The translations under genes and the position numbers were made by a program. A stretch of 64,000 nucleotides of DNA from Candidatus Thorarchaeota archaeon (GTDB taxonomy: Archaea > Asgardarchaeota > Thorarchaeia > Thorarchaeales > Thorarchaeaceae), in contig JAWOEX010000021.1 of NCBI GenBank assembly GCA_046482545.1, forward strand, positions 96,001-160,000, written 5' to 3'. The number at the start of each line of letters is the position of its first letter. Position 1 is the stretch's first letter. The notes below the pieces were generated by a model. That model saw only the letters and a program-made list of their open reading frames with translations, ran no database searches and was not told where the DNA came from. This document shows, piece by piece, positions 1 to 64,000 of the stretch.

Positions 1-116
1 CCGTCTCTGTTCTTGCCATCGATAGACGGTAACAAAGAGTATAGGAACTCTATCTCAAAAATGACGCTTCATAAGCCTTATAGCATGACTTACATCAGCT
101 TTAGATTGAGTAGGTT

Positions 117-1571
117 TTGGTCACTTTGAATGCGGAGAAGGTCGGCAATCTCACGTACGAAATCCCAAAGGGTACACAGGACTGCATGAAAGTTCCGGTG
201 CGAATCTATGCATCAAGTCAGTTAATCCAGCAGATTCGCGGAGATAAGACACTAAATCAGGCCACAAATGTGGCGTGTCTCCCGGGAATTTACAAACACA
301 GTACGGTATTGCCTGATGGTCACCAAGGGTACGGGTTCCCGATTGGCGGAGTTGCAGCATTGGATTATGAAGAGGGTGTTGTATCCCCAGGTGGAGTCGG
401 ATATGATATCAACTGTGGTGTTCGGGTTCTCAGGACAAATATGGATGAGAAAGATGTGCGCCCAAAAATCAATGCCCTCATCAATCGGCTCTATTCTGAT
501 GTTCCTACTGGTGTTGGTCGAAAGGGAAAAATCCGACTAGATACAGACAGAGAAATCGATAATGTACTTGAAGGCGGCGCCGAATGGGCTGTGGAAAACG
601 GCTTTGGCTGGGAGGGAGATCTAAAGCATACGGAAGCCAATGGAAATCTCGAAATGGCCGATGCCAGTAAGGTATCCGACCACGCCAAGGGCAGAGGAAA
701 GCCCCAAGTCGGAACCCTCGGCTCGGGTAATCACTTCCTGGAGATACAGCGAGTTGACCAAATCTACAATGAGGAAGCTGCTAAAGCGATGGGCATAACA
801 CGAGAAGGGCAAGTCACCATTATGATTCATAGCGGATCAAGAGGCTTCGGACACCAAGTTTGTAGTGATTACATAAAGAACATGACCAGAGCCATGAAGA
901 AGTACAACATTGATGTCCCCGATAGACAGCTCTGTAGTGCACCAGTCACCTCACCAGAAGGACAAGCGTATCTGGGTGCTATGGCTGCAGCAGCTAATTA
1001 CGCTTGGGCCAACAGACAGGCCATGATGCACTGGACGCGCGAAGCATTTTCAAAAGTACTGGGAAATACTCCCGAAGATATGGATATGCATCTGATATAC
1101 GATGTTGCCCATAACATGGCGAAAATAGAGGAACACGAAATCGACGGGAAGACTCGGAAGGTCGTCGTGCACAGAAAAGGTGCAACCCGTGCATTCCCGC
1201 CACATCATGAAGAAACACCCACCGCATACAAGCAGATTGGACAGCCCGTGCTCATCCCTGGAACCATGGGCACTGCATCCTATGTGCTTGTTGGTGATCA
1301 GCAAGGCATGGAACTCAGTTTTGGTTCAACAGCTCATGGCGCAGGTCGAATCATGAGCAGAACACAGGCAAAGCGAGACTTCTATGGCCGAGATGTTCAG
1401 CGAAGACTGGGCGGCGAGGGTATCGTGATTAAGGCGCAGAAGGGTGCGGTCATAGCTGAGGAGAGCCCGGGAGCTTACAAGGACGTAGACGAAGTCGTTC
1501 GAGTCTCAGATGAACTAGGAATAGCTACCAAAGTTCTTAGATTGACTCCAATGGGTGTCATCAAGGGCTAG
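117..1571 (+). CDS. rtcB: tRNA-splicing ligase RtcB
   Basis: LPDGHQGYGFPIGG, GVGYDINCGVR, GTLGSGNHFLE, HSGSRG, HRKGAT and HGAGR motifs. Confidence 0.97.
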   Translation: MVTLNAEKVGNLTYEIPKGTQDCMKVPVRIYASSQLIQQIRGDKTLNQATNVACLPGIYKHSTVLPDGHQGYGFPIGGVAALDYEEGVVSPGGVGYDINCGVRVLRTNMDEKDVRPKINALINRLYSDVPTGVGRKGKIRLDTDREIDNVLEGGAEWAVENGFGWEGDLKHTEANGNLEMADASKVSDHAKGRGKPQVGTLGSGNHFLEIQRVDQIYNEEAAKAMGITREGQVTIMIHSGSRGFGHQVCSDYIKNMTRAMKKYNIDVPDRQLCSAPVTSPEGQAYLGAMAAAANYAWANRQAMMHWTREAFSKVLGNTPEDMDMHLIYDVAHNMAKIEEHEIDGKTRKVVVHRKGATRAFPPHHEETPTAYKQIGQPVLIPGTMGTASYVLVGDQQGMELSFGSTAHGAGRIMSRTQAKRDFYGRDVQRRLGGEGIVIKAQKGAVIAEESPGAYKDVDEVVRVSDELGIATKVLRLTPMGVIKG

Positions 1572-2482
1572 AGTTTAGCTTGTGACGAGCTGCCTTTGCT
1601 AGCAACTTCGACAAGAACAAGAGCAACACCAAAAAGAATAGTACAAAACCATAGGGCAGTAGTGGGATGGGGGGTTTCGCCTAGGAATAGCATGGCAAGA
1701 ATGGTGGCACCAATCGGCTCACCGAGTACTGCTGCTGAAACAACATAGGCAGGCACAAGGGTCAGCAGATAGTTGTTCACAGAATGACCAAGAGCGGTGG
1801 GGAAGATAGCCAAAGCGAGAAAGAGGATTACTTCGGTCGGCTCCAGTATCAAGATATCTACGCCTGCAAGAAACGAGAAGATGAGTGTTACAATGGCTGC
1901 TGTGAAGTATACAACCGAGGTGTAGACTGAAACAGGCAAGCCTCTGGCATATTTGCGTCCACCTATGAAATAGAGAGCAAGGAAAACAGCGCCAAATAAA
2001 GCTAGAAGATCTCCAAGTAATGCACTCCCGCCAACCAATTCGAAGTCGTTCCAAGCGAGCATAACTGCACCAACTACAGCTATGACTATTCCAGCCCACG
2101 ACTTCTTGCCAAGTTTTTCATTCAAGACAAAAGTGGAGAGAATGGCTGTGAATATCGGTGCTGAATCAACGAGAACAACGCTGGCGGCCACTGTGGTTAG
2201 AAACAATGACGTGAACCAAGTCGAAAAGTGAAGGCTTAGCACAACTCCGATGATAACGAGCCACTTCCAGGTTTTTTTCATTTTGTCGCTCTGATATTCT
2301 GCTGTCTCACCCCTGAAAACAGCCAATCCTGCCATGAGGATGGAGCCATAGAGTGTTCGCCAGAAAACGATGGCCAACGGTGGTGAAGTGCTAAATCTAA
2401 TCAGGATGCTGGCACTCGAAACCATTGAAACTGATAACACCAGAAGGAGAACTATCCTGACAACATCTCTTTCCTCCCTCAC
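1568..2482 (-). CDS. EamA/DMT-family transporter
   Basis: About 10 TM helices in two EamA repeats; P-x-F-T-A and LGEPIGA motifs. Confidence 0.9.
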   Translation of the reverse strand: MREERDVVRIVLLLVLSVSMVSSASILIRFSTSPPLAIVFWRTLYGSILMAGLAVFRGETAEYQSDKMKKTWKWLVIIGVVLSLHFSTWFTSLFLTTVAASVVLVDSAPIFTAILSTFVLNEKLGKKSWAGIVIAVVGAVMLAWNDFELVGGSALLGDLLALFGAVFLALYFIGGRKYARGLPVSVYTSVVYFTAAIVTLIFSFLAGVDILILEPTEVILFLALAIFPTALGHSVNNYLLTLVPAYVVSAAVLGEPIGATILAMLFLGETPHPTTALWFCTILFGVALVLVEVASKGSSSQAKL

Positions 2483-2494
2483 AAAATCACAACC

Positions 2495-2989
2495 TTACAC
2501 CGTTAATTTGGCACCACATTTCACGCAATGGCTCTTATTCTCTGTAATGCTTGCGACTTCAGAGCTACATGAACTACAACGCTTGATTACAAGATTGTGT
2601 AAATTGAGTCTCCCTAAAACAGTCCGAACTTCTTCTAAATCACCATATTGGAAAAGGGCAGTTCCGCTTGCTCCTGAAACCATATATGATAGGGGCTTGG
2701 CATCGCTATGGCGGAATAGAAGCAAGGGTTTTCCAAGTTCTATCGCCAGCATGAGTTCCATACCAACACCATGTGATGCACTCGAAACCTCAGCAATTAC
2801 AAAATTCGCTGCCCGGACCTTTCGAATATCCCTTTGAAATATCTCAGTAGGTTCAGCTGGGCCAAGAAATTGGGGGGCAAAGACATCTATTTCTGCATCG
2901 CGCAGAATATCAACTATGCTCTCATAGAAACCGTCCTTTCGACTGTCTTCGTCAATGATGGGACCAGAAAGGTAACAAAGAGTCGTCGT
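2495..2989 (-). CDS. Nucleoside 2-deoxyribosyltransferase / DNPH1-like N-glycosidase with C-terminal Zn ribbon
   Basis: The frame stays open upstream of the tracked ORF (2761) to 2992: CYLSGPII...IFQRDIRKVRAANFVIAEVSSASHGVGME; ends in CxxC...CxxC. No ATG/GTG/TTG at the N-terminus, so the start is uncertain. Confidence 0.75.
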   Translation of the reverse strand, partial: TTTLCYLSGPIIDEDSRKDGFYESIVDILRDAEIDVFAPQFLGPAEPTEIFQRDIRKVRAANFVIAEVSSASHGVGMELMLAIELGKPLLLFRHSDAKPLSYMVSGASGTALFQYGDLEEVRTVLGRLNLHNLVIKRCSSCSSEVASITENKSHCVKCGAKLTV

Positions 2990-3027
2990 AGGTCATCTCC
3001 ACGGCAGCTATTTCTAGAAGGTTGTAA

Positions 3028-3396
3028 TCAATCCTCGCTATTTCGAGTTGTATCTAAGATTTCCGAAAGCTCAGGCAAACCTTCATCACTTTCTAGAACT
3101 TCATAGCTACCAGACCGGCCTAGCGAAATCTGAATCTTTCCTTTGTACTGCTTTGCCCACCCATCCGAAATCTGTAGTACCTTTCCAGCCTTGATGTCGG
3201 AACCCTCTCCAAAGCCCCACAATGTGAACACAGCGGTTCCAGTCTCATCGCCCACCAAAACCTCGGTCAATTGCGTCTTCCGGCCGCTTCGCGTTCTTAT
3301 AATCCGAGCTGGCGCTACAGATACAACACGGACAGTCAATTCGGGTATACCGCTTTGGGGTTCAACATCCTCAACTTTCATCTTTGGTCTGTCCAC
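3028..3396 (-). CDS. ssb: Single-OB-fold ssDNA-binding protein (SSB/RPA-like)
   Basis: VLVGDETG..VFTLWG, GKVLQISDGWAKQYKGKIQISLG OB-fold pattern. Confidence 0.85.
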   Translation of the reverse strand: MDRPKMKVEDVEPQSGIPELTVRVVSVAPARIIRTRSGRKTQLTEVLVGDETGTAVFTLWGFGEGSDIKAGKVLQISDGWAKQYKGKIQISLGRSGSYEVLESDEGLPELSEILDTTRNSED

Positions 3397-3504
3397 TTAT
3401 CTCTATTCAGGGGGTGCATAAATCAGTGTTACGAGAGACACATAAATGTGCTCTTGAACAAAGCGGGTTGCACGAATTCCAATCGGATAACCATAAGCTC
3501 TAGA

Positions 3505-5337
3505 TTATATCTCTTCCAGTTCCTCGTTATCTTCTTCTTTACTGCCTCTTTTCGCTAGTTTCTTCCGGTCTTTTCGTGCTTTTTCATTCTCTTTCTTAGA
3601 ATTCATCTCGCCAAAGATTTCTTCCATTTCACGGATAGATTCTGAATCAGGGTCTACTGGAGTGGAGGGTTCTTCATCGCACTCCACAGAGTTGGTCATA
3701 CACTCAATCTCGCCAAGAACGAATTCAAGCTCTTGCCTGACATCTTCCCCAAGTTCAGCTGTGGTTTCCTCTTCGTCTTCTTTCGGCAATGTTTCATTAC
3801 TGGAAAAAGCCTCGAGAGCCGCATCAATTTCTTCTCCAGTAGCTGTTTCTAAATCTGAAGCAACAATGTCATCAGCATCAAGAGCTTCTGAAATGATTTC
3901 TTTTGCCATTTCACGTCCGTTCTCAACCGTCTGTTTCTGTCTGATCTGATGATAATCTAGGACACCAGTCTCCCACTCTGCCTTCCCTACAATTGCTGTT
4001 TCTCCTTGTTCTTTAGCTTCAACCATTTCCGATTCCAATTGCCATTTTATATCGATTTGCTCTGCTGTCTGCTCATCAGAAATGGGTGCTTGCTCTGCAG
4101 TAGTCTCTAATGAAAATGCAGTGGCCTCTTTTTGTTCGGAACCTTTCTGCTCAATGGAAATCGCTTGGTCTTCCACAGTCGCTTCAGCGGTTTTCTCAGA
4201 AACATCCGTCCGGGTTGGAATCTCCGTTTCTGTTGATATATCTGAAACAGACTCTTCTTCCGGTGTATCTTCTTCGACAACTTCGACGACTTCTTCTATA
4301 ACCTCATACTCCCCGTCACTTTCTTCTACAACTCGCCCTTCTTCATCAACAAGAACCGTCTCCACAACCTCAAGCTCTTCTTCCTCCTCTTCCTCCTCTT
4401 CCTTCTTTTCCTCCTCTATCTCTCGGATTACCTCGCTGGGTTCTGCATCCACAAAGGTGAGTACTTCTGAAGGTGGTAGGTCGGGTACAGATACACCGAC
4501 AAACTGCGCAGCTGCATTCATAAGAAGCCTTAGCATTTCTTCGCGACGATCCTTATCTATGGCAACCATTGGATAGGTTGGCACCCCAAGTATTTTCTGA
4601 ATCACACCAGGCTTCATCGCCTTGGGTTTGTCCTGCTTGTTGGCTATAGCAAAAATAGGAACTTTGGGGGCATCACGGCGAATCATCTTGAGTATATCTT
4701 TGCTGATGATAACATTTCTCAGAGTAGAATCACAGACAAGGAAAATCACATCAGCACCATGGAAGTAGAACTTCCATAGCTTTCTGAATCTCTCCTGACC
4801 CGCGAAGTCCCACAAAACAAGGCTGTAGTTTCCGAAACGAATGTTTTCAACAGTTTCAAGATTGAGCGCGATTGTTGGAACATATTGCAGCGGAGGGGTA
4901 TCGCCTAGGAGGAGATGGAGGGTTGTGGTTTTTCCTACACCACCCTCCCCAACTAGTGCTATCTTCAACCGCGTCGTAACGGCGTCCTGGATGAGCTCTT
5001 CATAATTGTCAACAATGAATCGTAGACCTTTGTCGAGGTTCTTGGTGAGTATCTTCGAGGCTTCATTAATTCGATCTCGAATATTTCCTTCATCCTCTGA
5101 TTCATCAGTTGCAAATATTAGAAGCAGGTCAGAATCGATTTCTGAGGCCATGAATTTGTCATTGCCTATACTTAGAGGCAGTTCTGGGGTCAGCTCTGTA
5201 CCTGATTGCTTTTGAATTTCTTCACGGGTGTCAATGAATGATTCTATCTGCTCGGTTTTCACTTCTACCGGCCAATAACTTGAATGGGCAATGATTTCGC
5301 CTGCAGGCTTCTTGACTAGGTATGTATTGTGAATCAC
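3505..5337 (-). CDS. Longin-like domain + Arf-like small GTPase + long acidic disordered tail
   Basis: G1 GEGGVGKT, G2 YVPTI, G3 WDFAGQ, G4 NKQD; N-terminal ~120 aa alpha/beta domain; E-rich C-terminal ~310 aa. Confidence 0.85.
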   Translation of the reverse strand: MIHNTYLVKKPAGEIIAHSSYWPVEVKTEQIESFIDTREEIQKQSGTELTPELPLSIGNDKFMASEIDSDLLLIFATDESEDEGNIRDRINEASKILTKNLDKGLRFIVDNYEELIQDAVTTRLKIALVGEGGVGKTTTLHLLLGDTPPLQYVPTIALNLETVENIRFGNYSLVLWDFAGQERFRKLWKFYFHGADVIFLVCDSTLRNVIISKDILKMIRRDAPKVPIFAIANKQDKPKAMKPGVIQKILGVPTYPMVAIDKDRREEMLRLLMNAAAQFVGVSVPDLPPSEVLTFVDAEPSEVIREIEEEKKEEEEEEEEELEVVETVLVDEEGRVVEESDGEYEVIEEVVEVVEEDTPEEESVSDISTETEIPTRTDVSEKTAEATVEDQAISIEQKGSEQKEATAFSLETTAEQAPISDEQTAEQIDIKWQLESEMVEAKEQGETAIVGKAEWETGVLDYHQIRQKQTVENGREMAKEIISEALDADDIVASDLETATGEEIDAALEAFSSNETLPKEDEEETTAELGEDVRQELEFVLGEIECMTNSVECDEEPSTPVDPDSESIREMEEIFGEMNSKKENEKARKDRKKLAKRGSKEEDNEELEEI

Positions 5338-5482
5338 TACTCATCACCGCTTGACAGGGTTGTCTTTACCGGACATTACTATCATCTTTCTGAGGACCAA
5401 ATTAAGTCTTGGTTGTCTATTGTAAGCTTATTCTAGTGGTACTAATATCACCTATGTAAGATTATAGTCTGAGGTAGTCGTA

Positions 5483-6400
5483 GTGGTTACCACTGAATGC
5501 ATTATTGAAAGAGGAAAGCCAAGAAATCTCGAATTGATTGCCGAGAGAATGGCTGACCTATACAATGCTGTTGAAGGATATGATAATCCAGAGTTTAGCC
5601 CTAAAGACAAAGCATTCTTTCGAGAGAAATATGCATCTCTTGACATAGAAAGGAATCTTGTTCTTGCATGGGGGCCTCAGCGACGGATCGTTGGAATGGG
5701 AAGAATCTATCAAATTGGCACAGCCGCTATCGGTGTCTCTGTCAACGTAAGACCGAGTTCCCGAGGAGAAGGTATTGGTTCAAGACTGTTTGAGCAGGTT
5801 CTGAAAGAAGCTAGGTCTCGCGAATATAAAAAAATTAGAACGATGATTCCAAGTTATCGTCCCTACGCCCTAAATCTCGCCAAAGAACAAGGTTTCAAAA
5901 GAGTCGAGACAAGAATTAGAATGTGTACCACGATTGTGGATGATTCACTCACTCATGAAGAGGATACTGAGTTACACATCAGTGAAATCCAGTTACAAGA
6001 GGATATAGAAAGCTGGAAAGAACTGCAGGATTCACTTTTCAGGGATTCACTCCTTTACGAGCCAATGAGTGTTGATATCCTCTCCACGTTTCGTCAGAAA
6101 CCGGGATTCATCGGCCTCCTCGCCTATAAAAAGAACGAACCTATTGGATATTGTACGGGGTGGGAAACGAACCCATCCGATTTCTTCGTATTTGGAATAG
6201 GGGTGGCTGAAGAGTTTCACCACCAGGGCTATGGAACCATACTACTTGGAACTGCTCTACGTAAAGCTACGAAGCGAGGGGTGTCAAAATCAAGTCTTTC
6301 CGTTGAAGCTGATAATCAACAAGCAATTCAATTCTACAAGAAGAAATTCAACTATAGGGAGAAGTACAGGCACATCCATTTTGAGGTAGATGTAAAATAG
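5483..6400 (+). CDS. Tandem GNAT acetyltransferase
   Basis: Two motif-A copies (RGEGIGSRL, HHQGYGTIL) and N..AI.FY. Confidence 0.9.
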   Translation: MVTTECIIERGKPRNLELIAERMADLYNAVEGYDNPEFSPKDKAFFREKYASLDIERNLVLAWGPQRRIVGMGRIYQIGTAAIGVSVNVRPSSRGEGIGSRLFEQVLKEARSREYKKIRTMIPSYRPYALNLAKEQGFKRVETRIRMCTTIVDDSLTHEEDTELHISEIQLQEDIESWKELQDSLFRDSLLYEPMSVDILSTFRQKPGFIGLLAYKKNEPIGYCTGWETNPSDFFVFGIGVAEEFHHQGYGTILLGTALRKATKRGVSKSSLSVEADNQQAIQFYKKKFNYREKYRHIHFEVDVK

Positions 6401-6473
6401 AATCAGGCACAAGCGAATAGAAAAACAGGCGACTCGTATCAGCAGGCCTTTTCCAGTCTTAGAGCACCCATTT

Positions 6474-6617
6474 TCCAAGATACATGTCATACGTTGCAGC
6501 TGGAATTGTTTTCCCAACTGTTCAAGGGAATTAATGCAAGAAAACCTGAACTGATTTTGGAACCGTGCGTGTTTCGCTACAGGTTTCACTTCGTAGGGAA
6601 AAACCATGTATCTTGGA
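6474..6617. repeat. 13-bp perfect inverted repeat enclosing nested stems
   Basis: tccaagatacatg (6474-6486) / catgtatcttgga (6605-6617); internal aaacctg/caggttt and ttccc/gggaa. Confidence 0.6.
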
Positions 6618-6678
6618 CAACAAGAGAGTTCTACCAGTCAACAAGAAGTTATTAATCAGTAGATGAATCACCCGTAAG

Positions 6679-7818
6679 TCAACGGGGGAAATTGTCTCTG
6701 AGCAATCGCAGGTGCTGTTCGACCATCTCCATCTGCCGTGTGTCTTCCGGATCCTTCTCAAGCTCTTGAACAAGAGTCTGCAGGAAGTACTCTGGGAAGA
6801 ACAGCCGTACACGGATGTCGTTCAGTAAAAATAGCCAGCGATCGTATTCGCCAGACGGTTCTTTGCGGCGTTTCTCAGATACAACACGGTATTTTTTCAG
6901 AGTCTGTATAGCCTGTCTCAGCTCCTTTGGCGGAATACCAAGCGTTGCTTCAAGCTCCGGAATATTGATTGGACGTTGTCTAAGAATGCTCAACACGTCA
7001 TAGCAGTCGGGATCTGACAGGATTTCTGCTATTGCCACCGTGTCTTCCGCAGTCTTTTGCCATTCGGTCAGGAACTCAAGCACTTCAGTCTTGTATTCAG
7101 CGGCTAGCTCAGGGTCAAGAACTTCAGAAGCAGCTTCCATAGACAGTAATGGTGGTGCTCGGAAAACTTCTAAATCTTTAATCATAAATACGCAAGTTCT
7201 GCCTATCTCATCAACCCATTCTACTTTTGCTATCCCGAGCTCTTCAAAGGGAGCAAGAATCGAATCAACACTGACACTAGGGAGTCCTGTGACCATCTTC
7301 AGCCATTCTTCAAGATCCTCCTTTGAGATGCCCCCTTTCCACAGCTTTGGAAATACGGCCCGAGAAACCTCATCAGCAAACAGTCGGGCCAGTCTGGACT
7401 CGTCAGCCATTCCTGCAAGGCGAATAATCCGGCGATACGTATTCTCAAGCTCTTCTTGCATCTCTGCATCGGTCATCGATACGACTGCGCTCATGAGTGG
7501 GGAAACCACTGATGTGATTGCAGCCTCGTATACCTTCGGATCCTCTGAAGGACCTAGTAACAACGATATACAGTATTGTTCTTCCTCTCGTACAATACCG
7601 GTATAATACGAAGCAACATTGTATTCTTCTCCACCGATGCGAACCGAAAGTGTGGAGAATCCAGCTGCAGCTTCTCCCATTGCATGAGACGTAAAAATTC
7701 GCATGGCTTCAGTGTTAAGGTCTTCTTGATAGTATTCGGCAAAATCCTCCGGCACCTTGGCCTTGAGAACAGCCCCTATCTTGCTATCCCAGTCAATCAA
7801 CAGCATGGCGACAGGCAT
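6679..7818 (-). CDS. uDENN/longin-like domain protein with C-terminal winged helix
   Basis: N-terminal LLIDWDSKIGAVLKAKVP resembles the uDENN F/WD..xGP...yP start; C-terminal YDVLSILRQRPINIPELEATLGIP wHTH. Confidence 0.6.
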   Translation of the reverse strand: MPVAMLLIDWDSKIGAVLKAKVPEDFAEYYQEDLNTEAMRIFTSHAMGEAAAGFSTLSVRIGGEEYNVASYYTGIVREEEQYCISLLLGPSEDPKVYEAAITSVVSPLMSAVVSMTDAEMQEELENTYRRIIRLAGMADESRLARLFADEVSRAVFPKLWKGGISKEDLEEWLKMVTGLPSVSVDSILAPFEELGIAKVEWVDEIGRTCVFMIKDLEVFRAPPLLSMEAASEVLDPELAAEYKTEVLEFLTEWQKTAEDTVAIAEILSDPDCYDVLSILRQRPINIPELEATLGIPPKELRQAIQTLKKYRVVSEKRRKEPSGEYDRWLFLLNDIRVRLFFPEYFLQTLVQELEKDPEDTRQMEMVEQHLRLLRDNFPR

Positions 7819-7870
7819 TTTTCTTCCCTCTTCGGGCCTACGAACAGCTGGGTTGTTTAAATCTACGTTA

Positions 7871-7910
7871 GTACTGAACGTGAGCTACATTTGTATCGAA
7901 CGTGAGCTAC
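7871..7910. promoter_or_regulatory. Direct repeat (gaacgtgagctac x2, 22-bp period), candidate operator
   Basis: Copies at 7876-7888 and 7898-7910, between a minus-strand TTTTTA box (~7913-7918) and the 7818 start. Confidence 0.45.
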
Positions 7911-8264
7911 GATAAAAAGCTTGTCGCTAATCACTTCGCATTAGAATAATCGTTACATAAGTATCTGTAGTGTCCAGGAATCTATATCAAAGAAATCAGA
8001 TTATCAGGTATTGGCTTATCTGTAGGATATCTGTCTGGCAAGTGTCTGAAGAAGACTTTCAATGAAGAGAACATAGGGGGCTCCATTAATCTCTGTGAGC
8101 CATCTCACTTTTTGTTTCAACATCAAATCACATCGCGACTAATTTTGCCGCCTCTTTCTGAACTCTTTTGTTCATCTGATAATTCGTGAGAAGATGACAA
8201 GTCTTATATGTTCCACGAGACCCATTGTAGGATAACATATCCTATGATTTGGTGGATAAATGTC

Positions 8265-8828
8265 ATGAAAAGGGCGTTGGTCCTCGTTTGCCTGCTTGTA
8301 TCCTTTACGCATTTCTTTGCTCCTATAACCAAAATCAGTACATCTAATCATGTACCAGCTGCCGCGAGAATAGAACTGACAATCGATTTTGGCAACGGAA
8401 CAGAACTAGTCTATTCTCAGGTAGAGGCAGAAACTGTTCTTGATGCGATTCGAAACGTCACATCAGTCGAAGTAGATTGGTATGGAGACCGAGCCTTTGT
8501 GACATCAATAGCAGGTGTGACAAACGAGGCAGAAACTGGTCTATGGTGGCAATACTGGGTAAATGGTCATCTGGGATCGGTGGCAGCAAACAAATACGAT
8601 CTCAATGACAATGACACAGTTGCTTGGCGCCGAATTCCACCAGAGTATACTGCCGCCACACAAAACAGCAGTGATCCTTTAGCCCTTCTTGCTTTGATAA
8701 TTCTGCCAATTATTGGGATATCTGCAATATTAGGTATGTACATCAGGAGACACGAAAATGATCAACAAAACAATAATCGCATTACTAATGATAACTTTGG
8801 TTTTCACCCCCCTTATGTCAACCACTGA
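8265..8828 (+). CDS. DUF4430 (transcobalamin C-terminal-like) membrane-anchored protein
   Basis: Signal peptide; FVTSIAGV.N....WWQYWVNG...SVAA..Y.L..ND.VAW; C-terminal TM. Confidence 0.8.
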   Translation: MKRALVLVCLLVSFTHFFAPITKISTSNHVPAAARIELTIDFGNGTELVYSQVEAETVLDAIRNVTSVEVDWYGDRAFVTSIAGVTNEAETGLWWQYWVNGHLGSVAANKYDLNDNDTVAWRRIPPEYTAATQNSSDPLALLALIILPIIGISAILGMYIRRHENDQQNNNRITNDNFGFHPPYVNH

Positions 8829-9498
8829 GTACCATACAATCCTCCAACCCACGTCAAATGGCGAGACTACCATTTCATGGAGCATTGAAGAAAGCCCAGA
8901 TGTACCAGTTGAGTGGGGATGGAGCGGTGAAGGAGCTTGGATGACAGAGGAGGAATCTTCAATGACCTTCCGCATCACCAACATTACTGACGTTGTCGAA
9001 GGTACTCTACACATTGGCAATCTAACCATAACCACCAATGATACCACCATCGCGAGGGAACTCGTCATTGGAGTCTGGGGTTTGACACCTTTCTTCCCCG
9101 GGCTGGTCGTACCAATAGGCGACGAAAATATGCAAATCTTAAACGAAACAGCCAGAGCCTCTGCAGAAAGAGTATCAGGGAACTATATGAACGGGACAAT
9201 GATTGTATCAGAGCAAGCGATTGAAGTAGATGACACAAGCTATGAGTGCATCACCTTCGACTATGAACAGGATTCTTCTGGATATGCCCAACCACAGATT
9301 ACCCATCTTGCATACGATTGTGAAACAGGGGTCCTTGTATGGGCAAACACTAGCTACTCGTTTGGTACACCTTACAATCTGTGTCTTTCGCTTGAAATGA
9401 TAGCCCCACCATCTCCGAGCTCCATTCTTGCACTTGTGGGGATTGCAGTAATCGCTGTTGTTGCAATTATTATCATAATCAAGGTACGAGAGGGATAA
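8758..9498 (+). CDS. Secreted protein with C-terminal membrane anchor
   Basis: Signal peptide, beta-rich body (YD.ETGVLV), C-terminal TM followed by basic residues. Confidence 0.75.
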   Translation: MINKTIIALLMITLVFTPLMSTTEYHTILQPTSNGETTISWSIEESPDVPVEWGWSGEGAWMTEEESSMTFRITNITDVVEGTLHIGNLTITTNDTTIARELVIGVWGLTPFFPGLVVPIGDENMQILNETARASAERVSGNYMNGTMIVSEQAIEVDDTSYECITFDYEQDSSGYAQPQITHLAYDCETGVLVWANTSYSFGTPYNLCLSLEMIAPPSPSSILALVGIAVIAVVAIIIIIKVREG

Positions 9499-9522
9499 TC
9501 CTGCAGTAATGAAGGGATAGAC

Positions 9523-10158
9523 ATGAATCGGGGGCATTTAGAGCAGTACCACATCCGCCGAACGCGGTACGTTCCGATTGCCTCCCTAATGACCGCGCTC
9601 GCCCTCATAGGCATGTATGCACTTGTTGGTATCCCCAATGTTGAGCTAGGAACAGTCATTCTCTTCGTCACAGCGCTAGTATTCGGACTAAAAATGGGAA
9701 TAGGCAGCATGTTGATAACGGCTGCCCTCTATGGATCATTGAATCCATGGGGTGGGCTTATTCCACAGATATGGATTAGTCAAGTGTTAGGATGGCTTTT
9801 GATTGTAATAGTTGGAAGCCTTCTCGGACATTCAGGGCCCAACTTAAAGCAATCACAACGAAACGGATTAGAGTTCTTTATACTCGGTGCTTTTCTAACA
9901 ATCTATTTTGATGCGGTAACAAATCTTGGATATTCGCTGTCAACAGGTATTCCCTACGCCACCGCACTTATAGTGGGACTGCCCCTTATGGTGATTCATG
10001 TACTATCAAATGCTTTCCTCTTTGGGATTGTCGTTCCCCAACTTGAGTCAACCATAAGAAGGGAGTTTGGTAATGATATATGGGAGCCCGTTATCAAAAA
10101 TGATGACACAAACAATCCGAAAACTGTGGAAGCATCTCACTTGATAAAAGAGGGGTAG
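9523..10158 (+). CDS. ECF S-component, CbrT-like (cobalamin)
   Basis: IPNVE motif, 5-6 TM, HVLSN; adjacent to DUF4430 gene. Confidence 0.7.
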   Translation: MNRGHLEQYHIRRTRYVPIASLMTALALIGMYALVGIPNVELGTVILFVTALVFGLKMGIGSMLITAALYGSLNPWGGLIPQIWISQVLGWLLIVIVGSLLGHSGPNLKQSQRNGLEFFILGAFLTIYFDAVTNLGYSLSTGIPYATALIVGLPLMVIHVLSNAFLFGIVVPQLESTIRREFGNDIWEPVIKNDDTNNPKTVEASHLIKEG

Positions 10159-10166
10159 ATGAACTC

Positions 10167-10805
10167 TTGCATTGGAAAGAACAGATTAAGAAGCTTGTAC
10201 AGCCAGCGGAGGGGCGTGTGTCTCCCGCCTTCAAACCGCACCATGTTGCTGTTGCAATTGTGATGATTGGTCGAAGACAACCCCTTGGGCGATACGAACT
10301 CTGTGACACCATGTCAATTGGTGAGGGGAGTGCCAGAACTCTGCTAAGACGCCTAGGAGAAAGGGATTACATCACAGCCGAGGGACGACAAGGGCAGAAA
10401 CTGACACATACAGGTCAAGAGATATTCGAGGCAATGATCAATGATATTCCGCGAGGGCTCTATCTGGATGTTGAAGGGCTCGCAATGTATGAAATCTCCT
10501 ACGGCAATTTGGTGAAACAGAAGGCGGAAGAGGTCACGGATGGTATAAGACAACGTGATGAAGCAATAATCCAAGGAGGCTATGGTGAAGCAGGAGCAAC
10601 AACATTGGTCTGCAAGGAGGGACTGCTGCTCATGCCGCCGAATAATTTCAACCCTCTCCTCAAATACGAAGACGAGACACTACTAATTATGGATAGTTTG
10701 CGACCCAAGGATGGGGATGTAGTAGTAATTGGATCAGCGAATAATAGTGGACTGGCAAGAGAAATCGCAATGGCATCTTCTATGACGCTCCTTGGTGAGG
10801 AATAG
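10167..10805 (+). CDS. DUF4443/DUF2111-like winged-helix protein
   Basis: P.GR..L...M.IGEGSARTLL.RL; DGIRQRDEAI..G..GATT. Confidence 0.75.
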   Translation: MHWKEQIKKLVQPAEGRVSPAFKPHHVAVAIVMIGRRQPLGRYELCDTMSIGEGSARTLLRRLGERDYITAEGRQGQKLTHTGQEIFEAMINDIPRGLYLDVEGLAMYEISYGNLVKQKAEEVTDGIRQRDEAIIQGGYGEAGATTLVCKEGLLLMPPNNFNPLLKYEDETLLIMDSLRPKDGDVVVIGSANNSGLAREIAMASSMTLLGEE

Positions 10806-10807
10806 GC

Positions 10808-11614
10808 ATGCAATCTGACATTTACGGCAACGTGCCGGACATAGTTATAGATGTCCACGAAACGAAGGGCAAGCGGAAGAACGCAGTGAAGCATCTTATG
10901 TCCATGTTGGACAAAGAAGAAATTAACTATACAGTAGAAAAGCTGCCGATTGGCGATGTTCTAGGCACTGACGGGATTGCAATCGAGCGAAAAACCGTAA
11001 ATGATCTTGTGCATACCTTGACAGGAAGCAAATCTGGCGTCCCACGTCTTAAGAAACAGATGGACGCTCTTCTTGAATATGAGCAACCATACTTACTCAT
11101 TGAGAACTTGCTTGCAGTCCGCCGCGACCCGATGAAAGGATGTGTGTATATCCCCTTTTCTTCAAAGAAGACGAAAAAGAAAGGGGGATATTACGTGACC
11201 ATGGAGCGTGCAAGTTTCATCCATCCAAATTCGCTGGATGGATTGATTGATAGCATACGTGATCGCGGTATTGATATTCTAGAGGGTTTCAACGCGCTTC
11301 ATTCAGCTGGACTTCTTTTCGGTATCCTAAATGAACAAGACTGGGATGAAAGAGAGGTTACGCGGTTACCTGTAATTAGGACCCGGAAAGGGCTTGATAG
11401 CATGAGCGATGAACAGGAGTTCTTTGTGGCAGGTTTCCCTAACATCAACGCTGTCAGAGCAAAACAACTCTTGGAAAAATTCGGGAGCCCTTTCGAGGTT
11501 GTTACACGTACAGACGAATGGGGAGAAGTTCACGGAATAGGGCCCAAGACCGTTGAGGGGGTACGGAAAATGCTGTTTTCTAGTTATGAACCAGAGAAAG
11601 AAGACACGCCGTAG
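10808..11614 (+). CDS. Short XPF/ERCC4 nuclease with HhH motifs
   Basis: IVIDxHE, LPIGD, ERKTVND catalytic motif; GFPNI and HGIGPKT HhH. Confidence 0.88.
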   Translation: MQSDIYGNVPDIVIDVHETKGKRKNAVKHLMSMLDKEEINYTVEKLPIGDVLGTDGIAIERKTVNDLVHTLTGSKSGVPRLKKQMDALLEYEQPYLLIENLLAVRRDPMKGCVYIPFSSKKTKKKGGYYVTMERASFIHPNSLDGLIDSIRDRGIDILEGFNALHSAGLLFGILNEQDWDEREVTRLPVIRTRKGLDSMSDEQEFFVAGFPNINAVRAKQLLEKFGSPFEVVTRTDEWGEVHGIGPKTVEGVRKMLFSSYEPEKEDTP

Positions 11615-11676
11615 CATTTAATAAACGATAACTATTTTATGACCAAATAATAGTTACAAAACAAGGATGGTTACAT

Positions 11677-12765
11677 ATGGGCGACGATGTACGTATAGCC
11701 ATAGCTGGACTGGGAAATTGTGCCTCTGCACTCATACAGGGTGTGCATTACTACAAAGATGCAAAAGCAGATGAAGAGGTTCCGGGCCTAATGCATGTTG
11801 ACTTTGGGGGATATTTTCCGAAACACCTCAAGTTTGTGGCGGCTTTCGAAGCAAATGAGCGGAAGATAGGCAAAGATATCTCTGAAGCAATTTGGGAAGA
11901 CCCAAATTGTTGTGAGAATTTTGTACCTGATTTACCCAAAACAGGTGTCGAGGTATTACCTGGCCCAATTTCGGATGGTGTTGCAGACCACATGATGGAT
12001 TCATTCTATGCCTATGATGATGATATTGAGCCCGTTGATGTGGCTGAAGAGCTCAAAGAAGCAGAAGCCGATATGTTGATTAACTATCTACCTGTGGGAA
12101 GCGCTGAAGGGGCACGGATATATGCAAAGGCGGCTCTCGAAGCCGGTGTTGCATTTGTCAATGCTATCCCCGAGTTTATTGTTTCCGACCCGAATGACCC
12201 AATAACCACGCAGTTCAGGGAGAAAGGCATACCATGTGCTGGTGATGATATCAAAAGCCAGCTAGGTGCTACCATTCTGCACAGAGTCTTGGCACAGCTG
12301 TTTGACAAGCGTGGTCTGATTGTTAATAATACATATCAGCTGAATATTGGAGGTAATACTGACTTCGAAAATATGCAGGTTGAGGATCGGCTGAGCAGCA
12401 AGCGAGTCAGTAAGACAGAAGCGGTCACAAGCTGCGTCAAGTATCATCTACCGACCAAAATCGGTCCGAGTGACTATGTCCCATTCCTTGACGATAATAA
12501 GATATGCTACATCTCCATGCGAGCCAATTCGTTCGGAGACCTTCCAGTAGATGTGGATCTCAAGCTTTCAGTTCAGGACTCACCAAACAGTGCTGGAGTC
12601 ATCATTGATGTGGCCAGAGCAATAAAGATAGCACTTGACCGGGGTGTAGGTGGCGAACTCTCAAGCATCAGTTCATACTCGTTCAAACACCCAAGATATC
12701 AAATTGATGACTTTGAGGCACGAAAGAGAGTAGATGAATTCATAGCTGGAGAAAGAGAGCGCTAG
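11677..12765 (+). CDS. ino1: myo-inositol-1-phosphate synthase
   Basis: AGLGNCASAL, NYLPVGS, GDDIKSQLGAT, GGNTDF, DSPNSAG. Confidence 0.96.
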   Translation: MGDDVRIAIAGLGNCASALIQGVHYYKDAKADEEVPGLMHVDFGGYFPKHLKFVAAFEANERKIGKDISEAIWEDPNCCENFVPDLPKTGVEVLPGPISDGVADHMMDSFYAYDDDIEPVDVAEELKEAEADMLINYLPVGSAEGARIYAKAALEAGVAFVNAIPEFIVSDPNDPITTQFREKGIPCAGDDIKSQLGATILHRVLAQLFDKRGLIVNNTYQLNIGGNTDFENMQVEDRLSSKRVSKTEAVTSCVKYHLPTKIGPSDYVPFLDDNKICYISMRANSFGDLPVDVDLKLSVQDSPNSAGVIIDVARAIKIALDRGVGGELSSISSYSFKHPRYQIDDFEARKRVDEFIAGERER

Positions 12766-12798
12766 GTGTACAGAACAGTACCCTAGCCTTTCCCCCAT

Positions 12799-13923
12799 CT
12801 ATATTTCCGTGAAGCTTTTCGCTTTATCTTCATCAAGTCGTTGGATAACCTCGACTAATAACCTCACAGCGTTTTCCACATCATCGAAATCAAGCATTCC
12901 ATGATGAGAATGAATATGTCTTGTGGGTATACCTATGAACAATGAGGGGGCACCCATGCCGGTTATATGGATAATACCAGCATCTGTACCACCACTCTTC
13001 AAGAACGCCGGCTGATGCTTCACGCCAATTTCCTCAGCGATATCTAAAACGAATCTTCTAAATCTAGGGTTCGGTATCATTGAACCGTCGCCAGCAGAAA
13101 TCGAGACGCCATTGCCCATCTTCTGGACGAGATCTTTTGCACCGGGAACATCACCGGATATGTCAACGTCGAGGGCGAAACCTAAATCAGGTTTGACCAT
13201 TTGTGCAGCCGTCCTAGCTCCTCGAAGACCCACTTCTTCCTGTGCGGTGGATACAGCATAAATGGTATTGGGATGATTCAGGTTATTGGTGCTAAGACGA
13301 CGTAACACTTCTAACACAATGAAAACACCAATTCTATCGTCGAAGGCTTTTGCCACCCCGACGATGGTTTCATGAGTAGTTTCTTCCTCATTATCATCGT
13401 CTTCCTCTTTCCGAATCCGATCCATTGTTCGGAATTGTGCGTGGGGTACAGCTGGGTCGCCAACTTGGATACCTAACCCCTCTACTTCCTCCTTGGAACT
13501 GCAGCCAATATCGATATACATGTCTTTCATTTTAACTGGTTTCTTCCTTGTTTCATCATCCAGCACATGTGGAGGTGGGGCCCCAATCACCCCGATTATT
13601 TTGTCGTCCCCATTAGATGGTTTGATAACAACCTCATGAGTTAGCAATGTCTGATCCCACCAGCCTCCTAAGCTGTGGAATTTCAAGAAACCATCTTTTT
13701 TTATCTCAGTAACAACGAAGCCTATTTCATCGATATGCCCTGCAAGCATGATTTTTGGTCCAGAATCTCCGCGTTTGAAAATGACAGAGCCCATCCTATC
13801 ATACAACACTTCGTCTGCAAATTCCTCTCCATAATCTCGTGCAAGCCTCTGAGCCTCATGTTCAAAACCACTAGGGCCAAAGGCATTGCATAGACGCTCC
13901 AAAAAATCGATATCTAAGTCCAT
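12799..13923 (-). CDS. M42 family (TET) aminopeptidase
   Basis: AGHIDEIG, KAFDDR, QEEVGLRGA, GGTDAG, RHIHS. Confidence 0.95.
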   Translation of the reverse strand: MDLDIDFLERLCNAFGPSGFEHEAQRLARDYGEEFADEVLYDRMGSVIFKRGDSGPKIMLAGHIDEIGFVVTEIKKDGFLKFHSLGGWWDQTLLTHEVVIKPSNGDDKIIGVIGAPPPHVLDDETRKKPVKMKDMYIDIGCSSKEEVEGLGIQVGDPAVPHAQFRTMDRIRKEEDDDNEEETTHETIVGVAKAFDDRIGVFIVLEVLRRLSTNNLNHPNTIYAVSTAQEEVGLRGARTAAQMVKPDLGFALDVDISGDVPGAKDLVQKMGNGVSISAGDGSMIPNPRFRRFVLDIAEEIGVKHQPAFLKSGGTDAGIIHITGMGAPSLFIGIPTRHIHSHHGMLDFDDVENAVRLLVEVIQRLDEDKAKSFTEI

Positions 13924-14059
13924 TATTACACTTCATCCTTCTTGTGCTATCACGCAGGAATTCACTATAATTATGCTTATCGGCAGGACCAATCAAAGAA
14001 TATAGAATAATATCATCTAGTCATGATTTTCGGCATATAAGAAGCAAGAATGGGTAGGT

Positions 14060-14626
14060 TTACAGTACCACGTTTTTTGCAAGCATCTCAAAAGCTTCTT
14101 CCACGTTCTGACCTGTTAGGGCACTGGTTTCCAGATACCCCGCTAAATCCTTCTTGATAACATATTCACGAGCTACTTCGGAACTGATAGTCCGTTGATC
14201 GTCCAAATCAACTTTGTTGGCCAGTACAATGATTGGAATGGACTCGTCTAGGGCTTTCTCGGTTTCTGCAATCCAATTGTCAAGAACATTGAATGTTGAT
14301 TTCCGGGTGGTGTCGAAGACCAGCAAGGCTCCCTTTGCCCCGCGATAGTAGCTGTTTCGGATGAAGTCAAATCGCTTTTGTCCTGCCAAATCCCATATGA
14401 GAAGCTTAACTCGCTTCTCATTGCCACTTGAATCGTTTACCGGTACTATCTTCACGGCGAATTGGCTTCCAATGGTTACTATGTATTGTTCAGTAAAGCG
14501 GTTGGTTAGAAATCGGTTGACTAGAGCGGTCTTTCCGCTACCTCCAGCTCCTATCATGACCACTTTTCGTACAACGTGGAAATCTTGAGATGGTGAATTT
14601 GACACCGAATAATCCATTTCAATCAT
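14060..14626 (-). CDS. Rab-like small GTPase
   Basis: GAGGSGKT, TIG, KLLIWDLAGQ, SYYRGA, NKVD, ETSA; no C-terminal Cys. Confidence 0.93.
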   Translation of the reverse strand: MIEMDYSVSNSPSQDFHVVRKVVMIGAGGSGKTALVNRFLTNRFTEQYIVTIGSQFAVKIVPVNDSSGNEKRVKLLIWDLAGQKRFDFIRNSYYRGAKGALLVFDTTRKSTFNVLDNWIAETEKALDESIPIIVLANKVDLDDQRTISSEVAREYVIKKDLAGYLETSALTGQNVEEAFEMLAKNVVL

Positions 14627-14836
14627 CCCATAGCCTTCGTCTTAGACAATTCATGTTGGTACAAGGGAAGCGTTTAGGCCTTATTTCTATATGATACATA
14701 TAGCCTTTTTCGGGTCAGACAATCACTGCGCATTGAGACATCTAGACAATCAGGATTGGCGCGTTATTTTCTCCATTACACTACGAACCAGAAGATATTA
14801 TATCGCTACGAAGAGCTAGAATTTTACGCCGGGAGG

Positions 14837-15034
14837 ATGACGAAGATGCAATTGGTAACAGTAAAAATGAATCAACTTTACATTAAATCGCTAGACAAGC
14901 TTGTTGAACTAGGCATGTATCCTTCCCGTAGCGAAGCTATACGAGTTGCAATACGAGATCTCCTGCAGAAAGAACTATGGCCGGAGGAGGGCATGCCAGC
15001 TAAACAAGAGCTGCGTGCTGAGACCTCCGAATAG
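14837..15034 (+). CDS. Ribbon-helix-helix regulator (CopG/CdrS-like)
   Basis: LVTVKM....LDKLVELGMYPSRSEAIRVAIRDLL; GGAGG upstream. Confidence 0.88.
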   Translation: MTKMQLVTVKMNQLYIKSLDKLVELGMYPSRSEAIRVAIRDLLQKELWPEEGMPAKQELRAETSE

Positions 15035-15123
15035 GGGCCTAATCAGGAATAATATATAAGCGAAACAACTAACACAATATACTTTAGTAGCACAATTCAA
15101 AGAGAAAACGGGGCACGAGAATA

Positions 15124-15654
15124 ATGAATCTGGGAATTCTTCTGAAGAGTATGAAACTAGCCTTTCGATCGAAGAGACGCGTTCTTTCATTCATAGTCAT
15201 TTATTCAATACTCATCGTGCTGGTAGCAAAAGGGATTCAAGGTTCAGCTGGTTCCCTTCTGGAAATGCTCTTGTGGCCCCTGACTGCGCTGGTGGTTGCA
15301 ACAGTGTATGCCATATTGATATCGCAGTTCCGTAAGCGTGATGTAAGCATCCTCAAATGCATCGGCTGGACAAATCACGATGTGATGCTTCTGGTGGTAG
15401 GTGAGGTGGTTGTCGTTTCATTAGCCGCGTTTTTCCTAGTTTTCCAAGTCAGTGTCGAAATCCTAGGGTTGGTTGCCTATTTTGAGGGGTTGGACACAGG
15501 ACTCCTCCAAATGCTACTGGACCTTATCGCAGTCGAATGGCAGCCAATGCTCGTTACACTCATCTATATCGTAGTGCTACAGCTTCCAGGAGTCGGTCTA
15601 GCACATTACCGCATGATGAAAATACCGCCTATGCAGGCGCTAAGGGAGGAATAG
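15124..15654 (+). CDS. Minimal FtsX/MacB-type ABC permease
   Basis: RKRDVSILKCIGW, IPPMQALREE; 4 TM, no extracytoplasmic domain. Confidence 0.8.
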   Translation: MNLGILLKSMKLAFRSKRRVLSFIVIYSILIVLVAKGIQGSAGSLLEMLLWPLTALVVATVYAILISQFRKRDVSILKCIGWTNHDVMLLVVGEVVVVSLAAFFLVFQVSVEILGLVAYFEGLDTGLLQMLLDLIAVEWQPMLVTLIYIVVLQLPGVGLAHYRMMKIPPMQALREE

Positions 15655-15656
15655 GC

Positions 15657-16343
15657 ATGACTAATCCAATCCTAAGAGCAGAAGAAGTGAACAAGGAGTA
15701 CGGTCGGGGAAAGAAGACAGTAGCTGCACTCAAGAGTGTTGATATAGAAGTAGCCCCGGGCGAGTTTGTGGCGGTCCATGGACCATCTGGATGTGGTAAG
15801 TCAACTCTCTTGCATGTCATGGCTGGACTCGAACAGCCAACTTCTGGTCGAATTCTGATTGATGGCGTTGATGTAACATTGGTCAGTGAAAGGGACCTTC
15901 CACGCCTCCGCGCAAAGAAGATTGGATTTGTCTTTCAATCATTCCTCCTCATCGAAGATTTGACCTCATTTGAGAACGTACAGTCAGTTTTGTGGCCAGA
16001 TGAGGAATTGAACAAGAAGAAACAGGAAGCGAAGGCCCTTCGAGTATTGCGCGAAGTTGATATGTTAGAACGTAAAGATCATTTTCCACGCCAACTTAGC
16101 GGCGGAGAACAACAACGGGTAGCCATAGCTCGTGCACTTGTTAATGATCCGCCGATTCTCTTTTGCGATGAACCCACGGGCAATCTTGACTCAGAAAGTG
16201 GCGAGTCAATCATGAAAATCATCGCCAAGCTGAACAAGGAAAAAGGTATGACTGTAATTCTTGTTACGCACGATGAAAGTCTGGCAAAATTCGCCCAGAG
16301 AATCCTTCGTATGAAAGATGGCGTAATCACCTCCGATAAGTAA
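15657..16343 (+). CDS. ABC ATPase (LolD/MacB/FtsE type)
   Basis: GPSGCGKS, LSGGEQQRVAIARA, DEPTGNLD. Confidence 0.95.
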   Translation: MTNPILRAEEVNKEYGRGKKTVAALKSVDIEVAPGEFVAVHGPSGCGKSTLLHVMAGLEQPTSGRILIDGVDVTLVSERDLPRLRAKKIGFVFQSFLLIEDLTSFENVQSVLWPDEELNKKKQEAKALRVLREVDMLERKDHFPRQLSGGEQQRVAIARALVNDPPILFCDEPTGNLDSESGESIMKIIAKLNKEKGMTVILVTHDESLAKFAQRILRMKDGVITSDK

Positions 16344-16427
16344 AGAAAATTGCGGATAATTTGCAGTGGCTAAGGTTTTGGAGCAATAGAGAGAATTTGT
16401 CAGAAAATGAAGAGTGTGTAGGAATCC

Positions 16428-17255
16428 ATGGCCATTGAGGATTGTAAGGAAGCTCAGGCTATTGCAGAGGCAAGAGCCAAAGAGGGTAAAAACAAAGTTG
16501 CTATGAATTTATTCTACAAGACAGCAGAATGCTGGAACCGCTGGGAATCGTTTGTGAAGGCTGCTCAAGCGTATGAAAGAGCGTACGAACACGGGATGTT
16601 GTGCCATGAGTACAGTACTGCAATTGACTATCTCCTCAAGGGAGCAATGGCGTGGATAAGACAAGGAGAATACGAGAAGTTTGAACTTGATTATCAAATA
16701 GCTGCTGAAGGGCATATTATGGCTGCAGAGAAAGACAAGAACCCCCAACACTTCATTGAGGGGGCGTTCTGTGCCATCGTTGGAGGAGATATAGATTTCG
16801 CCAAGGAGCTTATCCATGCGTCAGTAGAGACCTTGAAAGGAACTGCAAAGGAAAAAACAAACCTTGCCTTGATGCTTCTTGAATATCAGTTCGGTGATGC
16901 TGACAGATACATCGAATCTGCTCTAAAGAGAGTGCTCGATAGGAAAGGGGTGAAGAAAGTTCGACAAATTTTTACATTGACCTTTGAAGGATTTGTGCGA
17001 ACTTCTCTAGAATCTGAAGCGGCTGTAACTGTTACAAGCCTTTCAGAAAGCACAGGGTTGTCAGAGAATGTAGTGGAATCGCTTGTCAGAAGAGGCACAA
17101 GAAATGGACACATTCCTGCATTTCTTGATGAGGAAGCCCTCGAACTGATAGTTGATTCGGACCGCTTCGACCTGTCGAGGCTGAAACGAAGAAAAGGACC
17201 TATACAAAGCCGTGAACTGGAGGATCCAGGAGCTTGGGATATGGAACTAGACTGA
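16428..17255 (+). CDS. SNAP/TPR-like repeats + PCI-like winged helix
   Basis: KAAQAYERA-type helical repeats; C-terminal VTVTSLSESTGLSENVVESLVRRG..NGHIPAFLDE matches the PCI wHTH pattern. Confidence 0.6.
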   Translation: MAIEDCKEAQAIAEARAKEGKNKVAMNLFYKTAECWNRWESFVKAAQAYERAYEHGMLCHEYSTAIDYLLKGAMAWIRQGEYEKFELDYQIAAEGHIMAAEKDKNPQHFIEGAFCAIVGGDIDFAKELIHASVETLKGTAKEKTNLALMLLEYQFGDADRYIESALKRVLDRKGVKKVRQIFTLTFEGFVRTSLESEAAVTVTSLSESTGLSENVVESLVRRGTRNGHIPAFLDEEALELIVDSDRFDLSRLKRRKGPIQSRELEDPGAWDMELD

Positions 17256-17414
17256 TATACTTTGTCTGTAACCATCAAAACTTTCGCAGTTTTGAAGGTT
17301 ACCTCAGAAAGATTTTTACCACAACTAAACCGGTTATGTTTAAGAATCAATAAATATGCAATAACGTTTTTAGTATGGGTTCAGAATTGCGCAACAACGC
17401 GCCTGGTGATATGA

Positions 17415-17633
17415 ATGTCTGAAGGGCTAAGGTGGTTCCGGTGTCCAGTTTGCAAGAAGACAATATACTGGAAGCTGCCAACTGACACCCTAAAACAAGT
17501 AGAGCGATTTCCAGCACCTCTTGTGATTAAACACGAAGATCACTACCTCATCGTTTATGTTGACAGTCATTATCAGCTGGCTGACACGGAAATAGCTGTA
17601 GCATTTGTCGAGGGCATGGGCGAGCAGGAATAG
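17415..17633 (+). CDS. Small Zn-binding protein (CPVC...HEDH)
   Basis: CxxC...HxxH; GGTGA SD upstream. Confidence 0.75.
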   Translation: MSEGLRWFRCPVCKKTIYWKLPTDTLKQVERFPAPLVIKHEDHYLIVYVDSHYQLADTEIAVAFVEGMGEQE

Positions 17634-17694
17634 CGGAATCTCATTTTATGATTCTAGCATCCTCTTTTTTGCGGAACACCAGAAAACCGTTCAT

Positions 17695-18246
17695 TCAGAT
17701 TTTGTCAAGTCCGTTATCCAGAGCCCATTCAAGGACTTGTTGAGCCTGAGAACTGGATAGTCTCCACCCGCGCAGATTAGATACGAGTTTACGGATACCA
17801 CCTAACCAATCTCGAAGCACACTGTTGACTCGTGCTCGAAGTGATTCGTCCTCCAATTCTTCCAGAAGAGGCAAGAACTTGCCAACCAGACTTTGGGACA
17901 GAGCCAGAACGGTTTCAACCCTTGCTAGCCACTCCTCACGTGGGAGGCCATCGAGGGTCTGAGCCACAGAGAGGTGATAATCATATTGAGCTGTCAAGTA
18001 TCTCAAACGCCAGCTTAAAAATTCAATAAGTAAAGTAGCATGAGCATTACTCGGAGCAGTTTTGATTACTAAGTCAAGAAAACGCTGTGTCATCGCATCA
18101 GCTGACTGGCTGGCATCGAAATACAGGGCTATCGCTTGCTGGTAGTCTTGGCTCGTCAGATAGTCTGCAGCTTCTTTTGTTGCTTCCTTGAACCGTTGGA
18201 TGACCTCTTTTGTCGGTTTACCTTCAGCGTATTCCATCTTGGTCAC
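17695..18246 (-). CDS. Hypothetical all-helical protein
   Basis: 183-aa ORF with protein-like composition; 12 bp downstream of the 18259-18663 gene. Confidence 0.75.
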   Translation of the reverse strand: MTKMEYAEGKPTKEVIQRFKEATKEAADYLTSQDYQQAIALYFDASQSADAMTQRFLDLVIKTAPSNAHATLLIEFLSWRLRYLTAQYDYHLSVAQTLDGLPREEWLARVETVLALSQSLVGKFLPLLEELEDESLRARVNSVLRDWLGGIRKLVSNLRGWRLSSSQAQQVLEWALDNGLDKI

Positions 18247-18258
18247 ACACTACTATGG

Positions 18259-18663
18259 CTATTCGTGGAGGTGGTGGAGCTCGGTCTCTAATACCACATC
18301 GAGCTGGTCCAACCAACCTCGAAAGTCTTCCATTTTATCCTCTGGTTTTCTAGAAAAGTAACCTTCCCATACACATTTGTCACTTAATGGACAAAAGCCT
18401 GTTGAATGAATTAGGCGTAATTTGAGTTCTCGCATCCGTTTCAGGAGAAGGTGTGAAACCTCCTCAAAGGATGAAACCATGACACATACGCGCAGCAAAG
18501 AAATCTCGGAGTTTTGAACCGGAATCAACCGGATAAAATTGCTTCGCGTTCCAATGAGTAAAACAGTTTCTCCTTCTTTGAAGCCCACATCATTTTGGAG
18601 CGCTCCAAGGCTGATTCTACCATCCAGTACTGTAGCAAGAATTCCGTTCGTCAGCTCCTTCAT
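18259..18663 (-). CDS. AbrB-like + ACT-like domain protein
   Basis: DGRISL...VGFKEGETVLL AbrB pattern; ferredoxin-like C-terminus with STGFC..C.WEGYF. Confidence 0.55.
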   Translation of the reverse strand: MKELTNGILATVLDGRISLGALQNDVGFKEGETVLLIGTRSNFIRLIPVQNSEISLLRVCVMVSSFEEVSHLLLKRMRELKLRLIHSTGFCPLSDKCVWEGYFSRKPEDKMEDFRGWLDQLDVVLETELHHLHE

Positions 18664-18985
18664 TCATAGCACACTCCTTGCCCACCCGGTTGCTAATCGT
18701 AGTTCTTGATCTCATAGCCAACGCCACTCCGTCCAATCGGATTCGGTCGGAACAACAGCGACATCTCTGTAACCAAGCAATTGCGCACTGTCGAGTATAG
18801 GTTCTCGATATCTGCAGAAATGTTCCCATCCTGCCTTAATAAGTTGAACATAATCCATTTCAACAAGCACACATTCATCCTACTAACTTCTGTTAGTCAA
18901 TTTAGCCCAAGTTTCTTGCGCTTTGCTTCTATATTGTAAATATCAACTGGTAGTGATATGTATGTTTTTTGCAGATATGGCTAAG

Positions 18986-19966
18986 TTAGAGTGGTGGTTC
19001 ATTGAGCCGCTTATATTCATCTGTTGCATTGGTCCAGTTGATGAAATCCTGACTTGGAGGGCGCTCTTCATACAAGCGCTGTCTATCCGCTTCTAGACAG
19101 CTGATATCTTCGCGTTCCAGCTCAGCCATACACAAGACGCAATTGCCGCTTTCCTCTGCGGCGTTCATACTTGGCTTGAGCCATTCTTTCCAACTAAGTG
19201 AGCGCATGAGATGATGGTCCACAACTAGTGTTTCCACAGCATTTGCAAGCGTAACCAAACAAAAGAGAGCTGTTTGTCGATTTTGTTCATCAAATAAATG
19301 TCTCGGTAGATAAATCGGCGGGCCACCGACTATCATGACATCCGAATTCAATGATAACAGATATGACAGAGTTTTCCTGTTCGATGGGCCCTGAATATCT
19401 GGCGCAAAAACTACTGTGGCGTCCTTGTGCTTTACACAGGTGACGACCACATAGCCCAATGGCTTAGCGTCAGGGCCATGTGGTAACGATTCACTATAAG
19501 AAACGGTCGTATCACCAAATTCGAATTCTCTACCATCCGTCCAGACCAGTTCCTCAGCAGCATCGCCAACATGTTTTCTGAAATAGTAAGCTCTCTTCCG
19601 CTGGGATGGGTTGATGTTATCACGGTGGTCTTTGAGCAAGACTCGCTTGTTCTCAAACATGTGATTGGTGTCTTCTAGCGAACTGAAGTTATAGCGATAA
19701 TTTGTAAACGTCGGCCGAACATGATCATAGTGATAGTGCGATATTGAGAGTACATCGGATTTTCTTGCCAATTCAAAAATGTCTGCAAGAGCGGTTTTCA
19801 GAGCATCATACTCCAGAGGGTGCGGCTCCAAACCAAAACGCATTGCCAGACCAGCTGACGGATCAAAGAGAATGGTGATGTCAGGAGTTGTAACTTGAGT
19901 ACAGAGCGACCTTACACCCATGCTTTCAGAGGCTACAGCATGAATCTCGGTATCTCCTATCTTCAA
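18986..19966 (-). CDS. UPF0282 metallo-beta-lactamase-fold protein
   Basis: ASESMGVRS, SHYHYDH, PHG, DIQGP, DHHL. Confidence 0.9.
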   Translation of the reverse strand: MKIGDTEIHAVASESMGVRSLCTQVTTPDITILFDPSAGLAMRFGLEPHPLEYDALKTALADIFELARKSDVLSISHYHYDHVRPTFTNYRYNFSSLEDTNHMFENKRVLLKDHRDNINPSQRKRAYYFRKHVGDAAEELVWTDGREFEFGDTTVSYSESLPHGPDAKPLGYVVVTCVKHKDATVVFAPDIQGPSNRKTLSYLLSLNSDVMIVGGPPIYLPRHLFDEQNRQTALFCLVTLANAVETLVVDHHLMRSLSWKEWLKPSMNAAEESGNCVLCMAELEREDISCLEADRQRLYEERPPSQDFINWTNATDEYKRLNEPPL

Positions 19967-20487
19967 CGTGATACCTTCCGAAAATATCCCAGTATATAGT
20001 CAGATCCGGATTTTGTAAGCTCGGCCTCGTATGATCGAGTCACCGGGTTATTGAGTTCAAACGTTGCAAACATTTGCCAATCACTGGGTATCAATTCATC
20101 CTTTCGTTGCCTAATATCATCTACACTAAAGGGGCCAATTGTTCCTTCCCGATGGTTTTCCTTGAAATCATCAACCACAGCACTGTTAACGAAAATCAAG
20201 AAATGTTCCAAGAGATTTCCTGCCGTATCAACAAGGCGTTCCGAAACGAGTCCCTGGTATTTGTATTCCTTCACAGACGTTGCCTCTGTCTCCTCTTGTA
20301 CCTCCCTGAGTGCAGCTTCCTTGACATGCTCACCGGGCTCGATTTTTCCACCAACAAGACTTAACAAATTCTCATACGGAGCTCTCTTACGCTTCATGAA
20401 GAGGTAACTGTCCTGCTGCTTGAGAATCGTAACGACAATAGGCGTGATTCCAGGCACTTCAAGTCCCTCTTGTGCAATCTCTCTCAT
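19963..20487 (-). CDS. NUDIX hydrolase
   Basis: GGKIEPGEHVKEAALREVQEET Nudix box; start placed at MREIA. Confidence 0.88.
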   Translation of the reverse strand: MREIAQEGLEVPGITPIVVTILKQQDSYLFMKRKRAPYENLLSLVGGKIEPGEHVKEAALREVQEETEATSVKEYKYQGLVSERLVDTAGNLLEHFLIFVNSAVVDDFKENHREGTIGPFSVDDIRQRKDELIPSDWQMFATFELNNPVTRSYEAELTKSGSDYILGYFRKVSR

Positions 20488-20600
20488 ACTGACTGAATAT
20501 GGCAATTTAAATTTGAATGGTTTAAGAAGCCTACCTGCAGGAAAACAGAAAGCCAAGATTCATAGACCCTCAGCCATCTCCTTTTCTTCGGGTTTCAATA

Positions 20601-22061
20601 GTGGGTGCATTACTGGATGAAGAAGTCAGGAAAAAAGTCCTGAACAAAATCACGCCTACCAAAGAAGAAATTCTTAACCAACAGAAAATGATAGCTAGAC
20701 TTTCTAATCAATTGGAAACGTATGGGAAACGGCGGGGAATTAAGTATGAAACCATAGAAGCCCATGGTTCCACAGGTAAGAAGCAGACTCAGCTTAAAGG
20801 ATCCTCAGATATCGATTTGTTTGTAGCTTTGAATCCAAGCGATTATGATAGGATTCTCTCTTTATCCCAAGATGAGAGAGACAGAAAGCTCACTGAATTG
20901 TTGGATGGATTTGTTGATAACTGGTTCTACCCTGCGTTCAAAGAGCTGAACCCCACCAAACTCCAAAAAATCTATTCTGAGCATCCTTACCTTTCGCTTC
21001 ACTTGGAAGGACAGGAGATTGATGTTGTTTGTTGCTTCAATTTGTCAAGAGATGAGATTGCAGCAGAAGGAACAATTACGGCGGTGGATCGAACACTCCA
21101 TCACACTAGCTATATCATCAAACATTTGAAGAAATCCATGCGATCAGATATTCGGATACTCAAATCATTCGTCAGGGCTGCTCACGTATACGGAGATAAA
21201 TGCGCTATTGGAAGAATGGGATTTACGGGTTACGCTCTGGAACTCTTAGTCATCAACTCTGGTGATTTTGAAGGGGCTATTAGGCAAATCAAAGCATTAG
21301 AAAAGAAACCTATTGACCCTGCGGATAGGTCTCTCGATGAGCTGAAGAACAAACATGAATTTCATGACGACTACATCTTCATAATTGACCCAACGGATTA
21401 TGATAGAAACGTTGCAGCTAGTTTCGATTCGAGAGGATACAAATGGCTCAAATTGCGTTGTGATGAGTTACTGAAGACTGCGAAAAGGGCAGAAGAACAT
21501 AACATGGTTCATCTACTGATTGAGGGAGAAATTCCCACAGAGCCACTACCACAGTGGCTGAAGCCTCACTCACTTTCTGTTGAATTTCAATCAGTCCAAC
21601 CAGTGCACTACACCATCTTGAGGGATAAGCTATACAAGCTAGCGAGCAAAATTGTTGCACGCATGAAAGAGGAAAGAACCGGCGAGAAGAGATTTGGGAA
21701 GACTCTAGCTGAAGTCTATTTTGAAAATGATAGATTCGCTCTTGGTATTGTGGTGGAAAAAGCCAATATCTCGCCGGAGTATGACCGAAAGGGGCCCCCG
21801 TTAAAGATGGATGAAGCTTGCACGAAATTTATGAAAGCGAACTCTCAAGTTTTCAAGCAGGGAGGTTATCTTTGGTCCAAGGAAAAGAGAAAATTCACCT
21901 CCGCAAATGCATTCTTCCAGTATTTAGTAAAAAGAGAGACCATAAAGGGCTTAGAACGGACCAAGAAATCAATTGTTTCAGACCGAGTATTGAACACGCT
22001 TTATCGTTATGTCATGCAGGTGGAAGAAATTCCAGTTGAGAGAGGTAATCAGATTGGCTAA
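20601..22061 (+). CDS. cca: Archaeal class I CCA-adding enzyme
   Basis: HGSTGK.T.LKGSSDIDLF, YSEHPY, TAVDRTLHH, GFTGYALELL, DPTD..RNVAAS. Confidence 0.92.
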   Translation: MGALLDEEVRKKVLNKITPTKEEILNQQKMIARLSNQLETYGKRRGIKYETIEAHGSTGKKQTQLKGSSDIDLFVALNPSDYDRILSLSQDERDRKLTELLDGFVDNWFYPAFKELNPTKLQKIYSEHPYLSLHLEGQEIDVVCCFNLSRDEIAAEGTITAVDRTLHHTSYIIKHLKKSMRSDIRILKSFVRAAHVYGDKCAIGRMGFTGYALELLVINSGDFEGAIRQIKALEKKPIDPADRSLDELKNKHEFHDDYIFIIDPTDYDRNVAASFDSRGYKWLKLRCDELLKTAKRAEEHNMVHLLIEGEIPTEPLPQWLKPHSLSVEFQSVQPVHYTILRDKLYKLASKIVARMKEERTGEKRFGKTLAEVYFENDRFALGIVVEKANISPEYDRKGPPLKMDEACTKFMKANSQVFKQGGYLWSKEKRKFTSANAFFQYLVKRETIKGLERTKKSIVSDRVLNTLYRYVMQVEEIPVERGNQIG

Positions 22062-23127
22062 CAGAAATGTCACGATTGTAACAAATAGAGACATAGGTCT
22101 CCATCAAGCTCCCTTCCCAAAGCCCCACTTGGAGGCCTTCGAAACACCTCTAAGAGTAGAAATTATCGAAGACCATCTGCTCAAAAGCGGTCTTCTAACC
22201 AGTTCGGATATTGTTGAAGTGCCACGTGCATCACCACGAGAGATTTTGGACGTTCATACCCCTTATGTGCTTGACAGCGTTACGATAATGAGTGACCTCG
22301 GAAGTGGTGTGTTAGGAGAATCAGCATATGCAAGCCCCGGACTGCTGCGAAGTGCCCTTGGTGCGGTTGGAGGCAGTATTGGAGCCATGCAAATGGTTAC
22401 CGAGCAGGATGCAATACATGCATTTGCACTGATAAGGCCGCCAGGTCACCATGCATCAACATCGTCGCCAATGGGCCTCTGTTTCTTCAACAACATGGCT
22501 ATCGCAGTTAAGCACGCATTACAAAAGGAGGGAATAGAACGGATTTCTATTCTTGATTTTGATAATCATCATGGCAATGGAACCTCTGAAATATTCTATT
22601 CGGAAGAGAAAGTACAGTATATTTCCATCCACGAATACGATTACGATATGTGTGGAGTAGGGCATTATCACGAAATTGGACATGCAGATGCTGTCGGGAC
22701 TAATATCAATATCCCGCTAGTAGATATGTCACCCGATGTTTCCTACGAGCAAGCACTCGAAAGAATCATTGTACCAGCCATCCAAAGATTCGAGCCTTCT
22801 TTGATCGGAGTTTCAGCGGGTTATGACGCCCACTACGCGGACCCAGTCGGTAACATGAATGTAGATTCAAGCACCTTTTGGCGCTTTGGAAAAGAGGTGT
22901 CTCACCTTGTTGAATCAACAAGTGCCATCGGGTCGTTTTGGACTTTGGAAGGAGGGTACAATCTCTTTACCCTTGGCCTGTCTGTTGAAGCCAGCCTACG
23001 AGGTCTTCGAGGGGAAGAAATGCCGGTTCTTAGAGATCAAATAGAGAGGACAATAGACAGCAATGTTATAGAGAGGAATGGGGATATCATAGACATCGTC
23101 CAAGAAACTATCGAACTCCATCGATAG
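22054..23127 (+). CDS. HDAC-family deacetylase
   Basis: RPPGHHA, GLCFFNN, DFDNHHGNGT, SAGYDAH, LEGGY; probable TTG start. Confidence 0.93.
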   Translation: MANRNVTIVTNRDIGLHQAPFPKPHLEAFETPLRVEIIEDHLLKSGLLTSSDIVEVPRASPREILDVHTPYVLDSVTIMSDLGSGVLGESAYASPGLLRSALGAVGGSIGAMQMVTEQDAIHAFALIRPPGHHASTSSPMGLCFFNNMAIAVKHALQKEGIERISILDFDNHHGNGTSEIFYSEEKVQYISIHEYDYDMCGVGHYHEIGHADAVGTNINIPLVDMSPDVSYEQALERIIVPAIQRFEPSLIGVSAGYDAHYADPVGNMNVDSSTFWRFGKEVSHLVESTSAIGSFWTLEGGYNLFTLGLSVEASLRGLRGEEMPVLRDQIERTIDSNVIERNGDIIDIVQETIELHR

Positions 23128-23204
23128 CAACCCCCAAAAGAATCCCACACAAACTGAAAGATTTTAAGTTCCTAATTCAGACAACATCTTAGAGGAACCA
23201 AATA

Positions 23205-23498
23205 GTGGCAAAAAAGAGACGATCCGGCGGACGTAGCAAAAACAAGTCGGGCAGAACAGGAACAGTCCAATGCTCTAAATGTGGAGCAATTGTTCCTGCT
23301 GACAAAGCAAAGAAGTATACAAGAACAGTATCTCCAGTTGATCCTCAGCTTGCTCGCGAGCTGCGAGAACAGGGAGCTTACATTCGGACTAGCAGAAGAA
23401 CTGAGTATTACTGCATAAGTTGTGCTGTCCATTATGGTAAGGTGAATATCCGCTCTGAGGAAGACCGAAGAGACATAAATGACAGATATCACAGGTAG
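23205..23498 (+). CDS. rps26e: Ribosomal protein eS26
   Basis: KKRRSGGR.K, VQCSKCG..VP.DKA, YCISCAVH. Confidence 0.95.
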   Translation: MAKKRRSGGRSKNKSGRTGTVQCSKCGAIVPADKAKKYTRTVSPVDPQLARELREQGAYIRTSRRTEYYCISCAVHYGKVNIRSEEDRRDINDRYHR

Positions 23499-23558
23499 AT
23501 TCCAAAACACACAATGCAATTTGCGTCTGGATTAACTTCAAGCACATGATGCGTCCCT

Positions 23559-24167
23559 TTGATAGGGGTATGCCATATGCCGATATCCATCTTTCTCAGG
23601 TTTGTTTTGACTTTTCCAGATATATCAACCAAGGGAGATTTCCTCCTCCGAGACCTTCCCGGATCAGGTAATAGAATGGATGTCCTCTGTAGATGTCTTT
23701 CCGCTTGTTTTGGTTGGGGACCAACAATAATCCCAACAAAGGAAATCGGACTTAGGGCAATTCTATCCAATAGTATAACTCTCGTATTTTCGAGTCCAGA
23801 GAATCCAGCCAAGATGGGTGAGACAGACTGGGCAAGAGGCATCCGAGATGCCCTAAAGGGTAATCCGCCAGAATACATATCTGTTCTTGACTTGGACCTA
23901 GAAGAGAACATCAAGGATTTGATTGATTATTCATCCTCACATCTCTGGCTTTTACACGAGCAAGGTAAAAATAGCATACAGACATGGAAAGCTGCTCTGC
24001 AGAACAGTTTTATTCTAGGGTCCCACAAAGGCTACGACTCACATGCGCTCAAAGTAGCAAGAGAATATGGTATTCCCCAGCTTTCAGTCGGGCCGTTACC
24101 CTATCTCGGTAGCCATTGTATCGCAAGTGTTATCACAGAAGCAGAAAGGAGGAAAAACGATGTCTGA
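23559..24167 (+). CDS. trmY: tRNA pseudouridine54 N1-methyltransferase (SPOUT)
   Basis: LRDLPGSGNRMDVLCR, LHEQG, FILGSHKG, LSVGP..Y..SHCI. Confidence 0.85.
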   Translation: MIGVCHMPISIFLRFVLTFPDISTKGDFLLRDLPGSGNRMDVLCRCLSACFGWGPTIIPTKEIGLRAILSNSITLVFSSPENPAKMGETDWARGIRDALKGNPPEYISVLDLDLEENIKDLIDYSSSHLWLLHEQGKNSIQTWKAALQNSFILGSHKGYDSHALKVAREYGIPQLSVGPLPYLGSHCIASVITEAERRKNDV

Positions 24168-24528
24168 CTCAGAACTCGTAGATATGGAAAATCCCCCGAA
24201 GGCCATCGATAGGCTCGTAGATGCCAATACAAAAGGAATGCTCTGGATCTATATACTTCGTTTGTTGCAAGAACGACCACACTACGGCTATGAGATAAAA
24301 GAACTTGTCACAGAAAGATTCGGGTTCTCGCCTGCCACAGTCAGTGGATATGCCATCATTTACCGCCTTAAGAGAGATGGGTTAATAGAGGAAGAAGAAG
24401 GAGAGGAGTCCACTAGGAAATATTACGGAATAACCGACAGGGGGAGTAGGGCTATGAAAGAAGCCAAAAAATTTCTTCAAACGACGCTAGACACCGTTTT
24501 CGATATGACGCCGTTAGATGATGAATAG
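24160..24528 (+). CDS. PadR-family regulator
   Basis: ILRLLQERPHYGYEI...Y..IYRL..DGLI...RKYYGITDRG. Confidence 0.92.
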   Translation: MSDSELVDMENPPKAIDRLVDANTKGMLWIYILRLLQERPHYGYEIKELVTERFGFSPATVSGYAIIYRLKRDGLIEEEEGEESTRKYYGITDRGSRAMKEAKKFLQTTLDTVFDMTPLDDE

Positions 24529-24590
24529 CCCTGTAAAGTCACAATTTTTCTTCTGGTTTTTTCACAACACACCTAGAAAAGGCGATTAGA

Positions 24591-25298
24591 TTAACTTCTT
24601 TCTGAGGGGGGCTCGCTGCGCGCTTCAATCTGCATCTTTGCGTAGCTCAACCTCTGCCCAACCGTAATATGAGACAGAATGCCTACTATAACAACAAAAA
24701 ATGCTAGTATATTTGGAATATCCAATGTCGAAATTACAAAATCTGATGCGGAAGGTGGGAAAAATGCTAGTATCTGCAGCCAGATATTTGTTTCAGGTAC
24801 AGCTAACAGGATTATTCCAAGCATAACCAACAGAAGCTTCTCTTGTCTCTCTGCAAGTCCTACAGCACAGTCATCCATGCCACCAACAGATTCAGCTTTA
24901 GCTCGAGAAAAGCTGGCCATTATCATACCGAATAATGTGAAAAAGCCCCAGAACCAAGGAACATACTTACCGGGTGAACCAGCAGGGCCTAGCATCAGTC
25001 CGAGGAGGAAAAGAAACTCGGCATATCTATCCAATGTATGATCGAAAGTAGCTCCAAAAGGAGTTGCCAAATCCGCGGCTCTGGCAACAGCGCCATCGAA
25101 CATGTCAAGCACGATGGCAAATATCATCACAGCTAGGCCAATGAGTAAAGAGCCAGCATAAAAGAAATATGTACTAGTCAAAGCGACTAAAACAGTCAAC
25201 CCAGTAATCATGTTGGGTGTCAAACCAGTTCTGGCAAGAAATCTCCCTATAGGCATCATAGCTCGTTTATACTGTTTTCGAAGCTTTCCTAGTACCAT
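24591..25298 (-). CDS. CDP-alcohol phosphatidyltransferase (archaetidylinositol phosphate synthase-like)
   Basis: TPN.IT; DMFDGAVAR....TPFGATFDHTLDR. Confidence 0.9.
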   Translation of the reverse strand: MVLGKLRKQYKRAMMPIGRFLARTGLTPNMITGLTVLVALTSTYFFYAGSLLIGLAVMIFAIVLDMFDGAVARAADLATPFGATFDHTLDRYAEFLFLLGLMLGPAGSPGKYVPWFWGFFTLFGMIMASFSRAKAESVGGMDDCAVGLAERQEKLLLVMLGIILLAVPETNIWLQILAFFPPSASDFVISTLDIPNILAFFVVIVGILSHITVGQRLSYAKMQIEARSEPPSERS

Positions 25299-25367
25299 CT
25301 ATCATTCCCTTTCCTTAAAGATATGCCGCGCCATTTGGAAATATAATATACATCTTGTGGAGGGGTA

Positions 25368-27041
25368 TCAATCGCTCTGTAAGACATCCTTTAGTCGATT
25401 AACTACCCACTCTCGGCCTAGAAGGTTTACGAATGGTCCCAGTCTTGGCCCAGATCTGCGGGATATCAAGAGCCTGTAAAATACACCAAAAGCTTGTCCC
25501 ACTTTGAGACCGATTTCCCGCGCATTATCGAAGACTGCGGCCTGGATCTCTTCATCTTCCAGTGGGCCAGTTTTAAGCAGGTTGAGCATCTTCCGGAGAA
25601 ACTCTCTCTCGTTTGCAGTAAGGTTTTTGGTAAATTCCTCTGACACTGTATCCCTGATGCTCACTCTATCACGGTTAGAACCAAACTCTTTCACCCAGTT
25701 CTTCGCTCTCTCCAATCGGGTACGGATAAGAGAGGTCATATCTTCAGATACACATTCAACATCGTATTGTTTCTTGATAGCCTCTTCACAACGGCTCATA
25801 ACGGCCTCGGGTCCAAGGAAAGCCTCGAGCTGAGATACAACGATTGCAAACTTGAACGGAAGGCGAGGGGTATAATCTTCACTTACAGAATGAACTTGGG
25901 TAAGAGGATATATCAAGCGGGCCAACTCTATCTCTTCTTCGGTGGCTTCCTCTATCCTGTAGTAGAGTCGCTCAAACCTGTCATATTCATCGATAAGCTC
26001 GGGCAGGCGTTCTGGTTCGATGTTTATTGCTCGTTTCAAATCGGTTTTGAGCATGAGATATCTGTAAACCTCTGGTGGCGCGATTTCAGCCCATGCTTTG
26101 GGAGTGAATATGATTCCCTCAGAAGTTGCCATATCCCGACCACCAATACGAACCCATTCGTAGGAAACCTTCACCGGGCCCTGCTTATCGAAAACTCTAC
26201 GTGAAACTTCTAGGCCAGTATCATACGATCCTCCTTTTACTGAATGATCCTTGCCAGCCGGTTCGCATGTAACATCATAGATATACCACTTCGCAGGCCA
26301 ATCAACCCTCCAAGTAAGCTTGACTTTGACTTCTTCAAGAGGTAATGTATCGGAATATCCACATTCCTGACACTCGAACGTTACCGAATCCTTCTCTTCA
26401 TCATAGTATGTCACTCTGTTTGGTTCAATTGTACCCTTTGTGCCAGACTGAAGATGCCCACATTTAGGACAGACAACTGATACAGGATACCATGACTCCA
26501 TTCCTTTCAGGTATTCCTTACGTTGATTCTCATCAAAATCGCTTGCCACATATTCGACCATTATCTCTCTGATTGTCTCAGTATGACGAAGACATATCCT
26601 CACAGCCTCCAGCATTTCTTCTGTCTCGTAAATCTTGCTTGTCCAAACAACATCAGGATTAACACCAAAATCTGGAAAAGTTTCAATCAACTCGTTAGCA
26701 TAATGGGCTCCGAAGCTCTCACAGCACCCAAATTCATCAGGTATCCGTGAATAAGGAATGCCAGACCATTCATCTATCGGTAGAGAGACGCCATCGGGAA
26801 AAGAACGAATTGGATCATAATCATCAACAACAAACATCATTCTCGCGTTTTTCCCCAAATCCTGAAGTCTTCGCGTAATCACATCTGCAATGATTATTTC
26901 CCGCATGAATCCAATATGAATGCTGCCGCTTGGACTCTTACCTGTGGACAGCAAGTACTGCTCGGTATCACGTTCCAAGACTTCTTCGACAACATCGTCA
27001 ATCCAGTGAATAGAAAATTCATCTTCGACTTGCGGGGGCAT
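25368..27041 (-). CDS. lysS: Class I lysyl-tRNA synthetase
   Basis: HW.D, SPSGSIHIG, KLTWRVDWPAKW, EPAGKDH, GPRLG. Confidence 0.96.
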   Translation of the reverse strand: MPPQVEDEFSIHWIDDVVEEVLERDTEQYLLSTGKSPSGSIHIGFMREIIIADVITRRLQDLGKNARMMFVVDDYDPIRSFPDGVSLPIDEWSGIPYSRIPDEFGCCESFGAHYANELIETFPDFGVNPDVVWTSKIYETEEMLEAVRICLRHTETIREIMVEYVASDFDENQRKEYLKGMESWYPVSVVCPKCGHLQSGTKGTIEPNRVTYYDEEKDSVTFECQECGYSDTLPLEEVKVKLTWRVDWPAKWYIYDVTCEPAGKDHSVKGGSYDTGLEVSRRVFDKQGPVKVSYEWVRIGGRDMATSEGIIFTPKAWAEIAPPEVYRYLMLKTDLKRAINIEPERLPELIDEYDRFERLYYRIEEATEEEIELARLIYPLTQVHSVSEDYTPRLPFKFAIVVSQLEAFLGPEAVMSRCEEAIKKQYDVECVSEDMTSLIRTRLERAKNWVKEFGSNRDRVSIRDTVSEEFTKNLTANEREFLRKMLNLLKTGPLEDEEIQAAVFDNAREIGLKVGQAFGVFYRLLISRRSGPRLGPFVNLLGREWVVNRLKDVLQSD

Positions 27042-27088
27042 TCTTCATCCTCATGTTGGGGCTTCAAGAACCGCCTAAATAGATTGCT

Positions 27089-28963
27089 CTATATTGCAAA
27101 TTCAGATACTATCAGATTTCGAGACTCAGAAGTGAAGATGAGATATACCGGTATGGCGGCCAATACAACCACTACACCTACTGCCAGCAACATCATTGCA
27201 ACAGAAATAGGAAGATAGAGAATGGATGGAACCGCAGCCTCTGGAACAAGAAAATATATGCTGAAAAGAATTGCTCCGAGTATAGCTGGGATTCCTGATT
27301 TCATCCCCATTTCAATGCCTTCAGCAATCATGGTTTGAGCAATGAAGCTCGGTTTTGCACCAACAGACCGCATGATGGTGTAGTCCCGTAATCTGCCAAA
27401 AACTGATACGAGTAAATAATTCATCAAGCTCAATAACGCACTTGCTAAGGCCATTATTGCTAGTGGTTGAAGAAGGGTCCAAATACCAGCAACGTACTCT
27501 ATATTGCCTTCGAGCGTTTGTTGTTGATGATGAACAGCCAATCCATAGTCAGAGGCGGTATCCTCAATTTGCGACATGAGTGTTGGATTATAGTCATCCA
27601 GCTGAACCAGAAAGAGATTCGGCCCAGATACACCCCAGATATCCTGCATTTCCGAAAAGGAAATCATTGCGACCATACCGCCATTCAGGATATCAAAGGT
27701 AATCGCAGCTACATCGAAGGAAACCCCTTCAACACCCAAGCTCTGTATCATAGGATCTTCGAACAGGGTGTTTGCCATCCTGCCACCAATTGCGGTCTTT
27801 CGTGTCCCTGCAAACTCTCCAAGAGAAAGCTTCTCCTCTTCCCCTTCGAAATACCAGTCTGATATGCAGTTCTCCCAGTGAATACCTACAATCAAAGCGG
27901 AACCAGTTCTGTCACCGCCTATCCGTTCGTATTCACCGGTTTCAGGATTTTGAATATAAGCGGGACCCTCGGAGACAGAAGTATAGTCAATCAGCCGTGC
28001 CTCCGTTTTCATAATCCCGCTCATATTCCCGAGTTTGTCCATCATTTCATTGGATATCAAATCCGCATCATCTAGATAACTGAACGAATCATTGAGTGTA
28101 TCACCCGAGAAGGAATACGCGGAGTAATATCTGGCTAGCAGGTCTGGATTCCCTATGGCTACCACATTGGTTCCCATCGCTCGTGAAACATAGGTGTCTG
28201 TAGTTGTCTGCACAACACCCCCACCAACCCACAGCAGGGATGCGAGCGCAATACTCAGGCCAACTGCCACTACTATTTTCTTTGAATCGGCAATCTTGCG
28301 GCTAAATCCCCGTGTCGCCACTCTGAAAGAGAGGCCAAAGGAATCAAAGAATCCTCGTTTGTGCACCTCTGTGGCCGCATTAGGATTCATCGCAGAGACC
28401 GGCGATTCGTGGACAGCATCATAAATGGGTTTCTGAGCTGCAACGTAACCACTGCCGGTATAGATGAGAGCGAGAATTAGCAATTGAAACCAAGGAAATT
28501 CAAAAGTAAATTGGGCACCTGGCAGCATGGTGCCAAGCCACATCATACCACCTAAGTAGAACATAGTGCCAAAAGCAAAACCAAGAACCAGACTGCCGAT
28601 TATCAGAATCATTGCCTGAGCCATGAAGTGATCAAACACAGTGTCCATCAGGGTTCCAATCGATTTCATCAGTCCAATATCCTTACGTCTACTGCTCATC
28701 TCTAGAGAAACTGTACTCGTTATTACAACAGCACCGAGAAGGATGACAAGAATTAACGAGGTCCAAATGAATCCCTCAAAGAATACAGTCAGCGAGGAGG
28801 TTGAAGCTTCAGAGGTTATCAAGAACGTAATGTCAAGCAGTACATTACCAAACAGGAATAAGAAAACGGTTGCTGCTACCACCGTAGTCATGGTAGCCAT
28901 CACAAGAGCAGTACGTAGAGGTCTTCTTTTGAGATCTTGTGATGCGTGGTCTTGTCTATGCAT
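27089..28963 (-). CDS. Double FtsX/MacB-type ABC permease
   Basis: RRKDIGLMKSIG and RLRDYTIMRSVGA repeats; extracytoplasmic domain. Confidence 0.88.
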   Translation of the reverse strand: MHRQDHASQDLKRRPLRTALVMATMTTVVAATVFLFLFGNVLLDITFLITSEASTSSLTVFFEGFIWTSLILVILLGAVVITSTVSLEMSSRRKDIGLMKSIGTLMDTVFDHFMAQAMILIIGSLVLGFAFGTMFYLGGMMWLGTMLPGAQFTFEFPWFQLLILALIYTGSGYVAAQKPIYDAVHESPVSAMNPNAATEVHKRGFFDSFGLSFRVATRGFSRKIADSKKIVVAVGLSIALASLLWVGGGVVQTTTDTYVSRAMGTNVVAIGNPDLLARYYSAYSFSGDTLNDSFSYLDDADLISNEMMDKLGNMSGIMKTEARLIDYTSVSEGPAYIQNPETGEYERIGGDRTGSALIVGIHWENCISDWYFEGEEEKLSLGEFAGTRKTAIGGRMANTLFEDPMIQSLGVEGVSFDVAAITFDILNGGMVAMISFSEMQDIWGVSGPNLFLVQLDDYNPTLMSQIEDTASDYGLAVHHQQQTLEGNIEYVAGIWTLLQPLAIMALASALLSLMNYLLVSVFGRLRDYTIMRSVGAKPSFIAQTMIAEGIEMGMKSGIPAILGAILFSIYFLVPEAAVPSILYLPISVAMMLLAVGVVVVLAAIPVYLIFTSESRNLIVSEFAI

Positions 28964-29705
28964 TAGGTATCAGCTCTCCGTCTACCATCTCAAATCTACG
29001 GACATCATCAAGCGACAACAACTGTTGATCATGTGTCATAGTTACCACTGTCTTTCCTTCTTGGTTCAAGGCAGTAAGCAGGTCCCTAACCATCTGTGCA
29101 GTATCTACGTCAAGATTGGCAGTAGGTTCATCAGCAAGAATTACAGGCGGATCATTTGCCATTGCCCGAGCAATAGCTACTCTCTGTTGTTCTCCAGAGC
29201 TGAGCTGCCAAGGAAGATGATCTTCGCGATGAGACAGTCCTACCCGTTCAAGCAAATCAGAAGCATCAGACTGTATGGTGTTGAGTTCTCGCTCAGAAAG
29301 CTGCATAGGAAACATCACGTTCTCAAGGGCAGTTAGGGTAGAAATCAGGTTGTAACTCTGAAATATGAAACCTGTATATGTTAGTCTAAAGGTTGCTCTG
29401 AAGGCTTCATCATAGTCACCTATTGGCACATCCAACACGTGAACTCTGCCAGAGGTTACATAATCGATGCAGCCAATGATATTGAGCAATGTTGTCTTGC
29501 CTGAACCTGAAGGGCCACTGATTGCCACAAAGTCTCCTGGAATAATTTCCATAGTCACATTCTGTAGCGCATCAATTTTTCGATTACCAAGTTCATAAGT
29601 TCTATAGACTTTATCCAGCCTGACCGCATGTGTAGCTCCCTCCAAGTCATCCAAGTTAAGCTCAGTATCAGCTTCATTGCTACCAAGCAAAGTGTCTTCA
29701 GACAT
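28956..29705 (-). CDS. ABC ATPase (LolD type)
   Basis: GPSGSGKT, LSSGEQQRVAIARA, DEPTANLD. Confidence 0.95.
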   Translation of the reverse strand: MSEDTLLGSNEADTELNLDDLEGATHAVRLDKVYRTYELGNRKIDALQNVTMEIIPGDFVAISGPSGSGKTTLLNIIGCIDYVTSGRVHVLDVPIGDYDEAFRATFRLTYTGFIFQSYNLISTLTALENVMFPMQLSERELNTIQSDASDLLERVGLSHREDHLPWQLSSGEQQRVAIARAMANDPPVILADEPTANLDVDTAQMVRDLLTALNQEGKTVVTMTHDQQLLSLDDVRRFEMVDGELIPNA

Positions 29706-29779
29706 TGTTGTTTTCCTCGCAGCCTACATTTTGGTCGGATTGATTCCTATGTCATTAGAGCATGTAGATTGCTTTTGAA

Positions 29780-30544
29780 TCACTTCAGAGAAAGACCCAG
29801 TTCAGATATGGCTTCCGATGCCCATTCCTTCACAACTAGAGGCTTCTCTCTTCCAAATACCTTTAGCTTCTGGACTATATCCGCGTCCAACAGGCTGCTA
29901 ACATAATATGAAACCAAACTCTTGTCCAGTGAAAGAATCCGACTAAGTTCTGCCTGTGTAATCTCAGAATTGGTTAAGCACTTTTCCACAATGGAAGCGA
30001 CCGTCGGATTTCGAATTAGTGCAGCGAGTTCTAGGTTTCGCTTTTCCGATGTGAAGCCAGAGATGAAGAGATGACGCGTATTGCCCATTCTGTGGGAAAC
30101 TACGAGTCCGGCGTCTTCCATATTAGAAAGATGGTATTGAAGCGCACCCATGGCACAATCCAAGTGTCGTCTCAATTCACGCAAATGGATACCGGGAAAA
30201 TTCTCAATCTCATCCAGAATTCTCGCTCTTAATGTGACACCCTGTTCTTTTTCTCCTGCATCGACCGAGATGGTTCCTATAACCAGTATAGATGGTATAA
30301 TATTGCCCAGAGTGTTGGTAAGGGTGTTGTCCATTATTACAGATGTACCCATCCTCATTGATGCAAAGCTCATATCACAGTCAACAGCTGCTTGATGCAT
30401 AGATGCAACCTCACTAATTTCGTCAGCTGAAATTACTGCTGAGCCTCTCTGAACACTAGAAATCAAGAAGACCGCAAGACCGGACATCATGAGAACCATT
30501 ACTGTCGCAGCCAACAGTCCTTTGGTACTTTTTCCAACACTCAT
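29780..30544 (-). CDS. Double winged-helix regulator with N-terminal hydrophobic segments
   Basis: RARILDEIENFPGIHLREL...GALQYHL; ITQAELSRILSLDKSLVSYYV. Confidence 0.82.
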   Translation of the reverse strand: MSVGKSTKGLLAATVMVLMMSGLAVFLISSVQRGSAVISADEISEVASMHQAAVDCDMSFASMRMGTSVIMDNTLTNTLGNIIPSILVIGTISVDAGEKEQGVTLRARILDEIENFPGIHLRELRRHLDCAMGALQYHLSNMEDAGLVVSHRMGNTRHLFISGFTSEKRNLELAALIRNPTVASIVEKCLTNSEITQAELSRILSLDKSLVSYYVSSLLDADIVQKLKVFGREKPLVVKEWASEAISELGLSLK

Positions 30545-30621
30545 TGTTTTTTACCGTGCATCAGATATTATCCTTTACAATTAAGGGATACGTTTGTTAC
30601 ATCGCCGTACGAGCACCTACT

Positions 30622-31176
30622 TTATCCTCGCGGGGGGTAACTCATCTTAATGTGGAAGGTACAGGTTTCGTCCCCGATTGCCATGCATGTTTCTTCCTCA
30701 ATCTGCAGTGTCTCGTATTCAATACGGTTATAGTCAGTCAGGTATTCCATAATCGATTCAATGAAACCCCGCAAGTAGTAGCAAGCCGGCTCATCAGATT
30801 CCATACTAGCAGCATAAGGATTCTCCTTGATTTCGATTATTGCTTCCTCATCAAGAAATAGCTTGTAGAGCTTGGCTATTTCAATTTCTCCAAAAGGTAC
30901 TATCAGCCGCTCCAAGGCCATAGCAATGAATTCAATTATTCCTTTGAAATCGCCAGGGGGAGTCTGCTCTCCTATCTTAAAATATTCCCGTTGTGCTTCC
31001 AATCCGGCTAGCCTTCCAGCACTATAGTAGAGGTCTCTAACGCGATCGGGAAATAGGACCTCAATTCTAGCACCGAGTTTTGTCCAAGTCTTTGCAAAAA
31101 AGGCCTTCATAAGCTCAGTCGAATCGAGCCGTCCCTTCCACCATTCTATGGTTTTTTTATCTGACATCAGGAGCAC
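30622..31176 (-). CDS. V4R-domain protein
   Basis: ENP, PACYYLRGFIESI, EEETCMAIGDETCTF. Confidence 0.88.
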   Translation of the reverse strand: MLLMSDKKTIEWWKGRLDSTELMKAFFAKTWTKLGARIEVLFPDRVRDLYYSAGRLAGLEAQREYFKIGEQTPPGDFKGIIEFIAMALERLIVPFGEIEIAKLYKLFLDEEAIIEIKENPYAASMESDEPACYYLRGFIESIMEYLTDYNRIEYETLQIEEETCMAIGDETCTFHIKMSYPPRG

Positions 31177-31238
31177 TCCATAGTGAATGTTGCTATCTTC
31201 TCATAAGTGCTTTATTGTGATTTCTATCATTAGAGGCA

Positions 31239-31715
31239 TCACCAGACAAGCCGCACATTCCATATGCAGCGGTCAGAGCCCGTTGCCCTAGACATTTCTT
31301 GAAAGACTTTGGCATCAACACCCTTGAGTTCTAATATGGACTCCAAGATGCCACTGAAGATTTCTCCATAGCCAAAACCCCTCATGCCTTCAAGATGTAC
31401 ATCTTGGCACCATACACATTCTTCATCTGTTATTCGTACACTTCCTCGAGCTGTATCCATATCGATTTCATCTGGCTTCCTGTCGTAAAGGGCTCTGAAC
31501 ACTACCTCAACTAGCTTTGATACATCTTCTCGAGTTTGGATAGTTTCTGGTGTGTTCTCGGCAATATCTGAGTTGAGATACAAGTTGGTAGATATATCTC
31601 GCCCCACCTTCCGAAGTTGTTCGTTGGCTTTTTCGATACTGTCAGTGGAAGCCAAAACCCGGTCAACAATTCGAGAGTAAAGAGTTACCAGTAGTGGATT
31701 TTTAACGCTAACCAT
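31239..31715 (-). CDS. Bet3/TRAPP-like V4R-fold protein
   Basis: NPLLVTLYSRIV...ANEQLRKVGRDI and YGEIFSGILESILEL align by eye with Bet3 helices. Confidence 0.75.
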   Translation of the reverse strand: MVSVKNPLLVTLYSRIVDRVLASTDSIEKANEQLRKVGRDISTNLYLNSDIAENTPETIQTREDVSKLVEVVFRALYDRKPDEIDMDTARGSVRITDEECVWCQDVHLEGMRGFGYGEIFSGILESILELKGVDAKVFQEMSRATGSDRCIWNVRLVW

Positions 31716-31745
31716 TTTGGGTTGACCTCTAACTTAATTCGTGAG

Positions 31746-32744
31746 TTACAAGGTTCTGCCAATCATGACAAGACCATCTTTCCTGTATTTCCCAATTGTC
31801 CGAATAACCTTATTGAGAGGTGTATCAGTCATCTCAGCGATTTGTTCTGGTGTATGATGCCCATCACAGAGGCTGATAATGTTCTGATCTTCTGAATCAA
31901 CTTCCGACTCCTTGCCTTCGTACATGGGACATTTGACAAAGCGACCCATAGCACGTTCGACCTCTTGATCTTTCTCTGCACGCGGAAGGTCAACAATTCG
32001 TTTTGTAGCCGCCCAGCGCAGCAATTCCATGATGCGCTCATGGGGCTGTAGCATAGCCTCTGCAATATCCTCTACACTCGTCTTGTCGTCAACAAGCATT
32101 AAGACATCGAATCCAAAATTGCGATACTTCTCTTTCATCGCTTTGTACAAATCGGAATCCAGAGATAGGGCATTCGAGTACTGTTCATGACGTTTTGGTA
32201 TAGTATCTGACTTCAGAGTGAAGTCTTGCGGTTGCAGTTCCTCTTCAGGTTCTTTTCTTTCTTTAGGCTCTGGTTCTTTCGCTGGTGCTTCTTCGACAGC
32301 CGGCTCAGGTTTCGCTTCAGAGAGACTTGGCTCGCTCTCGGTAGAAGCTGCCTTAATTGCAATGCTTTCTAGAACCTCTAAGTTGGATTCTGCGGACTCC
32401 TCAAAATCATCAGGGGGAGGAGGCAAATCAATTCCTTCAAGTAATCGAAGAACATTCTTTGTCTTAGCGATTGCGAGTCCCAGCTGGAGCTCCGGTTCAT
32501 AGAGAACTGTAAGAATCCAGTTAATATCAACTGGTGATAGTACAACGAGACCCTTTTCGGTGTCGATGGTCATAAGGCGCAAATCTGATTCATAGAGAGC
32601 GATGCTGTCCTTCACCCGCGGAAAGAGCTCGTCAGGAAATGAAAAGCTAACGAAAGGTCTGCCAACTTTCGTCATCAATGAATAACCAAGCACTTGTTCG
32701 TCAAACCGAAGCTTGGATAGCGCTCGCTCTAAGTCACTGGACAT
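31746..32744 (-). CDS. Roadblock/LC7 domain + acidic linker + two winged helices
   Basis: LERALSKL..VLGYSLMT..G...LMTIDTEKG.VVL...WILTVL...QLGLAI; VDDKTSVEDIA and CDGHHTPEQIA. Confidence 0.72.
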   Translation of the reverse strand: MSSDLERALSKLRFDEQVLGYSLMTKVGRPFVSFSFPDELFPRVKDSIALYESDLRLMTIDTEKGLVVLSPVDINWILTVLYEPELQLGLAIAKTKNVLRLLEGIDLPPPPDDFEESAESNLEVLESIAIKAASTESEPSLSEAKPEPAVEEAPAKEPEPKERKEPEEELQPQDFTLKSDTIPKRHEQYSNALSLDSDLYKAMKEKYRNFGFDVLMLVDDKTSVEDIAEAMLQPHERIMELLRWAATKRIVDLPRAEKDQEVERAMGRFVKCPMYEGKESEVDSEDQNIISLCDGHHTPEQIAEMTDTPLNKVIRTIGKYRKDGLVMIGRTL

Positions 32745-32997
32745 TATCTGTGTACCTCTTCTGGGGATTGGGGCAGACCTAAACCTATCTCTGCATGAGA
32801 ATGCAACCGCGGCAATCTGAAAAGGATTGCGGTTGAATCCTCGCATGACGACAGTCTCAGTTTGTCCTAATCAATCTAAAGGTGACATACTGGCCGTAGC
32901 ATATTAACGCCAGTAACACAGGGATTCCATACCAAGAAAATGATTAAGAGTGATTGAATGTTAGATGAATAGTGCTAGAAAAGGTGGATATCACAAA

Positions 32998-33594
32998 ATG
33001 CGAAATCTATTGGGAGCAATTGCTTCTGTTCTGCTTGGATCCTATCTGTCATTCATGTTGATCGAAGGGAATGTTCTCCCATATTCTTCACCTTCTGATG
33101 CTTTGTGGTTTCTTATCGCCGGAGGAACTATACTCAATTCTGCGGTGACAGGTATATTCCAACCGAACTTCATTATACCCTATATTGGCATCTGGCTGAT
33201 TATGGGGCTTATATCAGGCGTATTCTCAATATCGAAAAGCAATACTGTTAGAACCGCTTTGTGGATAGCGGTGATTATTGCAATCTTATCAATCCTGTCA
33301 GCATTTCTGCAAAATCCCTCAATCTGGTTTGGGGACATGTTGGAACGGAATTCGTTCTTGCTAGCCCAGTTCGTTCAAGCTATACCAACTTCGCTTCTTT
33401 CTCTTCCAAGTGCGATACCTATGGTTTATGTTAAACAGGTGCTCTTTTCTGAGGGTGAACCAAAACCACCCAACGAGATTCGGACCAGATGTGAATGTGG
33501 AGCGGTATATAAGTCAAAGCCTATGCTCTGCGCCGAATGTGGCAGGGAGCTACATGACCCGGACTCCGAATCTCCAAAACAACAACAAGTGTAG
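32998..33594 (+). CDS. Multi-pass membrane protein with C-terminal Zn ribbon
   Basis: 4-5 TM; RCECGAVYKS.P..CAECG. Confidence 0.8.
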   Translation: MRNLLGAIASVLLGSYLSFMLIEGNVLPYSSPSDALWFLIAGGTILNSAVTGIFQPNFIIPYIGIWLIMGLISGVFSISKSNTVRTALWIAVIIAILSILSAFLQNPSIWFGDMLERNSFLLAQFVQAIPTSLLSLPSAIPMVYVKQVLFSEGEPKPPNEIRTRCECGAVYKSKPMLCAECGRELHDPDSESPKQQQV

Positions 33595-33596
33595 TC

Positions 33597-34115
33597 CTAG
33601 CGTTTTCGAGTAATGGCACCGCCCAGTACGCCGCCAATAGTTGCCCCAATAATTGGGTAGATAGTAGATTCAAGAAGGATTTGAAGTATGGTGAGCGATG
33701 CGGTTCCCAGAATAGCTGTGAAATTAACACCCGGAGCAATAAAGAACACAAGCAACCAATTCAAAACAGCTCCGGAAATGACTGAGAAAATGGATGCCAT
33801 AACTCCATTCGGAATCCCACGCGCTATCAGTCCAGCTATCAACCCCGCTGTGCCCCAAGCTAGAAACATGAGGACGGTGGCACCTTGAGCTCCAAAGCCG
33901 AGATAGGATGCCAAGCTAGTTGAACCGAGAGCACTCGGATAGAGTACAGTACTGACCACCGCAATTCTCAGCTCAAGGTCATTCCGTGACAAGAAATCTA
34001 TGACTATTAGAGGATCTATGATATCCTCCGGTATGAATTCGCCAAAGGCAAGAATTACAAATACAATCATATATGCTGCTACTAGGCCAATGACAGTACC
34101 AAGATTCTGTCCCAA
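33597..34115 (-). CDS. Multi-pass membrane protein (paralog of 32998-33594)
   Basis: 4 TM; W..AGLIAGLIARG..NGV motif. Confidence 0.8.
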   Translation of the reverse strand: MGQNLGTVIGLVAAYMIVFVILAFGEFIPEDIIDPLIVIDFLSRNDLELRIAVVSTVLYPSALGSTSLASYLGFGAQGATVLMFLAWGTAGLIAGLIARGIPNGVMASIFSVISGAVLNWLLVFFIAPGVNFTAILGTASLTILQILLESTIYPIIGATIGGVLGGAITRKR

Positions 34116-34251
34116 AACTAAGGTCCTCCGCGCTTATGGGATGATTCTAACACATGTACATTTATGGTTATTCTATATGGCCTTATAACCTATTTCTTAG
34201 GTGAATGACCTAGAAAGATTAAGCTGAATCCGTCAATAGCCAATTCCACTA

Positions 34252-34755
34252 TTAATTGGCCTTTATTGTCCATGTGCACGTTTCATCGCCCACAGCCTGA
34301 CAAGACTCTTGGTAGGATTCGCCCTTGAAACCCCGCAAGTCAAGTACTGCTTGAAATACGCCGCTAACAAGATTGCAATATTGCAGTCCGGGCATTTCTG
34401 TTATTTGAACATCTTGACAGATTACACAGTTATCATCTGTGAACTTAATCGTCTTCTTGTCGTCACTTATCCAAGTAGATGTGAACTCTTGGCCCGAATT
34501 GACCTTATACGCTAATCTGAGTGTGGATGCAAACTCATGAAACTCACCCGCGTGTTCGCTTATCTTTTCCGCATAGTCCATTAGAAGGTGTTCTCCAACA
34601 CGAAAACCAATATCCTTCAGCTGACCGTTGATTACTTCCACGCTTTGAGAGTGCTGAATCAAGTAGTTCATCAGCTCTCTATATACGGACTGGAACAGTG
34701 GTTTAGCCACTTTGTCAATCTTTAGGGCCCATGCAAGCTTTCCTTTCAATCCCAT
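34252..34755 (-). CDS. Bet3/TRAPP-like V4R-fold protein
   Basis: KVAKPLFQSVYRELM...VINGQLKDIGFRVGEHLLMDY; LQYCNLVSGVFQAVLDL; ESCQAVGDETC. Confidence 0.8.
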   Translation of the reverse strand: MGLKGKLAWALKIDKVAKPLFQSVYRELMNYLIQHSQSVEVINGQLKDIGFRVGEHLLMDYAEKISEHAGEFHEFASTLRLAYKVNSGQEFTSTWISDDKKTIKFTDDNCVICQDVQITEMPGLQYCNLVSGVFQAVLDLRGFKGESYQESCQAVGDETCTWTIKAN

Positions 34756-34771
34756 TGTGTTTCCCTCATCG

Positions 34772-35701
34772 TCATTCTTTTCGTGTTCTATTCGTGCGAA
34801 CAAACTTGACTCGCTTACCCCGGTATGGCACTATTGACTGGAGTACTTGGAAATACTGAATGCCTAATTCATCGGCGATTTCTTGGACTGTGTGGTTACC
34901 ATCACAGAACTCCAGAACTTGCCTGTGTTCACGCTTCGCTTTTCCAATGTTGCCACTGTAGACTGGACATTCCACAATTTCTCGTGTGTCAGCCTCCTGT
35001 TCTGATGGGCATTGAACCGAGACTACTCGCTTGGGTATAAGCCACTCTACAACAGGAATGATCCTATCTACTTGTTTGTCCAGTATCTCAGCTATCTGGA
35101 ATATAGTCCGCTTCTCATCAGCCATAAGTAGAACGTCTAGCGCTAGATTTCCAAACTTTTCAATCATCACAGTGTGGAGATCGGAGCCGCTTTTCATGGC
35201 TTCAGAATACAGTTCGTCCTTGTGAACGATGCAACCATGGCGGACCACAAAATCGTGGTTTTCATCTGCGGATATTTCAGGTTCCTGCTCTTGAATCTCG
35301 TCCCTTTCGCGTTCTTCATGTGGGTCCTCGCTTATAGTATAATCCGTAGACATAGGTGGATCCGGGAGAGCAGTATCCTGCAATGCCGTAACCACATCTC
35401 TAGTAGTTTGAAGAGAGGCGCCTAATGGTTTCTCAGGTACAAATAGAACACCAAGTACCCAGTTTTCATCAACACGCGAAAGAACGACCGTTCCTGCATC
35501 GGTGAGAACATTCACAAGTTTAAGTGATGACGCGTGCGCCTTCATCGTCCCTTTTAGCTGAGGCAAGATTTCTTCTGGCATGGAGAAGGAGAGAAATGGC
35601 TCCCCATCAGTAGTGAAAAGTGAATAGGCGCTGACTGATTCATCGAATCGCAGCTTCCCGAATACATGATCCAAATCCAAAGGCGTTTCACGTCCGTCCA
35701 C
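34772..35701 (-). CDS. Roadblock/LC7 + two winged helices (paralog of 31746-32744)
   Basis: KLRFDE.V.AYSLFTTDGEPFLSFS, DVLLMADEKRT, ECPVY.G, FCDGNHTVQEIA shared with the paralog. Confidence 0.75.
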   Translation of the reverse strand: MDGRETPLDLDHVFGKLRFDESVSAYSLFTTDGEPFLSFSMPEEILPQLKGTMKAHASSLKLVNVLTDAGTVVLSRVDENWVLGVLFVPEKPLGASLQTTRDVVTALQDTALPDPPMSTDYTISEDPHEERERDEIQEQEPEISADENHDFVVRHGCIVHKDELYSEAMKSGSDLHTVMIEKFGNLALDVLLMADEKRTIFQIAEILDKQVDRIIPVVEWLIPKRVVSVQCPSEQEADTREIVECPVYSGNIGKAKREHRQVLEFCDGNHTVQEIADELGIQYFQVLQSIVPYRGKRVKFVRTNRTRKE

Positions 35702-35740
35702 AACGAATAGAGTACTTAGAGATATATTGCAGTCTTTGAT

Positions 35741-36841
35741 TTAAGTAGCTTCTTCGGCTAGCTCATGTTTATCGGGCGGATTTTCGAGAAAGGAAATAAC
35801 ATCAGAAAGAGAAGGGTGCTCAGTAGATACTGAACTAACATATAGAGCAGCAACAGAATTTGCTAGCAACAGACACTCCCGGGGACTCAGTTCGAGCAAG
35901 GTCCCAAGAATAGTGCCCGCATTCCAAGCATCCCCAGCTCCACAGGAAACTCGACTTTTCACTTCAAACGCAGCTACAGTAATTTCCGAATCTGGAGTCA
36001 CTGATGCACTGTAGTGAGGGGTATGTAAGGCAACTTGAATTGCGCACTCAGAAGCCACTTGCTTGGCAGCTTCCAGCCATTTTCTCGGTTTTCCTCTGAC
36101 ACTGAGCCAATCCTTATCTCCAGAAGGAAGATTGTGGGCGAAGTAGCAAATTTCATTCTCGTTTGCACTGAGAATATCTACTAGGCCCCTGCATAACACC
36201 TCCTGTACAAGTGGTTCAACGATGGATGGGTTGTTGGAAGGATCTCCCATATCCATGAAAGTAATGGCATCTGAACTATCCCTGATGGCCCCGTAGAGGT
36301 CTTCAGCGAGGGCTGCTGCTCTCTCATTGTGGTTTAGACAGACAAGTGCTACTAAGGGACTTGCAAAAATTGCTTCAAGGTCATCATTGGTCAAATCACT
36401 GAATTGAAAGTTGGCTGCTGCTCCACTATCGCTTATCATGAGATTGACATTCCTGCCATTGTGCGCTGTTTCAATTGAAACCGTATACGAAAGGGTTCCG
36501 TCAGTATGAACATGCTTCAAATCAAGGTCGGGATGAACTAGGGTTCTCAGCAAATTCTTTCCCCATTCACTTGTTTTCACAATTAGATGCGGCTGGACAT
36601 TAAGTGAAAACAGAGCCGAGGCTGTATTGACTGCATTGCCGCCTCGGCGGATAAATTGTTCTGTGCCCATTAGATTACCACCTCCTTGATTAGCCAAGCG
36701 GTCCAAACCATCTGTGAATTCTTTATAGGAGGGGTATACCACGAAATGGTCAACGAAAAAATCTGGCAATATTACTGGAGGGCTAAAACCAAAGGGACCA
36801 GATAGTGCTTGTAGAAGATATTCAACTTCCAGTTTTGTCAC
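35741..36841 (-). CDS. PfkB-family carbohydrate kinase
   Basis: GGNAVNTA, NENE, GAGDAWNAG. Confidence 0.88.
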   Translation of the reverse strand: MTKLEVEYLLQALSGPFGFSPPVILPDFFVDHFVVYPSYKEFTDGLDRLANQGGGNLMGTEQFIRRGGNAVNTASALFSLNVQPHLIVKTSEWGKNLLRTLVHPDLDLKHVHTDGTLSYTVSIETAHNGRNVNLMISDSGAAANFQFSDLTNDDLEAIFASPLVALVCLNHNERAAALAEDLYGAIRDSSDAITFMDMGDPSNNPSIVEPLVQEVLCRGLVDILSANENEICYFAHNLPSGDKDWLSVRGKPRKWLEAAKQVASECAIQVALHTPHYSASVTPDSEITVAAFEVKSRVSCGAGDAWNAGTILGTLLELSPRECLLLANSVAALYVSSVSTEHPSLSDVISFLENPPDKHELAEEAT

Positions 36842-36901
36842 CGCCAGGGTTTAGCCAAAGTGAGTCCGATTTCGGCTTATGCCTTGTCAATCAGCTTGTG
36901 C

Positions 36902-37111
36902 TCATCTTTCTATGTACTGTTCTATCGCTTCCACATTCTCAGAGTATTGAGTGTGACGCCGTAGATCGACAACAAGGCCGATGGAACGGGCCTCATTGAC
37001 TGTCAGCCCTGCCTCAGATAGTTCTCCCCGGCTAAATCCACGGCCAGATCTTCGGTCCTTGGTGTGAGGGGATTTCACAATTGGCTGAGCGCTATCTTCA
37101 AAACTCATCAT
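36902..37111 (-). CDS. rpl13e: Ribosomal protein eL13
   Basis: R.GRGFS.GEL..AGL...AR.IG..VD.RR....ENV. Confidence 0.9.
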   Translation of the reverse strand: MMSFEDSAQPIVKSPHTKDRRSGRGFSRGELSEAGLTVNEARSIGLVVDLRRHTQYSENVEAIEQYIER

Positions 37112-37191
37112 CTAAAGCTCCTTTAGATGACGGGACGCACAACTGTTCTATTATACTTTCGCGGTTGAAGTAACAGTGTATCGATACAAAA

Positions 37192-38025
37192 TTAGAACTC
37201 ATCAATTGTTGTCTGCTCTATCGAAGTGTGCGTAAGCATTCTTTGGAGTTTCTTTCTTTGGCGCGTGTTGATTTTTCCTAGAAATTTCATCATCTGAAAA
37301 GCATTAAGAGGGGCGTTACCTGCAAAATGGTTATTGAAATAGCCTAGTACAGTATCCGCCTTCTGCTGAATTTCATGAAGCCTTGGAACCCAATTCTCTA
37401 GTTCTTCAAGCGAATAGAGATAGTCATACCATGGATTTCGACCATGCCCATGCCAGCGTATATACGTGAAATCTGTTGTCACTCGCAAGTCTATTGGCAG
37501 TTTTGGTTCATCGACTATAACGTGTGCAATTTCGTAGTCCTCTAGTAGGGCCCATGTTTTCTTTTCCAACCAGCTTTCATGTCTAAATTCCATAGCATAT
37601 CGAAAAGAATCATCCAAGCCAGATAAGAAGGTCTCAAGATTGCCCATTGAGGATTTCTTCCATGGCGGTAACTGGATGAGAAGTACCTGTAGCCTATGAT
37701 CCAATGGCTCCATCAATGAGAAGAAACGTTTTAGAACATCACCGGCCTCACCCTCGAGCCGTAATCTGCTATCGTGAGTTACATCTCGAGGTAACTTAGC
37801 CGTGAAAAACTTGTCTTCAGGAAGGGTCTTTTCAAGATGGCGGATGAAAGAGGGCTTCGGAAGGGCATAGAATGTTGAGTTGATTTCTGCAGTATCAAAG
37901 TAGGTTAGATACTGTTTTAGCAAGGAAGAGCCGGAATGATAGAAGATTCCCATCCAGTCATCTTTGTAGGACCAGCCGCTCGTCCCGATATGAAGACCTT
38001 CAATCAATGCTGCCATCTCACTCAT
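37192..38025 (-). CDS. DUF72 family protein
   Basis: IGTSGWSY, EINSTFY, QLPP, EFRH, YIRWHG, YFNNH. Confidence 0.93.
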   Translation of the reverse strand: MSEMAALIEGLHIGTSGWSYKDDWMGIFYHSGSSLLKQYLTYFDTAEINSTFYALPKPSFIRHLEKTLPEDKFFTAKLPRDVTHDSRLRLEGEAGDVLKRFFSLMEPLDHRLQVLLIQLPPWKKSSMGNLETFLSGLDDSFRYAMEFRHESWLEKKTWALLEDYEIAHVIVDEPKLPIDLRVTTDFTYIRWHGHGRNPWYDYLYSLEELENWVPRLHEIQQKADTVLGYFNNHFAGNAPLNAFQMMKFLGKINTRQRKKLQRMLTHTSIEQTTIDEF

Positions 38026-38124
38026 ATTGAAAGATGTTATTCGTTCTTTTGAATGAGCTTGCTACAGCATTGAAGGCGAAACTCATAAGGTACTCTATTA
38101 ATGAAATAGTGTAAGAGGTCTTGT

Positions 38125-38433
38125 ATGAAAGCCGTCGATATCAAGGTCAAGCTAGAGAATCTCGTCACACATCAAGGAGACTTCAGTGATTCTAGCTTCA
38201 AAATGAAATGTGATGCGTCCTACGAGGATTTGATGCTTGTTTTGGAAGGAGATAAGCGAAGGGTAAGATTGCATGCGAGAAATATAGCCAATGCTCACCT
38301 CGAAAAGGATGCACTTCGCGTTAGTGGCATGAACTTCGAAGTAACGGAAGATAACAAGCCTAGCGTTGTCAGCGGTTCGGTACGCCTAGAGCTTGGTGAC
38401 GAAGCGAAAGCATGGTATGAAGAGATTTGGTAG
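38125..38433 (+). CDS. Hypothetical beta-rich protein overlapping the glnA start
   Basis: 102-aa ORF with GAGGT SD. Confidence 0.75.
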   Translation: MKAVDIKVKLENLVTHQGDFSDSSFKMKCDASYEDLMLVLEGDKRRVRLHARNIANAHLEKDALRVSGMNFEVTEDNKPSVVSGSVRLELGDEAKAWYEEIW

Positions 38434-39800
38434 AAGACAGTTTTATATCAAATCACTATACGGATAACACACATGATTGGGAGCAGATGATGTTGCAGGA
38501 TAGGATCGAATACGTAGAGTTCCGATTAGCTGACATATATGGGCGGCTCAAGGGAATGACTGTACCTTGTAAGCCAGCAAAGTCAGTTGAAGAACTTCTT
38601 GATGATCCCCTGATGGAAAAAGGTACCAGTATAGATGGGAGCTCAATTGTAGGCCTCTCAAGGGTAGAATCATCCGATTTGTTTCTACAACCAGAACCAG
38701 CCACAGCGGTAGAGCTTCCATATTGGGATGTTCGTACTGCAGCGGTGATGTGTTTTGTCAGGGAGAAAATGTTTGAAGATACAGAAGCTGAGTACTATCC
38801 AAGGGATACAAGGGGTCGCCTTCATCATGTTTGTGAAGAATACTTTCGGGACAATATGCAGCTTATGATCAAGACCGAACCGGAGTTCTACGCAATTACA
38901 CCAGATGGACAGCCTATCGATAGAGGAGAGTATGCAGATATATACCCCAAAAGTCCCACTACGTCGTATCTTCTCAATCTTTCAAATGCTTTGAGATTCG
39001 TTGGTATGGAATTACGGGTTATCCATCATGAAGTCGGATTAGCCCAGCAGGAAATCGAAATCAACTACAGTGATGCCAGACACATGGCGGATATGTTGCT
39101 ACTCTTTAAGAATCTCGCAAGAGCCGTGGCAATGGAACAATCAATGGACGTGACATTCATGCCAAAGCCATTCGATGGAGAAGCAGGAAACGGTCTCCAC
39201 TGCCATCTGCAGCTATGGGAGGATGGGGAGAACCTATTCGGTTCCGATAATGCAGGAAGTCTTTCAGAAGCAGCTGAGATGTTCGTAGCGGGTCTGCTTG
39301 AGCATGCTCCAGCAATCACTGCAATTGCAAATCCAACAGTGAACTCGTACAAACGCCTTGTACCTCATCAAGAAGCACCCGTGTATATTTCATGGGGTGA
39401 TAGGAACCGTACAGCATTAATTCGAGTTCCACTATTCAAATCCAAGAATGATGCTGCGATAGAATTTAGATCCCCTGATCCCTCTACAAACCCATATCTT
39501 CTTTTTTCAGCACTTATCGCAGCTGGTATGGATGGCATCGAGAAGGAACTGGAGCCAGCCTCGCCAGTATCCAAAGATGTCTTCAAGATGTCGGATAGCG
39601 AAAGGGAGCAACTTGGTATCGGTTCGTTGCCTTCAACACTTGGTTTTGCACTCAAGTACCTAGAAGAGGACGATGTCATCACCCAAGCGATCGGAGAGGA
39701 GATTGCTGAGGACTTCATTCAGCTGAAGAAGGATGAGTGGCTAGACTACGTAAACCGCAGTATTACCGATTTTGAATGGAATCGCTACAGGAATACCTAG
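38427..39800 (+). CDS. glnA: Glutamine synthetase type I
   Basis: DGSSI, EPEF, HHEV, FMPKP..AGNGLH, SYKRLVP..EAP, NRT, EFRSPDP. Confidence 0.93.
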   Translation: MVEDSFISNHYTDNTHDWEQMMLQDRIEYVEFRLADIYGRLKGMTVPCKPAKSVEELLDDPLMEKGTSIDGSSIVGLSRVESSDLFLQPEPATAVELPYWDVRTAAVMCFVREKMFEDTEAEYYPRDTRGRLHHVCEEYFRDNMQLMIKTEPEFYAITPDGQPIDRGEYADIYPKSPTTSYLLNLSNALRFVGMELRVIHHEVGLAQQEIEINYSDARHMADMLLLFKNLARAVAMEQSMDVTFMPKPFDGEAGNGLHCHLQLWEDGENLFGSDNAGSLSEAAEMFVAGLLEHAPAITAIANPTVNSYKRLVPHQEAPVYISWGDRNRTALIRVPLFKSKNDAAIEFRSPDPSTNPYLLFSALIAAGMDGIEKELEPASPVSKDVFKMSDSEREQLGIGSLPSTLGFALKYLEEDDVITQAIGEEIAEDFIQLKKDEWLDYVNRSITDFEWNRYRNT

Positions 39801-39886
39801 TAGGGATCAACGCCTCAATCATGCTCGTCGGAGGGACTCAATGTTAATATTGGTGAGCATATACATATTAAAAGAGGTTCACGAAG

Positions 39887-40666
39887 ATGAGTGAGGAATG
39901 TGAAAGCAAGGCCCTAGGTGCACCCATTGCCAAAATAGTACAAACAGAAGAATTAGAACTTGATGAGCCATTGCTGGTATGTGGCTTTCCATCTGCTGGA
40001 GTTGTTGGAACTATAGCTGCCAATACCATCATGGACCAGCTCGATATGAAGGAAGTAGCTCATCTTCGTTCTAGGCATTTGCCATCAGCTACGGTATTTC
40101 TAGATGGTAGGCTCAGGCACCCATTCAGAGTATACGCAAGTAAAGATGAAAACCTCCTTGTAATGACGACGGAACTTCCCGTTGCGGAAGAAGGAATGTA
40201 CGAAGTTAGCAGTGCGATTTTGGATTGGGCTGCTAGCGTAGGAGTAAGAGAAACCGTAATACTGGATGGTATTCCTGTTCAGGGTATCCCCTCCAATCGC
40301 AAAGTTTTGTATGCAGCTGAAGTGGAGAAACTAGAGGATCTTGAGGGGGATGAGAATGTTGAGATGCTTCAGAAAGGTATCATAACAGGCATTGCCGGGT
40401 CCATACTCTCAGAAACACTTTGTAGACCTATGGTTGGTTTTGCGTTTCTCACACCTGCTATTGCTGTTGTCCCCGATCCTGAGGGGGCAGCCATGCTGTT
40501 GGAGACACTCAGCAGGCACTATGAAATAGATATTGACACGGTTGAACTCAAAGAAAGTGCCGAGAATATCCGCAAGAAAATGAGAGAAATGGCCGAGCAG
40601 GTAGATGGGATGCGCAGAAAAAAACCAGGTGTTGAACATCCTGGTTTCGACAGGATTTACGCCTAG
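39887..40666 (+). CDS. PAC2-family proteasome assembly chaperone
   Basis: GFPSAGVVGTIA, GIITGIAG, PDPEGAA; C-terminal IYA HbYX-like motif. Confidence 0.9.
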   Translation: MSEECESKALGAPIAKIVQTEELELDEPLLVCGFPSAGVVGTIAANTIMDQLDMKEVAHLRSRHLPSATVFLDGRLRHPFRVYASKDENLLVMTTELPVAEEGMYEVSSAILDWAASVGVRETVILDGIPVQGIPSNRKVLYAAEVEKLEDLEGDENVEMLQKGIITGIAGSILSETLCRPMVGFAFLTPAIAVVPDPEGAAMLLETLSRHYEIDIDTVELKESAENIRKKMREMAEQVDGMRRKKPGVEHPGFDRIYA

Positions 40667-40801
40667 TTGGGGCCTTTGTACATCCATCTGGCAGTTGAAA
40701 GAAACAGGTCTTTCAACTGCATAATCCCAAGTACAGCTACATATACATAACAAGCTGGCAAGCTAGACACAGTAGTGCTCAGCAATCATGGGGCTGTAGA
40801 C

Positions 40802-41353
40802 CTATTCACCACAGTCTTTGTAGGCCATTGCTGCCCCTTCAGCGTTACGTTTCCCCACTTTGCCAGGCCAATTCTCTTCTATTACTTCCTGAACAGTCTC
40901 AAGTTTGACCAACCCTGTCGCTTTTGAGAAAGCACCGAGTGCAGGAGTATTAACAACCGGCAGACCAGATACTAATAGACCCAACTTCAAAGCAATCCCT
41001 GTTCCATCAAACGTATAGATTCGCCCACGTTCAATACCGAGATTATCAGGCTCTTTTTGAGTATTGATTATGACTTTTCCACCATCTTTCAGGCCTTCAC
41101 TTACATCCACGAGGTCAATTATGGTCGGGTCCAGCACTGTGACAATATCGGGCTCATAAACTTGGCTTCGAACATTAATCGGTTCGTCTGAAATCCGCGT
41201 GAAAGCCCGTACAGGAGCACCTCTACGTTCAGCCCCGAAGTAAGGGAATCCCTGCACACCCTTATAGCCATCCTTGTAAGCCGCCTTAGCAAGAAGCTCA
41301 GCTGAAGTAACACCGCCCTGGCCGCCTCTGCCATGCCATCGAACTTCTATCAT
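40802..41353 (-). CDS. porG: 2-oxoacid:ferredoxin oxidoreductase gamma subunit
   Basis: IEVRWHGRGGQGGVT, FGAERRGAPV.AFTR. Confidence 0.92.
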   Translation of the reverse strand: MIEVRWHGRGGQGGVTSAELLAKAAYKDGYKGVQGFPYFGAERRGAPVRAFTRISDEPINVRSQVYEPDIVTVLDPTIIDLVDVSEGLKDGGKVIINTQKEPDNLGIERGRIYTFDGTGIALKLGLLVSGLPVVNTPALGAFSKATGLVKLETVQEVIEENWPGKVGKRNAEGAAMAYKDCGE

Positions 41354-41423
41354 CTTTGAATCCCCAAAGCAGTCATGAGGAGGGGGGCAAGGGTACAGTA
41401 AAACCTTTTCGCTGTGACACATA

Positions 41424-42788
41424 TCAGAAGTCTTCAACCAGAGCCTCAGTTACACCTCGAGCTGAGCGTGCTGCCTGTTGAAGACCAACTCCGCTTCCAG
41501 CCGTGTCTGTTCCCACGATGTAAAGTCCATTAGCTGGTGTCCTGGGGCCAGGTCGATCCAAATCAGTTTGCCCAGGAATGAGAGCTGCCCGTGTTGCATA
41601 TGAAGACTGCATGTGCTCCATTTCTATATGATCTAACACCGCAGGGAAGTATTCAGCCAGTATTTCATCTTTCACTCTTCCAGCCAGTTCTTCAGGAGAG
41701 TCATCAATGATAATCGTGGCTAATCCTAGAAGCTCCTTACCTTCAGGGGCACAAGAAGAATCAAAACTAGATACCGAAACAATCCACGTAGGTGGCCGTG
41801 GATGAACTATCACACGAGACTTGCAATCACCAATGACGACTTCATCTAGGCCCAACCACAAGGTCATTCCCTTGGTTACCCTGAAATCACTCCATCGTTC
41901 GAAGAAGTCGTTTGTTTCTTCATCGTCGGAATCGATTATGTCTGGCATAGACCAAAGCGGAATATTGCTCACAATTCGGTCGTGATTAATCTCTCGACCT
42001 CCTGCTGCGATTCCAGTTACATTCCCGTCTGCAATCCGAACGCTGTCTACCGGTGTATCAAGCACATAATTACCATTGATGTTGTCTGTAACCCGCTGCC
42101 GAATGCCAAGCATCCCCCCAATAACATAGCCTTCATCATATTCATCCGAACCAAAAAGCAGCTTCTTCAGGGATTTAATCTTTGAAGTGTCTTTGTCTGT
42201 GTCCTTCAAAGTTCGGAGAGCTTCGTATGCTGACGCTTCTTCAACGGGTACACCGGCTGCCATGTATATTGCGCTCTCCATCACATCCAGTATCACTTGA
42301 TTTTCGACATTGTTGTTCTTCATGAATTCAAGAAAGGAGATGTCCTTGTATTCCTTCATTTCCTCAAGACTCATTGTCTTGATTTTAGCGCCTATTCTAG
42401 CTAGAGTCAATCGACCTTTAAGAGAAGTCAAAGGCCATCTCAGGGTCTCACTAACGCTGGTAGGTATGGTCCCAACCTTGTCGTATACCCGAAAGAACCA
42501 GCCTTCATGTAATACAAACTCGGGGGGTGGATCAAGATGTTCTCTGAGGAACTCTGTGAACGCTCCTCTCTTGACGCGAGTGATTACATGGAGACCATTA
42601 TCAACTCGATAGCCATCGATGTGATAGCCATGCCAAACCCCTCCTAAGTGATTGTTCTTCTCGATGATAAGTGATTTCATGCCTTTTGAGGTTAAGGAGA
42701 GGGCTGCGAGCAGACCACCTGCACCTCCACCAGCAATGATAGCATCATACTCTGATGGCGCAACTTCGTCAATGGGTATTTTATCCAT
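41424..42788 (-). CDS. Phytoene dehydrogenase-like FAD oxidoreductase
   Basis: GGGAGGL..A, EKNNHLGG, APEGKELL, GLYIVG. Confidence 0.85.
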   Translation of the reverse strand: MDKIPIDEVAPSEYDAIIAGGGAGGLLAALSLTSKGMKSLIIEKNNHLGGVWHGYHIDGYRVDNGLHVITRVKRGAFTEFLREHLDPPPEFVLHEGWFFRVYDKVGTIPTSVSETLRWPLTSLKGRLTLARIGAKIKTMSLEEMKEYKDISFLEFMKNNNVENQVILDVMESAIYMAAGVPVEEASAYEALRTLKDTDKDTSKIKSLKKLLFGSDEYDEGYVIGGMLGIRQRVTDNINGNYVLDTPVDSVRIADGNVTGIAAGGREINHDRIVSNIPLWSMPDIIDSDDEETNDFFERWSDFRVTKGMTLWLGLDEVVIGDCKSRVIVHPRPPTWIVSVSSFDSSCAPEGKELLGLATIIIDDSPEELAGRVKDEILAEYFPAVLDHIEMEHMQSSYATRAALIPGQTDLDRPGPRTPANGLYIVGTDTAGSGVGLQQAARSARGVTEALVEDF

Positions 42789-42849
42789 AGGTGGTCACAA
42801 GCATCCGCTTATTGTTCAGTTTACTAAATATTTCCAATCAGCCAATACG

Positions 42850-43950
42850 CTATAATGAAATCAAGCGGTCAGTATCCGCAGACTTGTACGCAACATCAAC
42901 TAATCGATGCGCTTTAAGAGCATCACGAAAAGATGGATCCACATCCTCATTTGCTTGAACAGATTTCAGAAAGGCGTAGCTAAGAGCGGAGTATCTTTCT
43001 GATCCTACAGCGGTAATTGTTTGCAATTGTTCCGTGTTCAATTCCTCCGGATCCAAACCCAATTTTTCCAGTAGAACTTCATTAGCATCATCTACAGAAA
43101 TGATATTTGGGGTCCCACCTTTCAAATGGTATTCTAAGTAACGTTCGTCAGAGCTAAGATCAACAGCAATGTATCCTTCTTGGAAGAAAAGCTCTATGAA
43201 CCGCTCATTGGGGCGGTCCACCCAGTGCCAGACAGAATCTAGGGTGCTTACTGCACCGTTGATATGGGTCAAGGTTACTGATGCTTGATCTTCAACCTCC
43301 CGTTCAGAGAAAAAGTTGACTCTCGAGAATACATTTTCAACATCACCCATTAACCACAGCAACAAGTCCAAATCGTGTATGCTATGCTCAATAAGGGTGC
43401 CACCTCCGGCTATTGATTTGTCACCTCTCCATTGGCTATAGTAGCTGTAATCAACGGGAAAGTGTTGATCATCACGAATATGAGCAAGCATGGGCTGTCC
43501 GAGATTCTTTCTCTCGATAAGCCGCTTGGCATAAAGAAGCAATTGATCGTATCGCAAGACCAGTCCCACGCCAGTTCGGATGCTGTGTCTATTGACAGAT
43601 CCCATCAAATCACGTGTCTGCGGAGTGCTGTGTGTTAATGGTTTCTCACAGAAGATGTCTTTCTCTTGTTCTGCGACAGCTTTGACGATGTCGGTGTGTC
43701 GATTTGTAGGTGTACAGACATAAACAACATCAATATCATCATCGGCAGCCAAGTCTTCATATTCTGTATATGTTGTTTGTACATCATAGAGTGCGGCAAC
43801 TCGTTCCAACGTCTCCTCATCGATGTCACACAGAGCAGTAATATCAAGATTCAGAAGTCCTGAGTTTTTCAATGCAGCCAAACTCATCAGGTGCATATTA
43901 CCGATGTTGCCTGCACCAATCAACCCCACATGAATCCTTTGCAAGGCCAA
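42850..43950 (-). CDS. Gfo/Idh/MocA oxidoreductase
   Basis: GLIGAG.IG, CEKP, GGGTLIEHSIHDLD. Confidence 0.92.
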   Translation of the reverse strand: MALQRIHVGLIGAGNIGNMHLMSLAALKNSGLLNLDITALCDIDEETLERVAALYDVQTTYTEYEDLAADDDIDVVYVCTPTNRHTDIVKAVAEQEKDIFCEKPLTHSTPQTRDLMGSVNRHSIRTGVGLVLRYDQLLLYAKRLIERKNLGQPMLAHIRDDQHFPVDYSYYSQWRGDKSIAGGGTLIEHSIHDLDLLLWLMGDVENVFSRVNFFSEREVEDQASVTLTHINGAVSTLDSVWHWVDRPNERFIELFFQEGYIAVDLSSDERYLEYHLKGGTPNIISVDDANEVLLEKLGLDPEELNTEQLQTITAVGSERYSALSYAFLKSVQANEDVDPSFRDALKAHRLVDVAYKSADTDRLISL

Positions 43951-44071
43951 CTTAACACCAACGAATGGTATATCACAAGGGCATAAGAGTCTTGTTTACC
44001 AACTATTATGAGGATTGTTGCCCCTAAAACTCGTCAAAGAAGCCGCATTCATCTCAAAAGAGTGACCTTTC

Positions 44072-45910
44072 ATGAGTCCAGCAGAACAAACAGTACAGGA
44101 GGCACGAGATGCCATACGAAATGGTGAGGAGAAGCTAGCAGCTGAATTGCTAAAAAAAGCAGCAAGGCAGCTGGCCGCAGAAGGAAAGCCCCAGTGGGCG
44201 AAGAATCTCTATCTTGAAGCATGTGAGCTCTATAGTGAGATTGGTGACAAGAAGGCATGTTTCAATCTGATAGAACAAGCGACCCTCACGTTTATCCGTC
44301 AAGATTCGGACCCTGAAGTACACGAGGCAATCGTAGCCCTCAATGAGAATGGTGGAAAGATTGCAGAAAAATGGGATGAATACAAGACAGCAGCTGATTT
44401 CTATTTTCGAAGCAAAGATTTTGCATCCGATACAAAGGTCAAGGACAGACTCACTATTCGAGCAGCAGATGCCCTAGAGAATTTAGCAGATATACATGAA
44501 GAGAACAAGGAATTCGAAGAATCGATCAACCTCCTGAAAAAGGCGGGCCGTCTGTATTATACTGTTGATGATGAAGAGCTGGGGCGTAGAATGCATGATA
44601 GAGCAATTCGACTGGCCATGAAATGGGTTGATTCTGCAGAAAGTGAGCAGGATTATCTTTCAGCAGGCAATGCACTTGCAGAAGCAGCTCAAATCATGCA
44701 AAGTGAAGATGAGGCTGCTGAGGCTATTCCGCTAATGATGAGAGCAGGAGAGAAATACGAACAGGCAGAGCTGTTCGAAAAGGCAGGAAACATCTATGAT
44801 GCAGCCCAAGAAGCCTATGGATTTGAGCGGCTTTCAAGCGGCCAAAAAAAGGCGGCCAGCAAAGCTGCAGAAGCCTACACAAAAATGAGAGGGGCACCTA
44901 ATGTTCTAGCACCCCTTCTTATCAGAGCAGGTAAGCTATATCGGAAAGCTGGACGAATTATGAAAGCCAGGTGGTCCTATAAGCGTGCGAGTAAGCTGTT
45001 CGGCGAACTTGCTGATGCTGCAGCTGTCGAGGAAGACGACGAAACTGAGAACAGGTACCGCCGTTATAGGGCCATGTGCCTGCAGGAATGGGGGCAAGAG
45101 GAAAAGGCCAATGAAATCTATGAAAAGGTCATTGAGTACTACATCAGCAGAGCGCGAATAGAAAAAGAAGGGGAAAATAAAGAGAGGCAAGCGATGTCTC
45201 TGGAAGAAGCTGCTGAGGTAATGCGAGAAGCTGGCCAACAAGAAGAAGCTGAGGAAACTCTAAGCCTAGCACTTGCAATTTATGTTGAGCTAGCTAAGAC
45301 ATCATCTGAAGCAGATAAACCCGGTGAAGCATCGGAGTACTACAGCAAAGCTGCCGAGTGTTGCAACAAACTTGGGTCTGACAAGGAAGCATCTTCATTT
45401 CACAAAAAAGCAAGTGAACAAGCAAAAGAAGCAGCACACATGTACGAAGAGCTGGGAGTCTCTGAACTGAGCGCTATCTGGAGTAGGACAGCTGGCAGAG
45501 AAGCACTACGTTCAGGAAATTCTGATACCATAGAAGAAGGAATACAATTGCTGCGGCAGTCTTGTGCCATTTTCAGTGATATTGGTGAGAAAACTGATGC
45601 TTTCGAGGATCTATTCAGTATATTCGAGGCACTCTTCACTAATTTCCCTGAAAAGAAGACCGAGATAGAAAACACGTTCCAAGCACTGGAGGAGATTGCG
45701 AGAGCTCAAAACCAAGAAGAGATGACATCTATAATCCCTGTACTAAAGGGGTTGAAACAGAAAAACTTCACAATCGCTCTTATGGCCTTTCAAGAAAATG
45801 AGGATGATTTGATTGAAAAATCTGAGCGACTCCGACGAATGTTAGATACTCTTCCCGGACCAAAGAGGGGGCGATCCTCTCCATTATCCAAGTACGGCCG
45901 AATCGCGTAG
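44072..45910 (+). CDS. alpha-SNAP/TPR-like helical solenoid (612 aa)
   Basis: Repeated A..Y..AA..Y helical hairpins along the whole length. Confidence 0.75.
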   Translation: MSPAEQTVQEARDAIRNGEEKLAAELLKKAARQLAAEGKPQWAKNLYLEACELYSEIGDKKACFNLIEQATLTFIRQDSDPEVHEAIVALNENGGKIAEKWDEYKTAADFYFRSKDFASDTKVKDRLTIRAADALENLADIHEENKEFEESINLLKKAGRLYYTVDDEELGRRMHDRAIRLAMKWVDSAESEQDYLSAGNALAEAAQIMQSEDEAAEAIPLMMRAGEKYEQAELFEKAGNIYDAAQEAYGFERLSSGQKKAASKAAEAYTKMRGAPNVLAPLLIRAGKLYRKAGRIMKARWSYKRASKLFGELADAAAVEEDDETENRYRRYRAMCLQEWGQEEKANEIYEKVIEYYISRARIEKEGENKERQAMSLEEAAEVMREAGQQEEAEETLSLALAIYVELAKTSSEADKPGEASEYYSKAAECCNKLGSDKEASSFHKKASEQAKEAAHMYEELGVSELSAIWSRTAGREALRSGNSDTIEEGIQLLRQSCAIFSDIGEKTDAFEDLFSIFEALFTNFPEKKTEIENTFQALEEIARAQNQEEMTSIIPVLKGLKQKNFTIALMAFQENEDDLIEKSERLRRMLDTLPGPKRGRSSPLSKYGRIA

Positions 45911-45922
45911 TTCTTTAGGCCC

Positions 45923-46372
45923 TTGATGGCAATGCATGTACTGGTGAATCCATTGCCAACGCATCATGATACGCTTACATTTTCGACTCAAGGTCACTGT
46001 GATATGATTGACATCACGGACGCTGTGAGCAAGAAAGTGAAATCCAGTCCGCTCGAGAGCGGAATATGCACCGTATTCTGCCCTGGATCAACAGGCTCAG
46101 TCATAACAATTGAGTATGAAGAAGGTCTTCTGGAAGACTTCCCGGCGACAATGGGGCGAATCGCTCCTAAAGATACAGAATACAAACATCATCTGCGATG
46201 GCATGACGGCAACGGCCATAGTCACTGTAGAGCGTCAACAGTCGGCCCTTCCATGACAATTCCGTTTGTAAATAAGAAACTAACACTAGGCACTTGGCAA
46301 CAAATTGCCTTTGCTGACTTTGACAACAAAGCGAGAAACAGAACACTTGAGATAATGCTCATTGGTGAATGA
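45923..46372 (+). CDS. YjbQ/UPF0047 family protein
   Basis: DIT..V, GST...EYE, DGNGHSH, LGTWQ; start uncertain. Confidence 0.92.
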   Translation: MMAMHVLVNPLPTHHDTLTFSTQGHCDMIDITDAVSKKVKSSPLESGICTVFCPGSTGSVITIEYEEGLLEDFPATMGRIAPKDTEYKHHLRWHDGNGHSHCRASTVGPSMTIPFVNKKLTLGTWQQIAFADFDNKARNRTLEIMLIGE

Positions 46373-46642
46373 CTACAGAAGTGCAGCATCGCTTGGGGGG
46401 TCCCATTTCAGCTGGCGTTGACCATGGTCGTCATCATTCGAGTCCCAGACCCTTGCTGCCAAGTACTTCATGCGAAGCGATCTACGCAAACGATGAAGCT
46501 GGAAAGGTACATTCCAGCCCACAGGGCTATTGCGATACTCAGTTGTTTCCATAAGCTCCCGTACGCTATCCAATTCTTTCTTGACTTGAGCCTTCACACT
46601 CTCGAGGTCTCGGCTTATCAAGAATCGTTCCCTATCGGTCAT
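46373..46642 (-). CDS. Hypothetical protein
   Basis: 89-aa ORF filling the gap; GAGGT upstream. Confidence 0.5.
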   Translation of the reverse strand: MTDRERFLISRDLESVKAQVKKELDSVRELMETTEYRNSPVGWNVPFQLHRLRRSLRMKYLAARVWDSNDDDHGQRQLKWDPPSDAALL

Positions 46643-46774
46643 GGTTCAGTACCTCGGCAATAACAAAACAAATATCTCAATAGATAATACAAAAGTGAGT
46701 AATACAGCTCAGTGTCATTCTAGCACGGGATGGAAACAGCAGGAAATGATCTGTAGTGTTTCCAGCATAAATTG

Positions 46775-47284
46775 CTATATCTTCTCTCTCTTTATTGGTA
46801 CCCTCTTCATCGTGGTACCGCACACTGGGCAATTGCGTGACCCTGACGCAGGGCGTTGATGTCCACATGCCGGACAAAGAAGAATCCATTCTATCTTGTG
46901 AGTCATTTTCTTCCCAATTTCTTCTACAGGCAGCCCAATCGATTTCGCAGTATTTAGGAGAGCGAAGTCGCTGGATACAATAGTAGCATCAAATCCCTGT
47001 TCATCTTTCCAGACTGCCAAAGCGAGTAGTTGAACGTCCGTTTCTGATAAGACGGAAGCATCACCAGTTTTCGCCGCGGCCGTTTTTACCTCGTTGAGGT
47101 GTCGTGGTAAGGGATCTTGAACAGACAGCTTCCCAGTATCTATCAACCTTTGAGCCCGGGTTTTGCTCGGTCGGTTGTGAAGCTCATCAATCACACTGCG
47201 AGCTGTGAAGAACTGTGCATCGCGCCTTGCTTCTGCCCATTTGCTAAGTAGGGCTCCAGTATCGAGCACAAATATGTCCTCCAT
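46775..47284 (-). CDS. nob1: Nob1 PIN endonuclease with Zn ribbon
   Basis: VLDTGA, TGD...LSETD, SDFAL.N, CPACG...CPVCG. Confidence 0.9.
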   Translation of the reverse strand: MEDIFVLDTGALLSKWAEARRDAQFFTARSVIDELHNRPSKTRAQRLIDTGKLSVQDPLPRHLNEVKTAAAKTGDASVLSETDVQLLALAVWKDEQGFDATIVSSDFALLNTAKSIGLPVEEIGKKMTHKIEWILLCPACGHQRPASGSRNCPVCGTTMKRVPIKREKI

Positions 47285-47299
47285 CAGGCACACCTGTAG

Positions 47300-48145
47300 T
47301 TACAGCGTTCGGGGCACGATTCTGGTATTGAGTCGGTCATAGTAGTTGTCAGACATGCGTATAAAACGCGTAATCACATCGGATTTCTTGATCCACACTG
47401 TTTCGCCCGGTTCAACTTCTAATCTTCTTTGTCCGTCAATTACGGCAAGGCCGTGAGCTCCAGGTTTCACCAGCTCCAGCTCCACCGTGCTATCATCAGA
47501 GACAACTATGGATTTCAATTCAAAACGTGGTGGGCACACAGGAACGAATATCAAACCACCAACATCAGGGGCAACAATCGAGCCACCCGCAGCAAGGGCG
47601 TAGGCGGTAGATCCTATAGGAGTAGATAGCATAGCTCCGTCAGCTCGACCATAGTCTATTCGAACACCATCCACATACACCTGAAATGTCAGTAATCGAC
47701 CCGGAATGGATGATGCAACATAGACCTCGTTAAGTGCATAACCAAATTCCCGATCACCAACACCCGAAACCAAATTGATGTTCTTGTCAATAACGCAATC
47801 ATTGGCCAACACTTTCTGTAGAGAACTCACAGCCGTAGTTGTGCTGCTTTCGGTCAGAAATCCAACATTTCCGCGATTCACACAAAACAGAGGGTTTTCC
47901 CGATTGCTGAGTTGGGAGAGTGTATAGAGGATGGTTCCATCGCCGCCTATGGTGATAACGAAATCTGTTTCAAATTCCGAGATAGGGCGCTCTTCCGCAA
48001 CGGAGTGGATACCGACACACGATCCTTCATCGACTTGAATGGCAATATCTTGTGATATGAGAAAGCTAGCAATACGCTCGGCTATCTTCCTTGTATCAAG
48101 CCGACCAGGTTTACAGACAATACCCACAGCGCGCCGGTCACTCAT
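47300..48145 (-). CDS. nadK: NAD kinase
   Basis: GGDGT, GNVGFL, ALNE, DG..LSTP.GSTAY..AAGG. Confidence 0.93.
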   Translation of the reverse strand: MSDRRAVGIVCKPGRLDTRKIAERIASFLISQDIAIQVDEGSCVGIHSVAEERPISEFETDFVITIGGDGTILYTLSQLSNRENPLFCVNRGNVGFLTESSTTTAVSSLQKVLANDCVIDKNINLVSGVGDREFGYALNEVYVASSIPGRLLTFQVYVDGVRIDYGRADGAMLSTPIGSTAYALAAGGSIVAPDVGGLIFVPVCPPRFELKSIVVSDDSTVELELVKPGAHGLAVIDGQRRLEVEPGETVWIKKSDVITRFIRMSDNYYDRLNTRIVPRTL

Positions 48146-48360
48146 TATCTGCGGTTTTCGCTCTATCACAACCGTGCACTTCCCGTTGTTGTGGATGGCA
48201 TCCTCGACTCTTTATTCTTATTATTGGTCGGTCATATGATAAATCTAATAGTTTAGAGAGTATCGGGAATCCACAAACCGATTCGCCATAAAGCATTTTA
48301 ATGCAATATCTGTCTCCACATAAGAAACGGTCTGCAAGACACGACAGGAGAGAATCGAAA

Positions 48361-48759
48361 GTGAGTATCAAAAGAACAGAAGTGAAGAACCTGAAGTCTG
48401 GATCATATATGTTGATTGACGATGAACCATGCAAGATTGTCTCTGTAGAAAAATCTAAACCTGGCAAGCACGGTTCTGCAAAAGCAAACATAACAGCTGT
48501 GGGCTTCTTCGATAATAGGAAAAGAAATGTCGTTATGCCGGCAGACCGAATGGCGGAAGTCCCAATCATCGACAAAAGAACTGCAACAGTCATTGCTGAT
48601 CAAGGGAAAACACTGAATCTGATGGATACTGAAACATACGAGTCATTCGAAGTGCCACGACCAGAAGACGCGGATGTAGCATCAGAGATTGAGGTGAACT
48701 GTACTGTCGAATATTGGGATGTCATGGGGCAGAAGGTCATCATGCGCGTTAAGAGTTGA
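48361..48759 (+). CDS. eif5A: Translation factor aIF5A
   Basis: KSKPGKHGSAK hypusine loop; GTG start after GGAG. Confidence 0.96.
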   Translation: MSIKRTEVKNLKSGSYMLIDDEPCKIVSVEKSKPGKHGSAKANITAVGFFDNRKRNVVMPADRMAEVPIIDKRTATVIADQGKTLNLMDTETYESFEVPRPEDADVASEIEVNCTVEYWDVMGQKVIMRVKS

Positions 48760-49035
48760 CCGAGGACTATCAGTAGGATAGTATGTTGCCCTCCTATGAC
48801 GGCAGCATTATTGTGCCCAATCCATAATGTGCTCAGCTACTCAGTCATTTCCCTCCTGCAATTCCACTACTTCATGCAATATTCCGAGTGAGGTATATAT
48901 CTTCATCTTTGAACAAGCTTCAAATAGCCGGAAAATTGGATTACAATCCCCACTGTGTATTTAGTCGATATTCATTTATCAGAGGCATGTCATAGGGATG
49001 CTTAGCCAGATGTAAGGCGGGTGCCGTTTCAGCTC

Positions 49036-49464
49036 ATGCACGAATTGGATTCTACAGATGAAAGAATCATTGAGATTCTGAAGAGAAATGCTCGTAGCTC
49101 CTTAAGAGACATGGCAGACGAGGATGGAGTAAACCTTAGCGCCAGTTCCATACGAAATCGGATGCTGAAGCTCGAACAGGATGGTGTCATCAAGAATTAC
49201 ACCGTTGATGTCGACTATAGGAAAATGGGCTTTGCAATCCAAGTGATAGTGCTCATTCGGGCAAAACCAAAGAAGATTGATATGGTTGTCAAGGAGTTGA
49301 AAGAACACAAGAATGTGCACAACACGTACCGAACTACTGGATCTGTTAACGTGGTCTGTCTCGTAAGAGCAAAGAATATGGAATCACTAACAGACTTCCT
49401 AGAAAATGGCCTTGAGAAGTTCGATGGAATCGAGAAATTCGAAAGCCTGCTTATTCTTGAATGA
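49036..49464 (+). CDS. Lrp/AsnC regulator
   Basis: LD..DE.II.IL..NAR...L..DGVIK.YT. Confidence 0.92.
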   Translation: MHELDSTDERIIEILKRNARSSLRDMADEDGVNLSASSIRNRMLKLEQDGVIKNYTVDVDYRKMGFAIQVIVLIRAKPKKIDMVVKELKEHKNVHNTYRTTGSVNVVCLVRAKNMESLTDFLENGLEKFDGIEKFESLLILE

Positions 49465-49469
49465 GAGAA

Positions 49470-49557
49470 TGGTGCGGAGGGCGAGATTTGAACTCGCGAA
49501 CTCCTACGAGACTAGAGTCTGAGTCTAGCACCTTTGGCCTGGCTTGGTAACCTCCGC
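49470..49557 (-). tRNA. tRNA-Leu(CAG), CCA encoded
   Basis: GCGGAGG/CCTCCGC acceptor, CTAGA-CTCAGAC-TCTAG anticodon arm, long variable arm, TTCAAAT T-loop. Confidence 0.95.
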
Positions 49558-49796
49558 ATAATCAACCAGTAACATTCGCCTAATCCTAGAAGTTTTGCCC
49601 TTCTTTTTACATTTTTGGATAAACAGATGTACGGTTGATTTGTTCTTCATAGGAAGGTAGTGATCTCATTTTGCATCTTGGAGAAACATGAATATCATCA
49701 ACCTTTTTACGTCAATTCATTTCCTGCGGTACAAGATATCTCAGCTTAAGCTATTGATACAGATTTATTGAGTCAAAAGAGTCTCCGGTGAAGCCG

Positions 49797-50792
49797 ATGG
49801 AATATGCAATTGAAGTAAAAGGGCTCACAAAGCGATTTGACGATTTCACAGCAGTCGACAATATCAGTTTCGGAGTTGAAAAAGAAGCGGTATTCGGCTT
49901 TTTGGGTCCAAACGGAGCTGGAAAAACCACGACAACACGCATGCTCACAGGGATTTCAACACCAACTGCAGGAACAGCTCGGATAATGGGTTATGACATC
50001 CAAAAACAGTCGTTCCGTGCCAAGGAACAAATGGGTGTTGTTACAGATATCTCGAATGTGTACAATGATCTTACCGCATGGCAGAATCTCATATTCACCG
50101 GCAAGCTCTACGGGCTTCATCAAGAGGTGCGAGAAGACAGGGCTCATGAACTGCTTGACATGTTCGGATTGGAACAAGTCCGGGATGAAAACGTACGGGA
50201 ATTTTCAGGGGGTATGAGACGTCGACTCACTATAGCCATGGCGCTCATCAACGACGCAAGTGTGCTATTCTTGGATGAGCCCACCACGGCCTTGGATGTT
50301 CAAAGCGTGAGAATAATCAGAGAACTCATCAGAAAACTCAATAATCAGGGAAAAACCATTTTCCTTACAACCCATAATATGGCAGAAGCCAATGAGTTGT
50401 GTACAGAGATAGCCATCATCAATCAAGGCAGAATAGGAACCATCGGCACACCAGAAAAGCTGAAACAAGCAATGGATAGAGTTCACTCAGTCGAGGTCAT
50501 CTTCGAAAACCGCACTTCTCAAATCATCAGGGATTTGGGTGACTTAAATAGTGTACGAGAAGTCGAAAAACGCGGCGATAAGGTTCGATTGTATACAACA
50601 GAACCTTCGGCCACGCTTTCGGAGGTTTTTGCGTTCGCAGAAGACAGGAATCTGAAGCTGATAAGCGTTAACACTCTAAGCCCCACACTTGAGGATGTGT
50701 TTCTTGAGCTCACAGGAGAAAAAATCGTGAAAAGAAGAGAGCAGGGGAAAGTTAGAGCAGGTGGCAGAGGGCGACCAGCAGGGAGGAGATAA
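49797..50792 (+). CDS. ABC-2 (DrrA-like) ATPase
   Basis: GPNGAGKTT, FSGGMRRRL, DEPT. Confidence 0.95.
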   Translation: MEYAIEVKGLTKRFDDFTAVDNISFGVEKEAVFGFLGPNGAGKTTTTRMLTGISTPTAGTARIMGYDIQKQSFRAKEQMGVVTDISNVYNDLTAWQNLIFTGKLYGLHQEVREDRAHELLDMFGLEQVRDENVREFSGGMRRRLTIAMALINDASVLFLDEPTTALDVQSVRIIRELIRKLNNQGKTIFLTTHNMAEANELCTEIAIINQGRIGTIGTPEKLKQAMDRVHSVEVIFENRTSQIIRDLGDLNSVREVEKRGDKVRLYTTEPSATLSEVFAFAEDRNLKLISVNTLSPTLEDVFLELTGEKIVKRREQGKVRAGGRGRPAGRR

Positions 50793-50795
50793 ACA

Positions 50796-51566
50796 ATGGA
50801 ACGCAGTGATGGCTTATTGGACCGCATCAGAAAAGAGGCGTCACGAGCATGGGCCATAGGCTGGAAAGACATACGTGTCTACTACCTGTCGCCACCTACG
50901 CTGATGTTCGGCGTTATGTTTCCGTTTGCGCTCTTCTTCACCTTTACAGTTGGACGGAATCTGAGTATCACCCAAATGCTGCCGGTCCTATTCTCACAAA
51001 CCGTGTTCTGGGCATCCTCCACCGTGGGTCCTGTTGTCATTCCACTAGAACGACGCATGAAAACATTCGACCGTTATCTCTCGGCACCTATGTCTCTGCT
51101 TTCTGTTATCATTGGCAAGTCGCTGGCAGGTATTGCCTTCGGTTTGATGGTATCAATCGTGCCGCTGACAATTGGCTTCCTGTTCTTCTCTCTTCACATT
51201 GCAGATATTCTACTCTTCTCGCTGGGGATTCTGCTTTCATGTGTAGCATTTGCGGCAATGGGTATTATGTTTGCTAGTGTACCCACAGAAAATGTCGGTA
51301 ACATAATGATGCCAATGAATTTCATCCGCATTCCGCTTCTGTTTATAAGCGGTATATTTATTCCAATCGAAAGTTTGCCTGTTGCAGGTCAGATTCTCTC
51401 GCTTATATCACCGCTAACTCATACGCTCATACTGGTCAGGCTTGGAATGGGTGTTGAATCCTTTCCAATACCTCCTGCAGCAAGCGTATTAGCACTTATC
51501 CTTACTAGTATGATATTCTTCGTAGTCAGTATACAATTCCACGAAATCAATAAACGAAGAGAATAG
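50796..51566 (+). CDS. ABC-2 permease
   Basis: 6 TM; ERR..TF.R...AP, SGIFIPI..LP, SPLTH. Confidence 0.92.
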   Translation: MERSDGLLDRIRKEASRAWAIGWKDIRVYYLSPPTLMFGVMFPFALFFTFTVGRNLSITQMLPVLFSQTVFWASSTVGPVVIPLERRMKTFDRYLSAPMSLLSVIIGKSLAGIAFGLMVSIVPLTIGFLFFSLHIADILLFSLGILLSCVAFAAMGIMFASVPTENVGNIMMPMNFIRIPLLFISGIFIPIESLPVAGQILSLISPLTHTLILVRLGMGVESFPIPPAASVLALILTSMIFFVVSIQFHEINKRRE

Positions 51567-51631
51567 AAATCATTGCCGTACAATCTCCGAGCAGTGTCCG
51601 GCAGGATATCGGCGGTCAAACTACTGAGGGA

Positions 51632-52123
51632 CTACTGTAACTTGCGTATCTTATCGAGTAGTGCACTCATATCTGGACAGGCGCCTCTTTTCCCTCTCAG
51701 AATCTCGATGTGCCTTAGTGTTCCATCTTTGTCGATCAGAAAGATAACGCGCTTTCCGTAGCCCTTCTCCGGAACAAAGCAGTCATACTTCAGCGTAACG
51801 TCGCCGAGTGGAACGTAGTCGGAAAGAAGGGGAAAGGCAAGCCCGCCAATCTCTTCGACCCACTTGTTATTGGCATCCACTGAATCCATGTTGATAGCTA
51901 GCACCTGGGTATTCAGTTCCTCAAAATCTTCGAGATGGTTCTTATAGAAGGTAACATAGTCCTTGCAGGCTTCGTTCAGTTCACCCGGATGAAACGCAAG
52001 GAGAACGTTCTTTTCCCCTCGGAAATCGGATAACTGAATTTCTTTACCGTGTTGATTCAGCAATGAAAATTCTGGTGCCGTTTCGCCTTCATTCAAGCAT
52101 ACATTCTGTTCACGTAATAGCAA
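51632..52123 (-). CDS. Peroxiredoxin (AhpE/Bcp-like)
   Basis: APEFSL.NQHG..I.LSDFRG, FHPGELNEAC, R.IFLIDKDG; TTG after GGAGGTGA. Confidence 0.85.
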   Translation of the reverse strand: MLLREQNVCLNEGETAPEFSLLNQHGKEIQLSDFRGEKNVLLAFHPGELNEACKDYVTFYKNHLEDFEELNTQVLAINMDSVDANNKWVEEIGGLAFPLLSDYVPLGDVTLKYDCFVPEKGYGKRVIFLIDKDGTLRHIEILRGKRGACPDMSALLDKIRKLQ

Positions 52124-52265
52124 ATTATTCACCTCCAGTATGATTTTTTGTCTATGTTGATTTCTTATCTTAAAAAGTTCACGATTGTTAATATTTTGGC
52201 AAATCTTATCGGGAATATGTGGAGATTTTTGCAGATGGTTCACAGAGAGAAGGAAGAGAATGAGC

Positions 52266-53018
52266 TCAGTGCTGTTTTGAATCATTGCGCAAGACGTTTC
52301 GTAGGTATTCCCAGTCACCAATCTTGTCAACCACGTCTTGAGAAGCCAATGCTACATCGGGCCGACCGTCGAATATGACTCTTCCCTCATGTAGTACCAT
52401 CAGTGATTCAGCCCAATTCTCATAATAGAATCGGTTATGGGTTGTATACATGACACTAATGTCCTGCCTGCGTAAATTGCGTATTATTTCCACGAGCCTC
52501 ATTACCATCTGATAGTCCAGACCGCTGAATGGTTCGTCTAAAAGCAGTATCTTTGGATTCAGGGCGAGGATACCAGCTAGCGCAATCCGTTTTGCCTGGC
52601 CATGGCTCAGTTCGTTGATTGATCGATTTTTGTAATCTGCCATACCAACCATTTCCAGTGTCCTTTCCACCCTTTGGACTACATCCTGATGTGATAGACC
52701 TTGATTCTTCGGACCGAAGGCCACATCTTCCCACACCGTAGGAGCAAACAGCTGATCATCTGGGTTCTGAAAGAGAAGTCCAATATCCTGCCGAATCCTC
52801 CATAGATTAGAGGGCTTTAGTTCTCGTCCCAGTACTCTGATGCTCCCTGAATCTGGTCGCAGAAGACCGACAATGAGCCGAAGCAGAGTGGTTTTGCCAG
52901 ACCCATTCAACCCTACTATCGCCTTCAATTCTCCCTTCGCCAGCTCTAAATTGATTTCTTGCATAGTAAACTCACTGTAACTGAACGATACATCCTTGAT
53001 ATCTGTGGCATTAACCAA
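52266..53018 (-). CDS. cbiO: ECF ATPase CbiO/NikO
   Basis: GLNGSGKT, FQNPDDQLFAPTV.EDVAFGP, LSHGQ, DEP. Confidence 0.92.
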   Translation of the reverse strand: MVNATDIKDVSFSYSEFTMQEINLELAKGELKAIVGLNGSGKTTLLRLIVGLLRPDSGSIRVLGRELKPSNLWRIRQDIGLLFQNPDDQLFAPTVWEDVAFGPKNQGLSHQDVVQRVERTLEMVGMADYKNRSINELSHGQAKRIALAGILALNPKILLLDEPFSGLDYQMVMRLVEIIRNLRRQDISVMYTTHNRFYYENWAESLMVLHEGRVIFDGRPDVALASQDVVDKIGDWEYLRNVLRNDSKQH

Positions 53019-53791
53019 TTGCAGAAAACCTCCGTGACTAGGGGGAACAACACCAGAAAGAAGCTGGCAAAAAGCGCAGCAAGCAGAAGTGCAGTATCCC
53101 CACGTTTGAATCCAGTTGCATCCATTATGTTTGCCCTTCCAAACCCACGCAGTAGCATTGCCTCGTATACAGATTCACTTCTCTGTAAGGCGCGACCAAT
53201 TGTAGAACCCACCATGAAGCCGGTGGACTTTATCCTGCTCCATCTTTTCCCCTTCTGATATCCCCGTAATGCCTGGGCATCTTGCATTGTCTCCCGCTCT
53301 TCAACAAAAAGTGGAATGTATCTGAGCATTATAAGAAGAGAGGCAATGATTGAGCTCGGAATATGGAGAGACCTCAATCCCGCTGTGAACTCGGATAGGC
53401 TCATGTGTGAGAAAGTCACCATGAAAAGTAGTAGCAGAGTCATCATTCTAAAACCAAGAAAAAGACCTAACTCCAGTCCTTCCCAGTACAACGGGACATT
53501 CAACAATGGGACCCGAAAAAGTTCAGTATCACCAAAAATGAATGGCATGAAGAATATCCAGAATAGGATAACCAGTTCAAGTCTTGTGACTAATGGCAAA
53601 ACACGGTGCCATGCAGTGTGCGCAACAGTTCCAAAAACCAGAATACACGCTATGATGAGAACAACAGCTACGATGCTCCGTTGTAGTGAAATAACTATAC
53701 CAAGAAAAAAAGAGAAGAGAATGATTCCTGCCGGTGAGAACCGTTCCAGATTCTCTCTAGCACTGGAGAAGGGAAGGAGGAATCGCTCCAT
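52946..53791 (-). CDS. cbiQ: ECF T-component CbiQ/NikQ
   Basis: LRYIPLF.EE..M..AQ.LRG, RSE.VY.AMLLRGF. Confidence 0.9.
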   Translation of the reverse strand: MERFLLPFSSARENLERFSPAGIILFSFFLGIVISLQRSIVAVVLIIACILVFGTVAHTAWHRVLPLVTRLELVILFWIFFMPFIFGDTELFRVPLLNVPLYWEGLELGLFLGFRMMTLLLLFMVTFSHMSLSEFTAGLRSLHIPSSIIASLLIMLRYIPLFVEERETMQDAQALRGYQKGKRWSRIKSTGFMVGSTIGRALQRSESVYEAMLLRGFGRANIMDATGFKRGDTALLLAALFASFFLVLFPLVTEVFCNWLMPQISRMYRSVTVSLLCKKSI

Positions 53792-53845
53792 TCATCTTAC
53801 ACTTCCAAGTCCAATCCGGGGAGGAGTATTTTAGATTGAAATGAA

Positions 53846-54139
53846 TTACGCTTGTTCAGTTCTGCGGGCAAGCAACCAGAAGAGGAATACGCCCAGCGCA
53901 AAGACAGCAACTATCCCGATGGCACCGGTTATGACATCAGTCACTGCACCTTCTTCGAGAAAAGCGAAAATGCCCTCGAATGAAGAACGGGGCTCTCCTA
54001 CACCCGCGAATTCAAAGAGTGACCATTCGAAACCGTCGGGCATATTGGATGCAAATCCGCCCAGAATAATGACGGAAACAGCTGCTATGAGGACTATGAG
54101 AATCAATACTACAAACTTCATAGCGTTTTGTCCTTCCAT
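53846..54139 (-). CDS. PDGLE-domain NikN-like protein
   Basis: FASNMPDGFE between two TM helices. Confidence 0.85.
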   Translation of the reverse strand: MEGQNAMKFVVLILIVLIAAVSVIILGGFASNMPDGFEWSLFEFAGVGEPRSSFEGIFAFLEEGAVTDVITGAIGIVAVFALGVFLFWLLARRTEQA

Positions 54140-54140
54140 T

Positions 54141-54827
54141 TTACACACCCTCCGCATCAGGTACGACAGATATTTCATCTAGTTCGCTTGAGTCCAAGAA
54201 GGAAACCAGCTCCGGTCTTGATTTCACGAAATACAGTAGAATGACAAAAGTCAGAATTGCCTCACCCACAGCGATGATTACGTGAACGCTTGTAATTGCA
54301 ATCAGGGATTCAAATCCAAACCCCGGAACTGTGAGAAGCTCGATTCCCAGTAGCATAGCTGCAATAATCGTTGTTACAAAGGATGCAATCGCTGTGGCAA
54401 TTAGTACGGCACGCTTCTTGTCTAGAAAGCTTCCCAACATCTTGAAGAGACCCTTCGCTAGAATCCACCCAAATAAACATGAAAACACACCCATATTGAA
54501 TAGATTGAGACCAAAGGTAAGAAGTCCGCCATCACCATATAGTGCTTGAACGAATAGCACCAGTGCCATTATCAATATCCCAGCCCATGGTCCAAGCATA
54601 ACCGCTAGGAGAGTCGATCCCACAAGGTGTCCGCTAGATGCTGGTGGTACAGGAAAATTGACTAGCTGTACAGCAAATATGACAGCAGCCATCACTCCAA
54701 TATAGGGCACGAGCCGTTCACTGTATCTATTATGAATAATCTTCACTGAAATAATTAATATCAAACCGCTGACAACGAAGAGGAGAAGCTGTAGCCATAG
54801 CGGAACAATACCATCAGGTACATGCAT
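54141..54827 (-). CDS. cbiM: CbiM/NikM metal-binding S-component
   Basis: N-terminal MHVPDG, SSGHLVG, QAL.GDGG, E..LT. Confidence 0.95.
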   Translation of the reverse strand: MHVPDGIVPLWLQLLLFVVSGLILIISVKIIHNRYSERLVPYIGVMAAVIFAVQLVNFPVPPASSGHLVGSTLLAVMLGPWAGILIMALVLFVQALYGDGGLLTFGLNLFNMGVFSCLFGWILAKGLFKMLGSFLDKKRAVLIATAIASFVTTIIAAMLLGIELLTVPGFGFESLIAITSVHVIIAVGEAILTFVILLYFVKSRPELVSFLDSSELDEISVVPDAEGV

Positions 54828-54830
54828 TTT

Positions 54831-54946
54831 AATTCGTGTTACTCCTTTTGAATTCGTGTTACTGTAAGGGCGCAGCAGTTATATTTGTTATGAATTTTTG
54901 GAATGATGTGACACGGAAGTGGTATTATCGTGACACAATGTGTTAC
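54831..54946. promoter_or_regulatory. Candidate NikR operator array
   Basis: GTGTTAC-N13-GTGTTAC (54836-54862), GTGACAC at 54908 and 54930, GTGTTAC at 54940, between divergent nikM and nikR. Confidence 0.65.
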
Positions 54947-54999
54947 CATAACCACAAAGTTATAGCAAACAATGAAGCACCAAAAGATGGTTGCGTAGC

Positions 55000-55425
55000 A
55001 TGACTATCCAGAGATTTGGCGTTTCAGTACCCGAAGATCTACTAGCGAAATTCGACAGAATCGTCGAAAAGAGAGATTATGTTGGCAGATCTGAAGCGAT
55101 ACGAGACGCGATGCGCCAGTTCATATCACAGTGGGAATGGGAGAACAAGCAAGAGGGGAGAACAGCTGCGCTGAACATTGTATATGAGCATCAGCCAAGA
55201 TTGATGGCTAAGCTAATCGAAGTTCAGCATTCAGCCGAGGCACATGTGAAATCCACGGTTCATATTCACTTAACAAAGAAGCACTGCTTTGAGGTTCTCA
55301 GCATCGAAGGGAGAAAGGGGCAAATCCAACAACTAGCTGATACAATAGCGGGCCTCCCAGGAATAGTTGCTTCACAGCTGTTTGTGTATTCGCTGGAAGA
55401 TGGAGAAAGTCCCCATGAGCATTAA
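55000..55425 (+). CDS. nikR: Nickel-responsive regulator NikR
   Basis: RFGVS.P..LL..FD, RSEAIRD, QH, HIHL...HC.E. Confidence 0.95.
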   Translation: MTIQRFGVSVPEDLLAKFDRIVEKRDYVGRSEAIRDAMRQFISQWEWENKQEGRTAALNIVYEHQPRLMAKLIEVQHSAEAHVKSTVHIHLTKKHCFEVLSIEGRKGQIQQLADTIAGLPGIVASQLFVYSLEDGESPHEH

Positions 55426-55443
55426 TGAACTGCTGTGTAGGTT

Positions 55444-55740
55444 CTAATCCGAAAGACGTTGTATTTTGAAGACGACGGTACCACCTGACGTGTATGGTTT
55501 GCCTGGATCCAAGCACTGCACATAGTACGTATCTTTTTCATGCGATAGGCCAATTTCATTAGCAGGTACTCCAGAACGAATAGCCAGCAAATATGGCATC
55601 CATGAGGATGATGCCCATACACAGTAGGCATCCGTCTTCTCAAGATTTAGCGCAGCTCCTTCTATGATGATTTCATCACCTTGCTCGAAGACAGGGCAAG
55701 TCCCTTCTACCTGTTCAACCGCTATTTTGATTCCTTTCAT
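55444..55740 (-). CDS. TIGR04076-like Cys-containing protein
   Basis: V.GTCP.F..GD, C..A, VQCLDPG.PYT.GGTV.F. Confidence 0.8.
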   Translation of the reverse strand: MKGIKIAVEQVEGTCPVFEQGDEIIIEGAALNLEKTDAYCVWASSSWMPYLLAIRSGVPANEIGLSHEKDTYYVQCLDPGKPYTSGGTVVFKIQRLSD

Positions 55741-55810
55741 TGCGAGTAGTAATGACTGTGACTCCAAATAAACGAGCTGACTGTCCCTAACCGTTGCTGC
55801 GAAGCTCACG

Positions 55811-55928
55811 TACAAAGCCCCTGCTGACCTGAGGACCTTCGGGTACCTTGGGGGCAGCGACGCTGGCAGGGGAAGGGTGGAGCACAGAAGTTTCCTCAGT
55901 TGGGTTCACTCAACTGTAAGAAATGGGT
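55811..55928 (+). repeat. Dispersed repeat family, 3'-end copy (A')
   Basis: Aligns by eye with 63885-64000; ends ...cactcaactgtaagaaatgggt. Confidence 0.8.
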
Positions 55929-56078
55929 TATCAGGAAGGTGTAGAAGACAAACTAGCACTACTTGAAGAACGCATCATAGAAAATCCAAAAACCATCAGA
56001 TGGCGGGTTAGAGCTTTTTTAGGACGCAAGTTGCCTGTCAGGAAGGTTGTTGAAGAAGAGAATCTGAAAGTAGGTTAG
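55923..56078 (+). pseudogene. C-terminal fragment of an uncharacterised nucleotidyltransferase-like protein
   Basis: LEERIIENPKTIRWRVRAFLGRKLP..KVVEE resembles the PK..xW..RA..G C-terminal motif; 5' part replaced by the repeat. Confidence 0.5.
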
Positions 56079-56118
56079 AATCTTCTCTATTGCCTACCGC
56101 CATTGTTCACGTGTTGAT

Positions 56119-56622
56119 TCATTCTTTCCAGTAGTATTCAAAATCGCAGCAATCCTCGCCTTGCATAAGCGTTTTTGACCGTCTCAATCTAACATCTGGA
56201 TGGATTGCAGGGGTTGCTGGAAAGTCCTGTTTACAGTGAAGGAGATAGCCAATTTCGGTTGCGTCAAGTTTCTCAAATACTCTGGCATGGACACACTGAG
56301 TGACCATGCAGAGTGATTTGGTTTCGTCTTCTTCTGTTATAGTGACCTCTTCGATGTTGTTCTTGTTCAGGTCGTTGACCCATTGATGCAACAGTAGCTT
56401 GACGTCTTCAAAGTTTTGAATGGGCTCATCTAGTTCTTCAACAATACTCCTAACATCTTCAACTGCTTGGCGTTCGGCCCAATCAGAAACCATTTGGTGA
56501 GCTCTCTGTTCACCAAGACTCTTTTCCAAGGCGCGTACGAGTGATACAAGTTGTGAGGCAATGGCTTCAAAGTGCTCTTCAACAGTGATATCCATCTGAT
56601 GCTCAAACTTCGAATTGGACAA
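56119..56622 (-). CDS. L-2-amino-thiazoline-4-carboxylate hydrolase-like (V4R-like) protein
   Basis: VTQC..A..F, IGYLLHC..D, L.RSKTLMQG.DCCDF. Confidence 0.85.
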   Translation of the reverse strand: MSNSKFEHQMDITVEEHFEAIASQLVSLVRALEKSLGEQRAHQMVSDWAERQAVEDVRSIVEELDEPIQNFEDVKLLLHQWVNDLNKNNIEEVTITEEDETKSLCMVTQCVHARVFEKLDATEIGYLLHCKQDFPATPAIHPDVRLRRSKTLMQGEDCCDFEYYWKE

Positions 56623-56694
56623 GTTTCGTTCCTCATCTTAGAATTGAAAGCCAACTACATATCTTTATCTGAAAATTACAAGGAACTGCGACCT

Positions 56695-57060
56695 GCCTCA
56701 TACCGGGAATCTACTGTTTGATTAACAGCAGATCTTCCACAGTGTTTGCCACGGCGTGGCCATGATGACCCACCTCAGCCTTGTCACCGTAGCTGAGAAG
56801 ATCAATCTAGACATGGTGAACAGCCGTGGGTTCTCCTGAACTCGATGGAGTACCTTGTTTGAAGAGTGAGGGTTTCTGCTTAGAAGACTGGTCTTCCCTT
56901 AGGCTTTCGGCCGCGTGCGTCGTGTAAGAGCACTAGCCCATTTGCCTAGTCGTGCTGATATCCGGTACTGTTGTCAGTCTAATGAACACATCTTTGGCCA
57001 CGAGAAGGGCTTAATCAAATCTTGCAGAAATCCTATATTTTACTGCACTGATGTATTAAT
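56695..57060 (-). repeat. Dispersed repeat family, inverted 5'-part copy (A)
   Basis: 56745-56803 matches the reverse complement of 63726-63784 at 52/59 nt; similarity extends to ~57060 / ~63465. Confidence 0.85.
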
Positions 57061-57064
57061 ATTT

Positions 57065-58210
57065 TTAAGATTTACAAAGCTCTTGAATCATCTCATCCAA
57101 AAGACCAAGGCCTTCCTTCAAATGCTCTTTCTCGCCGCCAAAGCCGATACGTAGATGTTTGTCAAAGCCAAAATGCTCACCAGGTACAAGCAGCAGGCCT
57201 TTCTCCTTTCGTAGCCTCTCCACCAGCTCAAGTGAACTCAACGGGAGATTATGCTTTGGAAAACACATACTTGAAGCCTGAGGAGGAACATAATCAAATA
57301 CACCGCGACGTTCATCAAGCCAATTTTTCAACATTCCCCAGTTTTGACGCACGATTTCAGTAGCGCGATCTCGTAGCCATTCTCTCTTATTGGGTTGTAA
57401 GGCCACAGTTGCCAGCGCATCGCTGATTTTGGTTGGACAGATTGTGATGTAATCCGAGTACGCCCACAATTCTTCAGCATGCTTCTTGTCTGTCGTTGCT
57501 ATCCAGCCCAAACGCAGACCAGGGAGGCCATATGTCTTGGACAGACTGTTGGTGACAACAACCTTGTCATATTGATCGAATATGGTTGGTGTCAACTCGC
57601 CATCCATCTCAGCGCCCTGATAAATCTCATCTGACAGAATCCATACATCAGCATCCTCAGCAATATCAACGACTGGTTTCAATTGTTCAGAATCAAAAGT
57701 TGTGCCTGTTGGATTGTTTGGATTACAAATTGCTATAGCTATGGTTTCTGAGCTGATGGCTTCCTTGAGCATCTCTACATCAAGATTCCATCCGCCACCC
57801 TCCATCTTGAGGTTCCATGGAATGATGCTACCACCTAGCGTTCGAACTACTCCATGAATCTGCATGTAGTTGGGCTGCATCAATATAATCTCATGCCCAT
57901 TATCAGATTCATTCACAAAGTTCCACATGGAAATGAAATTAGCTTCCGCTCCACCGTTTGTGACCAAAATGTTTTCTGCATCAGCTCCTTTGTACATCGA
58001 TGCTATAGTCTCTCTGAGTGGAATGGTGCCATTAGTCTGTGAATAACCCAGCTTCATGTTGAAGATTGTCTCGCGTTCTCGTTGGTCTGGAACAAGTTCC
58101 GCGATACTTAGTGGTTCAACACCACTTTCCGTAAGGACAATATCAACAATATGTTCCCATTCACTTTGAATTCTCTCAAGTTCAAAAGGCTCTAACTTCA
58201 CATGCTTCAC
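57065..58210 (-). CDS. Class I/II PLP aminotransferase
   Basis: NPNNPTG, SDEIY, SLSKTYGLPGLRLGW, LRIGF. Confidence 0.93.
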   Translation of the reverse strand: MKHVKLEPFELERIQSEWEHIVDIVLTESGVEPLSIAELVPDQRERETIFNMKLGYSQTNGTIPLRETIASMYKGADAENILVTNGGAEANFISMWNFVNESDNGHEIILMQPNYMQIHGVVRTLGGSIIPWNLKMEGGGWNLDVEMLKEAISSETIAIAICNPNNPTGTTFDSEQLKPVVDIAEDADVWILSDEIYQGAEMDGELTPTIFDQYDKVVVTNSLSKTYGLPGLRLGWIATTDKKHAEELWAYSDYITICPTKISDALATVALQPNKREWLRDRATEIVRQNWGMLKNWLDERRGVFDYVPPQASSMCFPKHNLPLSSLELVERLRKEKGLLLVPGEHFGFDKHLRIGFGGEKEHLKEGLGLLDEMIQELCKS

Positions 58211-58227
58211 CTACTGGTTATTCCAAA

Positions 58228-58316
58228 TACCTCGGTCCGGTATTAACCTCTTGCAAGGGGGAAGAAGGAACACAGAATTCTTAGGGAGGTTGAGTTCACT
58301 CACCTGTAAGATAGGT
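58228..58316 (+). repeat. Dispersed repeat family, short 3'-end copy (C) next to the tRNA-His 3' end
   Basis: ggaacacagaa...gttcactcacctgtaagataggt matches the A' terminus. Confidence 0.65.
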
Positions 58317-58320
58317 GATA

Positions 58321-58423
58321 TGGGGCCGAGAGCGGGAATTGAACCCGCGGCTAGGGAGCCACAATCCCCAAGGTTGCCAGAGGGCCTGCCCAATGTCATC
58401 AGGCAGTCTACCCCATCTCGGCC
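58321..58423 (-). tRNA. tRNA-His(GTG) with encoded G-1 and CCA and a 28-nt D-loop intron (58380-58407)
   Basis: G-GCCGAGA/TCTCGGC-C-CCA; GGGGA-TTGTGGC-TCCCT; HBh' motif GGGT/GCCC with AGA bulge. Confidence 0.92.
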
Positions 58424-58494
58424 ATTACTGTTTCTGAAAAATCTGGGATGGCTTATTATCTTATTCCTTCTTGGCAGATATAACCATTCTAATC

Positions 58495-59161
58495 CAATTT
58501 AATGATCATACCATCGTGAGCAAGTTCGATATCCATGTCAGAAAACTGTTTCATTTTCTCACGCCCAGCTTCAACATCGTCAAGAAGCCACTTGCCTAAA
58601 TGGGTGAATATGATGTGGTCAGTATAGGGTTTGAAGAAGGCTATAAAATCGAGGTTGCCTTTGTGACCTAAACTGCTTTGTTATCCGCAAACACTCTCCC
58701 CCTCGCTCGAATGAAACTTCCGTCGGCAATCACTAGATCCAAATCACCGAACTTATCGTGGTGCTTTTTTCAATCCAAACCATGTCCCCAGTGTACAAAA
58801 GACGATTGTCTCTTTCCAACAGATAGGCTGTAGATTCAACTGCTTTACTGTGGATAGTCGGTATGGCTGTTACTGTATAGGAGCCGATACTTACTTCACC
58901 GGAAATAACCTGAATCTCGATGTCTTCGGACTGTTCAGGCGCACACACAGGAACATCAATGGAATCTACTTTTTAGGTTACGAAGAATGCATGGTCCGGG
59001 TGAAGATGAGTGATGAATACAACATCTGGATTACGTTCCAAGAATTCAAATTCGCCAACATCCAGAAGAATGCATCTATCAACCAGCACTCCAGAATATT
59101 TCGAATGACGGGGGGTTAGGGCTGTATTTGCCCGGGTCCCTAGAAACTCAATTTTGGTCAT
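58495..59161 (-). pseudogene. Disrupted MBL-fold hydrolase
   Basis: FLGT, LLDVG, THLHPDH, then in-frame TAA (58973-58975), HS, YTGD, a frameshift at the A6 run (~58765), a second shift (~58690), then GH and FTHLG. Confidence 0.8.
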
Positions 59162-59369
59162 TTTGTTACAGGAACTAGTTTTCCTGGTAAGTGAAGGGTC
59201 TTTCGGGAGGCCCAAACATTCCCTAGAAGGTTTGTTCGCGAAACTTGACCGTAAATAAAAAGCGGTGGTAACCATTGCTTTCTTTTTGAATAGCGGCTAG
59301 TCCGTATTCCACAAGCATTATACCTACTCACCCCTTCGCAAAAGTGTGGTCTTCTACGGAGAAAAGAAA

Positions 59370-60542
59370 ATGTTCGAAAAAGAAGGTCTGAACGCAAAGG
59401 AGGTGTTCGAGGAACTTAATCGGATACTTGAAGAGGACACAGAATATGAGTCTGGAAGACCTGTTGCTTCAATGTCGTCAATTCCCTATCAGATATCCTC
59501 CGATATCATGGCTGAGCATATGGAACGGAATCTAGGCCGAAAGCACACATTTCATGGATCAGCCAAAATCGAGAAAGAAGTAATTGAAATGATCGGCGAC
59601 TTAGTTCGTGTTGAGAATGCATGCGGGACAACGACATCAGGAGGCACTGAGTCGAATATCCTCGCAATGGTTGCCGCCAGAGAGATCGGAGACACTAACG
59701 AACCAGAAATCATCACTCCGGAAACAATACACTCCTCGGTAGAGAAGGCTGCATGGCTTCTAGGTGTGAAACTCGTCAAGACTCCAGTTGATTCCCAGTA
59801 CAGAGCAATACCAGACGAAATTGAAAAAGCTATCAATGATAATACGGTTGGCATATTCCTTACCGCGGGAACAACTTACGTTGGCCAGATAGATCCAATT
59901 GACCGTATTGGAAAAATAGCATCCGATGAATCTCTCCCGCTACATGTTGATGCGGCATTTGGGGGTTTTGTAATTCCATTTTTGCAGGAGTTGAATCTTG
60001 GAAACTATCCGTTTAGTTTTGAAGTTCCCGGTGTGACTAGCGTCAGCGTTGACCCTCACAAAACCGGTTTGGCACCAATCCCATCTGGTTCTCTTTTGTT
60101 CCGAAAAAAAGAACATCTCAGCGCTATAACGAGAGAAGTACCCTATATTCCGTTCGATTGTCAAATTCCTACCTTGCTAGGTACACGGCCAGCTGCCCCT
60201 GTAATCGCAACATGGGCAATAATGAAGCATCTTGGCAGAGAAGGATACCAATCCATAGTGGAGGATTGTATGTCTGTAACACGGCTCGCACAAAAGAAGA
60301 CACAGGAAAACCCACATCTACAGTGTGCCATTGAACCCATCTTGAATATCCTCGGAATCATAAGCAATGACATAAGCATCGACAAAATCGTCACAGAAAT
60401 GGAGAAACGAGGATGGATGATGGGCAATTGTCCCCTGCCCGTTAGTTTTCGGATAGTTATCGTCCCTCATGTAACTGAGGACGTAGTAAACACCTTTTTT
60501 GATGATTTGGACGAAATTGCCAGCTCTCTTGGAACACATTGA
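59370..60542 (+). CDS. mfnA: L-tyrosine/L-aspartate decarboxylase
   Basis: TSGGTESN, HVDAAFGG, VDPHK, LLGTRP, RIV.VPH. Confidence 0.88.
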   Translation: MFEKEGLNAKEVFEELNRILEEDTEYESGRPVASMSSIPYQISSDIMAEHMERNLGRKHTFHGSAKIEKEVIEMIGDLVRVENACGTTTSGGTESNILAMVAAREIGDTNEPEIITPETIHSSVEKAAWLLGVKLVKTPVDSQYRAIPDEIEKAINDNTVGIFLTAGTTYVGQIDPIDRIGKIASDESLPLHVDAAFGGFVIPFLQELNLGNYPFSFEVPGVTSVSVDPHKTGLAPIPSGSLLFRKKEHLSAITREVPYIPFDCQIPTLLGTRPAAPVIATWAIMKHLGREGYQSIVEDCMSVTRLAQKKTQENPHLQCAIEPILNILGIISNDISIDKIVTEMEKRGWMMGNCPLPVSFRIVIVPHVTEDVVNTFFDDLDEIASSLGTH

Positions 60543-60543
60543 A

Positions 60544-60900
60544 TTACAAATCAACTTCGTGTTTCATTTCTTCAATCTCATCTTCAAGATCACGCACTCG
60601 ATCAGACAGCTCAAGGATTTGGTTCAATAGAACAGAAATTATGTAACCGTAATTAGCAGTATAGCCTTCTTCACGGCTGATAATCTTAGCCTCCTCCAAG
60701 CGCCGTGCAGCGTTTGTAATTGATTGCTTGGAAAGGTTTCGCTCCTTGAACCATTCGTTGACCTGATCGCGGACATCCATTGGAGCCAGAGGCTCTCCTT
60801 GGAGAGGGTCTAGAAGACTATAGAGAACCATCAATCCGGCGCTCATCCTTGGGTTCATTAACTTGGCAAATGCTAAATCGAGATCTGACCTCAATACCAT
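60544..60900 (-). CDS. Winged-helix + coiled-coil protein
   Basis: LSKQSITNAARRLEEAKII; heptad C-terminus. Confidence 0.65.
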   Translation of the reverse strand: MVLRSDLDLAFAKLMNPRMSAGLMVLYSLLDPLQGEPLAPMDVRDQVNEWFKERNLSKQSITNAARRLEEAKIISREEGYTANYGYIISVLLNQILELSDRVRDLEDEIEEMKHEVDL

Positions 60901-61103
60901 TCGCTTCCTTTAATATCTGAAATACTCATCCGAAGTAAACGCCAGACAAGTGAAAAAGCTTCCTCAAGCTAGGAGAAATCCTGCGAGAGACAAGGATTGA
61001 CAATTAGCGATACCAAAACGTTTACGCTGGGTATCATAAACGGTGTTTCGAAACAGAAAGGTGAAAAGCCACAAGTTTTTACTCCATCAGAGAGATTCCC
61101 GTC

Positions 61104-61787
61104 ATGACCACTGAACTTGACCGCATCCATTTCGTCGCTGTAATCCATGTTGACCAAGACAGCGTAGATGATGCTCGTCAAATTGTGAAACAGGTTGAGC
61201 CAGATGTTGTGGCTGTGGAACTTGATAAACATCGATACAATCAGTTGATGCAAGATGATGATGCCGTCCAAGAACCGCCGACCAATCAAATGAATGCAGC
61301 AGAGGGGTTCTTGAACCAGATAGCTCTTCTGGAAAGGAGCTTGGGACAACTGACGGGATCAGGCGCCGGAGAAGAGATGAAAGCAGCAATTGAAGAAGGA
61401 CGAAAAATAGATGCCAAGATAGCTCTTGTTGATAGGCCCCTTGGAGAGATTATGAACTCATTATCCAAAGTACCGCTGGATGAGATTTACCGTTTTGCCA
61501 GTATGGTACCGGACCTAGATAATCTTCAATTAAAACAGGGAGATTTCGATTTGCTTAGCTTCCTGAAGGAAGAAAGCACTATTCCAGAAATGATGGAGCA
61601 GTTTCGGACGGAATTCCCCGAATTGACAGAAGTCCTGATCGACGAGAGGGATGAATACGTAGCCGAGGCGCTAGAATTCATATTGAGGGATGTCGATGGT
61701 CAGGTTGTCGTAATTCTGGGAGCAGGACACATCAAGGGAGTAAAGGAGAAACTAGCCAAGATACTAGAGACGAACGCTGCAGCGTAA
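61104..61787 (+). CDS. TraB/PrgY family protein (soluble domain only)
   Basis: HV...S, PDVVAVELD..R, G.EM..A, LIDERD, GAGH. Confidence 0.88.
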   Translation: MTTELDRIHFVAVIHVDQDSVDDARQIVKQVEPDVVAVELDKHRYNQLMQDDDAVQEPPTNQMNAAEGFLNQIALLERSLGQLTGSGAGEEMKAAIEEGRKIDAKIALVDRPLGEIMNSLSKVPLDEIYRFASMVPDLDNLQLKQGDFDLLSFLKEESTIPEMMEQFRTEFPELTEVLIDERDEYVAEALEFILRDVDGQVVVILGAGHIKGVKEKLAKILETNAAA

Positions 61788-61788
61788 A

Positions 61789-62439
61789 TCACAGGTTTAG
61801 CGCCTCAATGACGTTTTGCACACCGTTGGCATTCTTTGCGCTCACCCGGAATACCGGAATGTTGGCATCGACCTCTCTGACATCCTCTACCAGTCCATCA
61901 ACATCAAAGCCAATGGCATCCGCAAGGTCAATTTTGTTTATTATAACCATGTCGGCCCGCTTGATTGTGAGGGGATGTTTCTGAATCATGTACGGACCTT
62001 CGGTGATGCTGACAACGACAATTTTCTTTTCAACACCAAGCGGATAGCCAGCAGGGCAGATGAGATTGCCTACGTTTTCGATGAAGACCACGTCATAGGT
62101 GGATAGGTCTACTTCCCTGAGAGCAACTCTGACCATTCTTGCATCAAGATGGCAGGCGGTTTCTGTGTTGATTTGGACTGTATCAATACCATGAGATGCA
62201 ACCCTGTTAGCATCAATTCGTGTTGCAAGATCTCCAGCAACCATCAAAATCCTATATTTCTCCGCAAGCTCGTCACACATTGCTTCGATAAGCTGGGTTT
62301 TTCCTGTGCCAACCGATCCCATGATGTCAAATGCTCGTACTCCATGCTCTTTGAAGGTCTTTGTATTGATTTGAGCTGCTTCTTCGTTCGCTCCGAACAA
62401 ATCTTTGCGAATGTCGATAGAAATCGTACGTTCTTTCAT
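61789..62439 (-). CDS. hypB: Hydrogenase nickel-insertion GTPase HypB
   Basis: GSVGTGKT, GDL, ACHLD, ENVGNLICP, TEG, NKID. Confidence 0.93.
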   Translation of the reverse strand: MKERTISIDIRKDLFGANEEAAQINTKTFKEHGVRAFDIMGSVGTGKTQLIEAMCDELAEKYRILMVAGDLATRIDANRVASHGIDTVQINTETACHLDARMVRVALREVDLSTYDVVFIENVGNLICPAGYPLGVEKKIVVVSITEGPYMIQKHPLTIKRADMVIINKIDLADAIGFDVDGLVEDVREVDANIPVFRVSAKNANGVQNVIEALNL

Positions 62440-63008
62440 GCTAGGCCATCTCCTGTTCCGGACAAATTGTTCTGCGTTTTAGCTTTTCTATAGATGTAAT
62501 TCTCGATAATCAAGCGGATACTTTTCTCAACAAACAAAGCCAAAGAAGCCCACAGGCCAGCCTGAAAACAGTCTATAAGGGCGACAATAATCGCCGCTTC
62601 CAAGCTTTCGGTGAAAAATGCAAAAATCGTAATGCTCGGCAGGAATCCTCCGATAAGTGCGCCACCCAAAATCACCATAATCCTATAGTGAACAGAATCC
62701 CTGTCGGAGTTAACATGAATTGCCCAACCAGTCCCAACACCAAGAAAGATGTTGCCAATCATAGGCAGAAGAAACGGTTCACCCCCAGCCATTGCACCAC
62801 CAACCCCCACAATTGCACCAACTAGCATACCCCCTGCCAAACCGCCAATGATACCACCCAACTCTGAAAACATGAAACCGGGAGTCAGTTCCAGAAGACC
62901 CGGTATAATGGGGATTCTCACAAGAAATCTAACACCTATGCCCATCGCTGCAACTATTGCCAAAGTGGTTACCAAAGGGGTATTTTGTGAAACTGAATTA
63001 GACGCCAT
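62436..63008 (-). CDS. ECF S-component-like membrane protein
   Basis: ~6 TM; IPI.PG, GG..GG..GG..VG glycine pattern. Confidence 0.55.
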   Translation of the reverse strand: MASNSVSQNTPLVTTLAIVAAMGIGVRFLVRIPIIPGLLELTPGFMFSELGGIIGGLAGGMLVGAIVGVGGAMAGGEPFLLPMIGNIFLGVGTGWAIHVNSDRDSVHYRIMVILGGALIGGFLPSITIFAFFTESLEAAIIVALIDCFQAGLWASLALFVEKSIRLIIENYIYRKAKTQNNLSGTGDGLA

Positions 63009-63014
63009 TTCGCT

Positions 63015-63398
63015 TTACTCTGAAATTTCAGGCCATTCGTTCAGCAAAAAGCTTCTGGTCTGCTCATACCAGTTATCCAGCTGCTTCAATATCTCGCGCT
63101 TCATAGCCTCTTCAGAAATCGCACGATACAGATAGTAGTAGCCGCCTCGTTCCAAGTGCTTCTCCTCACGTATTACAAGCCCCTTGTCGAGCAATTTCGT
63201 GAGCACCCTCTGAACAGTGCTTCTATCTCGTTCTATGCTCTCATCTGTGGCTAGCTCTTCGACTGTCTTCGGTCCAGTAAGCAAAGCGAAATATACATCG
63301 ATTTCGCTTTTTCGTAGACCAAACGCACAACAAAGGAAATCGGAAGGGCGCTCAAATGCTTCTGAGAAGAGTCCCTCAAGTGATTTGTTCAGAGGCAT
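63015..63398 (-). CDS. TrmB-like HTH regulator with Cys-Cys motif
   Basis: FLCCAFGL..SEIDVYF.LL, RDRSTVQR.L..L...GLV, GGY.Y.Y. Confidence 0.85.
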   Translation of the reverse strand: MPLNKSLEGLFSEAFERPSDFLCCAFGLRKSEIDVYFALLTGPKTVEELATDESIERDRSTVQRVLTKLLDKGLVIREEKHLERGGYYYLYRAISEEAMKREILKQLDNWYEQTRSFLLNEWPEISE

Positions 63399-63464
63399 AA
63401 CACGTAAATTGTACGGCGAGACAAAGATAAGGGTTGTGCAACAACAAGCACAGCCGCACCAGCT

Positions 63465-64000
63465 CATATAATACTGGACGGCAGAGAGAGACTTCTGTAA
63501 GACTTAACGCAAATCTTCGGACGTAAGAAGACGAGGGGAGTCTATTATATCCAGCATAATACTCTATTCTAGTAGGACTAGGCAAGTGGACTAGAGTGGT
63601 ATACATGACGCACGCGACCGAAAGCTGCAAGGAAGATATGTGCTTCCAACCAGAAGTCCTTACTCTCCATAGAGAGAACTTCATCGAGCTCTGGAGAGTC
63701 CGCGGCTGTTCACCTTATCTAAACGGACCTTCTCAGTTACGGTCACAAGGCTGAGATGGGTGATCATGACCACACCGTGGCAAAGACTATGGAAGAACTT
63801 GCTATTGCCGGAGTGATGACCCGGGATGACGACAAGAGGAGGAAGCCTGTACCGCGGAAGGAATCCCATTCCGATGAACGCGGACAAAGGCCTTGCTAAC
63901 GCAAGGGCCTACCGGTACCTTGAGGGCGGTTACGCTGGTAGGGGCAGGGTGGAACACAGAAGTTTCACGCAGCCGCAGAGACTGCAAAAAAAAAACAGGT
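63465..64000 (+). repeat. Dispersed repeat family, longest copy (B); candidate non-autonomous mobile element or structured RNA
   Basis: Covers the sequences of copies A, A' and C; no ORF spans it; ends in actgc-A10-caggt. Confidence 0.75.

Follow-up and report, generated by a model that had tools for sequence, protein, structure and literature searches.

The window, a stretch of 64,000 nucleotides from Candidatus Thorarchaeota contig JAWOEX010000021.1, contains a cluster of seven genes between positions 30,622 and 35,701 (Table 1). An ORF check confirmed all seven, and the genes are real. RbA and RbB each combine a roadblock domain with two winged-helix (wH) domains and are each followed by a Bet3-like gene, with intergenic gaps of 30 bp (RbA-BetA) and 16 bp (RbB-BetB). 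Duplication of this gene pair, as proposed by an earlier sequence-only reading, was borne out for both members: RbA and RbB share 33% identity over 321 aa (E 2e-57), BetA and BetB 24% identity (E 8e-24). MemA and MemB are convergently oriented on opposite strands; the locus consists of at least three transcription units and not of a single operon. Low-depth RNA-library contigs from three salt-lake studies, nearly all at 99%+ identity, covered each of the seven genes in part, which documents presence in RNA libraries, short of proven transcription.

Table 1. Features of the cluster (positions in the window)
Feature	Position	Strand	Description
V4R (third V4R gene)	30622-31176	-	ordinary prokaryotic type, MJ1460/DUF5943-like
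BetA	31239-31715	-	Thor-TRAPPC3 orthologue (7YH2/7YH3)
RbA	31746-32744	-	roadblock-linker-wH1-wH2 paralogue without YF motif
MemA	32965-33594 (probable start 32998)	+	membrane protein, ~4 hydrophobic segments and C-terminal CxC/CxxC zinc ribbon
MemB	33597-34115	-	membrane protein, ~4 hydrophobic segments
BetB	34252-34755	-	Bet3/TRAPPC3-like, widespread Asgard lineage
RbB	34772-35701 (longest ORF); probable 34772-35680	-	probable TTG start at 35680; NPRL2-like architecture
RbB roadblock domain	35369-35680	-	residues 1-104; central helix short
RbB wH2	34772-34996	-	kept beside Bet3-like genes across Asgard; predicted BetB-dimer binder
RbB Tyr276-Phe277	34850-34855	-	start of wH2 recognition helix; core of predicted interface

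BetA and BetB scored 33.3 and 34.7 bits, respectively, against the Pfam TRAPP family (PF04051; curated cut-off 27 bits). A Bet profile matched TRAPPC3 chains (E 4e-16 to 8e-7) and TRAPPC5/6-type chains (E 0.003) among known structures, with no ligand-sensing V4R protein at E<1. The two proteins resemble eukaryotic TRAPPC3 and not ligand-sensing V4R, in agreement with the Bet3-like identity first read from the sequence; in a tree they fell outside the eukaryotic TRAPPC3 clade (100/100). BetA is the orthologue of Thor-TRAPPC3 (full-length match, E 9e-69) and BetB a paralogue (E 1.5e-23). Crystals of Thor-TRAPPC3 (7YH2, 7YH3; Tran et al. 2024, PMC10933270) contain a homodimer that the authors treat as stand-alone, and their paper describes neither partners nor gene context. 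Thor-TRAPPC3 has cavities and a PoxR-like Zn site, for which its authors proposed ligand binding, and its GFP fusion showed no membrane targeting in HeLa cells (PMC10933270). BetB, in contrast, carries an N-terminal MGxKGxxAW extension, together with five invariant Cys, and represents the more widespread Asgard Bet3-like lineage, the crystallised paralogue (BetA) being the less widespread one. BetA has Tyr in place of BetB Leu58, and its otherwise conserved YC-motif Cys is Gly in this genus. Both proteins end at the last strand and lack the Bet3 C-terminal extension, which supplies TRAPP GEF activity and opens the Rab nucleotide pocket (PMC3747258, PMC10152722).

An AlphaFold2 model of RbB (pLDDT 89) supports the order roadblock, acidic Pro-rich linker, wH1, wH2, with two wH domains. 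Its roadblock part starts with a helix and follows the roadblock order (helix-2 strands-helix-3 strands-helix). Structural matches are MglC, LAMTOR2 and Asgard roadblocks (Z 11-12.5), while Pfam detected neither this domain nor NPR2 in RbA or RbB. The N-terminal domain thus shares its fold with MglB/MglC and Ragulator roadblocks, but has an apparently shortened central helix and fused wH domains, and no GTPase gene is adjacent in the Thor family. The helix spans 13 residues (36-48) in the monomer model, ~12 fewer than in Thor-RB 7F8M by a weak alignment (E 0.34); the half that seems to be missing is the dimerisation element of canonical roadblocks (PMC10933270).

The wH part alone gave NPRL2/Npr2 as top structural matches (Z 10.4, rmsd 2.1-2.3 A, 73-75 residues; Foldseek top five), whereas DNA-binding wH proteins reached a Z of at most ~6.8. 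Full-length Foldseek searches returned chains from GATOR1/SEA that correspond to NPRL2/Npr2 in size (9o5a_H, E 2e-6 across 374 aligned columns; 8adl_S; 7t3a_B). NPRL2/Npr2 of GATOR1/SEACIT, with an N-terminal longin/roadblock-superfamily domain and tandem wH (PMC3747258), is on these models the closer architectural match for RbA and RbB, and was overlooked in the sequence-only reading. The two proteins differ from it in their roadblock topology and in a G-x-P motif instead of the exact GP of GAP longins (PMC12290439). Longin-2xwH proteins also occur in this genome, on C9, and the NPRL2 domain order fits them better than RbA/RbB. Liu et al. describe an NPRL2-like family from Thor and Loki as longin-type, which would suit the C9 paralogues better (bioRxiv 10.1101/2020.10.19.343400). 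The wH domains of RbA and RbB are near-neutral (net charge -3 to +2), and the wH2 recognition helix of RbB exposes aromatics. The YF-motif Phe (Phe277; Phe49 of wH2) was invariant in B-type sequences (51/51) and is absent from RbA. RbB Arg69, located where a modelled strand ends, was invariant in 20/20; RbA has Pro there.

The remaining three genes are neighbours, candidate members at most. MemA and MemB, previously read as paralogues, do show distant kinship (HHalign probability 76%, E 2e-5), but at only 14% identity over 103 columns and with the zinc ribbon in MemA only; MemB gave weak DUF5518 matches in 2/22 family members. In the other lineages examined both occur apart from Bet3-like genes, beside geranylgeranyl reductase or GluRS, which speaks against the membrane-anchored complex of all seven products that had been envisaged. 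The third V4R gene is nearer to ordinary prokaryotic V4R: it passed the V4R cut-off only (PF02830; 39.3 bits against 31), its best PDB match was MJ1460 (E 0.005), its Atlas neighbours were V4R/DUF5943, and in the tree it fell among the V4R rows (support 89/88, 8 rows). For this gene, the result matches in part an outcome that the sequence-only reading had itself named as counting against its proposal. It also lies downstream of BetA in the Thor sister family.

Gene order of the cluster was identical in 20/20 Thorarchaeota-family loci. The expected synteny is therefore there, but it extends over ~15 kb in which unrelated flanking pfkB, ABC and HTH genes are equally kept. Nearly every Thor-family genome has an RbA/RbB-type paralogue pair; single-copy and single-wH forms also occur. 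No GTPase gene was present within the cluster, the nearest Rab-like gene lying ~16 kb off. Outside this family, a wH2-bearing gene adjoined a Bet3-like gene at all six Hermod loci (and in 6 further records), at both Borrarchaeum loci, at the one informative Wukong locus, at all three loci of family f13, at the single locus of the Thor sister family and in all of four protein-first look-ups, Baldr-labelled clusters included; six Jordarchaeia loci had no wH gene beside Bet3. At the Hermod-, Borr-, Wukong- and Baldr-labelled loci only the last wH was kept, and the N-terminal domain varied (longin, roadblock-like, Cys-rich; Pfam Longin match E 1.6e-6 for L114). In five or more other lineages, the adjacency outlasts full turnover both of flanking genes and of the N-terminal part of the adaptor. 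One lineage has a longin-like domain fused to Bet3 (L096/P0043), similar to the Heimdall longin-TRAPPC3 fusion MBD3190748.1 (PMC10933270). Small GTPase genes were found near the module in some lineages: in Borrarchaeum weybense three Ras-family (Rab-like) genes lie directly upstream of longin-wH and Bet3 on one strand, Rab-like genes flank Bet3 at two Jordarchaeia loci, and in the Thor sister family a small GTPase gene is divergent from RbA-BetA-V4R.

Complex modelling covered the B pair. The model of a BetB dimer with RbB wH2 passed (ipSAE 0.64; runs 0.64/0.61/0.64; best control 0.36) at a pass mark that is roughly applicable here and was reached by 58/80 solved complexes and 2/110 mismatched pairs. 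Runs agreed in at least 90% of contacts, with a partner pLDDT of at least 81. In the predicted interface, wH Tyr276/Phe277 pack on BetB Leu58/Leu140/Arg141 and the wH strands touch the second subunit. The YF motif had been chosen from the alignment before the complex was modelled, and the lowest-error contacts are invariant or nearly so (Phe 51/51, Leu58 35/35, Arg141 34/35, Leu140 32/35), but across the entire interface conservation does not exceed that of the other residues (0.62 against 0.61; 0.58 against 0.61). The control score of 0.36 came from wH2 with an unrelated protein, and in the model wH2 therefore has some tendency to bind non-specifically. The YF/Leu58 versus non-YF/Tyr58 pattern tracks clades and may represent one or two events, and is thus not independent evidence. 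On this model, binding between the Rb and Bet products is probable, and we regard the existence of a wH-Bet3 complex as likely.

Because the last wH stays beside Bet3 as N-terminal domains change, and because the BetB-wH complex model passed, the conserved unit is probably the wH-adaptor/Bet3 pair, with the roadblock as a swappable tethered domain. The proposal that roadblock stands in place of a Bet3-docked longin is not supported, the last wH being the predicted binder, and the earlier reading as a whole is partly supported. Our literature search found no description of such a pairing. The explanation we favour, with somewhat better than even chances, is a two-gene module of a Bet3-like dimer and a wH adaptor. 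A zinc-binding Bet3/TRAPPC3-like dimer would pair with a modular adaptor whose C-terminal wH acts as a protein-binding domain and recognises a composite site on the dimer. The wH would thereby tether the N-terminal domain (roadblock in the Thor cluster; longin in Borrarchaeum, Wukong and some Baldr-labelled loci) to Bet3, an in trans equivalent of the longin-Bet3 fusion in cis. The Heimdall fusion, in which a longin-superfamily domain is likewise joined to a Bet3 fold, is covalent and has no wH, whereas the Thor cluster uses two genes with the wH as predicted bridge. RbA-BetA and RbB-BetB might form two cognate pairs with differing interface residues. More speculatively, the Bet3 dimer could be a ligand- or metal/redox-sensing hub whose tethered roadblock/longin relays the signal to a small GTPase. 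GTPase regulation by the module is inferred, and that the wH-Bet3 complex feeds a GTPase seems somewhat less probable than that it does not.

The cluster probably does not encode a TRAPP complex as such. With the eukaryotic TRAPP core (TRAPPC3/C5/C6 and longins C1/C4/C2/C2L) it shares Bet3-fold dimers and longin/roadblock-superfamily partners, and the predicted wH site spans both BetB subunits in stretches aligning with Bet3 G.RLIEDF and ALEMV. In TRAPP, however, free longins bind Bet3-family subunits directly, whereas the predicted contact here is the wH; the Thor cluster contains a roadblock domain and no longin gene. A more far-reaching but unlikely extension is a Bet3-centred complex, widespread in Asgard archaea, that regulates GTPases: an NPRL2-like adaptor would hold longin/roadblock to the Bet3 dimer via wH, with pieces of present-day TRAPP and GATOR1 in one archaeal machine, and direct longin-Bet3 contact would later have taken over the surface used by the wH. 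Bet3-like proteins of Asgard archaea count as a standard 'eukaryotic signature', and the structural study on them notes that genome layout gives little help in pairing GTPases with their regulators (PMC10933270). From the locus come a candidate partner, a predicted binding domain and specific positions for mutagenesis. Since the pairing recurs across Asgard lineages, the Rb-Bet module offers an archaeal connection, open to experiment, between two components of eukaryotic GTPase regulators. The Borrarchaeum set (three Rab-like genes, longin-wH, Bet3) is a small complete protein set bearing on a pre-eukaryotic TRAPP-like regulator.

Improbable, though compatible with the wH-Bet3 contact, is an NPRL2/NPRL3-like GAP, in which an RbA-RbB roadblock heterodimer as in GATOR1 would stimulate GTP hydrolysis by a Rag-/MglA-like GTPase and Bet3-like dimers would regulate it via the wH tails. 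The Foldseek rankings of full-length RbB and of its C-terminal part, the near-universal paralogue pair and the invariant Arg69 against RbA Pro fit this, but the topology is not longin, the motif is not GP, the putative arginine finger (Arg69) sits at the end of a strand in the model, single-copy and single-wH forms exist, and the C9 proteins are the better NPRL2 counterparts. We find quite improbable a true proto-TRAPP, with RbA/RbB as roadblock platform, BetA/BetB/V4R flanking it like C3/C5/C6, MemA/MemB as anchor and GEF activity on a Rab-like GTPase. Against it stand the missing Bet3 C-terminal extension, the roadblock not being the part kept with Bet3, its shortened central helix, a third V4R that is not Bet3-type, membrane genes that separate from Bet3 elsewhere, equally syntenic unrelated flanks and a cluster devoid of GTPase genes; the TRAPPC3 and TRAPPC5/6-type profile matches, the constant gene order, the Rab-like neighbours in Borrarchaeum and the existing longin-Bet3 fusion speak for it.

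A split one-component transcription regulator, with a DNA-binding wH and a Zn/Cys V4R-fold partner sensing ligand or redox state, has little chance. The wH-then-V4R gene order mirrors the domain order of MsvR, and the Thor-TRAPPC3 cavities and Zn site and the BetB Cys would suit a sensor. However, the wH domains are not basic, the recognition-helix aromatics are buried against BetB in the model, and NPRL2 and non-DNA-binding wH domains match well above transcription factors. MsvR, a methanogen HTH-V4R redox regulator, also places a wH beside a Cys-containing V4R fold but is a single-chain DNA-binding protein (PMC3729527), whereas Rb and Bet are separate chains with a Bet3-type V4R. Finally, a neighbourhood without physical complex, through co-regulation or slow rearrangement, is very improbable: the broad Thor-family synteny and the Jordarchaeia loci would agree with it, but wH-Bet3 adjacency persists elsewhere despite changed flanks and N-terminal domains, and the BetB-wH2 model passes.

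All seven open reading frames that a sequence-only reading had proposed for this locus are present at their positions (table), on a contig (C26) of a 3.05 Mb genome that is 99% complete; homologues carry the Thorarchaeota label. The two roadblock-linker-winged helix (wH) proteins RbA and RbB are 33% identical to each other and the Bet3-like proteins BetA and BetB 24%, with 30 bp or 16 bp between each Rb gene and its downstream Bet gene. BetA matched Thor-TRAPPC3 across its full length (E 9e-69), and both BetA and BetB passed Pfam TRAPP; the third gene passed V4R only. MemA and MemB, encoded convergently, have about four hydrophobic segments apiece and are weakly related (probability 76%). In 3/3 genomes of the genus BetA has Gly at the conserved Cys position of its YC motif, a change that may affect the zinc site. 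In a relative (G017) RbB is interrupted by stop codons and BetB was called short, reflecting decay or an assembly error. A sigma-70 promoter/terminator scan, a type unsuited to archaea, stayed at chance level, and RNA contigs over the locus were short and shallow, hence uninformative on co-transcription or strand.

Genes of the locus and further features discussed in the text
Feature	Location	Strand	Description
V4R	window:30622-31176	-	third V4R gene
BetA	window:31239-31715	-	Bet3/TRAPPC3-like
RbA	window:31746-32744	-	roadblock-linker-wH1-wH2
MemA	window:32965-33594	+	membrane protein
MemB	window:33597-34115	-	membrane protein
BetB	window:34252-34755	-	Bet3/TRAPPC3-like
RbB	window:34772-35680	-	roadblock-linker-wH1-wH2
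HTH-ABC-FtsX genes	window:27089-30544	-	retained neighbours
GTPase look-alike	C26:94773-95477		own genome, beyond window
Longin-wH cluster	L062:2876-9391		own genome, contig C9
RbB/BetB of G017	L051:5490-6958		interrupted RbB, short BetB
Roadblock-wH/V4R pair	L081:7059-8520		family f15
Small GTPase gene	L082:8003-8713		Thor sister family
GTPase/longin-wH/Bet3	L087:3244-6864 (= L103)		Borrarchaeum weybense
Longin-Bet3 fusion	L096:3318-4208		P0043
Tandem Bet3-like genes	L116:3435-5366		Baldr-labelled
MemB/MemA and Snf7	L119:3171-5628		Thor sister family

Rb and Bet matches were found in 59/59 genomes of the Thorarchaeota family, and the claim of a conserved cluster stands insofar as the seven-gene order was unchanged in 20/20 family loci. 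Unrelated neighbours (pfkB, an HTH-membrane gene and an ABC/FtsX pair) were retained equally, in 20-22 loci, and gene order inside the family thus counts for little as evidence of a complex. Behind the V4R gene, and on its strand, nearly all family loci encode an HTH protein of HVO_0163 type (with a hydrophobic segment at the N-terminus), an ABC ATPase and an FtsX-type permease. A homolog search with A1 returned mostly RbB-type proteins.

Pairing outside the family is more informative. BetB-type genes were present in Hermodarchaeia, Borrarchaeum, Wukongarchaeia, Jordarchaeia and other families, and their neighbour usually ended in a wH homologous to the last wH of RbB, preceded by a variable N-terminal part. 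This part was Cys-rich in Hermodarchaeia (6/6 loci), longin-like in Borrarchaeum (2/2) and in the one informative Wukong locus, and roadblock-like in family f13 (3/3). The same adjacency appeared in 4/4 protein-first look-ups, including Baldrarchaeia-labelled clusters (E 2.5e-20 to 1.3e-8). None of six Jordarchaeia loci had a wH gene beside Bet3; one Jordarchaeia genome encoded such a gene away from Bet3 (L080). With these queries, some large families in the sampled phylum, among them f5 (0/26), f22 (0/16) and f14 (0/10), gave no strong Rb and Bet matches. In one Asgard lineage a longin-like domain and Bet3 form a single protein that has no wH, resembling the Heimdall longin-Bet3 fusion described in PMC10933270. 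Baldr-labelled Bet3-like proteins (at L116; also P0051, P0053, P0056, P0069, P0072) lack the CxxC, several having a (D/E)NP motif as in eukaryotic Bet3; at L116 two tandem Bet3-like genes precede a longin-like-wH gene. A V4R gene of family f15 that groups with ordinary V4R lies 13 bp behind a roadblock-single-wH gene, which suggests that partnerships between wH adaptors and V4R folds may be more general. Already published are structures of Thor-TRAPPC3, a longin-TRAPPC3 fusion and NPRL2-like Thor proteins; in the literature searched, whose scope left out Zaremba-Niedzwiedzka 2017 and most subscription papers, no account of the wH-adaptor/Bet3 pair was found.

Where its recognition helix starts, the B-type wH has a Phe preceded by an aromatic residue; this Phe is invariant (51/51) and missing from RbA. 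Two BetB chains plus wH2 were therefore chosen for modelling. The model scored 0.64 against 0.36 for the best control, a value seen in one control, with at least 90% contact agreement between runs and partner pLDDT of at least 81. Of 80 solved complexes 58 reach the pass mark, as do 2 of 110 mismatched pairs; these figures are only roughly valid for this assembly. No solved Bet3-wH complex is known to us through which memorisation might account for the pass. In the predicted model the best-defined contacts run from wH Tyr48/Phe49 (276/277 of full-length RbB) to BetB Leu140, Arg141 and Leu58, and the wH strands touch the second subunit at helix 1 and residues 115-121. Taken overall, interface residues are no more conserved than the remainder. 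Docking on the N-terminal MGxKGxxAW helix of BetB, our first guess, was dropped, as this helix is not among the confident contacts. BetA has Tyr at position 58 and mostly Phe/Tyr at 140, and its adaptor lacks the aromatics; this pattern is consistent with cognate pairing, though it may reflect just one evolutionary change. The model favours binding of wH2 to BetB, as support rather than demonstration, and we consider it likely that a Bet3-like dimer binds a wH adaptor tethering a roadblock or longin domain.

The locus is real and interesting. Its reading as a full proto-TRAPP complex with roadblock in place of longin, which the TRAPP matches of both Bet proteins would favour, is not demonstrated: the third V4R and the membrane genes stand apart, and the C-terminal extension used by TRAPP for exchange is absent from BetA and BetB. 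The third V4R resembles MJ1460 and DUF5943 proteins, groups away from the Bet3-like set and in just two families accompanies the A unit. MemA is spread over many Asgard lineages, some without any Rb or Bet found. In other lineages it adjoins geranylgeranyl reductase or GluRS, and in the sister family two Snf7 genes, instead of Bet3, which argues against the membrane proteins as part of the Bet3 complex. In 13 Hermodarchaeia loci MemB-MemA adjoin a roadblock-single-wH gene (one more locus is cut off behind MemA) and Bet3 is encoded elsewhere; the membrane pair may thus be linked to an Rb protein. MemA, often with MemB, repeatedly adjoins geranylgeranyl reductase and GluRS across Asgard (L120-L130, L052, L065-L077), possibly a link to lipid metabolism. 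The Snf7 (ESCRT-III) genes of the sister family lie beside convergent MemB/MemA.

Within the window the nearest small GTPase lies about 16 kb from the cluster. The Borrarchaeum weybense locus has longin-wH and Bet3 immediately behind three Ras-family GTPase genes, all on one strand; no more TRAPP-like arrangement was observed, and it is the best test set. A second Borrarchaeum locus (L088) has two such GTPase genes. The one Rb-Bet-V4R unit of the Thor sister family is A-type and divergent from a small GTPase gene. A look-alike of this GTPase in the own genome, about 32 kb from the cluster, is a candidate client of the module; small GTPases in Thor number roughly fifteen. From domain families and gene context in three other lineages, the wH-Bet3 assembly might regulate a small GTPase, a role we put forward tentatively and at somewhat below even chances.

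The fold of the Rb proteins also bears on a rival reading, a GATOR1-like GAP. The AlphaFold2 model of RbB (44 sequences, pLDDT 89) comprises two wH domains joined through a disordered acidic linker to an N-terminal domain of roadblock order, whose central helix is short. Pfam and PDB sequence searches missed the roadblock domain (best 7F8M, E 0.34), which fold searches alone found, matching MglC, LAMTOR2 and Asgard roadblocks at Z 11-12.5. Tran et al. (PMC10933270) tied one half of the roadblock central helix to dimerisation; that half appears to be missing from RbB as modelled. In Foldseek the whole chain also aligned to NPRL2/Npr2-sized chains from GATOR1/SEA (E 2e-6), with an rmsd of about 20 A because of the linker. 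The C-terminal part modelled alone ranked such chains top in Foldseek, as it did among 48,161 PDB representatives (Z 10.4, rmsd 2.1 A over 73 residues, covering wH1). Since NPRL2 carries wH repeats behind a longin, a fold of which roadblock is a circular permutant (PMC3747258), these matches indicate that RbA and RbB share an NPRL2-type build. Judged strictly, they differ from NPRL2 in roadblock topology, in G-x-P instead of GP and in having no NPR2 Pfam match; NPR2 (PF06218) had no match in the own genome. Contig C9 of this genome encodes longin-2xwH relatives, possibly corresponding to the NPRL2-like proteins that Liu et al. described in Thor. The conserved Thor cluster there, comprising two longin-wH proteins (320 and 427 aa), another longin-like gene and a MinD-like ATPase, is a better NPRL2-type candidate than RbA/RbB. 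A further rival, a split transcription factor, sits poorly with a recognition-helix start predicted to contact BetB.

In the Bet3 tree, which includes no TRAPPC5/6 and does not fix the sister of eukaryotic Bet3, the eukaryotic sequences formed their own clade, and BetA and BetB fell into separate starred groups among Asgard sequences. BetB grouped with Hermod/Borr/Wukong/Jord (support 98/87), which suggests that the A/B split may predate the Thor lineage. A BetA+BetB clade is likewise compatible with the data (p-AU 0.43). The sister-family locus was dropped as a pre-duplication state, its genes being A-type. Tandem Bet3-like genes in Jordarchaeia (L098-L100) apparently represent a separate duplication.
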